Part shown: one piece after another, positions 1 through 64,000 of the stretch | Layout: the number at the start of each line of letters is the position of its first letter | Position numbering within the stretch: the first letter of the stretch is position 1 | Assembly (NCBI GenBank): GCA_963849985.1 | Contig: CAWKJY010000029.1 | Location: 140,114 to 204,113, forward strand | Length of the DNA stretch: 64,000 nucleotides | DNA from: an uncultured Prolixibacteraceae bacterium | GTDB taxonomy: Bacteria > Bacteroidota > Bacteroidia > Bacteroidales > Prolixibacteraceae | Reading direction: 5' to 3' | Position numbers and translations under genes: made by a program | Notes under the pieces: generated by a model | Databases searched by the model: none | Seen by the model: the letters and a program-made list of their open reading frames with translations, nothing else | What the model was told of the DNA's origin: nothing

Positions 1-657
1 TGAGTCAAAATCATCATTGACAACCCGGTATTTTCCACCAGTAACTTTTCTTCCAATTTGCAAACCCCACGGTTTTGAAAGCAAATAGGCTGAACCGTTA
101 TTAATTCGGATATTAGGGGAATATAAAATCAAAACATCAACATATTCCGGAAAATCTGCCGCCAGTTTTAACGCCAATGTTCCCCCGGTTGAAGTGCTCA
201 TAATAATTACTTTCTTCCCCAGTCCCCGGGCAATCATCAAAGCTTTTTTTGCTGATCCCCAAAGCCTGTCCGGAGTCATATCAATTAAAGGATCATCGGT
301 AACAATTCCGTGAGACGCCAACCGCGGGAAATAAGCATTAAACCCAAAATGTTTCGCAAACTCAACGTTTGCGGGATAACCTTCGTACCAGGATGCAGAA
401 AACCCATGTAAATAAAGTAGACAGTATTCGGTTCGTTCTTTAATGCTGTCATTAGCCCAAATAATCCTTGATTCATTATCCGGCTTGATATCAAGTCCTT
501 TATCATTGTCTTCCACATATTGTTCCATGCTTGAGATACTTGCTGAAAGCGATGGTAAATCCTTTGATAGTTTTGCCGGTTCGGGTTTTGGACCCATAAT
601 ATAAACCACAATAACAAGCAAAAATAATATCATTAAATAGCGACGGAACTTTTTCAT
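1..657 (-). CDS. Alpha/beta-hydrolase (lipase/esterase-like) with N-terminal membrane anchor; 3' end lies outside the window
   Basis: Manual translation from ATG at 657: MKKFRRYLMILFLLVIVVYIMGPKP...LYLHGFSAS...IIMSTSTGGTLAL. It has an HGF oxyanion motif and an S-T-S-T-G-G nucleophile elbow. The frame is open to position 1 and is absent from the ORF track, presumably because no stop lies in the window. Confidence 0.85.
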   Translation of the reverse strand, partial: MKKFRRYLMILFLLVIVVYIMGPKPEPAKLSKDLPSLSASISSMEQYVEDNDKGLDIKPDNESRIIWANDSIKERTEYCLLYLHGFSASWYEGYPANVEFAKHFGFNAYFPRLASHGIVTDDPLIDMTPDRLWGSAKKALMIARGLGKKVIIMSTSTGGTLALKLAADFPEYVDVLILYSPNIRINNGSAYLLSKPWGLQIGRKVTGGKYRVVNDDFDS

Positions 658-744
658 TTCGACTGATTTTAAGGCTGAAAATTACAATTTAATTTTGCCT
701 CATCAAAAGTATATATTCGATGAATTGTCAAATCTTTAAAAGAA

Positions 745-772
745 AAGAGGAAAGTAAATTTACTTTCCTCTT
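745..772 (-). terminator. Perfect 28-bp palindrome just downstream of tRNA-Lys, probable intrinsic terminator
   Basis: AAGAGGAAAGTAAA/TTTACTTTCCTCTT is an exact inverted repeat 4 nt past the tRNA CCA end. Confidence 0.65.
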
Positions 773-775
773 AAA

Positions 776-851
776 TGGTGACTCAGCTGGGGCTCGAACC
801 CAGGACCCCATCCTTAAAAGGGATGTGCTCTACCAGCTGAGCTACTGAGTC
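776..851 (-). tRNA. tRNA-Lys (UUU)
   Basis: Reverse complement GACTCAGTAGCTCAGCTGGTAGAGCACATCCCTTTTAAGGATGGGGTCCTGGGTTCGAGCCCCAGCTGAGTCACCA: 76 nt cloverleaf, anticodon TTT, GGTTCGA T-loop, encoded CCA. Confidence 0.97.
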
Positions 852-886
852 ATCCTTGTAAATCCTTTGTTTCTCAAAGGCGGGTG

Positions 887-894
887 CAAAAGTA
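887..894 (-). promoter_or_regulatory. Bacteroidota sigma70 -7 element (TAnnTTTG) for tRNA-Lys
   Basis: TACTTTTG on the minus strand, 36 nt upstream of the tRNA 5' end. Confidence 0.6.
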
Positions 895-1192
895 ATATTT
901 ATTTTTTTTTACACAAACCCGAGGTACCTTTTTTCCTAAAAAATGCCCATCCATGTCCACAATTATTAGCCACAAAAAAATAACATTCATAATATCAATG
1001 TAATACAAATTCTTTACGACGGCTTTCATTTTGAAAAAGCTATTGATGTAAATTAAAACAGACACTATTAGTTTTCTAACCGGGAAATATATTCCAACTT
1101 TTTTTGAAGTAATTCAAATTTATGGTTAGTTTTGATTTGACATGTTGCATAATTAATACTCAACTTATCCAAATTAAATCATTTGCAGTTAT

Positions 1193-2998
1193 ATGACTAT
1201 TGATGGATTTATAGTTATAGGAATAATTGTTCTGACCATCGTAGCCCTTGCGAAAGAGATCATGCGACCGGGGTTGATCTTTTTTACCGCAGCTGTTTTG
1301 CTTATGGCTCTTGGAATTCTTTCCGGCAACGATGTTCTGGCTGGATTTTCCAATAAAGGAATGATAACAATTGGTATCCTTTTTATTGTTAGTGAGGGCG
1401 TCCGTCAATCAGGTATTTTGAACAGGTTAGCGCAATCTTATCTTCCGCGCAAAAGAGGAAAAATGGTTTTTCTGATTCCAAGAATTATGTTTCCCGTGTC
1501 GGTTTTATCTGCTTTTCTAAATAACACCCCGGTAGTAATAATATTTGCTCCAATAATAAAAAATTGGGCCGAAAAGCTAAATTTATCTTCAAAAAAATTC
1601 CTCATCCCATTATCTTATGCGACCATTTTAGGCGGCATGTGCACTTTAATCGGAACGTCTACAAATCTTGTTGTACACGGTTTAATTCTTGAATCGGGGT
1701 TGCAAGGATTTGGAATGTTCGAACTTGGAAAAGTTGGAATAATCATTGCCATAATGGGTACAATATACATGTCACTTGCAGGAAATAAACTTTTGCCAGG
1801 TGAAAAAATCTTATTAAAACAAAAAAGTACCACCGATTATAAAGATTATTATTACGATATCATTATTCCTGAAACGAGTAATTTAATTGGTCTTGAAATT
1901 AAAAATGGCCGGATCAGGGAACTGAAAAACCTGATCATAAAAAGTATTGAACGGGACAATAACATTATTGAAACACAAAAAGGAAGTTTTTTTATCAACG
2001 GGAACGACAAATTGCACATGGCGGGGAAATCTGACCGTCTCAATTACATTTTATCAAATGATAATATAAAACTTAGTGGGATTGACTTACTAAATAATAT
2101 CCCAAAAAAAGAACTTAAACAATATGAAGCCGTTATCTCGCCCCGTTTTCCGGGTGTTGGAAAAACAGTTCCTGAATTTAATTTTTACGATCATTATCAG
2201 GCCGTTGTAATTGCAGTCCATCGAAATGGCGAACACATCACTTCCAACTTAGGAAATCTAAAATTGAAGGCCGGTGACAACCTTGTTTTACTGACAACTG
2301 AACGTTTTATTCAAAACTGGGGCGATTCTAAGATTTTTTATTTAACATCTTATATTCGTGATTACCGTACTACAGGTTCATTCTGGAAAAAATGGCTGGC
2401 ATTTATAATTCTTTTAGTGATGATTGTGGGATCAACTATTGGAAAATTTATCAGTTCGCCCGCAGGTATCAGTTTCGATATGTTTTACTTTTCTGCCATA
2501 GCCGCAACCCTATTGGTTTGGATGAAAATCATGCCCCATCAAAAATATACAAAAGCTATAAGTTGGGATGTTCTGATTACCATTGCCTGTGCATTTGCTA
2601 TAAGTAAAGCGTTACAAAATTCAGGTGCGGCAGAATCTATTGCAAGTACAACTATTAATCTTAGTAAATCACTTGGTTCGTTAGGAGTTCTTGCATCGAT
2701 ATATATTATTACGGCAATTTTTACAGAAATTATTACAAATAATGCAGCTGCGGCTATTGTTTTCCCAATTGCACTTGCTGCAGCAAATCAATTGCATATC
2801 GACCCAAAACCGTTTTTTGTTGCAATTGCTATTGCCGCATCAGCAAGTTTTTCAACGCCTATCGGATATCAAACCAATCTAATAGTACAAGCATACGGAA
2901 ACTATCGTTTTAAAGATTACCTAAAGATTGGTCTTCCTTTAAATTTACTGGCATTCATTTTATCGCTATTATTTATCCCTCTTTTCTGGCATTTTTAG
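1193..2998 (+). CDS. SLC13/DASS-family permease with TrkA-C domains (probable sulfate/anion transporter)
   Basis: Multi-TM protein with SAFLNNTPVV, GTSTNLVV, TEIITNNAAA and TPIGYQTNL motifs, a central soluble TrkA-C region, and position directly upstream of cysD. Confidence 0.88.
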   Translation: MTIDGFIVIGIIVLTIVALAKEIMRPGLIFFTAAVLLMALGILSGNDVLAGFSNKGMITIGILFIVSEGVRQSGILNRLAQSYLPRKRGKMVFLIPRIMFPVSVLSAFLNNTPVVIIFAPIIKNWAEKLNLSSKKFLIPLSYATILGGMCTLIGTSTNLVVHGLILESGLQGFGMFELGKVGIIIAIMGTIYMSLAGNKLLPGEKILLKQKSTTDYKDYYYDIIIPETSNLIGLEIKNGRIRELKNLIIKSIERDNNIIETQKGSFFINGNDKLHMAGKSDRLNYILSNDNIKLSGIDLLNNIPKKELKQYEAVISPRFPGVGKTVPEFNFYDHYQAVVIAVHRNGEHITSNLGNLKLKAGDNLVLLTTERFIQNWGDSKIFYLTSYIRDYRTTGSFWKKWLAFIILLVMIVGSTIGKFISSPAGISFDMFYFSAIAATLLVWMKIMPHQKYTKAISWDVLITIACAFAISKALQNSGAAESIASTTINLSKSLGSLGVLASIYIITAIFTEIITNNAAAAIVFPIALAAANQLHIDPKPFFVAIAIAASASFSTPIGYQTNLIVQAYGNYRFKDYLKIGLPLNLLAFILSLLFIPLFWHF

Positions 2999-3063
2999 GG
3001 TTATTTTTTGATGAACAAATTTTCCTTCTATCACGATTCCGTAATGGGTTGAAAGAAAAATCT

Positions 3064-3071
3064 TATCTTTG
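3064..3071 (+). promoter_or_regulatory. TAnnTTTG -7 promoter element upstream of cysD
   Basis: TATCTTTG followed by CAC, about 40 nt before the ATG. Confidence 0.55.
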
Positions 3072-3112
3072 CACTCCGAAATAAAGTTAAAAAGACGCAA
3101 AAGTTTTTTTTC

Positions 3113-4021
3113 ATGAAAGATTATTCATTAAGTAATTTACGGGAACTTGAAGCAGAAGCAATCCACATCATTCGTGAAGTAGCTGCAGAGTTTGAAAATC
3201 CTGTAATGCTCTATTCAATAGGAAAAGATTCTTCGGTAATGGTTCGTTTAGCTGAAAAAGCTTTTTACCCTGGTAAAGTTCCATTCCCGCTCATGCATAT
3301 TGATTCCAAATGGAAATTTCGGGAAATGATTGAATTCCGTGATAATTATGCCCGTGAAAAAGGCTGGGACCTGATCGTTCATTACAATAAGGAAGGATAC
3401 GAACAAGGAATCGGACCATTTACACATGGAAGTAAAGTGCATACAGATGTAATGAAAACTCAGGCCTTGCTTGCCGGACTCAACAAGTATAAGTTCGATG
3501 CAGCTTTTGGAGGCGCCCGGCGCGACGAGGAAAAATCGCGGGCAAAAGAACGTATCTTTTCTTTCCGTGACCGCTTTCACCAGTGGGATCCTAAAAATCA
3601 GCGCCCTGAGCTTTGGAATATTTACAACGCCAGAGTACAGAAAGGTGAGTCAATTCGGGTTTTTCCCATTTCGAACTGGACAGAGCTTGATATCTGGCAG
3701 TATATTAGATTGGAAAATATTCCAATTGTTCCATTATATTTTGCAAAAGAACGACCAATTGTGAATATGGACGGAAATCTTATTATGGTGGATGATGAGC
3801 GTATGCCAAAAGAAATTGCGAAAAAAGCCGAAATGAAGATGGTTCGTTTTCGCACATTAGGCTGTTATCCATTAACTGGAGCCGTTGAATCAGAAGCCGA
3901 TACCATTGAAAAAATCGTGGAAGAAATGATGACAGTTACTGTTTCTGAAAGAACGACACGCGTGATTGACTTCGACCAGGAAGCAAGTATGGAACAAAAG
4001 AAAAGGGAAGGATATTTTTAA
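3113..4021 (+). CDS. cysD: Sulfate adenylyltransferase subunit 2
   Basis: [12 protein letters not shown]-loop, [35 protein letters not shown]-terminus. Confidence 0.97.
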
Positions 4022-4044
4022 AATTCGATTCTAATTATTTTAGT

Positions 4045-4120
4045 GTCATTTCAAGAGAGGTACGAACGAGAAATCTCATTTTCCCGAAACAGATTTCTCC
4101 TCCATAGTCATCGAAATGAC
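4045..4120. repeat. Nested inverted repeat, REP/REPIN-like palindromic element
   Basis: Outer arms GTCATTTC (4045-4052)/GAAATGAC (4113-4120); inner arms GAGAAATCT (4068-4076)/AGATTTCTC (4091-4099). Confidence 0.6.
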
Positions 4121-4136
4121 TGCAAATTAAACGAAG

Positions 4137-6112
4137 ATGAGTAGCAACAATAACAGCGATAAATTTAACGGAAATTCGTCTCCAACAGGAACACAAAAAG
4201 GGGGCCTGGATATCCTCGAATTCCTTAAATCAGGACCAGAAAAAAGATTTACTTCGATTATTAACTGCAGGTCAGTGTAGATGATGGGAAATCAACACTG
4301 ATCGGACGTTTAATGTACGACAGTAAAATGTTGTACGAAGATCAACTGGCTGCTCTTGAACGCGATAGTAAACGTGTTGGCCATGCCGGAGAAGATATTG
4401 ATTATGCACTTTTACTTGATGGATTAAAAGCTGAACGTGAACAGGGAATAACCATTGATGTTGCATACCGTTATTTTTCAACTGCTAAAAGAAAATTTAT
4501 TATTGCTGACACACCCGGACATGAACAGTACACACGTAATATGATCACCGGTGGTTCAACAGCCAACCTGGCAATTATTCTTATTGATGCCCGTTACGGT
4601 GTAATAACTCAAACCAAACGGCACACCTATTTAGCCAACTTACTGGGAATAAAACATATCGTTGTTGCTATCAACAAAATGGATTTGGTTGACTTCAGCA
4701 ACGATGTTTTTGAAAAGATACGCAAAGACTACGAAAATTTTGTTGCACAACTTGACGTTCCCGATGTTCGTTTTATCCCAATTTCGGCATTAAAGGGTGA
4801 CAATGTCGTTGAAACTTCTGATCGTATGCCATGGTATCACGGACCTTCAATGCTTGAATTCCTGGAAACGGTTCACATTAGCAGCGACCGAAATTTTACA
4901 GATCTGCGTTATCCGGTTCAATATGTTTTACGCCCCGATATTAAATTTCGAGGTTTTTCAACTTCAGTTGCTTCGGGCATTATTACAAAAGGCGATGAAG
5001 TAATGGTACTCCCCTCTTTAAAAAAGTCGAAAGTAAAATCAATTGAAACCTACGATGGTGAACTGGAATATGCTTATCCTCCACAATCGGTAACAGTTAC
5101 ACTTGAAGACGAAATTGATATTTCACGAGGTGACATGCTGGTTCATCCTGACAATTTACCAAGAATTGAACGCCAGTTTGAAGCCATGCTTGTTTGGATG
5201 GATGAAACGCCCATGAATCTTTCCACACAGTTTTATATCAAACAGGCTAATAATAACACAAAAGCCCGTATCGATCAGGTAAAATACAAAGTTGATGTAA
5301 ATACGCTGGAAAAACACAGCATTGAAAAGTTCAGTTTAAATGAAATAGGGCGTGTGGTAATAACTACTACGAAACCACTGTTTTTCGACCCATATAAAAA
5401 GAACAAACAAACCGGTTCATTTATTCTGATCGATCCGGTAACTCATAATACCTGTGCAGTTGGAATGATCATCGATAGGTTAGAAAGTAAAAACCTTCCA
5501 TCGAGAATCACAGATACCGACCGTGAAAAAATTGCCCAGGGAAAATCACTGATTCAACAAACTGAATATCAACAAAAATATAACCAGAAAGGTGAAACAA
5601 TCTGGATAACCGGACTACATGGTTCTGGTAAAAATGAATTAGCTTTTAGTTTAGAGAAAAAACTCTTTGAAAACGGGGCCGTTGCTGTTTTAATTGACGG
5701 AAGTTCGGTTCGCTCAGGACTAAACCGGGAACTTGATTTTTCACCTGCTGACCGGGCAGAAAACCTTCGACGGGTAGCGCATATTTGCCGTCTTCTTAAC
5801 GATCAAGGTATAATTACGGTATGTTCATTTATATCCCGTAACAACTCTCTGCGTGAGCAGATTGCTGAAATCATTGGCAAAGACCGATTCCATCTGGTTT
5901 ATATGGAGGCATCACTTGAATATTGTAAAAAGAATAAGCCGGAATTGTATGAAATGGTCGAACAAGGAAAAACAAAAGATCTTCCCGGGGTTGATCTGGA
6001 ATATGATGCACCAACTGATGCAATGTTGATTTTTAAACCGGAAGAGAACGAGCGAAACCTGGATGCTATTTTGGATTATCTGGCAGCAAATAAAATTTTT
6101 CCTGTACATTAA
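4137..6112 (+). CDS. cysN: Sulfate adenylyltransferase subunit 1 (GTPase) fused to a C-terminal APS-kinase-like domain; two apparent +1 indels near 4228 and 4272
   Basis: Joining frames gives MSSNN...[38 protein letters not shown], then [17 protein letters not shown] and NKMD. The C-terminal region starting ITGLHGSGK is CysC-like. Confidence 0.92.
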
Positions 6113-6115
6113 GAG

Positions 6116-6163
6116 ACTTACCACTTTTTTTACTAGCGAATAGTTTAATAGGAAGTGGTAAGT
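6116..6163 (+). terminator. 11-bp inverted repeat after cysN, possible terminator
   Basis: ACTTACCACTT (6116-6126)/AAGTGGTAAGT (6153-6163). The loop is long (26 nt), so the terminator call is weak. Confidence 0.35.
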
Positions 6164-6307
6164 AATCTGCATCTCTCAAATTTAAGATACATCTAAATCT
6201 TTAAAAAATTTTGCAATTCTAAACTACTTCCATTTAGCGAGTTATTTTGATTTTGTTAAATAATTTCAATCGCAAATCGCAAATCATGATATAATTTTAA
6301 CAAACTA

Positions 6308-6352
6308 AACTAATTTTTTTAGTTGTATTACTAATTATTTTAGTTATATTTG
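6308..6352 (+). promoter_or_regulatory. Two ACTAA-N5-TTAGT palindromes (candidate BlaI-family operators) abutting a TAnnTTTG promoter element
   Basis: AACTAA-TTTTT-TTAGTT (6308-6324), ACTAA-TTATT-TTAGT (6330-6344) and TATATTTG (6345-6352), directly upstream of the blaI-like ATG. Confidence 0.6.
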
Positions 6353-6370
6353 AATATAATTCGTTATAAA

Positions 6371-6745
6371 ATGAAACATCTTACAAATCGTGAAGAAGAA
6401 ATCATGGAACTTTTCTGGGAGAAGGGCGATCTTTTTGTAAAAGAAATTATTGAAATGCTGGAGAAACCAAAGCCGCATTATAATACAATTTCTACTATTG
6501 TCCGATTGCTTGAAGACAAAGGGTTTGTCGGACATAAGCAGTTTGGAAATACTTATCGCTACTTTGCCCTTATCTCCCGTGAAGAATTTAGTAAGAACAC
6601 AATGAAGAAAATGGTTAATAAATACTTTGACCAATCTTATGCTTCTGTGGTCTCAATGTTTGTAAAAGAAGAAAAAATATCCATTGAAGAAATTCAGGAA
6701 TTAATCCAGCAGGTGCTAAATAATAAACAAAATAAGGATGAATAG
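6371..6745 (+). CDS. BlaI/MecI/CopY family transcriptional repressor
   Basis: MKHLTNREEEIMELFW...PKPHYNTISTIVRLLEDKGFVGH...RYFALISREEF; adjacent to an M56 peptidase gene. Confidence 0.93.
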   Translation: MKHLTNREEEIMELFWEKGDLFVKEIIEMLEKPKPHYNTISTIVRLLEDKGFVGHKQFGNTYRYFALISREEFSKNTMKKMVNKYFDQSYASVVSMFVKEEKISIEEIQELIQQVLNNKQNKDE

Positions 6746-7670
6746 CTTTTTGCTATATATTATTGAATCAACTTTATGTGTAAGTGCCTTTTATATTTTA
6801 GGCCGGCTTATAATCTGGAAGGATACCGATTTTGCTATTAATCGTTTTTTTTTATTATCAATTGTTGTTGCCTCACTAATAATTCCGTTTATAAGGATAC
6901 CCTATTTTATACAAACATTTGATACCGCAGGGCATGGTATAATGGCTCCTATAGCTTCATCCAATATTAATCAGTTTCAACACCAACAATACTTTAATAC
7001 CAACGAAACATTAACTGTTCCGACTGTTGACAAAGTGGCTCCTCAAAAATCGGAAACAAATGCTTTTTCAATGAGAAGCTTTGTATTATATATTTATTTG
7101 TGTGGAGTTCTTATATCAATTATATTACTAATTCGAAGCATTTTTTCAGTGTTGATTATTTTTAAAAAGGCAAGGATTGAGAAAATGAATGGATTCCGGC
7201 TGGTAGTTATAGATCTTGAAATTCCCAGTTTTACCTTCATGAAATCGGTCGTAATCTCAAAAAGTGATTTTGAATCAAATGGTACTTATGTTTTAACCCA
7301 CGAACTAGCACATGTGAGACTATATCATTCATATGACCTGATCTTTCTTGAAATAGTGAAAATCGTTTTTTGGTTTAACCCTTTTATTTATTTGCTGACT
7401 AAAGATCTTAAACAAATACACGAGTTTCAGGCTGATGAACATACAATTCAATCAGGAATAGACGCAATACAATATCAACTTCTGATTATCAAAAAAAGTG
7501 TTGGGTCAAAACGGTTCGCATTTGCAAATAGTTTTAATCAATGTCAAATAAAAAAACGTATTACAATGATTAATTATCCAAAAAAACGAAAGTCACTAAA
7601 ATGGAAAGTCGATTGGCATTTCTTGCGATGGCTGCAATTCTTATTGTATCGATTTCCTCATGTACAGTAA
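6738..7670 (+). CDS. BlaR1-like M56 family metallopeptidase/signal transducer
   Basis: N-terminal TM segments, LTHELAHVRLYHSYD (HEXXH), IHEFQAD and KKRITMI motifs. It overlaps the blaI stop by 8 nt. Confidence 0.9.
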   Translation: MNSFLLYIIESTLCVSAFYILGRLIIWKDTDFAINRFFLLSIVVASLIIPFIRIPYFIQTFDTAGHGIMAPIASSNINQFQHQQYFNTNETLTVPTVDKVAPQKSETNAFSMRSFVLYIYLCGVLISIILLIRSIFSVLIIFKKARIEKMNGFRLVVIDLEIPSFTFMKSVVISKSDFESNGTYVLTHELAHVRLYHSYDLIFLEIVKIVFWFNPFIYLLTKDLKQIHEFQADEHTIQSGIDAIQYQLLIIKKSVGSKRFAFANSFNQCQIKKRITMINYPKKRKSLKWKVDWHFLRWLQFLLYRFPHVQ

Positions 7671-8041
7671 CAACCTCTAAAGATTCTGCCAAATCTGAAA
7701 TCCAGGGAACCTGGGAAATGGTTTCGTATAAATATGGAGGAGACAGTGTACTACTTCCTAATCATGGTAAACATATTAAAATTATTACAGACACCACCTT
7801 CTGTTGGGTTGACGTAGGTAATCCTCTTTCCTTGGTTACCGATGCCGCAGGAGGTACTTATAGTCTTTCAGGCAATAATTATATTGAATATATTGAATAT
7901 GGAGGTCGTGAAATGCTGCCATATGTGGGTAAAGAACAAAAATTCGTTGTCACTATTAAGAATGACACACTTCATCTAAAAGGTTCATTGTCTACCGGGG
8001 AGAAAATTGAAGAAATATGGGCTAAGTTGTACACGAATTAA
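7601..8041 (+). CDS. Lipocalin-like (DUF4488-type) domain; either the frameshifted C-terminus of the M56 protein or a separate lipoprotein
   Basis: A hydrophobic stretch ending in SISSC, then GTWEMVSY...KIITDTTFCWV...GGTYSL. It overlaps the M56 ORF exactly where the post-peptidase TM helix is expected. Confidence 0.6.
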   Translation: MESRLAFLAMAAILIVSISSCTVTTSKDSAKSEIQGTWEMVSYKYGGDSVLLPNHGKHIKIITDTTFCWVDVGNPLSLVTDAAGGTYSLSGNNYIEYIEYGGREMLPYVGKEQKFVVTIKNDTLHLKGSLSTGEKIEEIWAKLYTN

Positions 8042-8130
8042 ACACTATACTACTTACAGAAATATTATCCGTCTTTGGTACTATACTATTACTGATAGTT
8101 TTTATTCGCAAAGGTGAATGAATAAAAAAA

Positions 8131-8537
8131 GGCAGGCCTGTAAGCCGGGTTCTGTAAACTCCCGAAATAAATCGAAAGCTTCTTTATCATTTATCTTGTC
8201 ACAGCATCACTGCCGTGATCCTGCAGCCTACCCCTCCTGACTTCCTTGTGCAAGAAGCAAAGCGAGCTACTTTGCTGTACCGCAACAGCGGCAAACAATC
8301 AGGATATACATGGCTTTGCAACCCGTGAGACGTACGGCTGATGATGTTGCCACCACCACCGGTGCGCTTTTACCGCACCTTTTCACCCGTTCCCCAAAAT
8401 GGTCTCGCCAAATCAAGGTGGTTATTTTCTGTTACGTTGCTATCCCCTTTCAAAGATCTTCCCGTTAAGAAGCACGGTGCCCTGCGTTGCCCGGACTTTC
8501 CTCTCTCGATAAATCGGGAGCGATAAAGCGGCCTGCC
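8131..8537 (-). ncRNA. rnpB: RNase P RNA (bacterial type A)
   Basis: The minus strand has the P1 helix GGCAGGCC.../...GGCCTGCC, GAGGAAAGTCCGGGC, TGAAAAGGTGCGGTAAAAGCGCACC and ACAGAACCCGGCTTACAGG. TATTTTTG promoter element at 8542-8549. Confidence 0.95.
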
Positions 8538-8565
8538 GGTGCAAAAATACGAATTAGTTACGAGT

Positions 8566-9207
8566 TTATAAGTCTGGATTCAAATTTCGCTTATCTTCAA
8601 ATAGAACTTCCCACACTTTTTCTGAGCGTGTCCCAAAATCTTTTTCTTTTTTTACCACAAGAATGGGTAGAGCAAACTTATTTCTGCTAATCAGAATCGT
8701 ATCGTTTTCAACTATTTCAAACAAATCTGTACTGAAGCCAATTTTACCAGAATATTCAAGATTTTTGGATTCTAATATTCCTTCCAAAATATGTATGGAA
8801 TTAGTTCTAAAAATAATCCTGTTTTTAATCTCCGGACTTGACAAAAGAACCTGTTCTATGTCTTCGTTCAAGTCTAATTCTTCAAAGAATCGACCGCAGT
8901 CTTCATTCGAGTAAAATGTGCTATAAATCATTTTTTTTGCCTGCTCTCTAAATTCTTTTTCCAGGTTTTCGTCAAGATAAATTGTAATATAATCATTTAA
9001 ATCTTTTACCTTCTGTACAGCCCTTACTTCGAACGCATGCAAAGCTTCCGGAGATATCTCATTGCTAATAAATCCATCTTCAATGCTCTGAAACTGATCC
9101 TGCTGAATTTTGTATCGCGTCGTTTCAGAACTACTATTACTGCAGTCCTCAGCTGTTATCAGGCAAGCAAGCAGGAAAAGAGACAATATTTTTAAAATTC
9201 CCTTCAT
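8566..9207 (-). CDS. Hypothetical exported protein/lipoprotein
   Basis: Signal-like N-terminus MKGILKILSLFLLACLITAEDC; 4-nt ATGA overlap with the upstream ORF. Confidence 0.7.
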   Translation of the reverse strand: MKGILKILSLFLLACLITAEDCSNSSSETTRYKIQQDQFQSIEDGFISNEISPEALHAFEVRAVQKVKDLNDYITIYLDENLEKEFREQAKKMIYSTFYSNEDCGRFFEELDLNEDIEQVLLSSPEIKNRIIFRTNSIHILEGILESKNLEYSGKIGFSTDLFEIVENDTILISRNKFALPILVVKKEKDFGTRSEKVWEVLFEDKRNLNPDL

Positions 9208-10128
9208 TCTTTATTTCCATTCTGTTTAAAACATAACCTTGATATTTTATTACCATCATATTGCGTGTCAATTATCTCGATATCTCGCAAACTACTTGTG
9301 GGTAATGTTAATTTATTAATGAACTCCCATTTATTAAAAGTTGCCATGCCAACCGTGCCTTCTAAAACCTGGAATATTTTCGCACTGTCAATAATCATGT
9401 TGTCCAGATTTTCGCGATGTTTCAGCCAGTCGGTAATATTACTGGTAGAAAGGTAATGGATCATCAAAGCATAGTCATCGGGTTTCAATTTTATGTTTTC
9501 TGTCCGGTTAAATTTGTTCAGCGTTCTTATAATTGTATCGGTATGATAATAAGGTGTTTCAACAACAAAATTAATAACGCGCTCATGGGTTTTGATAGTA
9601 AAACATCCACTACTGTCACACAAATAATTCACCGGCGACTCATTCGATAAGACAGTAATTTCAATCACACCATTGTTTACCGGCTCTTTGGTATAACTGT
9701 CATAGAAACAAAAATTATAAACCTGTGTGTACATATAAATTAAATCCCAGATAAAAAATCAATAAAATAATAATGGTGATAAAAGGAATCAAGTATAATA
9801 CACGATTTGATTTGTCGGGCTGCAAATCATTTTTCAAATCTTTATTTGAAAATTTAAACTCATCCCAGTTTCTGTATCCGACATATTTGGATAAAAAATT
9901 CAGTATGTCAATCCTTGGAAGTTTCGAATTCCCCGATTTCATATGAGTATAAAACCACTTTTCACTTATATTTTCATGTTGTTTAATTCTTAATTCATCC
10001 TGAAAATCAATGATATTTTGTCCTTTCCAATCAGTAATTGCATCAGGTATTTCCGGATACGATTGTTTCATTTCTTCAACAATCTTCTCTTTGAGCAGTT
10101 CGAAATATTTGTTTTCTGAAAATCCCAT
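9204..10128 (-). CDS. Bitopic membrane protein of about 310 aa (N-terminal soluble domain, TM, extracytoplasmic domain), split by one apparent +1 indel near 9730
   Basis: ORF 9715-10128 (...ISEKWFYTHMKS...LPRIDILNFLSKYVGY...TM) and ORF 9204-9734 join at GGATTTAATTTA(T)ATGTAC. Confidence 0.65.
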
Positions 10129-10172
10129 AAAATCTTAATCAGGATATAACTCATCGAACAATTAAAACCAGT

Positions 10173-10200
10173 TTACAAGATGATTACAAACGTTTTACAA
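10173..10200 (+). promoter_or_regulatory. Three TTACAA direct repeats with exact 11-bp period in a divergent intergenic region
   Basis: TTACAA at 10173, 10184 and 10195. Confidence 0.55.
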
Positions 10201-10260
10201 AGATTGAGTCAATTGGTCAGCTTAAATTGAACCTGGTTTTTAATCTAAAAAATTAAAGTT

Positions 10261-11377
10261 ATGAAAAAATCGTCAATTAATTTTAAAGGGATTAAATCAT
10301 CAGGATTTCGATTTCTGAGAATTGGTTTAATGATCAGTCTTCTATTAAATTTAAGTCTGGTTTTCGCTTCATGCAATAAATCAGATGACAAAGCAGTAAT
10401 TCAAGCTTTCGAAATGAGAATGAATGGAAAATCGGATCAGGCAAAAGAAATGCTTTTAACTATTATAAAAGAAGATCCGAAAAATGCGCTGGCGCAATAT
10501 GAACTTGCACGTACAGTGAATTATATGAATATGATTCCAACTGAAGAAGCGTCAAAAGCTATGAAAACTGGCTAAAGATCTCGAACCTGACAATTTAATT
10601 TATGCCTTTGGTTATGCTAAAAACTGTTTTCTTGAAGCATTTATGGCAATGCAACAAGGGACTGGAGACGTAAAGGCTCTTATTGGCAAAACCTGCGACG
10701 AATTTAATAACACACTGAAACTAGATCCAGGTTATCACGAAGCATTAATGTACCTGGTAGAAATTTACGGAATGCTGCCGGAAGAAATGGGCGGCGATAA
10801 AACCAAAGCTGAAACCTACACTCAAAAGCTGGAAAAGCAGGACAAATTTTTCGGAGCAAAAGCCCGGCTGGTAATGATGCCCGAAGGAACAAATATGATT
10901 GAATATTGGAAGAATTATATCAGTAAAAATGGAGAAAGCCCGGAGGCATTAAATGTATTAGGTTCAGCTGCTCTTTTGAACGATGATTTGGAAACGGCAA
11001 AGGAAAGCTTTATAAAAGCGATGACGATAGACAAATCACAGAATATACGGTTGCTCGATCTTGCCCGGTTTCACATGATGAAAGTAATGCAAAACCGGGA
11101 TGCTGGCACCGAAGAACTTCCAAAATCAAAAGCATACATTGAACAATATCTTGGTTCTATTCCAGAACCTATTATCCCATTAAAAGCTTATGCTTTAGGG
11201 ATGAAAATTAACATAGAAAGGTTTTTAGGGAATAATGCTGAGGCTGAAAAAGCAATGAACGATGCCAGTGCTTTGGATCCTCATTTTTCACGTGCTTTCG
11301 GAATACCGTTATTATCACAGTTTGAGCCACCAACAAAACCGGATCATCAGTTTGTATCCTTTTTCAGTCCTTTTTGA
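10261..11377 (+). CDS. Exported tetratricopeptide-repeat protein (probable lipoprotein), frameshifted near 10570
   Basis: Signal ending VFASC and helical repeats (DPKNALAQYELA, LDPGYHEALMYL). The two track ORFs are bridged by ...KDLEPDNLIYAFGYAK in a shifted frame. Confidence 0.7.
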
Positions 11378-11531
11378 TTTAGCACAATAGTAAAACACTT
11401 GCTGTTATGTAAGAAATTATTTCGTAAATTGAATAAAACTAAAATCAGATCTTTGGATTTATAACATTATATTCCCTTAATTCAGTTGATCCTCAACGTT
11501 TTTATTACTTAAACCTAATTATTTTAATCGA

Positions 11532-13888
11532 ATGAAAATCAATGAGCCTGAAAAACATGAACTCCTGGAAAAACTGAACCAATTATTGAAAAGACAATCG
11601 CAGTTCCAACAAGAGATCAATGAATTACAACGACAAATAATTTCGCTAAATGTTTCCGAACTAAAATCGGAGGAAATATCAGAATCCTCTTTAAAAAAAC
11701 AAACGCAACAAAAATCTTCTGCAGAAATAATTACCAGAAAAACTTATTTTGAACAGTTGAATCATCAAGCAAAGAAGCCTGAAAAAGAACGAACGAAAAC
11801 GGGAATAAATGCTGAAATTGAAAAATTTATTGGCGAAAACCTCATTAATAAAATTGGAATCGCTGTTTTAATCATTGGCGTCGGAATTGGTGCAAAGTAT
11901 GCGATCGACAACAACCTCATTTCACCTTTGGTGCGAATAATTCTCGGCTATCTTATTGGTGGAATCCTGGCCTTGTTCGCAATCCGGCTTAAAAAAAGAT
12001 ATTTCAATTTTAGTGCTGTACTTTTTAGCGGTGCCATGGCTATCTTTTATTTCATCAGTTATGCAGCTTACACATACTACAATTTGTTCCCATATGCATT
12101 TGCTTTTGTGCTTTTGGTTGTATTCACTGTTCTCACGGTTGCTCTGTCCCTTTATTATAATCGACAGGTAATTGCGCACTTTGGTTTGGCTGGCGCTTAT
12201 ATCGTACCGTTTATTCTATATTCCCCGGTTTCGAGCGCAGTGGTTTTGTTTACGTATATGGTAATTATCAACCTTGGCATTTTATTTATTTCGACAAAAA
12301 AACAGTGGAAACCACTGAATTACGTTGCATTTGTTGCAACATGGGCGATATTTTTCTCGTGGTTCGCCTCTAAAAATTATAATAACCAACTCGGGATTGC
12401 ACTCACTTTCGCTTCGTTGTTTTTTATCATTTTTTACCTGGTTTTTTTATCGTACAAACTGATCCTGAAAGAAAAATTAAGGATTGACGATATTGCATTC
12501 TCTACTATTGAATTCTGCCATACTTTATATTGGTTGGCTATGTTGCTATCGATGCACAGGAAAGCGCCAAAGAATATCTGGGATTGTTCACAATGATTAA
12601 TGCATTTTTACATGGATTAACATGCTATCTTATTTATAAATCAAAACCAGAAGATAAAAACCTTTTTTACTGGACAATAGGAATTGTTATTGCATTTTTC
12701 ACCATCACAATTCCGGTGCAGTTTAACAGTTTCTACACAGCAATATTATGGTCGGTTGAAGCAGCTTTTATTTACTTATATGGAAAAAGTAAAAAAATAA
12801 ACGTTTATGAAATAATATCTTACATCATCATTTTTCTTACTGCAATAATCACTACAGTAAACTGGTCTTCCATAACGTACAATTTTTATCGTGGAGATAT
12901 TGAAAAACTGTTCACACCCATTTTCAATATGGAATTTTTATCATCTTTCATGGTAATTTTATCCTTTTGTTTTATTTTCTATTTAAATGTAAAATCTAAA
13001 ATCAGCAGTGAAAAGGAATTACCTTCACCCAACTTTTTTGACGTTATTTTTCCCCTATTGTTGATTTTCATTATTTATTTTACTTTTTATACCGAAATAT
13101 CACTTTACTGGAATAACATTCAAATAGAGACTTCTTACGAATCAACATCACAAGGCATTTGGATAAAACAATTCGACAAATTAAATTCTGATGTTACAAA
13201 ATTTATGGCACTATGGCTTATTAATTACTCTTTATTATTTTTCTCCATTCTATCTTTTGTAAATTTCAAATGGTTTAAAAACAAAAATTTCGATGCGTTT
13301 GTTCTCGTAATGAATTTTATCCTAATAATCGTGTTTTTGGGATCCGGTTTGAATCATTTGGCACAGCTTCGTGAAAGTTATTTAAGCACCATTCTACCCA
13401 CAAATTACGCCGTAAGTATTTATCACGTATTGATCCGGTATATTTCGTTTGCATTTTTTGCATTGATTCTTTACTCAACTTTTCGGTTTGTAATTTCCCG
13501 TATCTCAAATAAGATTTTCAATAATATTTTTGAAATTGTATTATGTATATCAATTGTATGGATTAGCAGCAGCGAATTAATTCAGTGGCTTTATCTTTCG
13601 GGCTCTACCGAAATATATACATACGGCCTCAGTATTTTATGGGGAGTTTTTTCATTGATTTTTATCATTTATGGCATCTGGAAGAAGAAAAAACACATCC
13701 GAATATCCGCCATGGCACTTTTGGGAGTAACACTAATCAAGCTCTTCTTTTACGATTTAACCAACCTGAAAACGGTACCAAAAACCATTGTTTTTATCTC
13801 AATCGGTATTCTTGTTTTTGATTATTTCATTTCCTTATACAACAAATACAAAAAATTAATATTTCCTGAATATGATAAACCGAATTAA
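11532..13888 (+). CDS. DUF2339-family large membrane protein, frameshifted at about 12520-12560
   Basis: N-terminal coiled coil, EKFIGENLINKIGIAVLIIGVG, LFSGAMA, many TMs, and a C-terminal TLIKLFFYDL motif. Confidence 0.82.
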
Positions 13889-13890
13889 GA

Positions 13891-14103
13891 GAAGAAATCA
13901 ATTTGGGTTAAGACAATGAAGATGATGATTTGAAGAGATTGGATTATGGAGTAACGGCAGGGGTTGGAATAGCGATTAAATCTATCCAAATTGGCTTAAC
14001 ATATGGTTTGGGAGTAGCTAATATTTCAGCTTACATTGATGACGGAGATAAGGTAAAAAATAAAGTTTTAGGAATTTCATTGGGTTATAAGTTTGGAAAA
14101 TAA
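13891..14103 (+). pseudogene. 3' remnant of an outer-membrane beta-barrel (porin-family/PorT-like) gene
   Basis: Manual translation EEINLG*DNEDDDLKRLDYGVTAGVGIAIKSIQIGLTYGLGVANIS...KNKVLGISLGYKFGK*. It has an in-frame stop, no start codon, and an aromatic C-terminal barrel signature. Confidence 0.7.
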
Positions 14104-14172
14104 TTAAAACAGATTCAATAATACAAGAATTCAAAATTAATCAGGATAGGTTATAATTTAATATTTATTCAT

Positions 14173-15479
14173 ATGAAAAAATATACGCTATTAGTAATGT
14201 TAATATTTATCTGTTTCCACAGTATAGCCCAGTGGAATTTCGTGGGCCCGGCAGGAATTTCAAATGCATGGACTGTGGATAATGATATTAAAACTGATAC
14301 AAGTGGAAACCCCGTAATCATATTTTATGAAAATTTAAATGCATATAAAGCTTCATGCTTAAGATTTAACGGGACTCAATGGGAGCAGGTGGGTATATCA
14401 ACTTTTAATAATTTCTCTATCGAATATTTACTTGATTTTGAGATCGATAATAAAAATAACTATTACATACTCTATCTTGATCCTGACTATAAAACTTCTT
14501 GTATAAGGTTCAACGGAAACTTATGGGAGTTTGTGGGTTCTCCTTATATCTCAACCGAATATTCACCATACAAATCCTTAGCTATTGATACCGCAGGAAT
14601 AGTATATGTTGCTCTTACAAACCCAATCAGGCTTTTCCATTGTAAAAGAAAATGGCGAAAGCTGGATACCAGTCTCCGTTAAAGGACTTCCAGGTGTAGA
14701 TCGTTATTTCGACCTTGTATTTGATAACGAAAACATTGCTTTTCTAGGCTATTGTGGCATGAATGGAATGATCCCTAATTGCGCAAAATTGCTGAATGAT
14801 AATTGGGTATCGGTGGGAAGCGCTATTTCCTCAACATACTTTGCCACTGAAACTCATTTACTAATTACAAAAGACCATCAAATGTATATGGGATTTTTGC
14901 ATCAGGATATGGGATTCTACAAATATGATGTTCAGGCCAATACGTGGATAAATATTGAAACCGCCGGTTTGGGAGAATACTTTGCGGGTATTGAAGATAT
15001 TGTTTCAGATTCGAATTCCAATATTTATATTTCAATATGGAGTGACAGGGCAAGATGCTTTAAATATAGTGGCTCCGGTTGGGAACAAATGGGCAGTTCT
15101 GGTATTTCTGAAGCTGATGCAGGTTATCCAAGTATTGCAATTAATAAAGATGATATTTTATATGCAACTTACAATGATTGGATAAGTGGCAAAGCAGTGG
15201 TCAAAAAATATGTAACCACCACCGGCATTGATAATGTTTTGATAGACGATTTGTTTAACATATATCCAAATCCTGTAAAAGACCATTTCTGTATTGAATT
15301 GACAGGTCAGAAATTTGCAGTTACGGTATCTAATGCAAATGGTAAACTTGTTTTTGAGAATACCAGTGGCTTTAATAAAATTGAAATTGATGCAAATGTA
15401 TTTGGATAAAGGAATATATATTGTGAGAGTTAAGTCCGGTAATGGAACTTTCCATTATCAAAAACTAATTGTTATGTAG
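14173..15479 (+). CDS. T9SS-secreted repeat (beta-propeller-like) protein with type A C-terminal sorting domain; frameshifts near 14620 and 15405
   Basis: Signal peptide, W-x-x-V/M-G repeats, and a CTD: IYPNPVKD...LDKGIYIVRVKSGNGTFHYQKLIVM* (the last part in a shifted frame, ending at 15479). Confidence 0.82.
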
Positions 15480-15546
15480 AAAATTCAAAGAGAAAATTTA
15501 TCAATATTGTATTTTATTTAAATAATTTAACCAATAAATTTTGAAA

Positions 15547-15939
15547 ATGAAAAAAACAAATTCTTTTAATAGTATTCGTTGGACGGCTCGCATTATCGGA
15601 ACTTTAATTGTTGCGTTTACTTTATTCATAGGTATTGCCGAAAATTTTGATGGCCTCAACAGGGTTGACGCATCAGCTTCGGATACATTTGGCACCTTAA
15701 TGATAATAACATTTATATTTTGGGGTGTCGGGCTTGCCGGACTACTTCTCGCTTTATGGAAGGAGGGTTTAGGAGGAATTGTTTCATTGTTAAGTTTTAT
15801 CATTTTTATGATACTTCTGGGTATTAATCCAAATCCTGACGTAAGATTTATGAGTGTGCTTTTTATTTTTCTGATTCCTTCATTACTATATTTAATTTAT
15901 TGGTGGCTAAAAAGGAATTCTTCAAATAAAATTTCATAA
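15547..15939 (+). CDS. Small hypothetical membrane protein (about 4 TM)
   Basis: MKKTNSFNSIRWTARIIG...GLLLALWKEGLGG; hydrophobic helices. Confidence 0.7.
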   Translation: MKKTNSFNSIRWTARIIGTLIVAFTLFIGIAENFDGLNRVDASASDTFGTLMIITFIFWGVGLAGLLLALWKEGLGGIVSLLSFIIFMILLGINPNPDVRFMSVLFIFLIPSLLYLIYWWLKRNSSNKIS

Positions 15940-16048
15940 TAAGTAATTAAACATAACTTAATATTCATGATTTCTGCAAGCCAACAAAAAACTTTAACAA
16001 AGTCAATAGAAGGTAGACTTCCATGATGCCAAAATAAAATATAAACAC

Positions 16049-16852
16049 ATGAACAAATCATTTTTAATAAGTATTGGTATTTTTCTTATGAGTAGTTCCA
16101 TCCTACATGCCCAGGATACTCTGCTTAATAGAAAATCGCTATGTTTCCCCACTAAAAAATATGGAATATGCATTGGAAATTCTTATGAGTTTAACGGAAT
16201 AAGAATAAATTTTGCGGATGAAAATGTAAAAATAATTAATGGCTTAAATATCACTTTCGGGTTCAGGAAATTTAAAAACGAAAATGCTGTTGTAAACGGT
16301 ATTAGTATTGGTGTAATGCCCGTTGCTGGTGCCATGCAACCCATTAATATAGGGCTGATAGGAGTTGGAACCGCGAAAAATAATTTGAATGGATTTTCAA
16401 TCGGAGGAATATTGGTTGGTCAGGTGGTAATATTAATGGATTATGTTTAAGTGGATTAGCAACAATGGCTGATGGCGACAATTCAGAGATATCAGGTTTA
16501 ATTATATCGGGAATAGGGATAGGAGCTCATAAGGCAATAAATGGGTTAGCACTTGGTGGACTTGCAGTTGGCACCGATGGAAATATCAACGGGATTGCAT
16601 ACGAGTTTGACCTACTTATCTACCGGAAATAATTTTAAAGGATTGGCGGTTACAGCCGGATATCTGAATTCCAAAATATTTAGTGGGGTAGCTATTGCTG
16701 GATATAATAATACTACTCAAATGAATGGATTATCTTTTGCATTGTTTAACCGAACAAAAGAATTACATGGAGTTCAATTAGGACTTTTAAATTTTGCTGC
16801 GAATAATCCAAAATGGATGAAATTAATTCCCCTTATTAATTTCCATTTTTAA
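16049..16852 (+). CDS. LA_2272-like Gly/Asn repeat exported protein; frameshifts near 16425 and 16600
   Basis: Signal peptide, repeated NG(L/I/F)x(I/L)xG units, C-terminal HGVQLGLLN...IPLINFHF. Confidence 0.65.
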
Positions 16853-16908
16853 AATAATATAGAAGGAATTTATGATTTAACCAGTTAAATAAAAGGAGGA
16901 ACCAAATT

Positions 16909-17314
16909 ATGATCGAACATGTACACAAACACATTACGTCGGAGTTGCAGCAAAACACAAAAACCGATATCATTTTTATTCTGTCGGCAATTGTTTTAAA
17001 CCTGATTATACTTGGCAGTTAATTCAGGATTTGTTGAAAAATCGCGCAGCGATGAAACTTATATGTTAATTATGTTTTTATTTGTTGGCCTGTTAATATT
17101 ACTTAACCTGGTCGTTATTTTCGGATTAATGAAAGGTAAACAAACAAGGACAAAACTAATTAATGGTTTGATGAAAATGTACCAGGACCAAAATGTGGAT
17201 AAATATTACGATTCATCGCTACTTGGAAATTACAATACCCGTTACAATTTATTTATGATGGTAGTTGTGTTAACAGGCTTAATATCCATTATTGTGCCGT
17301 TTGTGATGCGTTAA
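16909..17314 (+). CDS. Hypothetical 3-TM membrane protein; one indel near 17010
   Basis: MIEHVHKHITSELQQNTKTDIIFILSAIVLNLI joined to LAVNSG...KQTRTKLINGLMKMYQD; preceded by AAGGAGGA. Confidence 0.7.
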
Positions 17315-17316
17315 AT

Positions 17317-18352
17317 CTATTTTCTTAATATCACCATTGTAGCTCCATATCCATATTCCTGAAACGAAGCATCGTGAAACTGATATTTCGGGAATTTCGA
17401 TTTGAGCAGTTTGGCAATTTCCTGTTTTAAAACGCCCTGACCAACTCCGTGAATAAAAATAATTTTTTTTACACCAGATTGAATTGCCAGCCTTCATTTC
17501 CGATTCTACTTTTTCCTTCTGCAACTGAAGCATATCGAGTTTACTTAGCCCGTAAGCATCATCCATCATCCTGTTAATATGTAAATCAACTTCAACAACT
17601 TCCGTTATTTGCTTTTTTACCTGTTTCTCCTCTGGTTTCTTTTGATTTTTGCTGAACTACTTTTTTAAATCTTCTTCTGTTAGTTTATCAATCTCGTTGA
17701 TAAGAATATTTGGTGTAATTTGAAATACCATCGCATGTTTATTAAAGAATACGTTGGGCTGGAAACTTTTCTCTTTATAAAATTTCACCGGACTAACCTT
17801 GAATTTCTTCACTACTGCCGGATGTAGTTCCTTTTCATTCTCTGAAAAATAAAGCAATTGAAAAACAAAGTCAGGCAAATCGGTTAAATCATTTTGGTCG
17901 ATACTTTCCAGCTCCACTTTTGAATTGGGTTGAACGGATCCAAATTTAACCAGTTTATATTTTTCTTCCTGAAAATGAGAATACTGAAAAAGCACCATAA
18001 AATTGCTGTCATTAATCAACCACAATTTTGTTTCTCCTGCTAATGGATTTTTTGGATCATCAGGGACAAAACAGAAATAAAAATCGGGTGATTCTTTTCC
18101 AGCCAGTTTCATTCCCTGTGTTTGATGCGAAACTGAATGTTGCTCTTTTATTTCGGGTTCTGTTTTTGGCTCCGGAGTTCCACCTTTTTCCAGTCGTTCA
18201 ACTTCTGTAATATTTACCAGTTGTGATATCAGGTAAGGAATTTCAAACCCGTTTTTATCTTCCACATTCACTGTGGTTTTATTTACAAAACTCGTTACTA
18301 CTCCTCCACCAACATCATTCAAAAATCTTACCTTATCCCCTATTTTTATCAT
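17317..18352 (-). CDS. DUF2027 + Smr domain protein; frameshifts near 17660 and 17485
   Basis: MIKIGDKVRFLNDVGGG at the N-terminus; C-terminal EVDLHI...IFIHGVGQGVLK...DASFQEYGYGAT Smr motif. Confidence 0.85.
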
Positions 18353-18390
18353 TTCTGAAATTTTTCTGCAAAAGTACAATTTATAAATTC

Positions 18391-18479
18391 CTTTGTGAAC
18401 TCTTTTTTACTTCACGGTGTACCTTTGTGAAATAATTATTACACAAGGTTCCTCAAAGAAAACGCAGAGTTGCACAAAG
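18391..18479. repeat. Imperfect nested palindrome (CTTTGTG...CACAAAG type) between divergent promoters
   Basis: CTTTGTGAACTC/GAGTTGCACAAAG outer arms and ACCTTTGTG/CACAAGGT inner arms. TACTTTTG -7 elements flank it at 18369-18376 (-) and 18488-18495 (+). Confidence 0.45.
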
Positions 18480-18514
18480 AAAAATATTACTTTTGCCCCA
18501 CTAAAAACAAAATT

Positions 18515-19728
18515 TTGAGTTCGTACAAAAAGATAAAGATTACGGATTTTATATACGAATTACCCGATTCGAGAATTGCAAAATATCCACTTCAAAACCG
18601 TGATGAATCGAAATTACTGGTTTGGCAAAATGGACACATAAATCAGGATACATTTAAAAATATTCCCCATTATTTACCTGAAAAATCATTGCTTGTTTTT
18701 AATAATACAAAGGTTATTCATGCGCGAATGTTTTTTCAAAAAGAGACAGGTGCGAAAATCGAAATCTTTTGTCTTGAGCCTGTTTCACCTTCAGATTACC
18801 AAATTGCTTTCCATGAAACCCAAAGAGTAACATGGAATTGCATGCTGGGAAACGCAAAAAAATGGAAAGAAGGTGCATTGGTAAAATCGATTCAAATTGA
18901 GGGAAAATCAATTGAGATTAGAGCTAATAAAGTTGCTCAAAATGGTAACTCGTATGAAGTTGAGTTTTCCTGGAGCGGTGGTTTTTCTTTTGCTGAAATT
19001 ATTGAACAAGCCGGGATTCTGCCCATTCCTCCATATTTAAACCGCGAAACGGAAGAGTCGGACGAAAAAACCTACCAAACCATTTATGCAAAAATTGACG
19101 GATCGGTGGCTGCCCCAACTGCGGGATTACATTTTACCGATCAGGTTTTTACTCAGCTTTCAGAAAAGAATATTGACACCAAAGAAATTACGCTACATGT
19201 TGGAGCCGGTACTTTCCAGCCAGTGAAATCGGAAACCATTTCAGGCCACAACATGCATCACGAAATGGTAATTATCCCCAAATCGGTTATTGAAGATATG
19301 CTGGCATCACCAGGCAAAATTGTCGCCGTTGGAACTACTTCAGTGCGTTCGCTGGAAAGTTTATACTGGCTTGGATTGCAACTGGAAAACAAGAACGATT
19401 TTAATGGACTGCCTGTAGTAAAACAATGGGAACCCTACGAAACTGCAAACAGCAATTCCGATTGAAAAAGCATTGCAGAACCTGATAAACTATTTAGATC
19501 AAAACCGGGAAAGATGAAATTCAATTTTCCACTCAAATCATTATTGTTCCGGGATATGATTTTAAACTGATAAAAGGAATGATTACCAATTTTCATCAGC
19601 CACAAAGTACGCTACTGCTTTTAATCAGCGCTTTTCTGGGAGATGAATGGAAAAGAGTGTACGATTTTGCACTGAAGAATGATTTCCGTTTTCTGAGTTA
19701 TGGCGATAGTAATTTATATCTAAAATAA
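18515..19728 (+). CDS. queA: S-adenosylmethionine:tRNA ribosyltransferase-isomerase; frameshift near 19460
   Basis: LLVFNNTKVIHAR, PIPPYLNR, YQTIYA, GSVAAPTAGLHFT, LHVGAGTF, AVGTTSVR; the C-terminal NFHQPQSTLLLLISAF...FLSYGDS is in a shifted frame. The TTG start at 18515 is inferred from the promoter position. Confidence 0.92.
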
Positions 19729-19729
19729 A

Positions 19730-19945
19730 ATGGGAAATACAAATACGGACGGAACCCAACGAAAAAACATTCAAATTGGCGATGAAGTTGAAATTGTTCA
19801 AAAACATCATCAGCGGACTGGTGAGCTTACTGACGGAATTGTAAAACGAATTTTAACCAAATCTTCAAATCATCCTCACGGGATAAAAGTCATGCTCGAA
19901 ACAGGAGAAGTTGGCCGCGTAAAAAGAATCATACCAGAAGGTTAA
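19730..19945 (+). CDS. YwbE (DUF2196) family protein
   Basis: IVQKHHQRTGELTDGIVKRILTKSSNHPHGIKVMLETGEVGRV. Confidence 0.88.
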   Translation: MGNTNTDGTQRKNIQIGDEVEIVQKHHQRTGELTDGIVKRILTKSSNHPHGIKVMLETGEVGRVKRIIPEG

Positions 19946-20055
19946 CAAAGAGCTTCTTATATTATTCACAGTTAACAATTCAATTATCTTATCCTCTTTT
20001 CTAAATTATATTCCCATAACTCTAAATTAATGGTTACGTTTGCAGCCTTTTATAA

Positions 20056-21696
<1,641 letters not shown>

Positions 21697-21863
21697 TTTC
21701 AGTCGCTGATTATTGCAAACTATTATTTGATATTCGATTTCAATCAAATATTCTGTCAAAATAAAGCTGACAAAGAATCTCTTTCTATTCAGAAAAAAAA
21801 CAAAAACATCCTTTGTTTCATCTAAAAAGCGTTTTATTTGTTATTGAATTAATTACATGAATT

Positions 21864-23696
21864 GTGGGAAGTAATACAGAAATAACAAAGTGGTTGCCAA
21901 CTTCAACAAAAGAGGTCAGGCAATTTGGGTGGGAAGAGTTGGATGTAATTTTATTTACCGGCGATGCATATATTGATCATCCGTCGTTTGGAGCTGCCGT
22001 AATTGGCCGTATTCTGGAAGCAGAAGGATTGAAAGTAGCCATTGTTCCTCAACCCAACTGGAAAGACGATTTACGCGACTTTAAGAAACTGGGGAAACCA
22101 AGATTATTTTTTGCAGTTACCGGTGGAAATATGGATTCGATGGTGAATCATTACACCGCCGGAAAACGGAAAAGATCGACTGACGCTTATACACCCGGAG
22201 GAAAAGCAGGATTCCGTCCCGACTACGCAACAATTGTATATTCAAAAATTCTGAAAGAGCTGTTTCCTGATGCACCTCTTATAATTGGAGGAATTGAAGC
22301 TTCATTGCGACGGGTAACACACTACGATTACTGGTCGGATAAATTAATGCCGTCCATATTAATTGATTCCGGCGCCGATATGCTTTTTTACGGGATGGGT
22401 GAAAAATCGATTACCGATTTTGCCCGACTGGTGCAAAAAGGCGTGCCTATTAATACACTAACTAGTATCCCGCAAACATCATTTTTGGTTGACACTGACG
22501 AGGATTATGCGACAAAAAAAAGCTGGGATGAATTTGAACTTGCATCGCATGAAGAGTGCCTGAATGACCGAAGAAAGTTTGCCCGTAACTTTATGTATAT
22601 CGAGGAAGAGTCGAATAAAATGGAAGCGCGTAAATTAACACAGCAAGTCGGCGCAAAAAAGGTTGTGGTAAATCCACCATGGCCAACTTTTAATGAATCG
22701 GAAATCGACAGGGTTTATGATTTGCCATACACTCGTTTGCCTCATCCTCGTTACCAAAATAAGGAAATAATTCCTGCCTATGAAATGATTCGCCATTCAA
22801 TAAATATTCACCGCGGATGTTTTGGAGGTTGCACATTTTGCACCATTTCAGCCCACCAGGGAAAATTTATTGCGAGCCGCTCTGAAAAATCAATTTTAAA
22901 AGAGGTGGAAAAAGTTACAGAAATGCCAGATTTTAAAGGATATATTTCTGATTTAGGCGGTCCATCGGCGAACATGTATAAAATGAAAGGAATACATGAG
23001 GAGATTTGCAGAAAATGTAAACGCCCGTCGTGTATTTTTCCAAGCATCTGCAAGAACCTGGATACCAGCCATAAACCCATGCTCGATTTGTATGAAAAAG
23101 TTCGAATGAATCCAAAAATAAAAAAGGCATTTGTTGGAAGCGGTATTCGCTACGACATGATCCTTGAACCCACAGGAAATAAAGAAACCGACGAAGCAAA
23201 TAAAAAATATTTACGCGAAGTTGTGAAACACCATGTTTCAGGCCGGTTGAAAGTTGCACCGGAACATTCCTCAGACGAGGTTTTAAAATTTATGCGCAAG
23301 CCATCTTTCACATTATTTGAAAAGCTAAATGACGAATTCAACAAAATAAATAAAGAGGAAAATTTGAATCAGCAATTGATTCCTTATTTTATTTCCAGTC
23401 ATCCGGGTAGTAAATCAGAAGATATGGCCGATTTGGCTATAAAAACTAAAAATATGAATTTCAGGCTTGAACAGGTTCAGGATTTCACTCCTACCCCAAT
23501 GACACTGGCGACTGTTGTTTATTATTCCGGTTATCATCCATATACAATGGAAAAAATATATACCGCCAAAAATCGTCATGATAAGGAAACGCAACGACAG
23601 TTTTTCTTTTGGTATAAAAATGAGTTTAAAAGTTCAATCAAAAAAGAACTGGAAAAAAAGGGACGAACTGATCTGACAAAAAAATTGTTCAAATAA
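21864..23696 (+). CDS. YgiQ (UPF0313) family radical SAM protein
   Basis: GDAYIDHPSFG, HRGCFGGCTFC, DLGGPSANMY, QVQDFTPTP. Confidence 0.93.
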   Translation: MGSNTEITKWLPTSTKEVRQFGWEELDVILFTGDAYIDHPSFGAAVIGRILEAEGLKVAIVPQPNWKDDLRDFKKLGKPRLFFAVTGGNMDSMVNHYTAGKRKRSTDAYTPGGKAGFRPDYATIVYSKILKELFPDAPLIIGGIEASLRRVTHYDYWSDKLMPSILIDSGADMLFYGMGEKSITDFARLVQKGVPINTLTSIPQTSFLVDTDEDYATKKSWDEFELASHEECLNDRRKFARNFMYIEEESNKMEARKLTQQVGAKKVVVNPPWPTFNESEIDRVYDLPYTRLPHPRYQNKEIIPAYEMIRHSINIHRGCFGGCTFCTISAHQGKFIASRSEKSILKEVEKVTEMPDFKGYISDLGGPSANMYKMKGIHEEICRKCKRPSCIFPSICKNLDTSHKPMLDLYEKVRMNPKIKKAFVGSGIRYDMILEPTGNKETDEANKKYLREVVKHHVSGRLKVAPEHSSDEVLKFMRKPSFTLFEKLNDEFNKINKEENLNQQLIPYFISSHPGSKSEDMADLAIKTKNMNFRLEQVQDFTPTPMTLATVVYYSGYHPYTMEKIYTAKNRHDKETQRQFFFWYKNEFKSSIKKELEKKGRTDLTKKLFK

Positions 23697-23755
23697 GAAA
23701 TTAGTAGCAAGACTTATCCGTTATCATTACATAAAATCGTCAATAACAATTCAAA

Positions 23756-24512
23756 ATGAAGAAATACAACATTTCACTTTTCCTCGTAATTCTTTTTACC
23801 ACCGGATGTGCTCAGTTAACACAAATCGCAAACCAGGCATTAAATGAAAACAAGCCTTTAACGCAGGGTGAAATTGTTTCAGGATTAAAAGAAGCATTGA
23901 TTGTAGGAACTGGGAAATCAGTTGATATTCTTGGTGTTACCGATGGATATTACAAAGATCAAATGGTAAAAATTCTCTTGCCCCCCGAAGCTGATGTAAT
24001 TGTAAAAAATATCAGCAGAATTCCCGGCGGTGATAAATTGGTTGAGGACGCCATACTCAGTATTAACCGCGCTGCCGAAGATGCAGTTTCGGAAGCCAAA
24101 CCAATTTTTATTAACAGCATAAAAAGCATGACAATTTCTGATGCTGTTGGAATTCTGAGAGGAAATGATAATGCAGCAACCCAATATTTGAAAAATACAA
24201 CGTATGATCAGTTGGTCAGATCTGTACCGTCCAAAAATTAAAAATTCCATCGATAAAAAATTGGTTGGCAATGTTTCCACCGGGCAAAGCTGGGATTTAC
24301 TTACAGGGAAATGGAATGATTTGTCCAATTCGGTTATTGGGAAAATGGCAGGTTTTAAACCCATTGAAATTGACCTTGATGAGTATCTTACACAAAAAGC
24401 ACTGGACGGGCTTTTCCTAAAAATCGGGGAACAGGAAAAACTAATTCGAAAAGATCCGGGTGCAAGGGTTAACGACATATTGAAGAGAGTTTTTGGTTCG
24501 CTTGATACATAA
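23756..24512 (+). CDS. DUF4197 family lipoprotein; frameshift near 24230
   Basis: Lipobox [36 protein letters not shown]. Confidence 0.85.
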
Positions 24513-24654
24513 CCTTTGTTCATTCAAAAAAAATTCATGTTATTCAATATCTTTCATTGAAAATTCTGATTTTATTGGTAATTTCCGTTTGTCAAACCCT
24601 GTGAGTTTTCAGGGGAAACAGACAGCGGCATAAAAAACTAAAATCGAAATAGCT

Positions 24655-25071
24655 ATGCGACTTGATTTTGCAAGAATAGAAGAGGCAAATGATTTGGTTA
24701 ACCAGATCATTGAACATCACCCGCAGGCTATTTTTTTAGCCGACCACAATTTTAAAATCAGGTATTTTAATAAATCATTTCAACAACTAAGCAAAAGCGA
24801 TAAAGGCGATATTCTGGAACATGAGTTTTGTGAAATTATGGGTTGCACCCAGCGTGGAAAATTAGTAGAACAGAATGATGTTTTTTGTAAACATTGCCAG
24901 ATACGAGAGTTACTTTCAGGTTCAAATCTATCTGAAATTAACCTTATTCGCGATTTTGTTATCAACAACAAAGTAGTTACTAAACATTTACACGTTGATA
25001 CCCATCGTTTGGTTATGCACGGTGAAAAATATCGTTTGGTGGTTATTGAAGACAAAACACAAAAGCACTAA
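24655..25071 (+). CDS. Stand-alone PAS domain protein with a Cys-rich insertion
   Basis: IIEHHPQAIFLADHNFKIRYFN PAS start, FCEIMGC...FCKHC, and a C-terminal LVVIED. Confidence 0.7.
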   Translation: MRLDFARIEEANDLVNQIIEHHPQAIFLADHNFKIRYFNKSFQQLSKSDKGDILEHEFCEIMGCTQRGKLVEQNDVFCKHCQIRELLSGSNLSEINLIRDFVINNKVVTKHLHVDTHRLVMHGEKYRLVVIEDKTQKH

Positions 25072-25159
25072 ATCTGTTTATCTTATAAATCTTTAATATT
25101 CATCATGGTTTGGTGATATATTTTAATTGACTTTAAATCCTTGATTAAATAAAGGTTTT

Positions 25160-25516
25160 GTGAAAACAGCAATTAAAACAGTGGACGAATACATTGCGTC
25201 CTTTTCCGGGGATGTTCAGAAAAGACTCATTCAAATGCGTGAAATAATTAAAACAACTGCTCCTGATGCAGTAGAATCGATCAGTTATGGCATGCCTGCA
25301 TACAAACTCAATAAAAAACCACTGGTTTATTTTGCAGCTTTTAAAAATCACATCGGGTTTTATGCCACGCCTAGCGGACACAGTGAATTTTCGGCAGAAC
25401 TTTCGAAATACAAACAGGGAAAAGGATCGGTTCAGTTTCCGCTAAGCAAACCTATGCCTCTCGATCTGATCAGAAGAATTACCCTGTTCAAAGCAAATGA
25501 AAACAAAAAAAAGTAA
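25160..25516 (+). CDS. DUF1801/YdhG-like (iron chaperone family) protein
   Basis: VDEYIA, APDAVESISYGMPAY, YFAAFKNHIGFY, GKGSVQFP. Confidence 0.88.
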   Translation: MKTAIKTVDEYIASFSGDVQKRLIQMREIIKTTAPDAVESISYGMPAYKLNKKPLVYFAAFKNHIGFYATPSGHSEFSAELSKYKQGKGSVQFPLSKPMPLDLIRRITLFKANENKKK

Positions 25517-25544
25517 TTCGAGTCTGACCAAAATTTAATTTTTT

Positions 25545-26774
25545 TCAAAACTGAATCTCTTTTGTAGGAACTTTATCAAAATATTTTTGGAATAATGCAA
25601 AACGCTGCGACTTCGATTCTGATTTCTTTTGTCGTACAAATTCAAAACGAAGTGGCGAGAAACGATTCATTTGATTAAGATATTCTTCAGAATACCAGGT
25701 TTCATTTAATCCCACTGATTCCAATATCATGGTTTCAATGCTTCGGTTCATTAGTGATAAGAATGTGCTTACATCTATTGCATCAAAACATTTCATTTCA
25801 TCCAGTGCCATGCGGCCAAAATGAATCGTTTTGTTTACAAGAACTTCAAGCGACTGATTGTCAATACAGGAAAACATCGTATTTGTATTGGCGCCTGTAT
25901 CTTCTTTTACATCCTGGATATCATCAAGCAATTGCAAATAAACACCGTAACCAAACAAAGCCTGCTGCTGCTCGTAAGCCAGGTTTCCGGCCACCAAAAA
26001 ACCATCGGCCAGAACTGAAGCCCCTCCTTTCTCAAAACAAATTGAAAGGATTTCGTCAGAAGAAAGTGATTTATCTTTCGAAAGGGAAAGACTCCTTGTT
26101 TGTCCACGCTGAATAGCGTACAAACTCTCATAAACATCAGGAAATTTTTGCCTGTCGTATTGAAGTTCAAACATTTCCACCAAACGGAAAAGTTGTTCTT
26201 CAATATGTCCTTTCGGTTCAACATCAAGTCCGTGCAAACGTTGATTAAAACGTTCACTGAAAGCCTGTTTCTCTGTCGGAGAAATTTCAGGATCATCCAG
26301 TAAATTATCGCTGTAAGGGTAAATCATACTGTATGCAAAAACCGACGGTGTAATTTCAACAGGCAAATCGAGCATTAATTGAATTCCGTTCATGATCCAG
26401 ACATTTCGCATTGCCTGGTAAATACTTTCAGGTTTTAATTGGGGACCAAATTCGCGTGCTTTGTAAAAGAAATCGCTGGAAACATTTCGAAAATCTTCAG
26501 ACAAAATAATTTCCAACTGATCCACATCAAAATCGAAAACCGTTTCCAGAAAACGCTTAAACATGGGGAAAAATGAAGTTCCGGGATCTTCTTTGAATTT
26601 TTTAATGCTCTTTTTATTCTGTAATTCCTTAATTGCTTTTTGAAATTCTTCAAACCGGCCTTCTCTTTCGTATTGTTCAGTTATTGAATATACCCGATGG
26701 AAATCCGGCAAAGTCGCAGGACTATTTTCCCAAATAGCAGCAAAATGACGGATATATTGATCAACAGCCAGCAT
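25545..26774 (-). CDS. Class I isoprenoid synthase (terpene synthase/prenyltransferase)-fold protein
   Basis: All-helical character with Asp-rich motifs YPYSDNLLDD and LQLLDDIQD, plus EKGGASV. Confidence 0.6.
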   Translation of the reverse strand: MLAVDQYIRHFAAIWENSPATLPDFHRVYSITEQYEREGRFEEFQKAIKELQNKKSIKKFKEDPGTSFFPMFKRFLETVFDFDVDQLEIILSEDFRNVSSDFFYKAREFGPQLKPESIYQAMRNVWIMNGIQLMLDLPVEITPSVFAYSMIYPYSDNLLDDPEISPTEKQAFSERFNQRLHGLDVEPKGHIEEQLFRLVEMFELQYDRQKFPDVYESLYAIQRGQTRSLSLSKDKSLSSDEILSICFEKGGASVLADGFLVAGNLAYEQQQALFGYGVYLQLLDDIQDVKEDTGANTNTMFSCIDNQSLEVLVNKTIHFGRMALDEMKCFDAIDVSTFLSLMNRSIETMILESVGLNETWYSEEYLNQMNRFSPLRFEFVRQKKSESKSQRFALFQKYFDKVPTKEIQF

Positions 26775-26939
26775 ACATTTAGTTTTACCCTAAAATTAGG
26801 CAAAAAAGAATGAATGGTTCTATTTTTTAGATAACCGAATGATTTTTACCGATAACAGAAGAAATATTGCTGGAAAGTCCCTCTACCCCTTTCAAAAGGA
26901 GGAGAAAATAATTAGTTAAATAAGAAATTCAAAATTGAA

Positions 26940-27650
26940 CTAGGCAATGTTGGTGTAAACCGCCTGAACATCGTCATCCTCTTCCAACTTGTCAAGCATT
27001 TTTTCGATATCTTCAAGTTGTTCTTCTGAAAATTCAACAGGATCGTTGGCAAAGCGTTTCAGGACTGCCTTTTTCACCTCAATGTTCAGCTCTTCCAGTT
27101 TATGAGCCATGTCGCCAAAACTGGTATAATCGGCATAAGCATAAAACTCGCCTTCATTTTCCTCAATCTCATCCAACCCTGCGTCAATAAGCTCAAGCTC
27201 CAATTCTTCAATATCCATTTCTGCTGGTTTTTTAAACTCAAATACAGCTTTCCTGGAAAACATGAATTCGAGCGAACCGGTTGGAACAAGTCCACCACCG
27301 ACTTTATTGAAGTAACTTTTTACATTGGCAACAGTTCGTGTACCGTTATCAGTGGCACATTCTACAAAAACCAAAACTCCATGCGGCCCTTTTCCTTCAT
27401 AGTTTACTTCGGAATAATCGGCAGCATCTTTTCCGGAAGCCCTTTTAATAGCTGCATCAATGTTGGTTTTCGGCATGTTCTGTGCCTTGGCATTCAAAAT
27501 AGCAGTGCGCAACGCTGCATTCAAATCGGGCTCGGGGCTACCTTCTTTTGCAGCAATAGTAATTTTCTTTGCCAGTTTAGGAAAAATCCTCGACATTTTG
27601 TCCCAACGTTTTTCCTTGGCCGCCCGACGATATTCAAATGCCCTTCCCAT
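26940..27650 (-). CDS. YebC/PmpR family protein
   Basis: [36 protein letters not shown]. Confidence 0.95.
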
Positions 27651-27854
27651 AAAATTGTCTTTAAAAAATTATTCGCGAAAATATAAAACTGAAACGATAT
27701 AAACCAATACTCAAATCATAAAAACTGAGCTATTTTATTTTGTGTGGCTTACAAACGTTATCTTCATTTTTTACTTTAGCCCCACATTTTTTACATTCAT
27801 ATTTTGGATTGGATTTATCCTCGAAATTTTTCTTTTTACAGGCTTTTTTTCCCA

Positions 27855-29288
27855 TTACCAATTTTGTTGCTCCCGGTGATTGACAACAACGTGAACCGGA
27901 AAATTGTTTTGCAAGTGTTCTGCCAGTTTCTCAGCTGCATATACTGAACGATGCTGACCGCCCGTACATCCAAAGCTGACAGATAAACTCGTGAATTTCC
28001 GGTCCAAATATGATTTTACTGACTGATCAACAATTAATTTCACCCCACTTAAAAAAATTCCAATTTCTGAATTCTTTTCCAAAAACTCCTGAACCTCTAA
28101 ATCTTTACCTGTTAGCGATTTATATTCAGGATATCGTCCCGGATTGTTTAGAGCCCGGCAATCAAAAACATGTCCGCCACCATTCCCAGAAGTATCGTTT
28201 GGATAACCATTTTTATATGCAAAACTTGTAATTGTTATTGTAAGTTGGTCATTCTTTGTTCGTCCGATTTCCTTTAATTCTTCAGATTGAATAAGTTGAT
28301 AAAATACATTAAAAAGTTCCGGTAATTCAACTGGAAGTTTTACCTCTTCCAATAGTATTTCCAGATTTTTAAGTGCATACGGAATACTTTTTAGAAAATG
28401 CTCCTTTTTCTCGTAAAAACCTCTGAAACCATAAGCTCCCATCGCCTGCATAATACGAATAAGAACAAAACCGTTAAAGTAGGCTGTAAACTCAGGTTCA
28501 TCTACCTCAATATATTTCCTGAGTTCAGAAAGATATTTTTCAAATAACTGTTGGCGAACCATTTGCGGAATATCAGCCTTTCCATCATAAAGCAAGGAAG
28601 CCAAATCGTATTGCAAAGCTCCTCTTCGTCCGCCCTGGTAATCGATAAAATAAACCTCGTCATTTTTTAACATCACATTGCGTGACTGAAAATCGCGATA
28701 CATAAAATAATCAGAACCAGCACTGAGTAAATAACCACTAAACGTTTGAAAATCATCTTCAAGCGCCTGCTCATCGAAATGTACTTTTGCCAGTTTCAGA
28801 AAATAGTATTTGAAATAATTCAGGTCCCACATCATCGACTGTTTATCAAAAGCAGCTCGCGGATAACAAACTGAATAGTCGAGATTTTTACCTGCTACAA
28901 CTTGTATCTTCGGAAGTACTTTTAAAACCTTGTTATATTGTGAAATAATGGTTTCCGAAAATCCCTCTTTTCCACGTATATCACTTAAAAAATCAAAAAG
29001 CGTAACGTTCCCAAGGTCTTCCAGTAAATAACATTTCAAATCGGAACTCACTGCATAAACTTCCGGAACCGGCAAATCGTTTTCCAGAAAATTACTTGTA
29101 AACGACAGGAAAGCTGTGTTTTCCTTTACATCGTTATTCCATACACCAATTACCGATTGATGATTGTTTGTTAAACGACAATATTCACGATACGAACCCG
29201 ATGGTGGGAGCAGTTCAAAATGCTCTACTTTCTCGTTAAAATGACTTTCAAAAAGCCGTATTATTTCACTCTTCTCCGAATTTTTCAA
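27855..29288 (-). CDS. Aminoglycoside-phosphotransferase-like kinase (AmgK-like) fused to a RapZ C-terminal domain
   Basis: GSYREY, YRDFQSRN, IDYQG; C-terminal SFAYK...FDCRAL.NPG...FGCTGGQHRSV. Confidence 0.85.
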   Translation of the reverse strand: MKNSEKSEIIRLFESHFNEKVEHFELLPPSGSYREYCRLTNNHQSVIGVWNNDVKENTAFLSFTSNFLENDLPVPEVYAVSSDLKCYLLEDLGNVTLFDFLSDIRGKEGFSETIISQYNKVLKVLPKIQVVAGKNLDYSVCYPRAAFDKQSMMWDLNYFKYYFLKLAKVHFDEQALEDDFQTFSGYLLSAGSDYFMYRDFQSRNVMLKNDEVYFIDYQGGRRGALQYDLASLLYDGKADIPQMVRQQLFEKYLSELRKYIEVDEPEFTAYFNGFVLIRIMQAMGAYGFRGFYEKKEHFLKSIPYALKNLEILLEEVKLPVELPELFNVFYQLIQSEELKEIGRTKNDQLTITITSFAYKNGYPNDTSGNGGGHVFDCRALNNPGRYPEYKSLTGKDLEVQEFLEKNSEIGIFLSGVKLIVDQSVKSYLDRKFTSLSVSFGCTGGQHRSVYAAEKLAEHLQNNFPVHVVVNHREQQNW

Positions 29289-29365
29289 ATAACCAAAATT
29301 TTAAAAGTTTTACGTCAACAGGAACCATAAAAATTAATTGTACTTTTAAGTTTCATTCACCGGTT

Positions 29366-30088
29366 ATGAAACGAATCAAAATCAAAAATATCTATTTTTT
29401 AAGGATACTACGAAGATTTTTTGTATTGATTGGCATTTTCTTTTTGCTTTGCGTTATTCTTGCTTTAACCGAGCAACCGTTTTGGGGATACTACTGGTTG
29501 GGAACCAGCAAATCGGAGCTTAAATGGGAACCCGAAGCCATTGTTTTTCTTGGCGGCGGCGGAATGCCAAGTCAGTCGAATTTAATGCGTTGCTGGTACA
29601 CCGAAAAAGCTGCCAAATCGTTCCCTGATGCACAAATTATTGTTGTGGTTCCCGGTGATATTGACGATAGTTTAAGTACACCTGAACTGATAAAAAAGGA
29701 ACTTATTATTCGAGGAGTAAATCCTGAAAAAATAATTTTTGAACATGAATCTACCAACACACGTGCACAAGCGTTGAATTGCCAACGTTTTATAAAAATG
29801 CAATCGCCCATACTGCTGATTACGTCACCGGAACATATGCGAAGGGCCGTTCTTTGTTTTCAGAAAGTCGGGTTTGAAAAGGTAAATGCACTGCCGGCTT
29901 TTGAGAATGCACTGGAAGCCGATTTATCATTTGATGACGATAGTTTGGGAGGTAATAAAATAATGATTCCGGATGTTGGTAAAAATATTAATATGCGTTA
30001 CCAGTTATGGAACCATTTGAAATATGAAATATTAATTGCCCGGGAAATTACTGCATTGATTTACTACAAATTAAGAGGATGGATTTAG
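29366..30088 (+). CDS. YdcF/DUF218 (ElyC/SanA-like) family protein
   Basis: N-terminal TM, IVFLGGGG, ESTNTRAQA, ITSPEHMRRA. Confidence 0.85.
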   Translation: MKRIKIKNIYFLRILRRFFVLIGIFFLLCVILALTEQPFWGYYWLGTSKSELKWEPEAIVFLGGGGMPSQSNLMRCWYTEKAAKSFPDAQIIVVVPGDIDDSLSTPELIKKELIIRGVNPEKIIFEHESTNTRAQALNCQRFIKMQSPILLITSPEHMRRAVLCFQKVGFEKVNALPAFENALEADLSFDDDSLGGNKIMIPDVGKNINMRYQLWNHLKYEILIAREITALIYYKLRGWI

Positions 30089-30104
30089 GGTTAACATTTA
30101 CGTG

Positions 30105-30497
30105 TTAACCCATATTTTCAATTACCCTGGACAATTTCAGTCTTACTTCAGTTGCCAACTCACCCAACGTTTCATTTTTTACCGCCATCATTGAAGCTAC
30201 AGGATCAACAGCAAAAACCTCTATCTCGCCGTTGTCATTTTCTTCAACAACCACATTGCAGGGTAGAAATACGCCAATTTTATCTTCGCTATTTATAGCC
30301 TTGTAAGCGAACTGTGGATTGCACGCCCCCAGAATCATATACTTTTTGAAATTGACATTTAGTTTTGCGCTCAATGTTTCTCCTACATTATTTTCTGACA
30401 AAATGCCAAAACCTTCTTTGCTCAATTCCTCTGTTACTTTCTCAATTGCTTCCTCGAAGCTTACATTTTTCACTACTTTACTAAAATAATAACTCAT
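30105..30497 (-). CDS. DUF302 domain protein
   Basis: EGFGIL, ILGACNP, IGVFLPCNVVV. Confidence 0.9.
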   Translation of the reverse strand: MSYYFSKVVKNVSFEEAIEKVTEELSKEGFGILSENNVGETLSAKLNVNFKKYMILGACNPQFAYKAINSEDKIGVFLPCNVVVEENDNGEIEVFAVDPVASMMAVKNETLGELATEVRLKLSRVIENMG

Positions 30498-30759
30498 TCT
30501 GATTAAATTTTTTGTTTCAACCTTAACAAAGCAGTAGAAAGAATGTTGTCCAAAAAGAAGAATTTTTTATAGGTTATTTTGGCCTTTTGTTTAGTTCAGT
30601 AAATTCCACTAATAATTATATCCAAATAAAACGGGAGAAATTAATGTAATAATTTCTCCCGTAAAATTCTATATTAAAGTACTTACTTCCAGCTAAATTT
30701 AGCGATGCAAAATCTTTAAAATTCCAGATAATATAATAATTGTTAACCAGCTAAATTTA

Positions 30760-32533
30760 TTAATTCAACTGAACAATCAATACCATTTCCTTATCGCCAC
30801 GCAGAATATCAACTGAAACACGCTGACCGGCTTCCAAAGATTGGATCCTGTTCATATAATCATGAATTCCACCAACCTTTTTCCCTTCTATTGCCGTAAT
30901 AATATCACCCTTTTTCATTCCTGCAAGATCAGCCGCTTTTCCTTTTGTAACCGCATCGACACGCAACCCACGTTTTTCTATGCCGGCAAAATCGGGCATA
31001 AATCCCATTGTAACTTTATATCGGTCTCCCCTGCTGCTACGTTGATATTTCGGGCCCGCTTCCTGGAAAGTCATAGAACCGTCACGATTGGCAATATCCA
31101 TCAATATTTTGTAAGAATATTCTGTTACTTTTTTTTCTCCTTCATAATTTATTTTATCAGCATCATCGTATGGAGTATGATAATCAGGATGGGCTCCGGT
31201 TGTGAAAAATAATACAGGAATATCCTGAATATAAAACGATGCATGATCAGACGGTCCAACTCCTTCCGGCGACATTGCCAGATCAAAACCTGGATTCAGA
31301 TCATTTAAAATAGATTCAAATTCTTTGGCAGTCTGAGTACCACCAACACTTAATGCGTTTGTTGTAGTGTCGAGCCGGCCAACCATATCAAAATTTAACA
31401 TGGCATCTATTTTATCAAGCGGTACAGGAGGATTATTTACAAAAGCACTTGAACCTATCAATCCCATTTCTTCACCGCTAAAACAAACAAAAATAATGCT
31501 TCTTCTATTGCTCTTTTCACTGGCAGCTTTCTCAGCCAATTCAATAACTTCGGCTACCCCCGAAGCATTATCATCGGCACCGTTATGAATGGCAATAGTA
31601 TCCACTGCTCTTGAACCGGAACCGGGTCCACCCATACCGAGATGATCGAAATGAGCGCCAACAACAACATACTGATCAATCAAATGTTGGATCATTTCCG
31701 GGTAACATTGCTACCACATTTCTCGATTCAGTTTCTTTCTGTAATACATTAATTGTGGCATCAATTTTTGTATTCAGGTTTAAATGTATTGTGTTTTTAG
31801 TTTCTTCAATCTTAGCTTCCAGCTTTTCAACGGTTTGGCCTGTTCCTGCCAATATTTTGTCAGCCACTACCCTGGTAACCTGAATAATCGGAATAGAATA
31901 GCGGCTACTGTTCTTATCAAAAATCAGTGGGGCCAACTCATCTTTTTCACTGTATTTTTTTCCGGCCACAAGAATTAACCCTGCGGCGTTATTATCGCTG
32001 GCAAGTAAGGCTTTTGCACGGTCATTTGAAAATTCCACAAACGGACTTTGTTCATTTTCCAAATCAGGATCGCCTTGAAGAACCAACACCCATTTTCCAG
32101 CTGCATTAACGCCTTTATAATCATCCCATTTCAATGTATCTTTATTAACCTCAATTCCAAATCCTGCAAAAACAACTCCGGCTGAAACTTTGGTGTTCGC
32201 AGAAAATGCGTAAGGCAGAAAATCTTTTTCAACTTCAAAAGTGGTTCCGTCAACTGAAAATTCGTTTCCATCACCTACTTGTGCAGAAGTTACCAGTTTA
32301 AAAGGTTGAAATCCATTTTCATCCAACAGTTGTAATCCGGCTTTTTGAAATTTCTCCCGAATATATTCAGCAGCAAGTAAATCACCGGCTTCTCCTGTTT
32401 TTCTACCTTTCAGTGAATCGGAGGCAAGATAATAGATGCTTGCCTTTAAATCTTTTACCGTTATATCGGGGTTGAATTTTGGGGTGCATGCTGCAAGAAC
32501 AGCAATTATAAATACAAAGAAAAATAATTTCAT
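30760..32533 (-). CDS. M28 family aminopeptidase lipoprotein with PA and C-terminal PDZ domains; frameshift near 31680
   Basis: Lipobox LAAC, LASDSLKGRKTG, GAHFDH, GADDNASG, GEEMGL, NFDMVG, SDHASF, HPDYH; PDZ at the C-terminus. Confidence 0.9.
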
Positions 32534-32640
32534 AATGAACCTACTTATTAATTTTCAAAACTTACCTTCAATCTTAAGTGTTATGATGCAATAAATCGGG
32601 TGCAATATTACGCATTAATCATCATTTAAAAAAAGTAGTT

Positions 32641-34767
32641 GTGTATATTTACATCCTCAAAAAAATATTCAAATTGATAGCATTTGGCGTAAAATACTGG
32701 TTCATATTTCTTTTATCAGCATTAATAGCAGCATTGGGCGTAGCCTTACTTCTCTATTTCAGAAACCGGGATAATCGGGAGCTGAGCAGGGGTAAAATAT
32801 ATACACTTAGCTTCCTTCGTTTTTTATCGTTTTTTTTTATTGCCTTTTTACTACTTTCTCCCTTTATCAAAAATCTGAAAAAAATCACGCAAAATCCTGT
32901 TATTATTACAGCATGGGATAATTCAGAATCAATGCGTGCCACACCGGATTCAACAGTGGTGATCAAACTGGTAAATGATACCCGAAATGAACTTAAAGAC
33001 GGATTAGAATCAAAATTTGCAGTTACCGAATATACTTTCGGAGAAAAAACTGAACCATTTAATAAACTGAACTTTACAGAAAAGAAATCGGATTATGGAG
33101 AACTGATATCCACGGTTGCAAATACACATTTCAACGAAAATATTGGTGCCTTGATTGTTGCAGGTGATGGTATTTATAACCAAGGCAAAAACCCGGTAAA
33201 TCTCGTCAGTGATATTAATTTCCCGGTATATACTATTGGTTTTGGTGATACGACTGAAGTTATTGATTCACGAATCCAAAATATCCGTGTAAACCGCACT
33301 TCTTTTTCAGGAAACCGTTTTCCTGTGGAAATTGACGTACAATTTTCAAAATTGAAAGGCAGACCGTTAAAGCTTAGTGTTGAGCACGAAAATAGTGAAG
33401 TTGCCAGTGTAATGGTTACTCCTCCAAATCAAAACTATTTTTTTACCCAGGAGTTTACGCTTGAAGCCGGTGATCCGGGACTCAAACATTACACAGTAAA
33501 AATTGAACCGGTAGAAGATGAAAGAAATGTAAAGAACAATAAGGCGGAATTTGTAATTAATGTTCTGAAAAACAAACAAAAAATACTGATTCTTTCCGAT
33601 GGCCCGCATCCTGATATTGGAGCAATTACCAATACACTCGATTTGCAGACAACTTACGATGTTGCTGTTTTTACCGACGAACCCTACCCTGCTAATTTAT
33701 CTGATTATAATCTGTTGATCTTGAATCAGCTTCCTACTGCCGGAAAGTCAGCATCAGAAATTATTAAAATGGCAGAGGCCAATCGCATACCGATTTTATT
33801 TATTATAGGAAACAAAACATTTTTACCGCAATTTAATGCACTGGCACAGGGAGCAAAAATAACACCATTGGCAATTTCAGGTTCCGGGGAAGAGGCATTG
33901 GCAACCATAAATCCAATTTACGCAACATTTAACCTGAGCGACAATTTTAAAGAAATGGTGCCTAAATTTCCACCATTGATAGCACCATTTGCAGATTATG
34001 AGCTGGATGCAGGATTCACACCTTTATTCTATCAGAAGATCATGAACGTGCAGACAAACAAACCGCTTTTAGCAACCGGAACAATAAATGGCAGAAAGAC
34101 TGGTTTCATTTTTGGTGAAGGGCTGTGGCGTTGGCGACTTTATGATTATTATGTGAACGAAAATGAAGCCGCATTTAATGAATTGATAAACCAATTGGTG
34201 CAATATCTTTCGCTTCGCGAAAATGAAGATAATTTTATTATCAATTACGACCCCGTTTATGCTGAAATTGACGATATAATTTTTACTGCTGAAGTTTATA
34301 ATGAAGCATATGAAAGAATTACTTCTGACGAAATAAATATGGTTATCCAGAATTCAGAGGGAGATGAATATAATTATACATTTGATGTTCTGGGAGGAAA
34401 TTACCAATTAAATACCGGACATTTACCGGTTGGCGACTACACTTTTTCAGCAAGCGTTAAAGTAGGTAATGAAACGTTTAATGAAACAGGCAGGTTCTCA
34501 GTCGCGCCTGTGAATTTTGAAAATATTGTCACACAAGCCAATTACAATAACCTTTTTCAACTGGCAGTACAAAGCGGAGGAAAATTTTATTTGCCTTCAG
34601 AAACTCGACAACTCATTAATGAACTTAAAAACAGTAACAGATTGAAAGCTACCAGCTATTTCCAGGAAATGGTCCGTGAATTATTAAACCTGAAACTGCT
34701 ATTTTTCATTGTATTACTGCTTTTAAGCGTGGAATGGTTTTTGAGGAAATTTTGGGGCATTTATTAA
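32641..34767 (+). CDS. Membrane-anchored vWA-domain protein with glutamine-amidotransferase-like and Ig-like regions
   Basis: N- and C-terminal TMs, MIDAS-like DNSES, and a C-terminal EWFLRK motif. The start codon is uncertain. Confidence 0.72.
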   Translation: MYIYILKKIFKLIAFGVKYWFIFLLSALIAALGVALLLYFRNRDNRELSRGKIYTLSFLRFLSFFFIAFLLLSPFIKNLKKITQNPVIITAWDNSESMRATPDSTVVIKLVNDTRNELKDGLESKFAVTEYTFGEKTEPFNKLNFTEKKSDYGELISTVANTHFNENIGALIVAGDGIYNQGKNPVNLVSDINFPVYTIGFGDTTEVIDSRIQNIRVNRTSFSGNRFPVEIDVQFSKLKGRPLKLSVEHENSEVASVMVTPPNQNYFFTQEFTLEAGDPGLKHYTVKIEPVEDERNVKNNKAEFVINVLKNKQKILILSDGPHPDIGAITNTLDLQTTYDVAVFTDEPYPANLSDYNLLILNQLPTAGKSASEIIKMAEANRIPILFIIGNKTFLPQFNALAQGAKITPLAISGSGEEALATINPIYATFNLSDNFKEMVPKFPPLIAPFADYELDAGFTPLFYQKIMNVQTNKPLLATGTINGRKTGFIFGEGLWRWRLYDYYVNENEAAFNELINQLVQYLSLRENEDNFIINYDPVYAEIDDIIFTAEVYNEAYERITSDEINMVIQNSEGDEYNYTFDVLGGNYQLNTGHLPVGDYTFSASVKVGNETFNETGRFSVAPVNFENIVTQANYNNLFQLAVQSGGKFYLPSETRQLINELKNSNRLKATSYFQEMVRELLNLKLLFFIVLLLLSVEWFLRKFWGIY

Positions 34768-34771
34768 CACC

Positions 34772-35827
34772 ATGAGGAAACAATTAGTAAAAACATGCGT
34801 CCAGGCATTCGCAATCATTTGGGCATTTGTGCTAATGTCTTGTGCCACACAATCAATTCTTATTGAAGTACCGCAAAAATCGAAAAATGAACTTCCTGAT
34901 CGTATTCAGAGTCTACTTTTAGTATCCCGGGTAGTTGACAATACTTACAGTAACCTGGAAGCCGATTCGTTACAAAAAATTTTCTATCTGCAAAATTTTA
35001 ACCTTGACACTATCATTAAAGATTCCATGGTTGTTGACACAGCCCTTAAAGCTATGGGAAATATTCTTTTTGAATCGGAACGTTATGATTATGTTATCCC
35101 CGAGGACAGGTTTCTTCCTTCTGCCAGAAACTCGCTTTTAATCCCTGAACTACCCTGGAATGAGGTTAAGAATTTATGTAAATTATATAATACAGATGCT
35201 CTTATCTCTATCGATCATCTGAAAACGCATGTTCACACTTCCTTTGATCGAAACACTTATTTTAATCCGTTTGAAGGAGGTTTTTATTCTGCAGCGGAAG
35301 CAAAAATGAATATATCGTATGAGGCTTTAATTCGGGTATATGACCCGTCGCAGGAAAAAGTGCTTGTAAGAAAATTATTGCAGGACACTTTATATTGGGA
35401 AGATACAGCTCCTACGGTAAGTGAACTTTTTAACCGGTTTACCCCTGTAAAAAATGCTTTGTTTGAAACGGGGACTGCAATTGCCCTTGATTTTTCGGAT
35501 GAGATAAGTACCAATTGGCGTCGTGAATGGAGGGAATACTTTGCAACCGGTAATGAAAAATTTAAAGAAGCTGCACCTCTGGTTAACAACAATCAATGGG
35601 AACCTGCAATTGCTTTATGGAAGGAAATAGAAGAAACTGCAAAATCAAAAAATTTAAAAAGTAAGGCTGAATATAACATAGCACTTGGTTATGAATTAAA
35701 GGGGGACCTTGATCAGGCCATTGAGTGGGCGGTAAAATCGTACAATAACACTTACCGAACCAGCACGTACAACTATTTGGAAATACTGAAAAGGCGTAAA
35801 AATGAACAAAAAAACCAGCAACCATGA
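34772..35827 (+). CDS. DUF6340-like lipoprotein with C-terminal TPR
   Basis: Lipobox LMSC; C-terminal W..AIALW...AEYNIALGYE. Confidence 0.7.
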   Translation: MRKQLVKTCVQAFAIIWAFVLMSCATQSILIEVPQKSKNELPDRIQSLLLVSRVVDNTYSNLEADSLQKIFYLQNFNLDTIIKDSMVVDTALKAMGNILFESERYDYVIPEDRFLPSARNSLLIPELPWNEVKNLCKLYNTDALISIDHLKTHVHTSFDRNTYFNPFEGGFYSAAEAKMNISYEALIRVYDPSQEKVLVRKLLQDTLYWEDTAPTVSELFNRFTPVKNALFETGTAIALDFSDEISTNWRREWREYFATGNEKFKEAAPLVNNNQWEPAIALWKEIEETAKSKNLKSKAEYNIALGYELKGDLDQAIEWAVKSYNNTYRTSTYNYLEILKRRKNEQKNQQP

Positions 35828-36846
35828 ACCGATCTTTACTTTGGCTTTTCTTCGTTATATTATCAGTTTCTTCCTGCACTATTTACAAAGAATATCCTAT
35901 TGATATTTATAAGCCAGGAGAAATTGCCATTCCGTCAACTGCAAAAAATGTGGCCATAGTTTACCGGAATTTCAAATTTAAAAACGATACTCTACAAGAT
36001 TATTACAAAGATGGTAACCGGCTTATAAAAGTTAGAAATGATCCTGACAATCTGGACAGTATCATGGTTAGTTATTGCGTGCAGGAACTGGCGCAAAATT
36101 TAAAGGAGAAAAATTTATTCGACCGCATTAATATTTATCCGGAACTTTTCAAGGAGCACACAGGTGATAAATTACCTGCCTTAAATTATGACATAATAGA
36201 CAAAATAACTTCTGATAGTAAAACGGATATCTTAATTTCGCTGGAAACCTTCTCCTATTTTTATTCGGAATATACACAGGATTACAACGTTCCAAAATCG
36301 AGGGAAGTAATTACTGCGGCAGTATGGGCCGTTTATAATCCAACGATTCAAAAAGTTATTGACCGAAAGACAATGATCGATACCGTTTTCTGGAATGCAT
36401 ATGATGCCAATGGAAATTATGACCGAAACAGTAAATTACCTCCCAGATTAACCGCTTTAGGGATTGCTTCACAAATTGCCGGTGAAAACTATTCAAAACG
36501 TTTCTTCGCCTCATGGGTAAAGGCCAACCGCATGTATTCAATTCCTCCTCTCCCCGACTTTGAGGCAGCAGATGAATTTATACAGAAAAATGACTGGGAC
36601 AATGCCATTATGCTTTGGAAAAGATATGCTGATGATAAAAACGGAAGAATGGCAATTAATGCATGTTATAATCTTGCCTTAGGTTACGAAATGAAAGACG
36701 ACCTCGAAAGCTCGGTTCAATGGCTTAATGCGGCATTAAAAATCGCAACAGATTACCGAAGTAAAGAAGACATACAAAGAATTTTGCAATACAAAAAAGT
36801 ACTTGGACAACGCATAGAGGATGTTAAAAAATTAGATGAAAATTAA
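35824..36846 (+). CDS. DUF6340-like lipoprotein, paralog of the upstream gene
   Basis: Lipobox VSSC, DTVFW, W..AIMLW...ACYNLALGYE; 4-nt overlap with the upstream gene. Confidence 0.7.
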   Translation: MNRSLLWLFFVILSVSSCTIYKEYPIDIYKPGEIAIPSTAKNVAIVYRNFKFKNDTLQDYYKDGNRLIKVRNDPDNLDSIMVSYCVQELAQNLKEKNLFDRINIYPELFKEHTGDKLPALNYDIIDKITSDSKTDILISLETFSYFYSEYTQDYNVPKSREVITAAVWAVYNPTIQKVIDRKTMIDTVFWNAYDANGNYDRNSKLPPRLTALGIASQIAGENYSKRFFASWVKANRMYSIPPLPDFEAADEFIQKNDWDNAIMLWKRYADDKNGRMAINACYNLALGYEMKDDLESSVQWLNAALKIATDYRSKEDIQRILQYKKVLGQRIEDVKKLDEN

Positions 36847-36873
36847 AATTCCTTTCTCCTTTTATAATAAAAA

Positions 36874-36898
36874 GAGCAGTTACATTATGCAACTGCTC
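36874..36898. terminator. Hairpin between convergent genes, probable bidirectional terminator
   Basis: GAGCAGTT-N9-AACTGCTC flanked by A/T runs. Confidence 0.6.
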
Positions 36899-36919
36899 AA
36901 TTAATATTATAAAAACTAA

Positions 36920-36956
36920 TTTATTCTAACTCAACCTTTTTTATTCTAACTCAACC
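36920..36956. repeat. 17-bp direct duplication of the 3' end of the GH51 gene
   Basis: TTTATTCTAACTCAACC at 36920-36936 and 36940-36956. Confidence 0.85.
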
Positions 36957-38485
36957 ATTACTACTGATTTTGAAGGCATGTTAACAGTTACTACATTACC
37001 ATTAACTTTCACGTCTTTGAAATCTTTTAGTGAAACTTCTTCAGCTTTCCCGAAGTCATTATATGAATTAATTTTATTTCCTGTTACAATGCTGCCTTTG
37101 GAGAAAGCCACTTTAGTGGTTCCTCTCAATTCACAAGTAACCACTTTGCTGTTGTTTGGATCCAGGTTACTGATTGTTACATGAATTTTACCATTTGCAT
37201 CTTTTGAGGCCGATGTGGAGATTGCAGGAACTGATTCATCTCCATAAGTATATTTATCGCATGTTATATCAGAAGGTAGCAACGTTGCATCGTGATGAAC
37301 AGTATACATTTTGAATACATAGAAAGTCGGCGTTTTTACCATCTGATCATCTTTGGTTAGAAGCATGGCCTGTAAAACATTTATGGTTTGAGCAATATTT
37401 GCCATTTTTACCCTACGGGCGTGATTATTGAATAAATCGAGGTTTACTGCAGCAACCATAGCATCCCGCACCGTATTTTGCTGAAATAGAAATCCCGGAT
37501 TGGTTCCCGGTTCAACATCGTGCCAGTTGCCCCACTCATCAACAATCAAAGCAACCCTGTTTTGGGGATCATACTTATCCATTATTGTAGAATGTTTTTC
37601 TATCAGTTCTTTCATAAAAAGAGTTTTACTCATAGTAGTGATATAATCCTTTTCGTCAAAATCTGTAGCAGAACCTTTTTTCGCCCAGGTATTACAAACC
37701 GTGTAATGGTGAAGCGATAATCCCTGGAAACTTCTTCCCGGGTTACCATTTTTCATAATGGTTTCCGTCCATTCATAATCATCTCCACTTGGGCCAACAG
37801 CTATCTTAAACAATCGATTATTCCCATAATCTTTCGTAAAAGTTGCATAACGACGTAATACATTCGCATAAAATTCAGCCGTCATGTTACCGCCACAACC
37901 CCAGGTTTCGTTTCCCAAACCCCAGAATTTTACACCCCACGGATCATCCTGTCCATTAGCTTTTCTCAGGTCGGTCATCGGGCTTACATTACCTGAATTT
38001 AAATATTCAACCCACTGCGACATTTCCTGTACAGTGCCACTTCCAATATTTCCCGAAACAAAAGGTTCACAACCAAGCTGATTACACAATTCCATAAATT
38101 CATGGGTGCCAAAACTGTTATCTTCGGTAACTCCACCCCAATTTGTATTGATCATTGTAGGCCTTTCGTTACGTGGACCAATTCCATCCATCCAATGGTA
38201 TTCATCGGCAAAACAACCACCAGGCCAGCGCAAATTTGGAATCCCGATTTCCCTTAAAGCGGTTACAACATCGTTTCTGATACCGTTAGTATTAGGAATT
38301 TTTGAATCTTCGCCAACCCAATAGCCACCATAAATACAATGTCCCAGGTGTTCTGAAAAATGGCCATAAATATTTCGACTTATCGTTTCTTTGCCAAGAT
38401 CAGTATTAATAATAATTTTGTTTTGTGCATTCACTCCAAATGCCGCCAACAATAATAAATAGAAAATGATTTTTCTTCGACTCAT
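36941..38485 (-). CDS. Alpha-L-arabinofuranosidase, GH51
   Basis: Signal peptide, [29 protein letters not shown] (acid/base), VDEWG (nucleophile), [11 protein letters not shown]. Confidence 0.93.
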
Positions 38486-38625
38486 TTTTGTTCGATTTTA
38501 ATTGGTTTAATTTTAATTGCGAACATAATGAATAAAAACAAATTTTCCACCGGAAGGTATGAAAAAGGGAATTTATAAGAGGGTTATTTTAAAAGTTGGA
38601 AATGGGAAATCCTTTACAAAAAACT

Positions 38626-39462
38626 TTATTTTTTGATCAGTTGAATTCCATCGGAAACAAAATCGATCAACCGTTTTTTATATAAGCTACCAATAGCTTT
38701 TTTAAAATTTTTCTTACTAATACCAAACAAAGCCTGAATCATTTCGGGAGATGTTTTATCGGAAACTGCGATAAATCCTTTATTTTCTTTTAATTCTTCC
38801 AGAATTTTTTCAGCGATGGGATCTACTTTTTCATATCCTGGTTTTTCCAGTAACAAATCAATTTTTTCATCCTCCCTTATTTTATTGACAAAACCAATCA
38901 TTTTTTGTCCTGGTTTAAGCGATTTAAAAACCTGGTTTCGGTACAATATTCCCCAGTGTTCGTTATTGACAATTGCTTTGTAACCCAGTTCCGTTTCTTC
39001 GGTAATTAATAAATCAACCTCTTCGCCAATCTTATATTCAGGTGGCGTATTATCCAAAAACTTATCAATTTTGGCTGAGGCGACTAATCGGTTGGTCGCC
39101 AAATCAAGATAAATATGAACAAGATAAGTACGTCCTTCCACCATTTTTGCTTTTTGCTCACTAAAAGGTACCAGAAGATCTTTGGGAAGCCCCCAGTTGA
39201 GAAAAGCGCCAATCCGATTTACAGAAATAACATTTAGAAAAGCAAAATCGCCAGCCTTTGCAAGCGGAGATTCAGTTGTTGCTACTAACCTGTCTTCTGA
39301 ATCGTTATATACAAAAACCTCAGCAGTTCCTGATTCTTTTATTTCGCTGGTAATAAATTTTTGAGGCATCAGAATTTCTCCCAGTTCACCACCATCGAGA
39401 TAAATACCATTTTCAGTTTCACGTACTAAATTCAATGTATTAATCTTACCTATATTAGTCAT
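38626..39462 (-). CDS. CvfB-family S1 RNA-binding protein
   Basis: GAFLNWGLPKDLLVPFSEQ, FGISKKNFKKAIGSLYK. Confidence 0.9.
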   Translation of the reverse strand: MTNIGKINTLNLVRETENGIYLDGGELGEILMPQKFITSEIKESGTAEVFVYNDSEDRLVATTESPLAKAGDFAFLNVISVNRIGAFLNWGLPKDLLVPFSEQKAKMVEGRTYLVHIYLDLATNRLVASAKIDKFLDNTPPEYKIGEEVDLLITEETELGYKAIVNNEHWGILYRNQVFKSLKPGQKMIGFVNKIREDEKIDLLLEKPGYEKVDPIAEKILEELKENKGFIAVSDKTSPEMIQALFGISKKNFKKAIGSLYKKRLIDFVSDGIQLIKK

Positions 39463-39488
39463 TTAAATGATTTTTTGTAACCAAACAA

Positions 39489-39848
39489 TTATCCTCCGGC
39501 ACGTTTTACTTTATAATTTTCCTGTTCCAAAATACTTACAATTTTGGCAGCAAAATCACCTTGAATTAGTATTTCTCCATCTTTTACCGTGCCTCCAACT
39601 CCGCATTTTGTTTTTAATAATTTCCCCAGTGCTTTTAAATCTTCTTCTGTACCAATAAAACCTGTTACAAGTGTAACTACTTTCCCTTTTCGTTGTTTTT
39701 TATCAAGCCACACTTTCAGGTTTTGCTGACGTGGGACGAGTGTATCCTGTTCTTCCACTGTTTCATTTTCATATTGAAAATCAGAATTCGTTGAATAGAC
39801 CACGCCTAACCTTTCTTTCCAATCGTTAGAACCTTTCTGTTTCTTCAT
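39489..39848 (-). CDS. Translation initiation factor SUI1 (YciH) family protein
   Basis: LGVVYSTN, RKGKVVT, LKTKCGVGG, ILIQGD. Confidence 0.92.
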   Translation of the reverse strand: MKKQKGSNDWKERLGVVYSTNSDFQYENETVEEQDTLVPRQQNLKVWLDKKQRKGKVVTLVTGFIGTEEDLKALGKLLKTKCGVGGTVKDGEILIQGDFAAKIVSILEQENYKVKRAGG

Positions 39849-40225
39849 AACCAGATTATCAGTAAACTTCCCGCAAAATAAACGATTAACCACCACAAAT
39901 AAGCATATTTTGTATATTGGACTACATTAGATGATATTTTAGAATTTATTCCTTTGGCCTTAAATTCCTTCCAAACCAAAATTAAATTAATAAGCATACT
40001 TAAAATAGCCGTATATCCAATTATTCCATGTAAATTAAATGGCGAATTATCTGAACCGGCAATCATAAGACTTACTGCAACAATATCAAAGATTAATCCC
40101 AATGTCAGAAAAATCAAAACACTCCGTGTAATTAGCCTAAACCTAATGATTGAAATACTTCCGATGCCATATGATAACAATGTAAATGTGATAACACAAG
40201 CGCCTATAATAGATAAAATATTCAT
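39845..40225 (-). CDS. Small membrane protein (possibly HsmA/TIGR03987-like)
   Basis: 4 TM segments; LIFD...M and LHGIIG motifs. The family assignment is tentative. Confidence 0.5.
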   Translation of the reverse strand: MNILSIIGACVITFTLLSYGIGSISIIRFRLITRSVLIFLTLGLIFDIVAVSLMIAGSDNSPFNLHGIIGYTAILSMLINLILVWKEFKAKGINSKISSNVVQYTKYAYLWWLIVYFAGSLLIIWL

Positions 40226-40380
40226 AATAATTAATTCAATTTTGGAACTAAATTGTTATTTGATATATAACTACTCTTCTGGTTTAAACAAGTAACTATG
40301 TTGATCGAATTAAAAAAGGAAAGTAAACCTTTCGGTATAAAGGAAAGAACCGGTTAATTTGTTCAAATAATAAACACTAA

Positions 40381-40887
40381 TTATTCAAATTTCAATGAAT
40401 CAACTGTCTTGCTCTTACTAAGCAGCATGTTTTTAGTTACACCATTTTTTGTAATTTGAATAATATTGTTTTGTGAATCATAAAGTTCTGTCAACAGGCT
40501 GCATTGTACCTCAATCTGTTTCAAATCACTTACTTTTTTGATTTCAAAATAACACCAAACCACGTCCATATCCAGTTCTTTTCCAATAAAAGTAAATTCG
40601 GTTTTTTCCCCGTTCACAATAAATTTATATTTTGATTGAATATATGCATTAGTCAATGAATCTGTCTGAGGAATTTCCTTCTTTTCCCCCAAAAATAGCT
40701 CAGGCGCCCCCTGGTATTCCAACGCTGCAATCAGATCGTCGGCATAAAATCTCACTGAAATTTCCAAACTATGGGTTTTTTCATTAAAATCGACCTGGCA
40801 CATACTGGTGTAAAATGGATGTGCAAATACAGAAAATTGCATGAGGAAAAAATAAACAAGAAAAAATAGTTTCTTTGTCTTAAACAT
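40381..40887 (-). CDS. DUF6702-like exported protein
   Basis: Signal peptide followed by AHPFYTS; divergent from HupE/UreJ. Confidence 0.7.
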   Translation of the reverse strand: MFKTKKLFFLVYFFLMQFSVFAHPFYTSMCQVDFNEKTHSLEISVRFYADDLIAALEYQGAPELFLGEKKEIPQTDSLTNAYIQSKYKFIVNGEKTEFTFIGKELDMDVVWCYFEIKKVSDLKQIEVQCSLLTELYDSQNNIIQITKNGVTKNMLLSKSKTVDSLKFE

Positions 40888-40919
40888 AGGTAAAAATTTA
40901 GCGCTAAAGTTAAGAATAA

Positions 40920-41492
40920 ATGAGTTTATTTGAATTATACCTTAAACTTGGTTTTAAACACATTGTAGATATTCATGGCTACGATCATATTGTTTTCATA
41001 CTTTCACTTTGTGCAGGTTATGACATTAAAGAAATAAAAAAAGTTTTTATCCTCATTACCGCATTTACAATCGGTCATTCTGTAACGCTGGCACTTTCAA
41101 CATTAAATATCCTGCTTGTTCCGGCGCGGATAATCGAATTCCTTATTCCAGTAACTATTTTTATTACCGCACTTTCAAATATGTTGCCCTTAAAAAAAGC
41201 AAAAGGAAGAATCGTTTATTTAATCGCCCTGTTTTTTGGGCTAATCCATGGCCTGGGATTTTCATATTATCTGAAAGAACTTTTAGGAAGAGAATCGTCG
41301 ATTTTAAAACCGCTTTTTGCATTCAATATCGGACTTGAATTTGGACAAATTGTTATTCTTTCCATTTATTTTTTAGTCCTTTTGCTGGCTACAAAAATTC
41401 TAAACCTAAAAACCAGTCACTGGCGGACTTTTATTTCAATACTTGCGTTAGGGGTTTCACTGGTGCTAATCATTCAAAAATATCCATGGTAA
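40920..41492 (+). CDS. HupE/UreJ family membrane protein
   Basis: LGFKHI..GYDHIVF, TAFTIGHSVTL, FGLIHGLGF, FNIGLEFGQ. Confidence 0.9.
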   Translation: MSLFELYLKLGFKHIVDIHGYDHIVFILSLCAGYDIKEIKKVFILITAFTIGHSVTLALSTLNILLVPARIIEFLIPVTIFITALSNMLPLKKAKGRIVYLIALFFGLIHGLGFSYYLKELLGRESSILKPLFAFNIGLEFGQIVILSIYFLVLLLATKILNLKTSHWRTFISILALGVSLVLIIQKYPW

Positions 41493-41568
41493 GCAAATCT
41501 TTTAAAAAAAAGATTATTAGTTTTATCGCTACTTAGTCAACTACCAACATAAAGTAATTTATTTTCAT

Positions 41569-43891
41569 ATGAAAAAACTGAGCCTGGCCATTACTGTATT
41601 ATTTGCATTTCAGGGAATAATAAATGCACAGGAAAATGTAAACCTGAATAAATTCAGACAACTAAAAATGGAGCTCGCAACTCCAAATGTTTACAGAACA
41701 GCTTCAGGTGCGCCAGGGAAATGAATACTGGCAACAAAAAGCAAATTATGTTATTAATGTTAAACTTGATGACAATACGCAACGAATCTATGGTGATGAA
41801 ATCATTACTTATTTTAATCAATCGCCCGACCCGTTAAATTATTTGTGGATACAACTCGACCAGAATATACGTGCAAAAGATTCCGACACAAAAAAAATAC
41901 AAACCGGAAGACTTAGCAACCAAGCTTCTTTCAGGCAAATAGAGAATATGGAAGAGAACTTTGACGGTGGTTTTAAACTTGATTATGTAAAAGATAAAAA
42001 CGGTAACGATCTTCCGTATACCGTAAATAAAACAATGATGCGGGTTGACCTACCAACCGTGTTAAAACCGGGTAACTCGGTTACATTATCAATCAAATGG
42101 TGGTATAATATAAATGATCGTATAAAAGACGGTGGCCGTTCAGGCTATGAATATTTTGAAAATGACGGAAACTATTTATATGCAATTGCACAGTTTTATC
42201 CCCGAATGGCGGTTTACAGTGACTTTCAGGGCTGGCAACACAAACAATTTCTCGGACAAGGAGAATTCGCACTCCCTTTCGGAGATTTTGAGGTAAATAT
42301 TACAGTTCCTGCCGATCATATTTTAGGAGCAACAGGTGAACTTCAAAATGCAAGTAAAGTTTTAACATCGGAACAAATTAAACGCTTAAACGCTGCCAAA
42401 ACCTCAGATAAACCTGTAATAATTGTTTCACAGGAACAAGCTGAAAATGCAGAAAAAGACAAATCTTCTGAAGAAAAAACATGGACTTATAAAGCTACTA
42501 ATGTACGCGATTTTGCATTTGCTTCTTCCCGTAAATTTATTTGGGATGCAATGGGAGTTCCGTTTGGAAACCGCATAGTAATGGCCATGTCACTTTATCC
42601 AAAAGAAGGAAATCCGCTTTGGGGACAATATTCAACCCGGGCTGTAGCACACACGTTAAAAACCTATTCAAAATACACATTTGATTATCCGTATCCGGAG
42701 GCAATTTCTGTAAGTAGTACACGTGGAGGAGGCATGGAATACCCGATGATTTGTTTCAATGGCGGAAGACCCGGACCAGATGGTACTTACAGCGAAAGAG
42801 CTAAATACAGCCTGATAAGTGTAATTATCCACGAAGTGGGACACAACTATTTCCCCATGATCGTAAATTCTGATGAACGTCAGTGGACATGGATGGACGA
42901 AGGAATAAACTCATTTCTGGAATATTTGGCAGAACAGGAATGGGAACGCGGTTATCCTTCTCGTGCCGGACAGGCATATAAAATTGTACCTTACATGAAG
43001 GGAGACAAAAAAACCATGACGCCAATTATGACCAATTCCGAGTCAGTTTGGAGTTTGGGAAACAATGCTTATAATAAACCAACGACAGCGCTTAATATTC
43101 TGCGGGAAACGGTTATGGGAAGGGAACTTTTCGATTTTGCTTTTAAGCAGTATGCCCAACGCTGGATGTTTAAACACCCCACCCCGGAAGATTTTTTCAG
43201 AACAATGGAAGATGCATCGGGGGTTGATCTTGACTGGTTTTGGAGGGGCTGGTTTTTTACAACAGATGATGTGGACATTGCACTGGACAATGTTACATGG
43301 ATGCAAGTTGATGATATGAATCCGGAAGTTGTAAAACAAGAGGCGAAAAAAGCAGATGAGGGAAAACAGGCAATTTCTGATATCCGAAATAAAAAAGCGA
43401 TTAAACAAACTGCAACTGAGAGAGATACGGCCACCAATGATTTCTATTCTACTTACGATAAATATATGGCAACTAATGAAGAAATGAGAGCCTATAACCG
43501 TTTTCTAGAAAGTTTATCCGATAAAGAGAAACAAATTTTGAATGGGAAATACAACTTCTATCAAATTGATTTTAAAAATATCGGTGGATTGGTAATGCCA
43601 ATTATTCTTGAATTTGAGTTTACTGATGGCTCATCGGAAGTGGTTCGTATTCCGGCAGAAATATGGCAGATAGATAATTACAATGTTTCCAAAGTTTTTA
43701 AGTTTGATAAGCAGGTTAAAAATATTACGCTCGATCCTTTTCTTGAAACTGCCGACGTAAATTTGAATAATAATTACTGGCCGCCAAAAATTCAACCAAC
43801 AAGACTCGAACTGTTTAAACAACGGTCAGGCAGTAATTATAATGGCGGAGGTGAAAATCCAATGCAAAGATCCCGTATTGGAAATAATTAG
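41569..43891 (+). CDS. M1 family metallopeptidase (exported); frameshift near 41720
   Basis: MKKLSL signal, RTASGAPG joined to YWQQ, GGGMEYPM, HEVGHNYF...WMDEG zinc motif. Confidence 0.92.
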
Positions 43892-43973
43892 TTGGGATAA
43901 TATTCTGATTGAAAACGAAAAAGAGTAAAAATTTCATATTTCTAAATAAATTTTTGCGGAATTATGCAGGAAT

Positions 43974-44279
43974 TCAGGCTTCAATATGTTGACGTAAAAC
44001 AGACGTTAATTCCGAAGCTGGATGCAACCCGACACCAGTCCAGCAGGGCTTGCCTTTTTTAAAAATAATTATTGTTGGAACACTTCTGATTTGATATTCA
44101 GTAGCGATGAATGGATTTTTATCCACATTTACCTTTATTATCCTTACACTTTCCTTCAGTTTTGATTTAACATCTTTCAGAATATTAGGCATTTGTTTAC
44201 ATGGCCCGCACCAGTCGGCATAAAAATCAACCAAAACAGGCCGCTCAGAATTAATGATATTCAAAAATTTCTCTATCAC
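43974..44279 (-). CDS. Thioredoxin
   Basis: VDFYADWCGPCK, SVPT. Confidence 0.93.
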   Translation of the reverse strand: MIEKFLNIINSERPVLVDFYADWCGPCKQMPNILKDVKSKLKESVRIIKVNVDKNPFIATEYQIRSVPTIIIFKKGKPCWTGVGLHPASELTSVLRQHIEA

Positions 44280-44509
44280 TTTTCCACCGTTTTATTTCTA
44301 TTTCTTTTTTGAATAATATCATTAGTCATATCGCCGATCAGATAACCAAAAACGGCACCCCATAACATTGTCCAGTACCAAACTGATTTTATCGGGCAGC
44401 TGCCACTTTTACAACCAACAAATTCCCAATAAATCAATCCGCCCAGCACACCAAGCACTAATCCAAAAATTTGAACCCGTTTTGATTTGAAAAGATTTTT
44501 TAATCTCAT
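44276..44509 (-). CDS. DUF6132-like small membrane protein
   Basis: GGLIYWEFVGCKSGSCPI (CxxGxC) motif; 4-nt overlap with the thioredoxin start. Confidence 0.75.
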   Translation of the reverse strand: MRLKNLFKSKRVQIFGLVLGVLGGLIYWEFVGCKSGSCPIKSVWYWTMLWGAVFGYLIGDMTNDIIQKRNRNKTVEK

Positions 44510-44742
44510 GTATGTTTGTAACAATAAAACAGACATATAGTTTTTTTAACCTTCCATAGAAAATCACGATTATGGATAGATAAAATTGAAAAGACAATCA
44601 ATCGGAGAACTCGGATAATGGTTTTTATTCTTGAAGTTGAGTCAGAGCCCCGACAAATCTAATGCGTTTAAATTTTCAAATATTAGGAAAGCGATTATTG
44701 TTTGTTAATTTTACAAGTGCAAACCTATTTAACATTAAGATT

Positions 44743-45249
44743 ATGAATCAAAGAATACGACTTTATAAAGGCGATATTACGAAACTGGAATTAGACGCAA
44801 TTGTAAATGCTGCCAATCAAACTTTACTTGGTGGTGGTGGTGTTGACGGTGCTATTCACCGCGCTGCAGGACCTGATTTGTTGAAGGAGTGCAAGACATT
44901 GAATGGATGTGGTACCGGCAACGCAAAAATTACCAAAGGTTATCAGTTGCCGGCAAAATTTGTCGTTCACACTGTCGGACCACTTTGGGCTGGCGGGAAT
45001 TTGGATGAATCGTTGAGACTCGCCTCTTGTTACCGCAGAAGTATCGAAGTTGCAGTTGAAAACAATGTAAAAACGATCGCATTTCCAAATATTAGTACCG
45101 GTGTTTACGGATATCCAAAAAAGGAGGCTGCAGAAATTGCCATTAGTACAATTACAGATTTGTTAAAAAAACACACAGAAATTGAGTTGGTAATATTTTG
45201 TGTATTTGATGAAGAAAATTACAAAATCTATCAAAATTTGTTGAATTGA
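44743..45249 (+). CDS. Macro-domain O-acetyl-ADP-ribose deacetylase (YmdB-like)
   Basis: [38 protein letters not shown]. Confidence 0.93.
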
Positions 45250-45683
45250 AACGGTTGCTCATTTTCATTTGCCTGTTCGTGGTTTTTTCCTGTAACAGGA
45301 ATACAAAACCAACTGTAGATCAACTTTTTGAAGTTGATCGAAATTTTTCTGATTCTGCTGGAAAAGTAGGGTTTAACAAAGCTTTTATTGAATTTGCACA
45401 CCCCGATGCAGTATTACTGAGAGAAAACAGTATGCCTGTTACCGGAAAACAGGCGATAACATCTATTTATGAAAAAGCAGATACAACAGGTATTCGTTTT
45501 AGTTGGGAACCACTTGCCGGAGATATTGCAGCCTCAGGAGAACTGGGTTACACTTACGGAATTTATACGCTTCAATTAGATACGATTATTGAAAAAGGCA
45601 CGTATGTTTCCATTTGGAAGAAAGATGGAAATGGTGATTGGAAATATGTTATGGATTCCGGAAATGAAGGATTGGGCAATTGA
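45246..45683 (+). CDS. NTF2-like (DUF4440/YybH) lipoprotein
   Basis: Lipobox [22 protein letters not shown]. Confidence 0.82.
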
Positions 45684-45718
45684 ATATGCCGTTCAATCTT
45701 TAAAGTAATAAGATATTC

Positions 45719-46510
45719 CTATGTGTTTGCCTGATTTCCATTCATCCTGTCCAGCCATTCAATAATCCGGTCATAATGCGAACCTTCCCAGTAAATTTTC
45801 TTGCATCCTTCACATTGCCAGAATTTATCAAACGATTCTATGGTATCCGAATATAATTTTGTGCTGATCTCAGCTTTTTGAACCCGTTTCAGTTGATTGT
45901 TACAAACTGAACATCTGGAAAAAGGCCTAAAATTGTTTCGGAGTTGCATGCGTTCGATCACTTCAGTTAGCTGCTTTTTAGGATCGTCGTTTCTAACCCA
46001 AAAACCATGTGTTACTGCACTGTGTTTTAACAAGCCGATATCGCGGGTTAGAATAATCCGTTTTTGTTTCACAGAATCTGCAACAATTTCATTATCGTCA
46101 TAATCATTCCTGAAAAGCGTGTCAAAGCCTAAAAGTCTTAATTTTTGTGCCAGCTTCCCTAAATTTACATCAACAATAAATTTAGTTTTTCTAAGTGGTT
46201 TTGCACGCAATTTTATGACCGGTGAAATATCAAACGATTCAAATACAGGATAAACGGATATTTGTTCCCCGCCCTTCATTAAATATTCAAATCCCACCGA
46301 TTCGCCATTAACCAAAATCAGATCAATTTCAACATGTGGAACCCCAATAGCTTCAATTGTATTTTTTAAAGAAGTTATACCGGTAAATTTGTATGGAAAA
46401 GTTTTTCCTTTCCACTCTTTTGGCAAAAAATCGTTTAATTCTTCATAAAACCGAAAATATGATTCTCGTCGAATGGGATCATGATTAAGATGTACCCGGT
46501 CATTTTCCAT
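45719..46510 (-). CDS. Mut7-C ubiquitin-like + RNase (PIN) domain protein
   Basis: FRFYEELNDFLP, IEAIGVPHVEID, FIVDVNLGKLA, ILTRD, RCSVCN...CEGC..YWEGSH. Confidence 0.9.
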   Translation of the reverse strand: MENDRVHLNHDPIRRESYFRFYEELNDFLPKEWKGKTFPYKFTGITSLKNTIEAIGVPHVEIDLILVNGESVGFEYLMKGGEQISVYPVFESFDISPVIKLRAKPLRKTKFIVDVNLGKLAQKLRLLGFDTLFRNDYDDNEIVADSVKQKRIILTRDIGLLKHSAVTHGFWVRNDDPKKQLTEVIERMQLRNNFRPFSRCSVCNNQLKRVQKAEISTKLYSDTIESFDKFWQCEGCKKIYWEGSHYDRIIEWLDRMNGNQANT

Positions 46511-46618
46511 TTTATGTTTTTACAATAAAATAGTCACATGAAATTTACAATAATCATGGAATAAATCGCCTAATTGGAACTTCTTTTCCTATTTTTGAAT
46601 GATTAAAGGAGAAATAAA

Positions 46619-47485
46619 ATGAGATCGATTCTGATACCGGTTACGTTTTTAATACTGCTTTTTAGCTGTAGCTCTGCTACAAATAAAAGAACTAAAGCAG
46701 ATCAAAATATTATTTACCAACCTAAAGACAAAGAAATACTTGACCAGGTACTAGGTGTTTTAAAAAGCGAAGATTATTCTTCACTTGAAGTTTTGATTGT
46801 TAAGGTGGGAACTTTTTTTCTGGAAACGCCATACGCCGAACAAACACTTGAATCAGAGCCCGAACAATTGGTGATAAACCTTCGTGAAATGGATTGTACA
46901 ACTTTTGCTGAAAATTGTCTGGCAATTGCCCGCACAATTAAAAGTAATAGTCCTGGATTTGAGCGTTACACAAAGGAACTAAGAAACATTCGATATCGCA
47001 ATGGGGTGATAAATGGTTATACGTCGCGGTTACATTATTTTAGCGACTGGATTTTCAATAATACTCAAAAAAAGCTGATTACCGATATTTCGCAGGAGAT
47101 TGCTAATGTCCCCTATCCACTTAACATAAACTTTATGAGCACACATCCAGGTAGTTACAAACAGCTAACAGACAGTGCCGGTTTTGTCCCTGTTATTGCA
47201 CAACAGGAAAAAGAAATTTCAGGCAGGACTATGTATTATATTCCTGAAGATAAAATTGCAGAAATTGAAAAACAGTTAACAGATGGTGATATTGCAGGAA
47301 TTACAACCAATGTGAAGGGACTGGATATTCAACATGTTGCAATATTAATACACAAAGGAGGCAGAATTCATCTTTTACATGCATCGTCAGCAGCAGGAAA
47401 AGTTATTATTTCTGACCAAACACTGGAAGATTACATAAAAGGCAGTAAAAGTGCAACAGGAATAATGGTAGCTCGTCCGCAATGA
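46619..47485 (+). CDS. DUF1460 (AmiA-like N-acetylmuramoyl-L-alanine amidase) lipoprotein
   Basis: Lipobox LFSC, TPY..TLE, DCTTFAE, RLHYFSDW, LDIQHV, HLLHASS. Confidence 0.85.
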   Translation: MRSILIPVTFLILLFSCSSATNKRTKADQNIIYQPKDKEILDQVLGVLKSEDYSSLEVLIVKVGTFFLETPYAEQTLESEPEQLVINLREMDCTTFAENCLAIARTIKSNSPGFERYTKELRNIRYRNGVINGYTSRLHYFSDWIFNNTQKKLITDISQEIANVPYPLNINFMSTHPGSYKQLTDSAGFVPVIAQQEKEISGRTMYYIPEDKIAEIEKQLTDGDIAGITTNVKGLDIQHVAILIHKGGRIHLLHASSAAGKVIISDQTLEDYIKGSKSATGIMVARPQ

Positions 47486-47567
47486 TATATTGAAGCAGTT
47501 CAATTCATCTGACATTAATTATTAATTTTGTTTAGTACAGATTGACTATAATACATAATTAAATCAT

Positions 47568-48020
47568 TTGAAAATGAAATTAATAAAAATACTTTCAATA
47601 ATTGCCCTGGTTACAAGTGGAGTTTTAGCTTCAAATGCACAGGAATTCGGAGTTCGTTTTGGTGGTATTAACGGTAGTGGAGGAATTGGAGTTGATGCGG
47701 CTTTCGAAACAGGACAATATAGCAGGTTTCATTCCGATATTGGAATATACAAATTAGGCGTTGGACTAAATGCATTATGGGATTTTGTTGACCGACCAGT
47801 GAGTGATGAAGCTTTAAACTGGTATGTGGGAATTGGTCCGTCAATGTATGTTGGTAGTAGATCATGGCTTGGAATTTCCGGCGAAATCGGCCTTGAATAT
47901 CGTTTTCTTTCCGTACCAATTGCACTTGGAATAGACTGGAGACCAACCTATTGGCTAGTTAACAATACAAGATTTGGAGCCGATTCTTTTGGAATAAATA
48001 TGCGATTTGTATTTGGATGA
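47568..48020 (+). CDS. Small outer-membrane beta-barrel protein
   Basis: Signal peptide, alternating strands, GLEYRF..PI.LG.DWRP, terminal RFVFG. Confidence 0.75.
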   Translation: MKMKLIKILSIIALVTSGVLASNAQEFGVRFGGINGSGGIGVDAAFETGQYSRFHSDIGIYKLGVGLNALWDFVDRPVSDEALNWYVGIGPSMYVGSRSWLGISGEIGLEYRFLSVPIALGIDWRPTYWLVNNTRFGADSFGINMRFVFG

Positions 48021-48060
48021 AAAGATGTGACTCTCAAAGAATTACATCTTTGTTTGCTTC

Positions 48061-49177
48061 TTAATCAATTTCAGTCCACCATTTCGAAAACTTTTGTTCC
48101 GGATTATTCAACCAAACCAATTCGCCAATACGAGGCGTAATCAGTGGCTTTTTAATTTTTTCATTTAACAAGGTTATTGCTTTTAAAGGCTCATCCCAGG
48201 TATGATAAGCCAGTGCAAACTTTGAATTATGAACCGGGAACAATCTTTTTGCCTTAAGGTCAATTGATGCCTGTAATGTTTGATCCGGCGACATGTGAAT
48301 ATATTTCCAGTTTTTATTGTATTGTCCGTTTTCCAGAATTGCCAGATCAAAACCTCCGTACTTATCCCCTATTTCAGCAAAATGTTCATCATAGCCGCCA
48401 TCGCCACCAATAAAAATCTTTTGTGTTGGAGTTTCAAGAACAAACGATGCCCAAAGCGTTCTTTTGTGTTTAAATCCGCGCCCTGAAAAATGACGTGCAG
48501 GTGTAACGGTAACATTAAATCCATCTTCCAAAACTGCTGACTCAAACCAATCTTTCTCGATAAGTTGTTCCGTTTTATATCCCCAGCGCTCCATGTGTTC
48601 CCCAACTCCCAGACCGGTAAGTACCCTGTTAACTTTGGGTTTTAATTCCTTAATTGTTTTATAATCCAAATGATCCCAGTGATCGTGTGTAATGATCAAA
48701 TAATCGATCTCCGGCATATCTTCAACCGAATAAATATCTGAACCTTCAAATGCCTTTATTGAGAAAGAAAACGGAGATGCATTACCACAAAAGACAGGGT
48801 CAACAAGAAACTTTCTTCCATCAATTTGCATGAAATAGGAAGAATGCCCAAACCAAACCATCAAATTTTCATTTTGCGGCAATTGGTTCAAATCTGTTTT
48901 TATTGATGGGATTTTCTCTTTTGGCCTGCGTCCTTTCGAAGTGAACATATTTTTCATCATGTCCAAAAATCTTGCATCCTCGGCTAACTGGGGTGTTACA
49001 TTCAAATTTTGAAAAATACCGCCCCTGAAATTAGGTGATCTTTTTATACGTTCGAAACGTTCACCTCGTGGAATTCTTCCAAATTTCGGGTGTTGCAAAA
49101 CGGCAAATGTTGCCGCTGCAAAGAATACGAAAAAAGTTATTAGTGTCATAAAAAAAAATTCCAAACTTGCTTTTCAT
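48061..49177 (-). CDS. MBL-fold metallo-hydrolase (RomA/NAPE-PLD-like); the true start is probably at 49177 or 49183, with an extra A in the 9-A run near 49155
   Basis: WFGHSS, ITHDHWDHLD, PARHFSGR, GDGGY, ENGQY..W..IHM, PVH. Confidence 0.88.
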
Positions 49178-49250
49178 TTTCATGGTTCCGGCATATAAAA
49201 TCCGGTAGATAAATCTCCAAACAGATTTATCCCGATGATTGTTTTTTCGT

Positions 49251-49628
49251 TTAAGGTTTATGTGATTTAAAATACCGCCGCAAAAGTACTTTTTTTAAAT
49301 CGCGAACAATAATTTGATGGGCCAGGACTTCAATATGATTATATTCAGGAAGTTCCTGTTCTGCCCTTGCAATCTCTTTGTCAGTAATATCAATTTGATA
49401 TAATACCGAAAGCAGCAAATCGTAATTTCGCTCCAGTAACAAAGTAACCTGATCAATTAGCTGCCGGTGAAGTTCCTTATATGCGTTGACCGTATTTCCT
49501 GAAAAAGTGATTTCAACACCAAACATTCCAAAATCTTTCACAATTTGCTCAGCTGTCTCCCTAACAATTTCTTCCTTATCAAGAAATTCCGAAACGTTGA
49601 TATTACTGACTTGAGGAAGATTCATCAC
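49251..49628 (-). CDS. Conserved hypothetical protein
   Basis: QIVKDF, LYQIDI and R...KVLLRRYF pattern; clean 125-aa ORF. Confidence 0.7.
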   Translation of the reverse strand: MMNLPQVSNINVSEFLDKEEIVRETAEQIVKDFGMFGVEITFSGNTVNAYKELHRQLIDQVTLLLERNYDLLLSVLYQIDITDKEIARAEQELPEYNHIEVLAHQIIVRDLKKVLLRRYFKSHKP

Positions 49629-49856
49629 GTGTTTTTGTTCAAAGCTACAGCAATTTTGCGACAGCCGAAATTTAATATGTTTAATTATCGGATTTAGTAA
49701 CGATAAATTAGTTTCGTTTCTAAATTAAACAGGATCAACTTTTTGAATGAAATGAAATTCAACAATATGAAACTGCATGTTATTTGAAAAAAAGGCCGGT
49801 TGATAATTCATTAAAATTTTTGATTAAATTCGAACGAAATTTAAATCGGTTCAAAA

Positions 49857-50528
49857 ATGGATAAGAGGGTAAAAAAACATGAGAAACCGGAGGCTGCATT
49901 CAGAAAATTAACAATTGGTGAAGAAATTTTCAATAGTATCACCCATGGTATTGGAACTTTACTGAGCATTGCAGCATTGGTGATTTTGGTTGTTTTTGCC
50001 GTTGGAAAAGGAAATATCTGGCACATTGTAAGTTTCGCTATTTTTGGTGGCACAATGGTGCTTGTCTATCTTTCATCTACGCTTTATCATAGTTTTACCC
50101 GTGAGAAAGTAAAGAATCTTTTTGCCCGATTCGATCATGCAGCTATCTTTTTTCTCATTGCCGGAACTTACACTCCATTTGTTTTAACTGTTTTACGCAG
50201 CGCATTTGGTTGGACCATTTTTGGCATTATCTGGACAATTGCTATTACCGGTGCGGTAATTCGATCGATTTACCTGGCACGGTTCAAAAAATTCATGGTT
50301 TATCTCTACCTTTTTATGGGATGGATGTTTGTTGTGGCAATTGTTCCAATGGTAAGAAACCTCTCAGTTATAAGTATCCTGTTTCTTTTTCTTGGCGGAA
50401 TATTTTATTCACTCGGAGTGATTTTTTACAACCGTGAGAATTTAAAATATTCACATGGCATTTGGCACCTTTTTGTTTTGGCCGGCAGCGTGATGCATTT
50501 CTTTTCCGTATTGTATATTTTGAATTAA
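49857..50528 (+). CDS. Hemolysin III/PAQR family membrane protein
   Basis: EEIFNSITHG, SSTLYH, DHAAIF..IAGTYTP, HGIWHLFV. Confidence 0.92.
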   Translation: MDKRVKKHEKPEAAFRKLTIGEEIFNSITHGIGTLLSIAALVILVVFAVGKGNIWHIVSFAIFGGTMVLVYLSSTLYHSFTREKVKNLFARFDHAAIFFLIAGTYTPFVLTVLRSAFGWTIFGIIWTIAITGAVIRSIYLARFKKFMVYLYLFMGWMFVVAIVPMVRNLSVISILFLFLGGIFYSLGVIFYNRENLKYSHGIWHLFVLAGSVMHFFSVLYILN

Positions 50529-50612
50529 TTCATTATTCTGTTTAATGATATTTTATAGTTCAATCTTTCGATATTTCATTTTCATTTTACTTTCGTTAAA
50601 TAACTGACATTT

Positions 50613-51457
50613 GTGGACTATATAAAAACCATCATAAACATTTCCCCCGCAGAAGAGTGGATCAGGGACGTAATTGCAGCGCAACTGGCTGAAATTGGAT
50701 ATGAAAGTTTTGTTGAAACTGAAACCAGGGTTGGAAGCATTTATCCCGGTTGAAAATTTCAATGAAGAAAATTTTGAGCTATTTTGAATGAATATCGAAG
50801 TGCATTTTACTTTTCATGCAAAACAAGAGACTATAAAAGATCAGAACTGGAACGAGGTTTGGGAGAAGAATTACTTTAAACCCCTGGTTGTTGCTGACAA
50901 ATGTGTGGTAAGAGCTCCTTTTCATACCGATTATCCTAAAGCTGAATACGAAATCGTTATAGAACCAAACATGGCTTTTGGAACAGGGAATCATGAAACA
51001 ACTTCGATGATGCTTGAATTCATTCTTGAAAATGATTTTCAATGGGAAGACTGTTTTAGATATGGGATGCGGAACCGGAATACTTGGAATTCTTGCCTCA
51101 ATGAAAGGGGCAAAAAAAATCACTGCTATTGACATCGACGAATGGTCGTTTAACGGAACAGCAGAAAATGCTCAGTTAAACCAATATTAAAACATTGAAG
51201 CGAAACTTGGTGACGTTTCTATTACTGGGAATGAGACTTTTGATTTTATTTTTGCCAATATTCAGCGAAATGTGCTACTTCAGGACATGCCAGTCATATT
51301 CTAAATGTCTAAACAAAAACGGGATTACTTGCTGTAAGTGGTTATTATATTGAAGATTTGAGCTGACATAAAAGCAAAAGCGTTAGCCATTGGGTTAGCT
51401 TATTCCGAACATAAAGAAAAAAACAAATGGATAGCAGCAACATTTAGAAAAGAATAA
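50613..51457 (+). CDS. prmA: Ribosomal protein L11 methyltransferase, broken by many single-base indels
   Basis: Fragments across frames: LAEIGYESF, NWNEVWEKNYF, IEPNMAFGTGNHETT, VLDMGCGTGIL, AIDIDEW, FDFIFANI.RN, SG. Confidence 0.85.
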
Positions 51458-51458
51458 G

Positions 51459-51992
51459 TTATTCATCCGATAAATCTTTATTTGCGGAAACTCTGAAATC
51501 ATTTCTATCCATCTCCCAAATCTCCATATCACGAATATCTTTCCCGTCAATAACAAAACGGACCGCTGTGCATTTTTTATGAAATCCATTTATTCCGGCT
51601 GCTCCCGGGTTGATATGCAAAAGGTTGAATTTTTCATCAAAAATTACTTTCAGGATATGGGAATGACCGGTAATAAAAATATTAGGTGGTTGTTTCATCA
51701 GTTTTATTCTTATCCAGGGTTCGTATTTCCCCGGATAACCGCCAATATGTGTTATCCAAACATCAACATCTTCACAAAAAAAACGCTGATCCTGCGGGTA
51801 AACCATTCTGACATCCTGTCCGTCGATGTTCCCATAAACCGCTTTAAGCGGCTTAAACGCAGCCAACCGATCAGCCATTTTTAGTGAACCAATATCACCG
51901 GCATGCCATATTTCATCAACATCTTTAAAAAAATCAAATAATCGTTCATGAAGGTATCCGTGGGTATCTGACAATAGACCAATTCTTCTCAT
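51459..51992 (-). CDS. Metallophosphoesterase (YfcE/MJ0936 type)
   Basis: LSDTHG, HAGDIG, VYGNID, GHSH, HINPGA. Confidence 0.9.
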   Translation of the reverse strand: MRRIGLLSDTHGYLHERLFDFFKDVDEIWHAGDIGSLKMADRLAAFKPLKAVYGNIDGQDVRMVYPQDQRFFCEDVDVWITHIGGYPGKYEPWIRIKLMKQPPNIFITGHSHILKVIFDEKFNLLHINPGAAGINGFHKKCTAVRFVIDGKDIRDMEIWEMDRNDFRVSANKDLSDE

Positions 51993-52231
51993 TCAATCAA
52001 CAATTAATATACATTTCATTTATTATAAATGTAACTAACCCGCGAATTGTTTATGGGATTGATTTTAGGCAGCGTCATTTATTTATTCCCGATTTTGTGC
52101 AAAAAAAACGCTACAAATAAAGTAATTTTACTGAAAGAACAGAATAATATAAATTGGTTTCGCGGAAAAATAAATTAACTGATTAAGTATTATTTATCAA
52201 TTTAGGTCTTGAATCTTCAAAAATAGTTAAC

Positions 52232-52726
52232 ATGAAACGGGTAATAATTGTCAGACATGCAAAGTCAGTTCCATATGGTTACGACGATGATTTTAACCGT
52301 GATTTAAGTAGCCGGGGAAAAAGCGATGCATCAATCATTGGATCTGAACTGAGAAAACGCGGAATTCGTCCCGATGCAATGATTTCCAGTCCGGCGAAAA
52401 GGGCTTTAAAAACTGCCCGTATATTTGCCGAGCAACTTGAATTTGAAAAAAACAAGATTATCGAAAACCAGGATATTTATGACGGACAAACTACTTCCGA
52501 ATTTGTGGATATGATTCAAGATTTGACCGAAGATATAAACACTGCCTTCTTTTTTGGCCACAATCCCGGATTTTACTATTTCGTTGGCAACCTGTTAACC
52601 AGTTTTCATGATGATATGCCTACATGCTCAACTGTTGTAATCGATTTCAACATAGATTCATGGGCAAAAGTAGAAGCCCGCACCGGTACAAAAGTATTTC
52701 AACTGGTTCCCAGAATGTTTAAATAA
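52232..52726 (+). CDS. SixA-type histidine phosphatase
   Basis: IVRHAKS, R.L..RG, SSPAKRA, FGHNPG. Confidence 0.9.
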   Translation: MKRVIIVRHAKSVPYGYDDDFNRDLSSRGKSDASIIGSELRKRGIRPDAMISSPAKRALKTARIFAEQLEFEKNKIIENQDIYDGQTTSEFVDMIQDLTEDINTAFFFGHNPGFYYFVGNLLTSFHDDMPTCSTVVIDFNIDSWAKVEARTGTKVFQLVPRMFK

Positions 52727-52794
52727 AACTTATTTTGTTCTTATTTGCCGGTATAAACTCAAAATTGTAAACTTGAACCTTTAATCATTTGTGC

Positions 52795-53496
52795 ATGCAA
52801 CTGTTTTATATTCCGAATATTTCTTCAAACGAAGTCATTTTAGATGAAACCGAATCAAAACATGCTGTGCGCGTCCTTCGGCTTGCTCCGGGAGATGTAG
52901 TACAACTAATTGACGGCAGTGGCGGTTTTTACGATGCTGAAATAACCGATGCCAATCCCAAAAAATGTAAGCTAACAATCGTTAAAACAATCTGTGATTT
53001 TGGCAAAAAGAACTTTCGGTTGCACATGGCAGTTGCACCAACAAAAAACATCGACCGTTTTGAGTGGTTTCTTGAAAAAGCCACTGAAATAGGTGTAGAT
53101 GAAATTACCCCGCTGCTTTGCGAACATTCCGAACGAAAAGTGATTAAATCCGATCGGCTGGAAAAAATCCTTGTTTCAGCTATGAAACAGTCGGTAAAAG
53201 CCTACCTGCCAAAACTAAATGAAATGGTTTCGTTGAGCGACTTTATTACTAATTGCACCACCGAAAACCGGTATATCGCCCATTGTTACGAGGGAGAAAA
53301 ACCTCACCTGAAAGATGTGATGGAGGAAAATCAGGATGCCGTAATACTTATTGGTCCCGAAGGCGATTTTAGTCCTGAAGAAGTGAACCTCGCAAAGAAT
53401 AACGGTTTTTTTGAAGTTTCACTGGGAACAGCACGCCTGCGCACCGAAACTGCTGCTGTTGTTGCCTGCCATATTGTAAATCTGGCCAATGAATGA
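52795..53496 (+). CDS. rsmE: 16S rRNA (uracil1498-N3)-methyltransferase
   Basis: H..RVLRL, EKATEIGV, IGPEGDF, LG..RLRTETA. Confidence 0.95.
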   Translation: MQLFYIPNISSNEVILDETESKHAVRVLRLAPGDVVQLIDGSGGFYDAEITDANPKKCKLTIVKTICDFGKKNFRLHMAVAPTKNIDRFEWFLEKATEIGVDEITPLLCEHSERKVIKSDRLEKILVSAMKQSVKAYLPKLNEMVSLSDFITNCTTENRYIAHCYEGEKPHLKDVMEENQDAVILIGPEGDFSPEEVNLAKNNGFFEVSLGTARLRTETAAVVACHIVNLANE

Positions 53497-53605
53497 TCTT
53501 CTATTATTTATAATATTTCTCCACAAATGCTAAAATAATTATACTCATGTAAGATTTTGTGTATTTGAGACAACTGATCGTCTAAATAACTTATAATGTT
53601 GTCTT

Positions 53606-54989
53606 ATGATTTTACAAAAAATAATTTTCCTGATTTTTATAATCTTCAGTATATCGCTAAAGGCGTTTTCCCAATCAAAAGATTTTCCTGAATCAGAAAA
53701 GCTGGAAACCTATCTTAATGCCATTCATTTAAAAAAAAGTTTTAGCGGTGAAATTCTTGTCGCCAAGGATTCTGTTATTCTTTTTCAACAAACGGTTGGA
53801 TTGGCTTCAATAGAAAATAATGTTGAAATAAAAAAAGGAGCTAAATATAATATTGCGTCCATCACCAAAACCTTTACCGGGGCACTTATAGCAATCGCAC
53901 AAGAAGAAGGTAAATTGAATGTTCAGGATAAAGCAATCAATTACGTCAATGGATTGTCGTCCAAATTCAAAGAAATAACTATTAATCAATTATTGAATCA
54001 TTCTTCCGGATTACCGCACAATGAAGGTATTGAGGACTATTGGTTAATAAAGTCGAAATTGCAAATGACTACTGAACAGGTAATTGAATGAAATTAATAA
54101 TGTAGATTTGCTTTTCAAACCCGGATCTGAAATGAGTTACTCAAGTTTAGGTTATTTTCTATTGGCTATAATATTAGAAAAAGTTTACAATGATGACTAT
54201 GAAAATATATTACAAACTAAAATTCTGAGAAAATTAAAAATGAAAGAAACCGGAACTGCAAACACTTTAAAAATAATTCCTCAAATGACATCGGGATATC
54301 ACCTGGTAAATGATGATAGTTTAGTGGTTGCGCCATATCGTGATTATTCAATGTTAAAAGGTGCGGGCGATATGTTTTCAAATTCAACGGATTTATTAAA
54401 ATGGAACAACAGCTTTTTTTCAAATACACTTTTAAGTGAAGAAACCAAAGATTTAATTTTCAGTAAACCGGAGAAGGTATTCAAACAAAATGGAGAACAT
54501 TATGGTTTTGGCTGGTATATTGGAGAAGGAAAGCCTGTAAAATATTATCATGGTGGCGGAACCTGGGGGTTTTCAACGTATAATGCTTTTTATCCGGATG
54601 AAAAAATTAGCATAATTATTCTCAGCAATGTCTCCACGTTACCAGTTACATCCATTGCAGCGGATGTTGAGAAAATTGTTTACGGACAGCCATTTGAAAT
54701 GCCATCAATTGAAAAAGTGGTTTCGACAGAAGATCTCAATCCCGAAAATTATTGTGGCAAATTTATTACAGACTCGAATAAAATGCTACTCACCATCACC
54801 AAATCAGAGAACAATCTTTATGCGCAACTTGCAGGAAGACCACCTTTTGAAATCTATCCAAAAGGAAACCATCAATTCTTTGGCAAAAAGGTAGAAATTG
54901 AATTTACTTTCGATGTAGAGAACGATAAGGCAATTGGATTAAAGGCAGAAGGAATGGGACAAGTTTATTATTTTAAAAAGCAAAATTAG
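53606..54989 (+). CDS. Serine hydrolase (beta-lactamase/PBP family) with DUF3471-like C-terminus; +1 indel near 54085
   Basis: ASITK (SxxK), LLNHSSG, YSSLGY, HGGG. The two ORFs join at GTA ATT GA(A)T GAA. Confidence 0.85.
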
Positions 54990-54992
54990 GTA

Positions 54993-55463
54993 GTGGAAAA
55001 AGCATTTTTAGAAATCATTGAAGAACATCAAGGGATAATTTATAAAGTCTGTAAGATGTACAGGAATTCCCGGGAGGATCAGGAAGACTTATTTCAGGAA
55101 ATCGTACTTCAGTTATGGAAAGCTTTTCCAAAATTCCGCGAAGAGTCTAAAGTAAGCACCTGGATGTACCGTATAGCGCTGAATACTGCTATTGCGATAT
55201 TCAGAAAAAACAAAATAGAATTGGAATTAAAAGAAGCCCTCCCTGAAAATTTTCATCAAGACTTTAGTGATGAATCATCTGAAAATGAAGAAAGAATGTT
55301 CGAAGCTTTCCGAAAGTTGAACAAGGCAGAAAGGGCCATAGTTGCATTGTTTCTAGAAGATTATAGCTATAAAGAAATTGCAAATTTAACTGGTATAACT
55401 GAAAATAACGTAGGCGTGAAAATAATCAGGATCAAGGAAAAACTTAAAAACATAATAAATTAA
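54993..55463 (+). CDS. ECF-type RNA polymerase sigma-70 factor
   Basis: EDLFQEI, STWMYRIALN, YKEIA..TG.TENNV.V.I.R.K.KL. Confidence 0.92.
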   Translation: MEKAFLEIIEEHQGIIYKVCKMYRNSREDQEDLFQEIVLQLWKAFPKFREESKVSTWMYRIALNTAIAIFRKNKIELELKEALPENFHQDFSDESSENEERMFEAFRKLNKAERAIVALFLEDYSYKEIANLTGITENNVGVKIIRIKEKLKNIIN

Positions 55464-55467
55464 TACA

Positions 55468-56022
55468 ATGGAATTGGAAAAATTAAAATCAGATTGGAAG
55501 AATGCAGGCACCGGTAAAAAAAGTCAAAACGAAATATTGTTAATGGCAAAAATAAAAAATCACCCAAAAGTTAAACAAATAAGGATTAGATTTCTAATTG
55601 AAACCATTTTTATAATTGCCTTTTTAGCACTTTATTACGATGGTTTTGATGGTGCCACTAAGCCGATTTGGGTAAATATTTTTTTGATTGGTTCAACTGT
55701 GGCATATATCCTTAATCGTTTTATCGGATGGCTTGTTTTAAGAAACCCGATTGAAGAAAACAATCTAACGCAATCCCTGAAAATATTCCGTAACAATCTT
55801 CAGCGAATTTTCTTTTTTACTTTGATAACATCATTTTTATTCGGTTCGTCTATTATTTTATTTTTTTCAGTAGCAATCGATTTCACTAAAGGTAAATATG
55901 TGATGTTGGCTGGAATGATCGTTTTTTTAGTACTGTTGATTTTTGTATCAGCTAGAAACTGGCTTAAAAAAGTAAGAAGTATTGAAAGAACGCTTGAAGA
56001 ATTTAGGGAACCTTCAAATTAA
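55468..56022 (+). CDS. Membrane protein, candidate anti-sigma factor
   Basis: MELEKLKSDW N-terminus followed by about 4 TMs, directly after the ECF sigma. Confidence 0.65.
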   Translation: MELEKLKSDWKNAGTGKKSQNEILLMAKIKNHPKVKQIRIRFLIETIFIIAFLALYYDGFDGATKPIWVNIFLIGSTVAYILNRFIGWLVLRNPIEENNLTQSLKIFRNNLQRIFFFTLITSFLFGSSIILFFSVAIDFTKGKYVMLAGMIVFLVLLIFVSARNWLKKVRSIERTLEEFREPSN

Positions 56023-56256
56023 TAACTTAAAGCGAAAAGGGAAAAAACAATTTATTATTACCACGAAAAGTAAATCTAAATAATCAGTTAAGCTACACAC
56101 AGCACAAATAACGACCGTAATTCTAAACACTTTCTACCAGATTTATTATGTTTTAATAATCGTAATATGTTCCGTTATGTTACTCAATAATTAGCTGAAA
56201 TTTTCAGCAGTAAAACAAATTATCAGTAATTTCACTGAAATTTTAATATTCTAACC

Positions 56257-57924
56257 ATGCGAACTAAACTTATTCTTTCCCTGTTACTGATCGCTTCATT
56301 CTTCTATAATAAAGCACAAAATTCACCGGTACAACTCGATATAAATGCAAAGGAAATCGTTGGAGAAATGCTTCCCATTTATTCATTCTTTGGTTGCGAC
56401 GAACCAAATTATACTTATCGTGATAACGGGAAAAAGCTGCTTGGTGAAATTGCAGATATGAGCCCTGTTCCGGCATATTTTCGTACGCACAATTTACTTA
56501 CAACAAAAGAAGGTGAGCCTGACCTGAAATGGGGATTTACCAATGTTTATACGGAAGATAAAAACGGGAATCCGGTTTACGACTGGACGATATTGGATAA
56601 GATACTGGGCGCCCAGGTTGAAAATGGATTGCGCCCACTGGTTGAATTGGGATTTATGCCAAAAGCTTTGTCAACCCATCCTGAACCATATAAACACGAA
56701 TGGAGCACTAATGGCCCGCTTTGGACTGGCTGGACATATCCTCCAAAAGATTATAAAAAATGGGCTGAACTCATTTATCAGCTCGTATTGCATGAAAAGA
56801 AAGTTTATGGCGAAGAGGCGATCAAAACATGGCTTTGGGAAGTTTGGAACGAGCCGGATATCGGTTACTGGTCGGGGACATTTGATGAATATTGCAAATT
56901 GTATGATTATGCTGCAGATGCAGTAAAACGGGCTTGTCCTGAATGTACAATTGGCGGGCCGCACACAACCAGCCCACGAGGCAGGAGCGGAAGTACCTTC
57001 CTTCGTAACTTTCTTGAACACTGTTTGAACGGGACCAATTATGTAACCGGGAAAAAAGGTTCACCGTTGGATTACATTGGGTTTCATGCAAAAGGGAATC
57101 CTGTAATGGTTGATGATCATATCCGCATGAATATGGGTGTTCAGTTACAGGATATTGCCGAAGGTTTTAAAATCGTAAAAAGTTTTCCTGAGTTGGCCAA
57201 CCTTCCAATCATCATCGGCGAGTGCGACCCGGAAGGATGTGCTGCATGCTCATGGAAGCGCGATCCCAAATACGGTTACCGAAACGGAACAGTTTATCCA
57301 AGTTACACTGCCTCATCGTTTGCCAAGATTTATGAATTAATGGATGATTATAAAGTTAATTTAAAAGGCGCGCTTACCTGGGCGTTTGAATTTGAAGACC
57401 AGGAATGGTTTGCGGGATTTCGCGAACTGGCATCAAACGGAGTGGATAAACCGGTAATGAATGTATTCAGAATGTTTGGAATGATGCACGGTGAGCGGGT
57501 AAAAGTAAGTGGAAATCCATATCCGGCACAAAAAGTAATTGATGAAGGAATCCGGCAACGACCAGACATAAATGCTATGGCATGTGTTGACAAAAACCAG
57601 ATGACAATACTCGTTTGGAATTATTTCGATGATGATATTTTAGGGGAAGTCGATGATGTTGAACTGGACATTCAAAATATTCCCAACGGGCCTGTATTAA
57701 TGCAACATTACCGTGTGGATCAGGAGTTCAGTAATTCTTACACAATGTGGCAAAAAATAGGAGCACCCCAACAACCCACTGACGAGGAATTTTGCGAGGT
57801 TGAGGATGCAGGCCAGTTAAAGTTGCTTACTTCGCCAATGTGGATCACAGCAAATAAAAGCGTGACAAAAATTAAGTTTTCTATCCCCCGCCAGGGAGTT
57901 TCGCTTATTAAACTGGAATGGTAG
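56257..57924 (+). CDS. GH39 family glycoside hydrolase (beta-xylosidase-like)
   Basis: Signal peptide, RTHNLL, VELGFMP, EVWNEPD (acid/base), IGGP, IIIGECD (nucleophile). Confidence 0.9.
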   Translation: MRTKLILSLLLIASFFYNKAQNSPVQLDINAKEIVGEMLPIYSFFGCDEPNYTYRDNGKKLLGEIADMSPVPAYFRTHNLLTTKEGEPDLKWGFTNVYTEDKNGNPVYDWTILDKILGAQVENGLRPLVELGFMPKALSTHPEPYKHEWSTNGPLWTGWTYPPKDYKKWAELIYQLVLHEKKVYGEEAIKTWLWEVWNEPDIGYWSGTFDEYCKLYDYAADAVKRACPECTIGGPHTTSPRGRSGSTFLRNFLEHCLNGTNYVTGKKGSPLDYIGFHAKGNPVMVDDHIRMNMGVQLQDIAEGFKIVKSFPELANLPIIIGECDPEGCAACSWKRDPKYGYRNGTVYPSYTASSFAKIYELMDDYKVNLKGALTWAFEFEDQEWFAGFRELASNGVDKPVMNVFRMFGMMHGERVKVSGNPYPAQKVIDEGIRQRPDINAMACVDKNQMTILVWNYFDDDILGEVDDVELDIQNIPNGPVLMQHYRVDQEFSNSYTMWQKIGAPQQPTDEEFCEVEDAGQLKLLTSPMWITANKSVTKIKFSIPRQGVSLIKLEW

Positions 57925-57964
57925 GTTTGTTTACTTGAAATACGGTAAAGTATTTTCTGAAACG

Positions 57965-59332
57965 TTACATCGCCATATTACTGTCCTGTTTTTCCCCTCC
58001 CCTGTCTAAATCCACGCCGTCTTTCCGGAGCAAATCCTGAATTTGCCTGACATCGATTTCCCGCGGCATTTTCCTGTTTTTAGAAGAAAGGGCGGCAGCA
58101 ATTCCCGCTGCATGGCCTGTGGCGAAACAATTCCCCATGCTTTTTCCCGCCGAGGCTCCTTCATGGGTAGCGGAAATACACCGGCCTGCTGCCAGCAAAC
58201 CGTCAATTTTGTTTGGTAAAATGGAACGATACGGAACATCGTGAATTTTCATCTCCGATACTTTCACAAACCCTACATCCAGATAACCGCCCCTCCACGC
58301 GACCACATCATCAAATTTGCTTCCGTTAATGGCATCTTCTTCTGTAAGGATATAACCTCCTTCAATTCTCCTGGATTCACGGACCCCGATTTGAGTTCCC
58401 ACACCAACAATCTCCGATTCTTTTACACTACCCTGGCCAAATTCCCGCATGGCAGCGTTCATCTGCACAACCTGGCGACGACTCTGGCATTCAGCTTTCG
58501 AAAATTGCATCGGATCGGTAATATCAAAATTTCCAAAATCGCGCGTTCCTGAATGATTAATGTAATAATGATGGGAGTTCGACACCTGCATTAATATCCA
58601 GTCTCCCCAACTGTCGGGGATTAACGGGTATTTCGATTTTGCTTTTTCAAGCACGCCCTGCATGTCCCTGCGGGAGTGGTTGCTGATATTGCCCACATTA
58701 AGAAGTAAGGTCTGGGGCGAAAGATTTCCGGTTTCTATCATTGTTGGAGCACCGGCAAAATAAGAAATATCAGCATCCCCGGTACAATCAACCACAACAT
58801 CCGCTTCAATATCTGTCAGGCCCGATTTTGTTGCAATAACAACTCCTTTAACTATATTTCGTTTGGTAATGGTATCCACCGCTTTGGCATGTACAAGATA
58901 TTTACATCCTACTTCATCCAAAGCATCCATAATGGCAACTTTCAGGTAATCCACGTTGGTAAAAAACTGGTGCGTACTTACTCTTACCGCCTGGTCACCA
59001 TAACTTTGCAATTTCTGAAGCAGCGATTCGTGAACATATCCCCGTGGTTTACTTCCGGGCCTCATCTGGTTCATACACATGCCGACACTCCATGAAGCAA
59101 CTCCTCCCATAAAACCATAATTTTCAATTAATAAGGTATCGATGCCTGCTTTGGCAGAGCCAATTGCAGCGCCAATTCCGGCGGGTCCGCCGCCTACTAC
59201 AAGCACCTTTGTTTTGATGGTTTGAGTTCTCTTTTTCCTGATAATTCCAGGTTGGGCCGGAGCGCTTTTAAATGCACTGCCTAATCCCAAAACAGACAAT
59301 CCAGACGCGGCAATAAATTTTCTACGATGCAT
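57965..59332 (-). CDS. FAD-dependent oxidoreductase (PF12831-like) with Tat signal
   Basis: MHRRKFIAASG twin-arginine leader, VVGGGPAGIGAA, DCTGDAD, GVRESRRI, AGRCIS. Confidence 0.85.
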   Translation of the reverse strand: MHRRKFIAASGLSVLGLGSAFKSAPAQPGIIRKKRTQTIKTKVLVVGGGPAGIGAAIGSAKAGIDTLLIENYGFMGGVASWSVGMCMNQMRPGSKPRGYVHESLLQKLQSYGDQAVRVSTHQFFTNVDYLKVAIMDALDEVGCKYLVHAKAVDTITKRNIVKGVVIATKSGLTDIEADVVVDCTGDADISYFAGAPTMIETGNLSPQTLLLNVGNISNHSRRDMQGVLEKAKSKYPLIPDSWGDWILMQVSNSHHYYINHSGTRDFGNFDITDPMQFSKAECQSRRQVVQMNAAMREFGQGSVKESEIVGVGTQIGVRESRRIEGGYILTEEDAINGSKFDDVVAWRGGYLDVGFVKVSEMKIHDVPYRSILPNKIDGLLAAGRCISATHEGASAGKSMGNCFATGHAAGIAAALSSKNRKMPREIDVRQIQDLLRKDGVDLDRGGEKQDSNMAM

Positions 59333-59566
59333 GATAAAATTGTTAGTTGGTTTATTAAAGTTTTTAATTCCGGTTATTTTTGTTCAGTGAAGTTATAAAT
59401 CTTATTTAATTTCTGCCAAATGAGTTTGAAAATCAGCAAAGAAATTAAAAGCTAATTTTTTATTTTTACGGATTACATTAAATTTATGCACCTTTGAAAA
59501 TAAGGCTTGTGTCAAAAGTCTTTAAACAATATCGTTTTCTGATTACAAAGATTAAATATCAAAATC

Positions 59567-61547
59567 ATGAAAAATCAAGTTAGCAAATTCAGGTGGGTTC
59601 TTATCGTTGTTTTGCTTGGGATATTTGCCCCGTTTATCTTTTCCTTTACTGAGAAAACAGAGGAAGAAACGCCCGGAGTAGCCGTTTTGTTGGTTGATAC
59701 TGACCGGTCGATGGGAAAAATCAGCAAAAACATTTACGGCCAGTTTCTGGAACACATTAACCACTCAGTTGTTGACGGGTTATATGCAGAACAGGTTCGC
59801 GGACAGGGTTTTGAAGGAAGAGATTTCAATAATTACTGGAAATCATTTGCAGAAAACGGGAATGTAACCCTTGAGAATATAGATTTCAAAAATGGCGAAA
59901 AGAGTACGCGCATTGAAGTAAACAACGGGACCGCAGGAATTCGGCAAGACAGGTTTTATCTTGAAAAAGGGCACGAATACAACGGTTCGGTTTGGCTAAA
60001 ACCAGTGCAAAAAACCGTTTCTGTTTCATTAATTGTAAAAGATGCTGAAGGCAACACTATTGCTGAAAAAGCACTAAAAACTTCAGGCAGCGAATGGCAG
60101 GAAATCCGCTACTCTTTTACGGCTGACAAAACCGATACTCAGGCTTACATTGAGATTTCAGTAACCGGCAACGGCGCTGTTTTGGTTGATTTTATTTCAT
60201 TGATGCGTGCAGATGTTCGTGCAAACGGAAAGTTTCGTCCCGATTTATTTAAGGCGCTCGATGATTTGAAACCGGCATTTATCCGCTGGCCGGGTGGTTC
60301 TTATGCATCTATTTATAAGTGGAAAGACGGAATCGGACCGCAGGTTTCCAGGAAATATCATCCAAACGAAATTTGGGGTGGTTATTCCGATTATTACGGG
60401 TTTGGTACTGAAGAATATATGGAGCTTTGTCAAAAACTGGGCGCCGATCCTTTGGTAGTGCTTCCGGCTGTAACTACAAATCCCGAAGATGTGGAATACG
60501 CCATCGACTGGGTACATTACCTGCTTGACCCGGCCACTACGGAATGGGGACAAAAACGTGCTGCAAACGGGCATCCGGAACCTTATAACGTTCCTTACAT
60601 TCAAATTGATAACGAACCGATGAACCACGAACTTTCGCCCGACCAGTACGCTGAAATTGTAAATGTTTACGGGAGCCGGATACGCAAAATTGCCCCGGAA
60701 GTAAAAATTATTGCCTGTGGGCAAAAACGTTCAAACGATATGAACTGGAGCGAAAAGCTTGTGGATATTGCCGGTGATAATTTCGATATTTTGGGTTGTC
60801 ACAATTATGAATATGAACCCGACAAATACCAAACCGGCGTGCGAAGAATTGAAGAGTACCTGGTTAAGCTGAGAAATTACATCTTAAAATCCGGTCATCC
60901 CGATATTAAAATTGCCATTTTGGAGTGGAACCTCAGCAGAACTTACGACTGGCGTGCCGGAATGCATGCTGCCGGAAGTTTAATCAGTTATGAAAAACTG
61001 GGGCCTGAACTGGAATTTAGCTGTCCGGCGCTGCTGATGCGAAATACCAGCGACGATCCAACCTGGACGGCGTGGATTTACCACGATCATGTTTCATGGT
61101 TTCCGGGTGGTGGCTATATTGTTGAGAAATTGTTCCGCGAACATTTTGCCGAAATCCAGTATGCAACTACTTCCGGTACATTTCGGGAGGTGGAAGATCC
61201 ATTTAAAAACTTTATTGATGGTATTTCGCAGTTTAAACCCGAAGACTGGCGCCCCGGCACCGTTGATGCCATTGCAACCGGAAGCGCCGATGGAAAAAGG
61301 ATTGTTATCAAAGCGGTGAATTATGAAGGCATTAATAACACGCTGATTACACGAATTCAGGGTTCAAAAGTGCCAGAAAATGCCACAGTAAAAATTTATA
61401 CGGTTAAAGCTGATAGAGAGGAAAAAGCCTCACTAAAAGACGCCGGACAAAATAAAACCGGCAGAGTCAACAATACCTTACACAAAAGACATGAAAATAG
61501 AACTGGCGCCTTATTCGGTTATGATTGTGGAAATTATGGCCAATTAG
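59567..61547 (+). CDS. GH51-like glycoside hydrolase with carbohydrate-binding-like insertion; +1 indel near 61450 (true stop probably 61545-61547)
   Basis: IYGQFLEH, IRWPGG, IDNEP, ILEWN. The corrected C-terminus reads IKPAESTIPYTKDMKIELAPYSVMIVEIMAN*. Confidence 0.82.
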
Positions 61548-61835
61548 ATGATTTTTTAGCCGGATTTTTTAAATTTGTTATCGGAAGCCCAGTGACACTC
61601 AGAAAGAACCGCAGCGATGGACGCCACCCCAGGATTTCAGAAATATAGTGTATATTAAACAAATAATGAAAGGTTCTTTTTACAATACAATTTTATTGGA
61701 AATAACACCTTTTGTTATTCATATAGAAAAAATAATAGGAATAAAAGTTTTATTACACATACGTTGGCATTAATACGGAACGAATTTTGATATTTCAATA
61801 AAATGTATTTACTTTGTAATAACATTTAAGAAATT

Positions 61836-62081
61836 ATGGAAACATCAATAATCAAAATCGGAAATTCAAAAGGGCTTCGTTTGAGCAAGACCATTTTGGA
61901 AAAATATAACATCAAGGACAAAGTGGAACTTATTCTTGAAAAAGGACAAATAATCCTCAAACCAATTGCTCTACCGAGAAAAAATTGGGAAAAGGAATTT
62001 AAAAAAATGAGTGAAAACGGAGACGACAAGTTGCTTATGAACGATGTTTTCGAGGACGAAAATCTTGAGGAATGGATTTAA
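61836..62081 (+). CDS. AbrB/MazE/SpoVT-type antitoxin
   Basis: IIKIGNSKGLRLSK N-terminal motif, acidic C-terminus; overlaps the toxin start. Confidence 0.92.
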   Translation: METSIIKIGNSKGLRLSKTILEKYNIKDKVELILEKGQIILKPIALPRKNWEKEFKKMSENGDDKLLMNDVFEDENLEEWI

Positions 62082-62395
62082 AACAATACTCAATTGTTCT
62101 TGTCAATCTTGACCCGACCATTGGAAGCGAAATAAAAAAGACTAGACCTTGTGTAATCATTTCACCAAATGAAATGAACAAGTATCTGAACACGATAGTT
62201 CTTGCTCCAATGACAACTAATCTAAAAAAATACCCAACTAGAGTTTCGGTCAAACACAACGGGAAAAAAGGAATGGTTGCAATTGACCAAATTCGGACAG
62301 TTGACAAAACCAGAATAATCCGAGTTTTTGAAAACCTAACCGAAACGGAAATTGGAAAATGCAAAGAAGTAATAAAAGAAACCTTTGTTGACTAA
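62072..62395 (+). CDS. PemK/MazF family endoribonuclease toxin
   Basis: VNLDPTIGSEIKKTRPCVIISP, APMTT, DQIRTVDKTR. Confidence 0.93.
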   Translation: MDLKQYSIVLVNLDPTIGSEIKKTRPCVIISPNEMNKYLNTIVLAPMTTNLKKYPTRVSVKHNGKKGMVAIDQIRTVDKTRIIRVFENLTETEIGKCKEVIKETFVD

Positions 62396-62407
62396 AAAAA
62401 CAAGTAC

Positions 62408-62543
62408 TAATGCCAACAATGGCTATAAGTAATTGCTTGTTCTCGCCTACTTCTGAAAATCCTAGCGGATTTTCAGTTCGGTGTGTACTTGCAAAGTTAA
62501 GTGATAACCCACGCAACTACTCATAGCCGAGACCGTTAGCTGC
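62408..62543 (+). other. attC-like recombination site
   Basis: GCCAAC...GGCTATAAGTAATTGC (62421-62436) / GCAACTACTCATAGCC (62513-62528)...GTTAGC, with an internal hairpin CTGAAAATCC-TAGC-GGATTTTCAG (62453-62476). Confidence 0.65.
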
Positions 62544-62929
62544 ATGGCAAAACCCCTAGTCCTCATTCTAAAAGGACTTCAGACGTACAAGCAAGAGTTG
62601 AATCCTTTGTAAACACGTTCCGCAAAATTCAATATCAGTCTGAAATCCATAATGCGGAAAGAGTCTGCAAAGATAAAACTCAGAGACATCAAGCAAATTT
62701 TAAAGTCACATTTGAAGCTTGAAAACCGGTAACTCCAAATGAATCTTCAGCTTAGTTTGATGGTTTTGTTTAGAACAATGTGTGAATTATGTAATTTTTT
62801 TTGATAATTGTGTAAGACCAGTTTCGAAAATAAATTACAATTTAAGCTGAATTTATTATGTGAAAACTAACGACTAATATCCAGGCTAGTAAACACTATT
62901 CCTGTAAGAGCATGATTCAATAAAATTCA

Positions 62930-64000
62930 ATGAAAAAGGCAGAAGACAAATTTTTCAATAAATATCTTCCCAAGTCTCCGACAGGAATTCAGGGGTTTGA
63001 TGAAATAACCTCCGGTGGATTACCTAAAGGCAGACCCACCCTGGTATGTGGTGGGGCAGGCTGCGGGAAAACACTTTTTGGAATAGAGTTCCTGGTACGC
63101 GGAGCAACTCAGTTTAACGAACCGGGTGTTTTAATGTCATTCGAAGAAACTAATGAGGAATTAATCATAAATGTAACTTCCCTGGGTTTTGATCTTGAAG
63201 ATCTTATTAAAAATAAAAAAATAGCACTTGATCATGTTCATATTGAGCGTAGTGAAATAGAAGAGACCGGTGAATACGATTTAGAGGGATTATTTATACG
63301 ACTTGGTTATGCTATTGATTCAATCGGAGCAAAGCGCGTTGTATTAGATACAATTGAATCACTGTTTGCCGGATTGCCAAACCAACTTATCTTACGTGCC
63401 GAACTACGCCGCTTGTTTCGCTGGTTAAAAGATAAGGGTGTTACTGCAATTATAACAGGTGAGCGTGGAGAAGAAACACTTACCAGGCAAGGTCTGGAAG
63501 AATATGTTTCTGATTGTGTTATTATGCTCGATCACCGGGTAAATGAACAGACGTCTACACGTCGTTTACGTGTTGTTAAGTATCGTGGTTCAATACATGG
63601 TACTAATGAGTATCCGTTTCTTATTGATGAAAATGGAGTTTCGGTGTTACCTGTGACTTCATTAGGATTAAAACATATTGTTTCAAATAAAAGGATATCA
63701 AGTGGAATAAAAAAACTTGATGAAATGCTTGAAGGAAAGGGTTATTACCGCGGTAGTACTATTCTTGTTTCCGGTACTTCGGGGGTAGGAAAAACCAGTA
63801 TATCAGCTCACTTTGCCGAGGCAGCATGTAAACGGGGTGAACGTGTACTGTATTTCTGTTTTGAAGAATCACCAAATCAGTTAATGCGTAATATGCTCTC
63901 TATCGGAATTAAATTGGAACCCTGGGTAAAAAACGGGCTGTTACAAATCCATGCAACCCGTCCGACATTTTACGGTCTGGAAATGCATCTTGCTAAAACG
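62930..64000 (+). CDS. kaiC: Circadian clock ATPase KaiC homolog (partial, runs off the window)
   Basis: Manual translation: PTGIQGFDEITSGGLPKGRPTLVCGGAGCGKT, SFEET, RVVLDTIESLF, EEYVSDCVI.LDHR, KYRGS.HGTNEYPF; second P-loop GTSGVGKT, FEESP. Absent from the ORF track. Confidence 0.93.
   Translation, partial: MKKAEDKFFNKYLPKSPTGIQGFDEITSGGLPKGRPTLVCGGAGCGKTLFGIEFLVRGATQFNEPGVLMSFEETNEELIINVTSLGFDLEDLIKNKKIALDHVHIERSEIEETGEYDLEGLFIRLGYAIDSIGAKRVVLDTIESLFAGLPNQLILRAELRRLFRWLKDKGVTAIITGERGEETLTRQGLEEYVSDCVIMLDHRVNEQTSTRRLRVVKYRGSIHGTNEYPFLIDENGVSVLPVTSLGLKHIVSNKRISSGIKKLDEMLEGKGYYRGSTILVSGTSGVGKTSISAHFAEAACKRGERVLYFCFEESPNQLMRNMLSIGIKLEPWVKNGLLQIHATRPTFYGLEMHLAKT

Follow-up and report, generated by a model that had tools for sequence, protein, structure and literature searches.

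The 772 nt between 61764 and 62535 are very probably an integron-type mobile cassette, which stands alone at this locus, was probably inserted in trans from a pool of cassette arrays, and probably owes its movement to a XerA-like recombinase. The predicted toxin-antitoxin pair that it carries is ordinary in itself; what gives the locus its value is the platform that its recombination site leads to. The cassette sits between a frameshifted GH51 gene, which truly ends at 61548 after a frameshift near 61440-61450, and kaiC. We use window for the whole 64-kb stretch of DNA that was analyzed; it holds RNase P RNA and tRNA-Lys and is Bacteroidota chromosome. An initial annotation of the window had proposed a mazEF cassette of the integron type, and this proposal is supported by a covarying recombination site, by co-oriented arrays of related sites, and by the presence of mazEF in unrelated contexts. 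The features are listed here, with a slash marking the crossover point.

61763 to 61772, plus strand: left junction, G/TTGGCATTA, with the crossover between 61763 and 61764
61764 to 62535, plus strand: gene cassette of 772 nt, comprising leader, mazE, mazF and the attC up to the G of R'
61773 to 61835, plus strand: leader 5' of mazE, part of the cassette, 93-98% conserved together with the genes in all contexts
61836 to 62081, plus strand: mazE-like antitoxin gene, 81 aa, with an AbrB/MazE/SpoVT-type N-terminus
62072 to 62395, plus strand: mazF toxin gene, PemK/MazF endoribonuclease family, 107 aa (Pfam PF02452, PemK_toxin, E 4.3e-28)
62404 to 62543, minus strand: attC-type recombination site; the bottom strand was modelled and is presumably the recombined strand
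62411 to 62417, plus strand: R'' box TGCCAAC, 5/7 to the consensus RYYYAAC
62418 to 62420, plus strand: spacer AAT, 3 nt, after R''
62421 to 62436, plus strand: L'' arm GGCTATAAGTAATTGC of a 16-bp stem, pairing with 62513-62528
62437 to 62512, plus strand: central variable part, which includes a 10-bp hairpin
62453 to 62476, plus strand: inner hairpin CTGAAAATCC-TAGC-GGATTTTCAG, within the variable central part
62513 to 62528, plus strand: L' arm GCAACTACTCATAGCC, pairing with GGCTATAAGTAATTGC
62529 to 62534, plus strand: spacer GAGACC, 6 nt, after L'
62535 to 62541, plus strand: R' box G/TTAGCT, 6/7 to the consensus GTTRRRY

The two genes are bracketed by GTTGGCATTA at 61763-61772 and its exact reverse complement TAATGCCAAC at 62408-62417, the second motif beginning 13 nt past the final base of the mazF stop, and the coordinates first given for this repeat are correct. 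These are the only two exact copies in the 64-kb window, and the inverted repeat extends to 13/14 nt (61763-61776 and 62404-62417). By itself, a 10-nt inverted repeat is within chance expectation in an AT-rich stretch of 1.6 kb: six exact 10-nt pairs are seen between 61400 and 63000, against a mean of 4.1 in dinucleotide shuffles. It is covariation, together with the comparison of loci, that makes the site significant, and not the repeat as such. As the initial annotation had held for integrated cassettes in general, the 5' end of this one (TTGGCATTA) is complementary to its own R'' (TAATGCCAA), at 10/10 positions and extending to 13/14, and the same rule holds in other cassettes. In R', the G belongs to the cassette, while TTAGCT belongs to the target or to the next unit. 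GC content is 0.29-0.37 in the cassette and 0.40-0.50 in the neighboring genes.

The cargo is a type II toxin-antitoxin pair of the MazEF kind, in which a PemK/MazF-fold toxin gene follows a small AbrB/MazE-type gene and overlaps it by 10 nt. Matches of the antitoxin are weak (Pfam MazE_antitoxin at E 0.0034, below cut-off; TIGR02609 at E 5e-5), and the toxin matches the NCBIfam MazF model at E 5e-14, which is under the equivalog cut-off. The cassette leader presumably carries a promoter and operator of its own, both putative.

Downstream of mazF, the proposed long fold-back is borne out. Its GGCTATAAGTAATTGC and GCAACTACTCATAGCC arms pair, GCCAAC (62412-62417) lies opposite GTTAGC (62535-62540), with which the fold-back ends, and the span from R'' to R' is 131 nt, inside the 57-141 nt expected of an attC. 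Against shuffled sequences, z is -5.4 for folding of the bottom strand and -3.2 for the top strand. When the isolated strand folds freely, its lowest energy is -26.2 kcal/mol, in a structure other than the attC-like one, which has -23.1; with the fold constrained, the bottom strand reaches -23.1 and the top strand -17.9 kcal/mol. A covariance model, R1, was built from an alignment of 14 bottom strands from different contigs, and it scores the window site at 135 bits on the minus strand (E 7e-27) and at 16 bits on the plus strand. A preference for the bottom strand is therefore seen both in the covariance score and in the constrained fold.

The stem covaries strongly. Among the 14 independently aligned sequences, 84% of L-stem cells pair, and 11 of the 16 pairs are compensatory, with changes on both sides; a control on the 14-sequence alignment in which the partners were slid gave 28-50% pairing over the whole structure. 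When 33 sequences are fitted to the model, 98.5% pair and 12/16 stem pairs are compensatory. The AAC of R'' and the GTT of R' are invariant across these 33 aligned sites, while the second box, L''/L', is kept as structure and not as sequence, as its compensatory pairs indicate. The asymmetry of the site comes from two conserved bottom-strand G.T pairs, whose top-strand counterparts are A.C mismatches, and from an internal loop of unequal sides (5-6 nt against 3 nt). Conserved extrahelical bases are absent, in that the window stem has no bulge and few of the 33 relatives have one. RNAalifold predicted no structure from the top-strand alignment, since the pairing appears on the bottom strand only, where A.C becomes G.T, and Rfam has no family that matches the site. 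In three soil and sediment metagenomes, the depth over 62414-62537 is 10-40 times that of the flanks, as for a high-copy repeat with variable flanks, and contig breaks in these metagenomes cluster at 62411-62414 and 62533-62539.

The genes of the cassette recur far from this locus. We found mazEF at 93-98% nucleotide identity in more than 15 unrelated contigs (L numbers denote comparison loci); six further metagenome contigs, with differing neighbors, encode an identical MazF, and an identical MazE occurs in 110 blocks of a public collection. Conservation of the pair without its boundary motifs had been named in advance as evidence against mobility, and we instead see the same mazEF in many unrelated contexts, always with the boundary motif. 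In most contexts that reach this point, homology starts at 61762-61764, that is, at G/TT, and nine contexts support the breakpoint, which fits the cassette limits of 61764-62535 proposed at the outset. Exceptions are L002, where homology is about 9 nt longer, and L120, which differs. In L006 the left boundary reads ATTGGC in place of GTTGGC; the junction thus falls after 61763 and before the TT, as a G/TT crossover predicts. Elsewhere, what lies to the left is a further structured site, of which the 3' end (...GAGACC G or ...AAAAC G) adjoins the junction, and the upstream cassettes differ among contigs L116-L123.

The right-hand side is more varied. The expectation that presence and absence would break at GTT held on the left (as G/TT, or A/TT in L006). 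On the right, homology in most contexts ends just past R'' and not at R', because attC interiors have been deleted, interrupted by IS elements or exchanged. All three outcomes that the initial annotation had named as refuting it were looked for, and none was obtained. L120 has mazEF with a complete site of the window type, including a compensatory variant of the inner hairpin (GGAAATTCC and GGAATTTCC), and L005 has a diverged version of the site with compensatory changes in the long stem. L002 and L007 share the window site in part; they are hybrids and could be assembly chimeras. In L001, L004, L116 and L118-L124, mazEF is followed by GCCAAC-AATGGTAACC-GTTGCAC, a 26-nt site that has lost its interior and is fused to a further unit, again with complementary ends; L006 has a similar short site on a contig that stops before the next unit is complete. 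An IS110-family gene directly follows ...CAACAA in L003 and L018. The idea that crossovers at R'', through top-strand recombination, pair mazEF with different attC interiors was largely set aside, as most such cases are the 26-nt deleted site, an IS110 insertion or possibly chimeras; L117 remains.

Sites of this family also form arrays, and a total lack of similar sites elsewhere, another result that the initial annotation said would count against it, is not what we observe. A model search of 59 metagenome loci returned 75 sites in arrays of 5-9 per contig, and all of them except one have the orientation of the genes. A search of annotated plasmids then led to two cultured Bacteroidota that have the site at an identity of about 90%. 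The pPP2 plasmid of Persicobacter psychrovividus NBRC 101262 has about 100 kb (roughly 302.6-403.5 kb) of small co-oriented genes, in which the model finds 80 co-oriented sites over three stretches with overlaps of a few kb; in the opening 45 kb of the pPP2 record it finds none. Several of the pPP2 sites are 94-96% identical to the 131-nt site of the window, and the first pPP2 cassette starts with ...CACACC G/TTGGCAAC and ends with ...GTTGCCAAC AAT. The window attC is of the type that dominates the pPP2 array, which points to transfer between Bacteroidota orders.

Related arrays in other genera follow the same plan. In Ancylomarina (Marinilabiliales), a recombinase gene precedes small ORFs separated by four model hits, and in the complete genome of Paracrocinitomix mangrovi a recombinase precedes cassettes with uniform sites of about 165 nt, each cassette starting with G/TTAG... 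and ending with ...CTAAC, so that the ends are complementary. On a mobilizable plasmid of Flagellimonas marinaquae, erm(F) and a DHFR-family cassette lie beside a relative of the recombinase, and the DHFR-family cassette has a site on either side, the second being of the window type. A 5' end complementary to the cassette's own R'' is found in L001, pPP2, Paracrocinitomix and Flagellimonas cassettes. Co-oriented arrays of variable content were seen in these relatives only, and their cargo is rich in toxin-antitoxin and defense genes.

At the head of the pPP2 array is an intact tyrosine recombinase of 379 aa, encoded on the same strand as the cassettes and missing from the gene table because its gene spans the origin of the record; the region that separates it from the first cassette is at about 403,350-404,090 of pPP2. 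It scores 226 bits against NCBIfam NF040815 (XerA / "integron integrase"), passing the cut-off of 220, and 198 bits against TIGR02249 (integron integrase), failing the cut-off of 265 with a match split in two. Among known structures, it aligns with XerA (PDB 5hxy) at E 1e-45 in one stretch and with IntI4 (PDB 2a3v) at E 1e-31 in two stretches. In an alignment with IntI1 and XerD, the IntI-specific insert of about 40 aa is absent, and the N-terminus is longer by about 100 residues. Many Bacteroidota have homologues of 375-390 aa, and the recombinase heads arrays in Persicobacter, Ancylomarina and Paracrocinitomix. In three TARA samples (L137, L138 and L139), the same recombinase and upstream genes are followed by different downstream genes. 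In four genomes, which represent three orders, the recombinase gene has upstream of it, in divergent orientation, a gene for a Cys-rich protein of 125-140 aa (blastp E 1e-18 to 1e-57). The relative on the Flagellimonas marinaquae plasmid is 272 aa long and 44% identical, and it lacks the N-terminal extension. The NCBI product name shows that this recombinase family has been recognized in part.

From these sequence comparisons, the recombinase of the cassette pool is probably an enzyme of about 380 aa that is XerA-like and not a canonical IntI, and its catalytic role would be to act on the sites described here. The suggestion that a tyrosine recombinase encoded elsewhere, from a poorly described and lineage-specific system, moved the cassette has therefore gained a candidate in the XerA-like, non-IntI enzyme that heads arrays in cultured Bacteroidota. 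A search of the window and 124 loci with XerD, with IntI1 and with the Persicobacter recombinase found no integrase, and a Pfam search of 30 candidate ORFs adjoining arrays returned only cargo and IS110 genes.

The window itself has neither a tyrosine recombinase gene nor a gene for the Cys-rich partner. It has no credible second site, the next best match (E 0.2) covering the interior only. As neither a further site nor a recombinase lies within the 64 kb, the cassette is a SALIN-like element, in a genome that is Prolixibacteraceae-like. The closest relatives of the GH51 gene are in Prolixibacteraceae and Draconibacterium MAGs, and those of KaiC are in named Bacteroidales. Sequence native to the region upstream of kaiC starts by 62601 when judged from L125 and L126, or by 62758-62774 when judged from closer relatives, and the flanks of 214 nt (61549-61762) and 64 nt (62537-62600) match nothing in relatives. 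Our search for an empty site found none: GH51 relatives (77-86% aa) had neither kaiC nor mazEF downstream, and among kaiC relatives (82-89% nt) all upstream genes differ. An index of sequencing runs contained the whole locus in no run, only the cassette and the repeat, and it held no conspecific run.

A single insertion at a genomic GTT is the simplest reading of this locus and is probably correct. The cassette would have been excised from an array as a circle, and a site-specific tyrosine recombinase acting in trans would have joined it to the chromosome by a single crossover at G/TT into a genomic GTT serving as a secondary, attG-like site. The bottom strand of the cassette's own site would fold into the R box (AAC opposite GTT) and the 16-bp L stem. 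The predicted pre-insertion site, with 61763 joined to 62536, would read ...TTATTACACATACG/TTAGCTGCATGGC..., or in a shorter form ...CACATACG/TTAGCTGC... Once in place, a self-expressed MazEF might act as an addiction or defense module that resists loss of the cassette.

The main alternative is that the cassette did not arrive singly and is instead the last survivor of a longer array, a CALIN, that decayed or was deleted upstream of kaiC. We consider this unlikely, yet it deserves weight: by eye, the 13 nt that precede the junction (TTATTACACATAC) agree with the L'-spacer ends of family members at about 8-9 of 13 positions, the DNA upstream of kaiC varies and in L125 contains other toxin-antitoxin modules, and such a history would be consistent with cassette flanks that relatives do not match. 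However, the left flank does not fold (z -0.28), and the covariance model with its filters off finds nothing upstream, its best score near 61600-61770 being at most 3 bits. L125, moreover, has no sites of the window's family, and its MazF is only 49% identical. It is very unlikely that IS110/IS1111-type DEDD recombinases, using the junction after R'', shuffle or carry the mazEF unit. IS110-family genes do lie right after GCCAACAA in L003 and L018, the array of L116 contains another, and the same junction sequence of 20 nt recurs in L117; but the window has no IS, and the left G/TT boundary with the preceding attC is left unexplained by this reading. IS1111-attC elements are known to insert into attC sites as parasites, which also counts against the IS as a carrier.

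The boundaries could also be read as those of a small non-autonomous transposon (61763-62417) with 14-bp terminal inverted repeats, the structured element being a separate repeat, and in L001, L003, L004 and L006 homology does end at the outer ends of both repeat arms. This we find highly improbable, given that the target-site duplication of a TIR transposon or MITE is absent, that the left flank in every other context is an attC 3' end (...ACC G/TT), and that an attC interior, a deleted attC or an IS comes after the right arm in all cases. Cassettes with other genes have complementary end pairs of their own, and in L120 mazEF keeps a complete site. Almost no credence can be given to an ordinary resident toxin-antitoxin operon that lies by chance beside a palindrome or terminator, with nothing mobile. 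Inverted repeats of 10 nt are expected by chance, and some MazF homologues (L010, 91%) have no such site; against this stand a site that is 96% identical to array copies in another order, genes that occur in many contexts, and a stem that covaries.

In most respects that sequence can show, the element behaves like an integron cassette. Like the cassettes and attC sites of class 1 integrons and the VCR of Vibrio cholerae, the units described here consist of an ORF followed by an imperfect palindrome bounded by ...AAC and G/TT..., with a complementary 5' end, a favored bottom strand, co-oriented arrays and a resemblance among the sites of an array. A tyrosine recombinase at the array head, a cargo rich in toxin-antitoxin and defense genes, and IS110-type parasites of the sites are further likenesses. 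The R''- and R'-bounded site with its G/TT crossover is recognizable despite two deviations from consensus in R'' and one in R'. In contrast to integrons, the recombinase of the related arrays lacks the IntI insertion, has archaeal XerA as its nearest match, shares the strand of the cassettes, and has an N-terminal extension of about 100 aa and a conserved, divergent Cys-rich partner; and unlike a typical attC, the L stem of the window family is a regular 16-bp helix with two G.T pairs and no conserved bulges. Neither the window nor the related arrays have an IntI with the IntI-specific domain beside an attI and an array, and given this and the lack of extrahelical bases, we file the system as an integron-like variant and not as a canonical integron. 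In the VchIntIA-VCR structure, the extra domain of IntI contacts the extrahelical bases, and the missing IntI insert and the missing extrahelical bases therefore fit each other.

With IntI1 in E. coli, Loot et al. (bioRxiv 10.1101/2022.09.11.507474) demonstrated the insertion of isolated cassettes at GWT genomic sites. The window resembles such SALIN/attG insertions in having one cassette with one attC, no integrase within 64 kb, flanks of housekeeping genes, and a GTT that fits GWT; it differs in its Bacteroidota host and in a recombinase that is probably non-canonical, and the search for its empty site found none. Toxin-antitoxin cassettes stabilize the arrays of chromosomal integrons (bioRxiv 10.1101/2024.07.02.601686), and the window cassette is similarly a type II pair with its own leader inside the cassette. 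Unlike those cassettes, it stands alone and thus has no array to stabilize. The recombinase is Xer-like, as the XerA structure match and the NF040815 score indicate, and in this it recalls Xer/dif and Xer-dependent modules (IMEX, pdif), but the sites are long hairpins of the single-strand type in arrays and not 28-bp double-stranded dif-like sites, and the recombinase is linked to arrays and would not be the chromosomal dimer resolvase. As with IS1111-attC elements, IS110-family genes occur at one fixed point of the site in L003 and L018, but none is present in the window, and they are parasites of sites and not parts of cassettes.

Integrons and CALINs have already been reported in Bacteroidota (PMC8618304, PMC9668308). 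Our literature searches, in a library of limited extent, returned no account of these Bacteroidota arrays or of the recombinase as an array integrase. Such a system is apparently uncharacterized in the searchable papers, and a description elsewhere is possible. Standard integron detection, which depends on the IntI-specific domain, would presumably miss arrays with a XerA-like recombinase.

Taken alone, the window is ordinary for integron biology, yet it offers a clean and natural example of an isolated toxin-antitoxin cassette in Bacteroidota. We tentatively suggest, while thinking it somewhat less than an even prospect, that it belongs to an integron-like system found across Bacteroidota (Cytophagales, Flavobacteriales, Marinilabiliales), composed of a XerA-like integrase of about 380 aa, a Cys-rich partner and bulge-free attC hairpins. 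If true, the integron principle would have been invented here independently, or the system would stand near the transition from Xer to IntI, and it would explain many ‘CALIN’ arrays in genomes without IntI. The arrays are present in cultured and available strains (Persicobacter psychrovividus NBRC 101262, Paracrocinitomix mangrovi, Ancylomarina). If the enzyme does move cassettes, it bears on the nature of IntI-less cassette clusters and on the origin of integron integrases from Xer, as well as on the circulation of defense and resistance genes among marine and sediment Bacteroidota, as with erm(F) on the Flagellimonas plasmid.

The window carries two ordinary chromosomal markers, an RNase P RNA and a tRNA gene:

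776-851, tRNA-Lys(TTT)
8125-8539, RNase P RNA, class A (222 bits)

To the left of the mazEF cassette, the GH51 alpha-L-arabinofuranosidase gene contains a frameshift near 61440-61450. The conserved C-terminus (...PDKIKPAESTIPYTKDMKIELAPYSVMIVEIMAN*) runs on in a different frame, placing the stop at 61546-61548 rather than at 61648, and the gene is either a pseudogene or affected by a sequencing error. To the right lies kaiC, and in a relative with a 93% identical KaiC (L125), the region upstream of this gene (3200-5700) holds a higBA pair as well as a different mazEF, whose MazF is 49% identical. Between these two modules lie different repeats (such as ...CCTGCTACCGnGACA...CAATGGGGCTG...), and our covariance model of the attC-like site had no match in this 3200-5700 interval. 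The region upstream of kaiC appears to be a toxin-antitoxin hotspot. It also includes a conserved stretch (window 62599-62742) containing a hairpin with 20-nt arms (62605-62672), and a second, 75% identical copy of this stretch is found 3' of the kaiBC cluster in L125 (9374-9525), where it overlaps a small minus-strand gene.

The attC itself (window 62414-62537) is a high-copy repeat in sequencing runs X2, X3 and X8, which comprise soil and sediment metagenomes and runs labelled ‘organism A’, and its R boxes are the end point of dozens of short contigs in these runs. In many arrays, the site 3' of mazEF is 26 nt long (GCCAAC AATGGTAACC GTTGCAC), having lost its interior, and joins mazEF to a short unit without an ORF but with its own complementary ends. 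Loci with this arrangement include:

L001, 5429-5600
L006, ~756-800
L116, 6986-7320

Other sites are inverted or hybrid. A parDE module and an attC site (L001, 3899-4678) lie opposite in orientation to the remainder of their array, bounded by a 15-nt inverted repeat (TTGTGCAACAGGCAC / GTGCCTGTTGCACAA), and this is the sole inverted site among the 75 found. Two hybrid sites combine a 5' arm of the window's type with a 3' half of another type, such that the arms no longer pair:

L002, 1303-1444
L007, 785-925

Both could be genuine products of recombination, or else chimeras that arose at the conserved center during assembly. On a contig of GCA_018883545.1 (L117, 2236-3040), an attC of the window's type lies 5' of mazEF and overlaps the stop of a penicillin-amidase gene, and the 3' side of mazEF has R'' only. 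This could represent the same circle opened at R'' rather than R', or two cassettes of which the second has a disrupted site.

R'' also borders transposase genes. In L003 (~530-1524) and L018 (474-1442), an IS110-family (DEDD) transposase gene lies immediately 3' of the ...CAACAA of R'', resembling targeting by IS1111-attC elements. A further such gene sits within the L116 array (1536-3125), and L117 (~3018-3040) has the same ~20-nt junction sequence as these insertions, without a transposase gene.

An extensive array is on the Persicobacter psychrovividus plasmid pPP2:

L130-L133 (NZ_AP025294.1; ~302.6-403.5 kb, plus the record origin), array of attC-like sites, ~100 kb

We count 80 attC-like sites here, from three fetched stretches with slight overlap. 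The recombinase at the array head straddles the record origin (686..1 / 404592..404091), and is therefore missing from the plasmid's gene table. In four genomes, spanning three orders, the gene upstream of and divergent from the array recombinase encodes a conserved Cys-rich protein of 125-140 aa that is zinc-ribbon-like (motif C..C...RKFC...C):

L133, 709-1131
L134, 9356-9733
L135, 9508-9909
L136, 9528-9920

To our knowledge, classical integrons have no counterpart of this partner gene. On a mobilizable plasmid of Flagellimonas marinaquae (NZ_CP092416.1; L140, 2237-5145), a 272-aa xerA-type recombinase adjoins erm(F) and a DHFR-family cassette with an attC-like site on either side (n=2), and this region is followed by a Tn3-family transposase. 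It appears to be the mobile equivalent of the arrays found on chromosomes.

Follow-up and report, generated by a model that had tools for sequence, protein, structure and literature searches.

An imperfect palindrome near the right end of the 64,000-nt stretch of DNA analysed here (the window) is very probably the attC-type site of an integron-style mazEF cassette that stands alone in this Prolixibacteraceae-like chromosome, and the site is a member of a family that is widespread in Bacteroidota. The evidence comprises the structure of the element and its covariation, its strand bias, the boundaries of the cassette, the logic of the arrays in which related sites occur, and the link of these arrays to a recombinase. 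On this evidence the site is predicted to be active in recombination.

Structure, strand bias and covariation of the site

The element was noticed in a sequence-only reading as an attC-like fold-back with AAC/GTT cores, asymmetric spacers, complementary 16-nt arms and a perfect 10-bp hairpin in its centre, and all of these components are present (Table 1). The arms are separated by 76 nt and pair at 14 of 16 positions. Both mismatches place an A of the top-strand 5' arm opposite a C of the top-strand 3' arm and, as had been pointed out, become G·T wobbles on the bottom strand. The bottom-strand spacers are GGTCTC (6 nt, AAC arm) and ATT (3 nt, GTT arm); base pairing between the GGT of the longer spacer and ATT is possible (G·T, G·T, T-A), with CTC left over as a 3-nt bulge on the AAC arm. 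No extrahelical bases are found on the GTT arm within the 16 bp. The two cores match the attC consensus (RYYYAAC / GTTRRRY) only in part, and other cores of the family (e.g., GCACAAC, TTACAAC and GGGTAAC) show a similarly partial fit. The outer four nucleotides of the R' core have no complementarity to the R'' core of the same site, as is expected of an integrated cassette.

Table 1. Features of the mazEF cassette and its putative recombination site (window coordinates)
Feature	Position	Strand	Details
Complete gene cassette (mazE + mazF + site)	61764..62535	+	772 nt; G|TT junctions 61763/61764 and 62535/62536
Left junction GTTGGCA, R'-type core	61763..61769	+	last six bases are the first cassette bases
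mazE-like antitoxin gene	61836..62081	+	81 aa; Pfam MazE_antitoxin weak (E 0.0034, below cut-off)
mazF / PemK-family toxin gene	62072..62395	+	107 aa; Pfam PemK_toxin 98 bits; NCBIfam MazF match
attC-type recombination site (putative)	62411..62541	-	131 nt including both 7-nt cores; AAC-to-GTT 123 nt
R'' core TGCCAAC	62411..62417	+	AAC at 62415-62417
Spacer AAT	62418-62420	+	3 nt, directly 3' of R'' core
L'' arm GGCTATAAGTAATTGC	62421..62436	+	partner 62513-62528; 9/16 pairs covary
Central perfect 10-bp hairpin	62453..62476	+	CTGAAAATCC (62453-62462), loop TAGC, GGATTTTCAG (62467-62476)
L' arm GCAACTACTCATAGCC	62513..62528	+	partner L'' arm 62421-62436
Spacer GAGACC	62529-62534	+	6 nt, between L' arm and R' core
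R' core GTTAGCT	62535-62541	+	GTT at 62535-62537; probable crossover between G62535 and T62536

When both strands are folded as ssDNA, a check proposed with the initial description, the top strand folds worse with and without constraint. The unconstrained minimum free energy is -19.2 kcal/mol for the top strand (z -3.1) and -26.2 kcal/mol for the bottom strand (z -5.0); imposing the pairing of the 16-bp arms changes these energies to -17.0 and -23.1 kcal/mol, respectively. For the window site, the bottom-strand minimum belongs to a competing fold, and the attC-like fold is less stable than this fold by 3.1 kcal/mol. The claimed bias towards the bottom strand extends to the family, with the bottom strand more stable in 63 of 66 members (mean difference -3.7 kcal/mol). 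A bias generated by G·T pairs is an established property of attC sites (Nivina 2016, PMC5027507). The site has four pairs that form on the bottom strand only, which argues that this strand folds and is the substrate. In vivo, the element would fold as a single strand, with the minus (bottom) strand presumed to be the recombining strand.

Relatives of the site were collected by a search of the 16-nt pattern at its 3' end against species-representative genomes, with the window and locus L001 included. The pattern has at least 128 matches and, among the matches listed, 70 distinct full-length elements are found, nearly all of which have an AAC-to-GTT length of 123 nt. Dozens of Bacteroidota genomes carry a near-identical element. 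Most sources are Flavobacteriaceae (Winogradskyella, Maribacter, Polaribacter, Tenacibaculum and Mesonia), and others include Saprospiraceae, Sphingobacteriales, Cytophagales, Prolixibacteraceae and Ignavibacteriales.

A bottom-strand alignment of 39 relatives (A1) formed the basis of a covariance model of the family (R1). The RNAalifold consensus of the 39 sequences is exactly the 16-bp helix first described in the window. This helix is 98.9% paired, and 9 of its 16 pairs are changed on both sides. The covariation of the whole structure is matched by 0 of 500 shuffles and collapses when the two sides of the helix are offset by a few columns. All 39 relatives keep both G·T wobbles, with the A of arm-positions 7 and 12 always opposite C. 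Collection of homologs had also been suggested from the outset, and the outcome agrees with the initial reading in that the pairs covary and the AAC/GTT cores are conserved: the C-G pair and the adjacent A-T pair of the core are kept in 39/39 sequences and the outer A-T pair in 36/39. The 3-nt spacer located 3' of AAC is ATT or AAT in every relative, and the GGT/ATT pairing of the spacers holds in 94% of cells. The 10-bp central hairpin is conserved in the main subfamily, while other members carry compensated variants (TTGGAAATTCC/GGAATTTCCAA and GTCGAAAAACC/GGTTTTTCTAT), and the central part is strongly conserved across genera. With R1, the window site scores 140.2 bits (E 3e-34) on the minus strand compared to 26.6 bits on the plus strand.

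Cassette and array organization

The window site begins 16 nt 3' of the stop codon of mazF, which overlaps mazE by 10 nt. Upstream of mazE, the GTTGGCA of the left junction is complementary at 7/7 positions to the TGCCAAC of the R'' core, and a 14-nt inverted repeat brackets the gene pair (GTTGGCATTAATAC at 61763 and GTACTAATGCCAAC ending at 62417). Complementary sequence after the upstream GTT and before the fold-back gives mazEF the look of an integrated integron cassette.

An identical MazF protein is encoded on six other metagenome contigs in differing contexts, and the DNA of these contigs matches the window at 93-99% identity. The match begins exactly at G|TTGGCA in L001 and L002 and at A|TTGGCA in L006, and the palindromic site upstream of this point differs in each of the three. 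The onset of homology behind differing upstream sites thus defines the cassette as 61764-62535. Both L001 and L002 are arrays in which short ORFs of one orientation (ParDE among them) alternate with sites of the same design. The bodies of the downstream sites are of two types, one shared by the window, L002 and L005, and the other by L001, L004 and L006, while the upstream bodies all differ; thus, the site appears to travel with the gene in front of it, in an integron-like manner. Homology between the two body types breaks at the AAC of R'', so this pattern is not explained by exchange only at the G|TT of R'. L002 carries a chimeric site with two arms that do not match. In L003, an IS110-family element is inserted in the site; IS1111-attC elements insert likewise in the attC sites of integrons. 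Words of 60800-63400 are present at only 0-21% in 24 sequencing runs, consistent with occurrence of the cassette without its flanks.

The R1 model identifies dense and strictly co-oriented arrays with 10-13 sites per 8 kb. For example, Xanthomarina (L085) has 11 sites within 8 kb, a Polaribacter whose chromosome is complete (NZ_CP138992.1) has 13 sites within one 8-kb block, and several contigs of Winogradskyella and Mariniflexile have 10-13 sites. Plasmid pPP2 of Persicobacter psychrovividus NBRC 101262 (NZ_AP025294.1) has at least 36 sites over ~47 kb; the ORFs of this array are short and mostly hypothetical, and there is no integron annotation.

The cores of neighboring sites in these arrays are related to one another. 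The outer four bases of R' of one site fully complement those of R'' of the next site in 55 of 62 consecutive pairs, and the mean complementarity is 3.74 of 4 positions between successive sites compared to 1.48 within a site and 1.55±0.15 for random pairing. Such matching of neighboring cores is the hallmark of integron cassettes, with each array site a chimera generated by core exchange. The attC-like reading of the fold-back is, therefore, borne out by cassette ends that are complementary, by the presence of the same cassette in other arrays and by chimeric cores.

The window has a single copy of the element. R1 has no other match in the 64 kb, and none is added at 60500-64000 with filters off. 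The 124-nt stretch just upstream of the cassette (61642-61765), which is of family-like length and has an 11-bp imperfect stem, was considered as a site and rejected, as it folds no better than shuffled sequences (z -0.55 and -1.67). The host is a Prolixibacteraceae/Draconibacterium-like bacterium, with 80% identity for YgiQ. The genes that flank the cassette are ordinary chromosomal genes (GH39, FAD oxidoreductase, arabinofuranosidase-like protein and KaiC), and the phage collection has no match. The empty site of the cassette is predicted to read ...ACACATACG|TTAGCTGC...; the predicted junction TTACACATACGTTAGCTGCATGGC and the right-flank 27-mer are both absent from the metagenome contigs. 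Other solitary copies are common (L040, L041, L066, L069, L101, L102, L105 and L108). The window site is close to the family consensus, with its 140 bits near the top of the range of family scores, and the cassette may, thus, either have been inserted recently at a secondary GTT or be all that is left of an array; in both cases, mobilisation would be possible only in trans. A tblastn search of the 64 kb with an approximate IntI1 probe and three array-adjacent recombinases has no match, and the attI-like site described below is absent from the window; with no such enzyme in the window, the cassette would be mobilised in trans or be a recently stranded copy.

A candidate recombinase and the alternative readings

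A tyrosine recombinase recurs beside the arrays, and 80 loci around its relatives were scanned with R1. In eleven loci (L130, L131, L133, L134, L135, L137, L140, L153, L155, L157 and L163), all sites are downstream of and co-oriented with the recombinase gene. The first site lies 0.6-5.5 kb after the stop codon in these loci, and no sites are detected by R1 in the 10 kb upstream of the gene. The classical divergent layout is found in two loci (of Calditrichales and Ignavibacteriales). A simple attI-like sequence, GATATAAC-NA|GTTRRRY, occurs 25-190 nt after the stop codon of the recombinase in L039, L127, L128, L130-L132, L134, L148, L150, L171 and pPP2, and some genomes have a variant in which a short hairpin is followed by 5 nt and GTT. 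In pPP2, the recombinase gene crosses the start of the record and is followed by CCTGATATAAACAA|GTTGTTCC and then by the array.

The array-adjacent recombinases have the Pfam domains Phage_int_SAM_4 and Phage_integrase, visible catalytic motifs (R, K, HxxR, H and Y) and ~100 extra N-terminal residues with no Pfam match. The integron integrase family TIGR02249 is the best or second-best NCBIfam match, at 190-227 bits with a cut-off of 265, compared to 407-480 bits for bona fide IntI proteins (L193, L196 and L197); the scores for NF040815 ('XerA / integron integrase') reach or come close to the cut-off of that family. When aligned to VchIntIA (2A3V), the enzyme forms two blocks in which 22 aa replace residues 182-247, and the IntI-specific insertion (~43 aa) is thus missing. 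The insertion of VchIntIA contacts the extrahelical bases of its site; loss of the insertion may go together with the loss of the extrahelical bases from the site.

The proposed mechanism is integron-like. The bottom strand would fold into a helix of the AAC/GTT cores, followed by the G·T/G·T/T-A step with its 3-nt bulge on the AAC arm and by the 16-bp helix. A tyrosine recombinase would exchange strands at G|TT, which on the bottom strand would mean a cut within AAC, as happens in integrons, and cassettes would be excised as circles and inserted at the simple attI-like site. The logic of the arrays and the link of each gene to its downstream site place the exchange at the G|TT of R'. The likely enzyme is a non-classical recombinase related to IntI and XerA, with the N-terminal extension of ~100 aa and without the IntI insertion. 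The strand to be cleaved is presumably the folded one. The arm predicted to be cleaved is the one with the extra bases, the reverse of all characterised attC sites, and thus the canonical mechanism cannot be taken for granted.

The closest solved relatives of the recombinase are the archaeal XerA enzymes (5HXY and 4A8E), and it is devoid of the insertion that adapts IntI to folded DNA. The arms could, accordingly, be inverted protein-binding sites of Xer/dif-like (pdif) elements that recombine as duplex DNA, a possibility also in keeping with modules flanked by inverted cores (GTTGGCA...TGCCAAC) and with site bodies that seem to be exchanged at both cores. This reading is improbable. The arms are 76 nt apart and vary in sequence within an array yet keep their complementarity, with 9/16 pairs compensated. 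The two fixed positions of A opposite C (39/39) pair only on the bottom strand, to which the spacer adds two more such positions, and binding as a duplex offers no reason for the greater stability of the bottom strand in 63/66 members.

Similarly hard to uphold is the view that the fold-back is an ordinary attC of a classical integron, with spacers that reflect normal variation and a canonical IntI encoded elsewhere in the genome. Classical features of the site are its AAC/GTT cores, the G·T bias in favor of the bottom strand, a length that falls in the 57-141 nt range and the presence of toxin-antitoxin (TA) cassettes (PMC5027507). Only 64 kb of the host genome is in view, and integrase-only In0 elements are detected in Bacteroidetes by IntegronFinder (PMC9024848). 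The geometry argues otherwise. In the attC definition, extrahelical bases (G16, T20 and T23/24) reside on the R''-L'' arm, opposite the bottom-strand AAC triplet, and the central spacer has 5-6 nt per arm (PMC5027507; integron attC sites are also defined in Cury et al. 2016, PMC4889954). Consistent with this definition, eight canonical attC sites located beside bona fide IntI genes all have the excess of unpaired bases on the GTT arm, in the form of single-base bulges that are 6 bp apart in several of these sites (constrained folds). By contrast, the asymmetry of the family is inverted, with 3 additional nt on the AAC arm in 48 of 66 members; in the rest, including the window site, the walk along the helix is stopped by a branched optimum, and the 6-versus-3 spacer of the window site can be read directly.

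Covariance models also separate the two types of site. A proxy model of canonical attC sites (R3), built iteratively from 11 proteobacterial attCs, recovers class 1, chromosomal and other attCs from outside the training set. R3 has no match at E≤1 in the window and seven array loci (>100 family sites), and none at E≤10 with filters off in the window, L085 and L123. Thus, the suggestion that standard attC models would miss the site holds as far as this proxy model goes, with 0 of >100 family sites detected. Reciprocally, loci that encode bona fide IntI contain no R1 match. The arrays, in turn, consistently adjoin the insertion-less recombinase. The non-canonical geometry and the distinct site class proposed in the sequence-only reading are, thus, both supported by the relatives, which have the inverted asymmetry and neighboring recombinases that are without the IntI insertion. 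A classical attC is, on balance, quite unlikely.

Spread by transposition as a selfish intergenic repeat (REP/BIME- or MITE-like) would fit a palindrome of ~123 nt that is highly conserved across genera and has many copies per genome. The copies are, however, strictly co-oriented with one per gene-sized interval, their neighboring flanks are reciprocally complementary and have no target-site duplications, and the arrays begin next to a tyrosine recombinase gene and an attI-like site, which makes such a repeat very improbable. A transcription terminator or structured RNA that ends the mazEF operon, as the position just past mazF and the perfect 10-bp hairpin might suggest, is scarcely credible: a terminator/promoter scan is empty at 62400-62550, neither hairpin is followed by a T run, Rfam has no family at the site (gathering threshold and E≤10), the A·C mismatches fall on the mRNA-sense form of the long helix such that selection favors the antisense strand, and the element follows hundreds of unrelated genes with its core flanks always exchanged.

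Significance and comparison with known systems

The cassette reading of the window site has a broader counterpart. The odds are about even that the family represents an unrecognised class of integron that is widespread in Bacteroidota, with arrays of super-integron size, folded and strand-biased sites of inverted geometry and an insertion-less IntI/XerA-like enzyme co-oriented with the array, and that this class ranges over genomes of Flavobacteriia, Cytophagia and the Saprospiria and Bacteroidia types. If so, Bacteroidota would not be nearly free of integrons, and the IntI insertion, which is thought to be essential for recombination of single-stranded attC sites, would be no prerequisite for the recombination of cassettes with hairpin sites.

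Surveys have reported hardly any integrons in Bacteroidetes. IntegronFinder 2.0 gives only In0 elements and one complete integron (Salinibacter) for Bacteroidetes proper, and names the latter together with integrons of Chlorobi and Ignavibacteriae (PMC9024848). In a 2024 preprint, Bacteroidota figure among the clades 'previously found without any integrons', and Smyshlyaev et al. describe the IntI insertion as 'not fully conserved' in a subgroup of integron-like recombinases. No account of the arrays was found in the literature searched, although one may exist elsewhere; the array family, its sites and its recombinase seem to have been overlooked so far. If functional, the arrays would constitute large reservoirs of cassettes in a major phylum of marine and sediment environments that are unannotated in finished genomes. 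A second site model would then be needed for cassette discovery, for the binning of metagenome-assembled genomes (MAGs) and for surveys of defence and TA genes. The family would, in addition, be a natural test case for the evolution of folded single-stranded sites as substrates of tyrosine recombinases: hairpin logic and strand bias are found here although the IntI insertion is missing and the usual arm has no extrahelical bases.

The family shares with integron attC sites an imperfect palindrome bounded by AAC/GTT, a predicted crossover at G|TT, complementary cassette ends and chimeric array sites. It also shares a bottom strand favored by G·T pairs, a length within the 57-141 nt range and cassettes of mostly co-oriented short ORFs, including TA pairs. 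Family sites differ in (i) their spacers, with 6 nt on the AAC arm and 3 nt on the GTT arm where attC sites have 5-6 nt on both, (ii) the absence of extrahelical bases from the GTT arm, with a 3-nt bulge on the AAC arm instead, (iii) a helix that is unbroken over 16 bp and includes two invariant G·T wobbles, and (iv) cores that are partly off consensus and a centre that is conserved across genera.

Similarly to the VCR sites of the Vibrio cholerae super-integron (PMC5027507 and general background), the family has near-identical sites of ~120-130 nt in very long chromosomal arrays that are rich in hypothetical and TA genes. By contrast, VCR sites carry three extrahelical bases on the R''-L'' arm, and the enzyme that recombines them, VchIntIA, bears the insertion. 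VCRs are also largely restricted to one genus, whereas the family element is near-identical across Flavobacteriales, Cytophagales and genomes of the Saprospirales and Bacteroidales types.

The array-adjacent enzyme has the Phage_int_SAM_4 and Phage_integrase architecture of IntI (TIGR02249; 2A3V). It differs from IntI in its missing insertion, its TIGR02249 score below the cut-off and its extra ~100-aa N-terminus. Its gene is co-oriented with the cassettes, with the attI-like site 3' of the gene, rather than divergent.

Co-orientation of integrase and array is otherwise a trait of the 'inverted' integrons of Spirochaetes (e.g., Treponema denticola), in which the integrase gene points the same way as the array. 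The integrases of these inverted integrons retain the IntI insertion, and their attC sites are found by standard models. The Xer/dif and pdif systems differ in the site itself: Xer sites are short duplexes of ~28 bp, whereas the family sites are strand-biased hairpins of 123 nt that are organized in cassette arrays.

Flanks of the mazEF cassette

The intergenic spacer that separates the arabinofuranosidase-like gene from the mazEF cassette includes an imperfect 11-bp stem, which begins at the stop codon of that gene, and no significant fold or match to the site model was detected within this spacer. The spacer may represent a decayed site. The last ~60 codons of the arabinofuranosidase-like gene appear unlike the remainder of the protein. 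On the other side of the cassette, the non-coding DNA that precedes the KaiC-family ATPase gene opens with TTAGCTGC, a cassette-like start, and carries at ~62866 an AACTAAC motif; the partner core expected here, AGCTAAC, differs from it at a single position. This interval contains no detectable site. The RNase P RNA and tRNA genes of the window are ordinary housekeeping RNAs and are consistent with a chromosomal context.

Features of the window and of related loci (L-numbers are contigs or loci retrieved for comparison; L001 to L003 encode the identical MazF)
Feature	Location	Strand	Remarks
tRNA gene	window:779-851	-	
RNase P RNA, bacterial class A	window:8125-8539	-	222 bits
Spacer, arabinofuranosidase-like gene to cassette	window:61638-61769		AAT to GTT is 124 nt, matching the family site length
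Non-coding DNA between site and kaiC	window:62542-62929		~390 nt
KaiC-family ATPase gene	window:62930-63997	+	Pfam KaiC, 312 bits; continues past window end
Complete platform	NZ_AP025294.1, plasmid pPP2 (L288/L289/L290)		Persicobacter psychrovividus NBRC 101262
Possible repeated first cassette	L039:6069-6943		Sequence from the start of the first (TA) cassette recurs 3' of that cassette's attC and runs to the contig end
Heptamer run	L133:11132-11260		~14 tandem copies of GTTGTGG
Interrupted site in mazEF cassette copy	L003:509-1620		Inserted element encodes an IS110-family (DEDD_Tnp_IS110) transposase
Chimeric site after mazEF	L002:1312-1442		5' half like that of the window; 3' half unrelated, arm not matching
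Unrelated site body after mazEF	L001:5446-5620		

Recombinase platforms and archaeal bins

A complete platform is found in the finished genome of a cultured strain, P. psychrovividus, where the recombinase gene straddles the start of the pPP2 record; downstream of the gene lie an attI-like site and then at least 36 cassettes, all co-oriented and spanning ~47 kb. The array and platform have no integron label in the gene table consulted, and the recombinase is absent from the same table. Of the other recombinase-adjacent loci, L133 has its heptamer run directly after the recombinase stop codon, the position occupied by the attI-like site in other genomes, and the heptamer itself is R' core-like. 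The repeat of L039 may be a tandem duplication or may reflect reads of an excised circular cassette that were assembled into the contig.

Two sites of the Bacteroidota attC-like family are also present on a 2.2-kb contig of a Nanoarchaeota bin (L012), and relatives of the array recombinase are noted in two further archaeal MAG bins, both DPANN (L156 and L169). These occurrences may stem from mis-binning or cross-domain transfer and are relevant to reports of archaeal integrons.

Site variants of the mazEF cassette

Site bodies differ between copies that carry the same mazEF genes, and include the chimeric site of L002 and the unrelated site body of L001, with an unrelated body likewise 3' of mazEF in L004 and L006. 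The break between the site bodies of these copies is located at the AAC of R'' and is not accounted for by exchange between the G and TT of R' alone. In L003, the site is interrupted by the IS110-family element, inserted directly 3' of AACAA. Integron attC sites are targets of IS1111-attC elements, and the L003 insertion is reminiscent of these.
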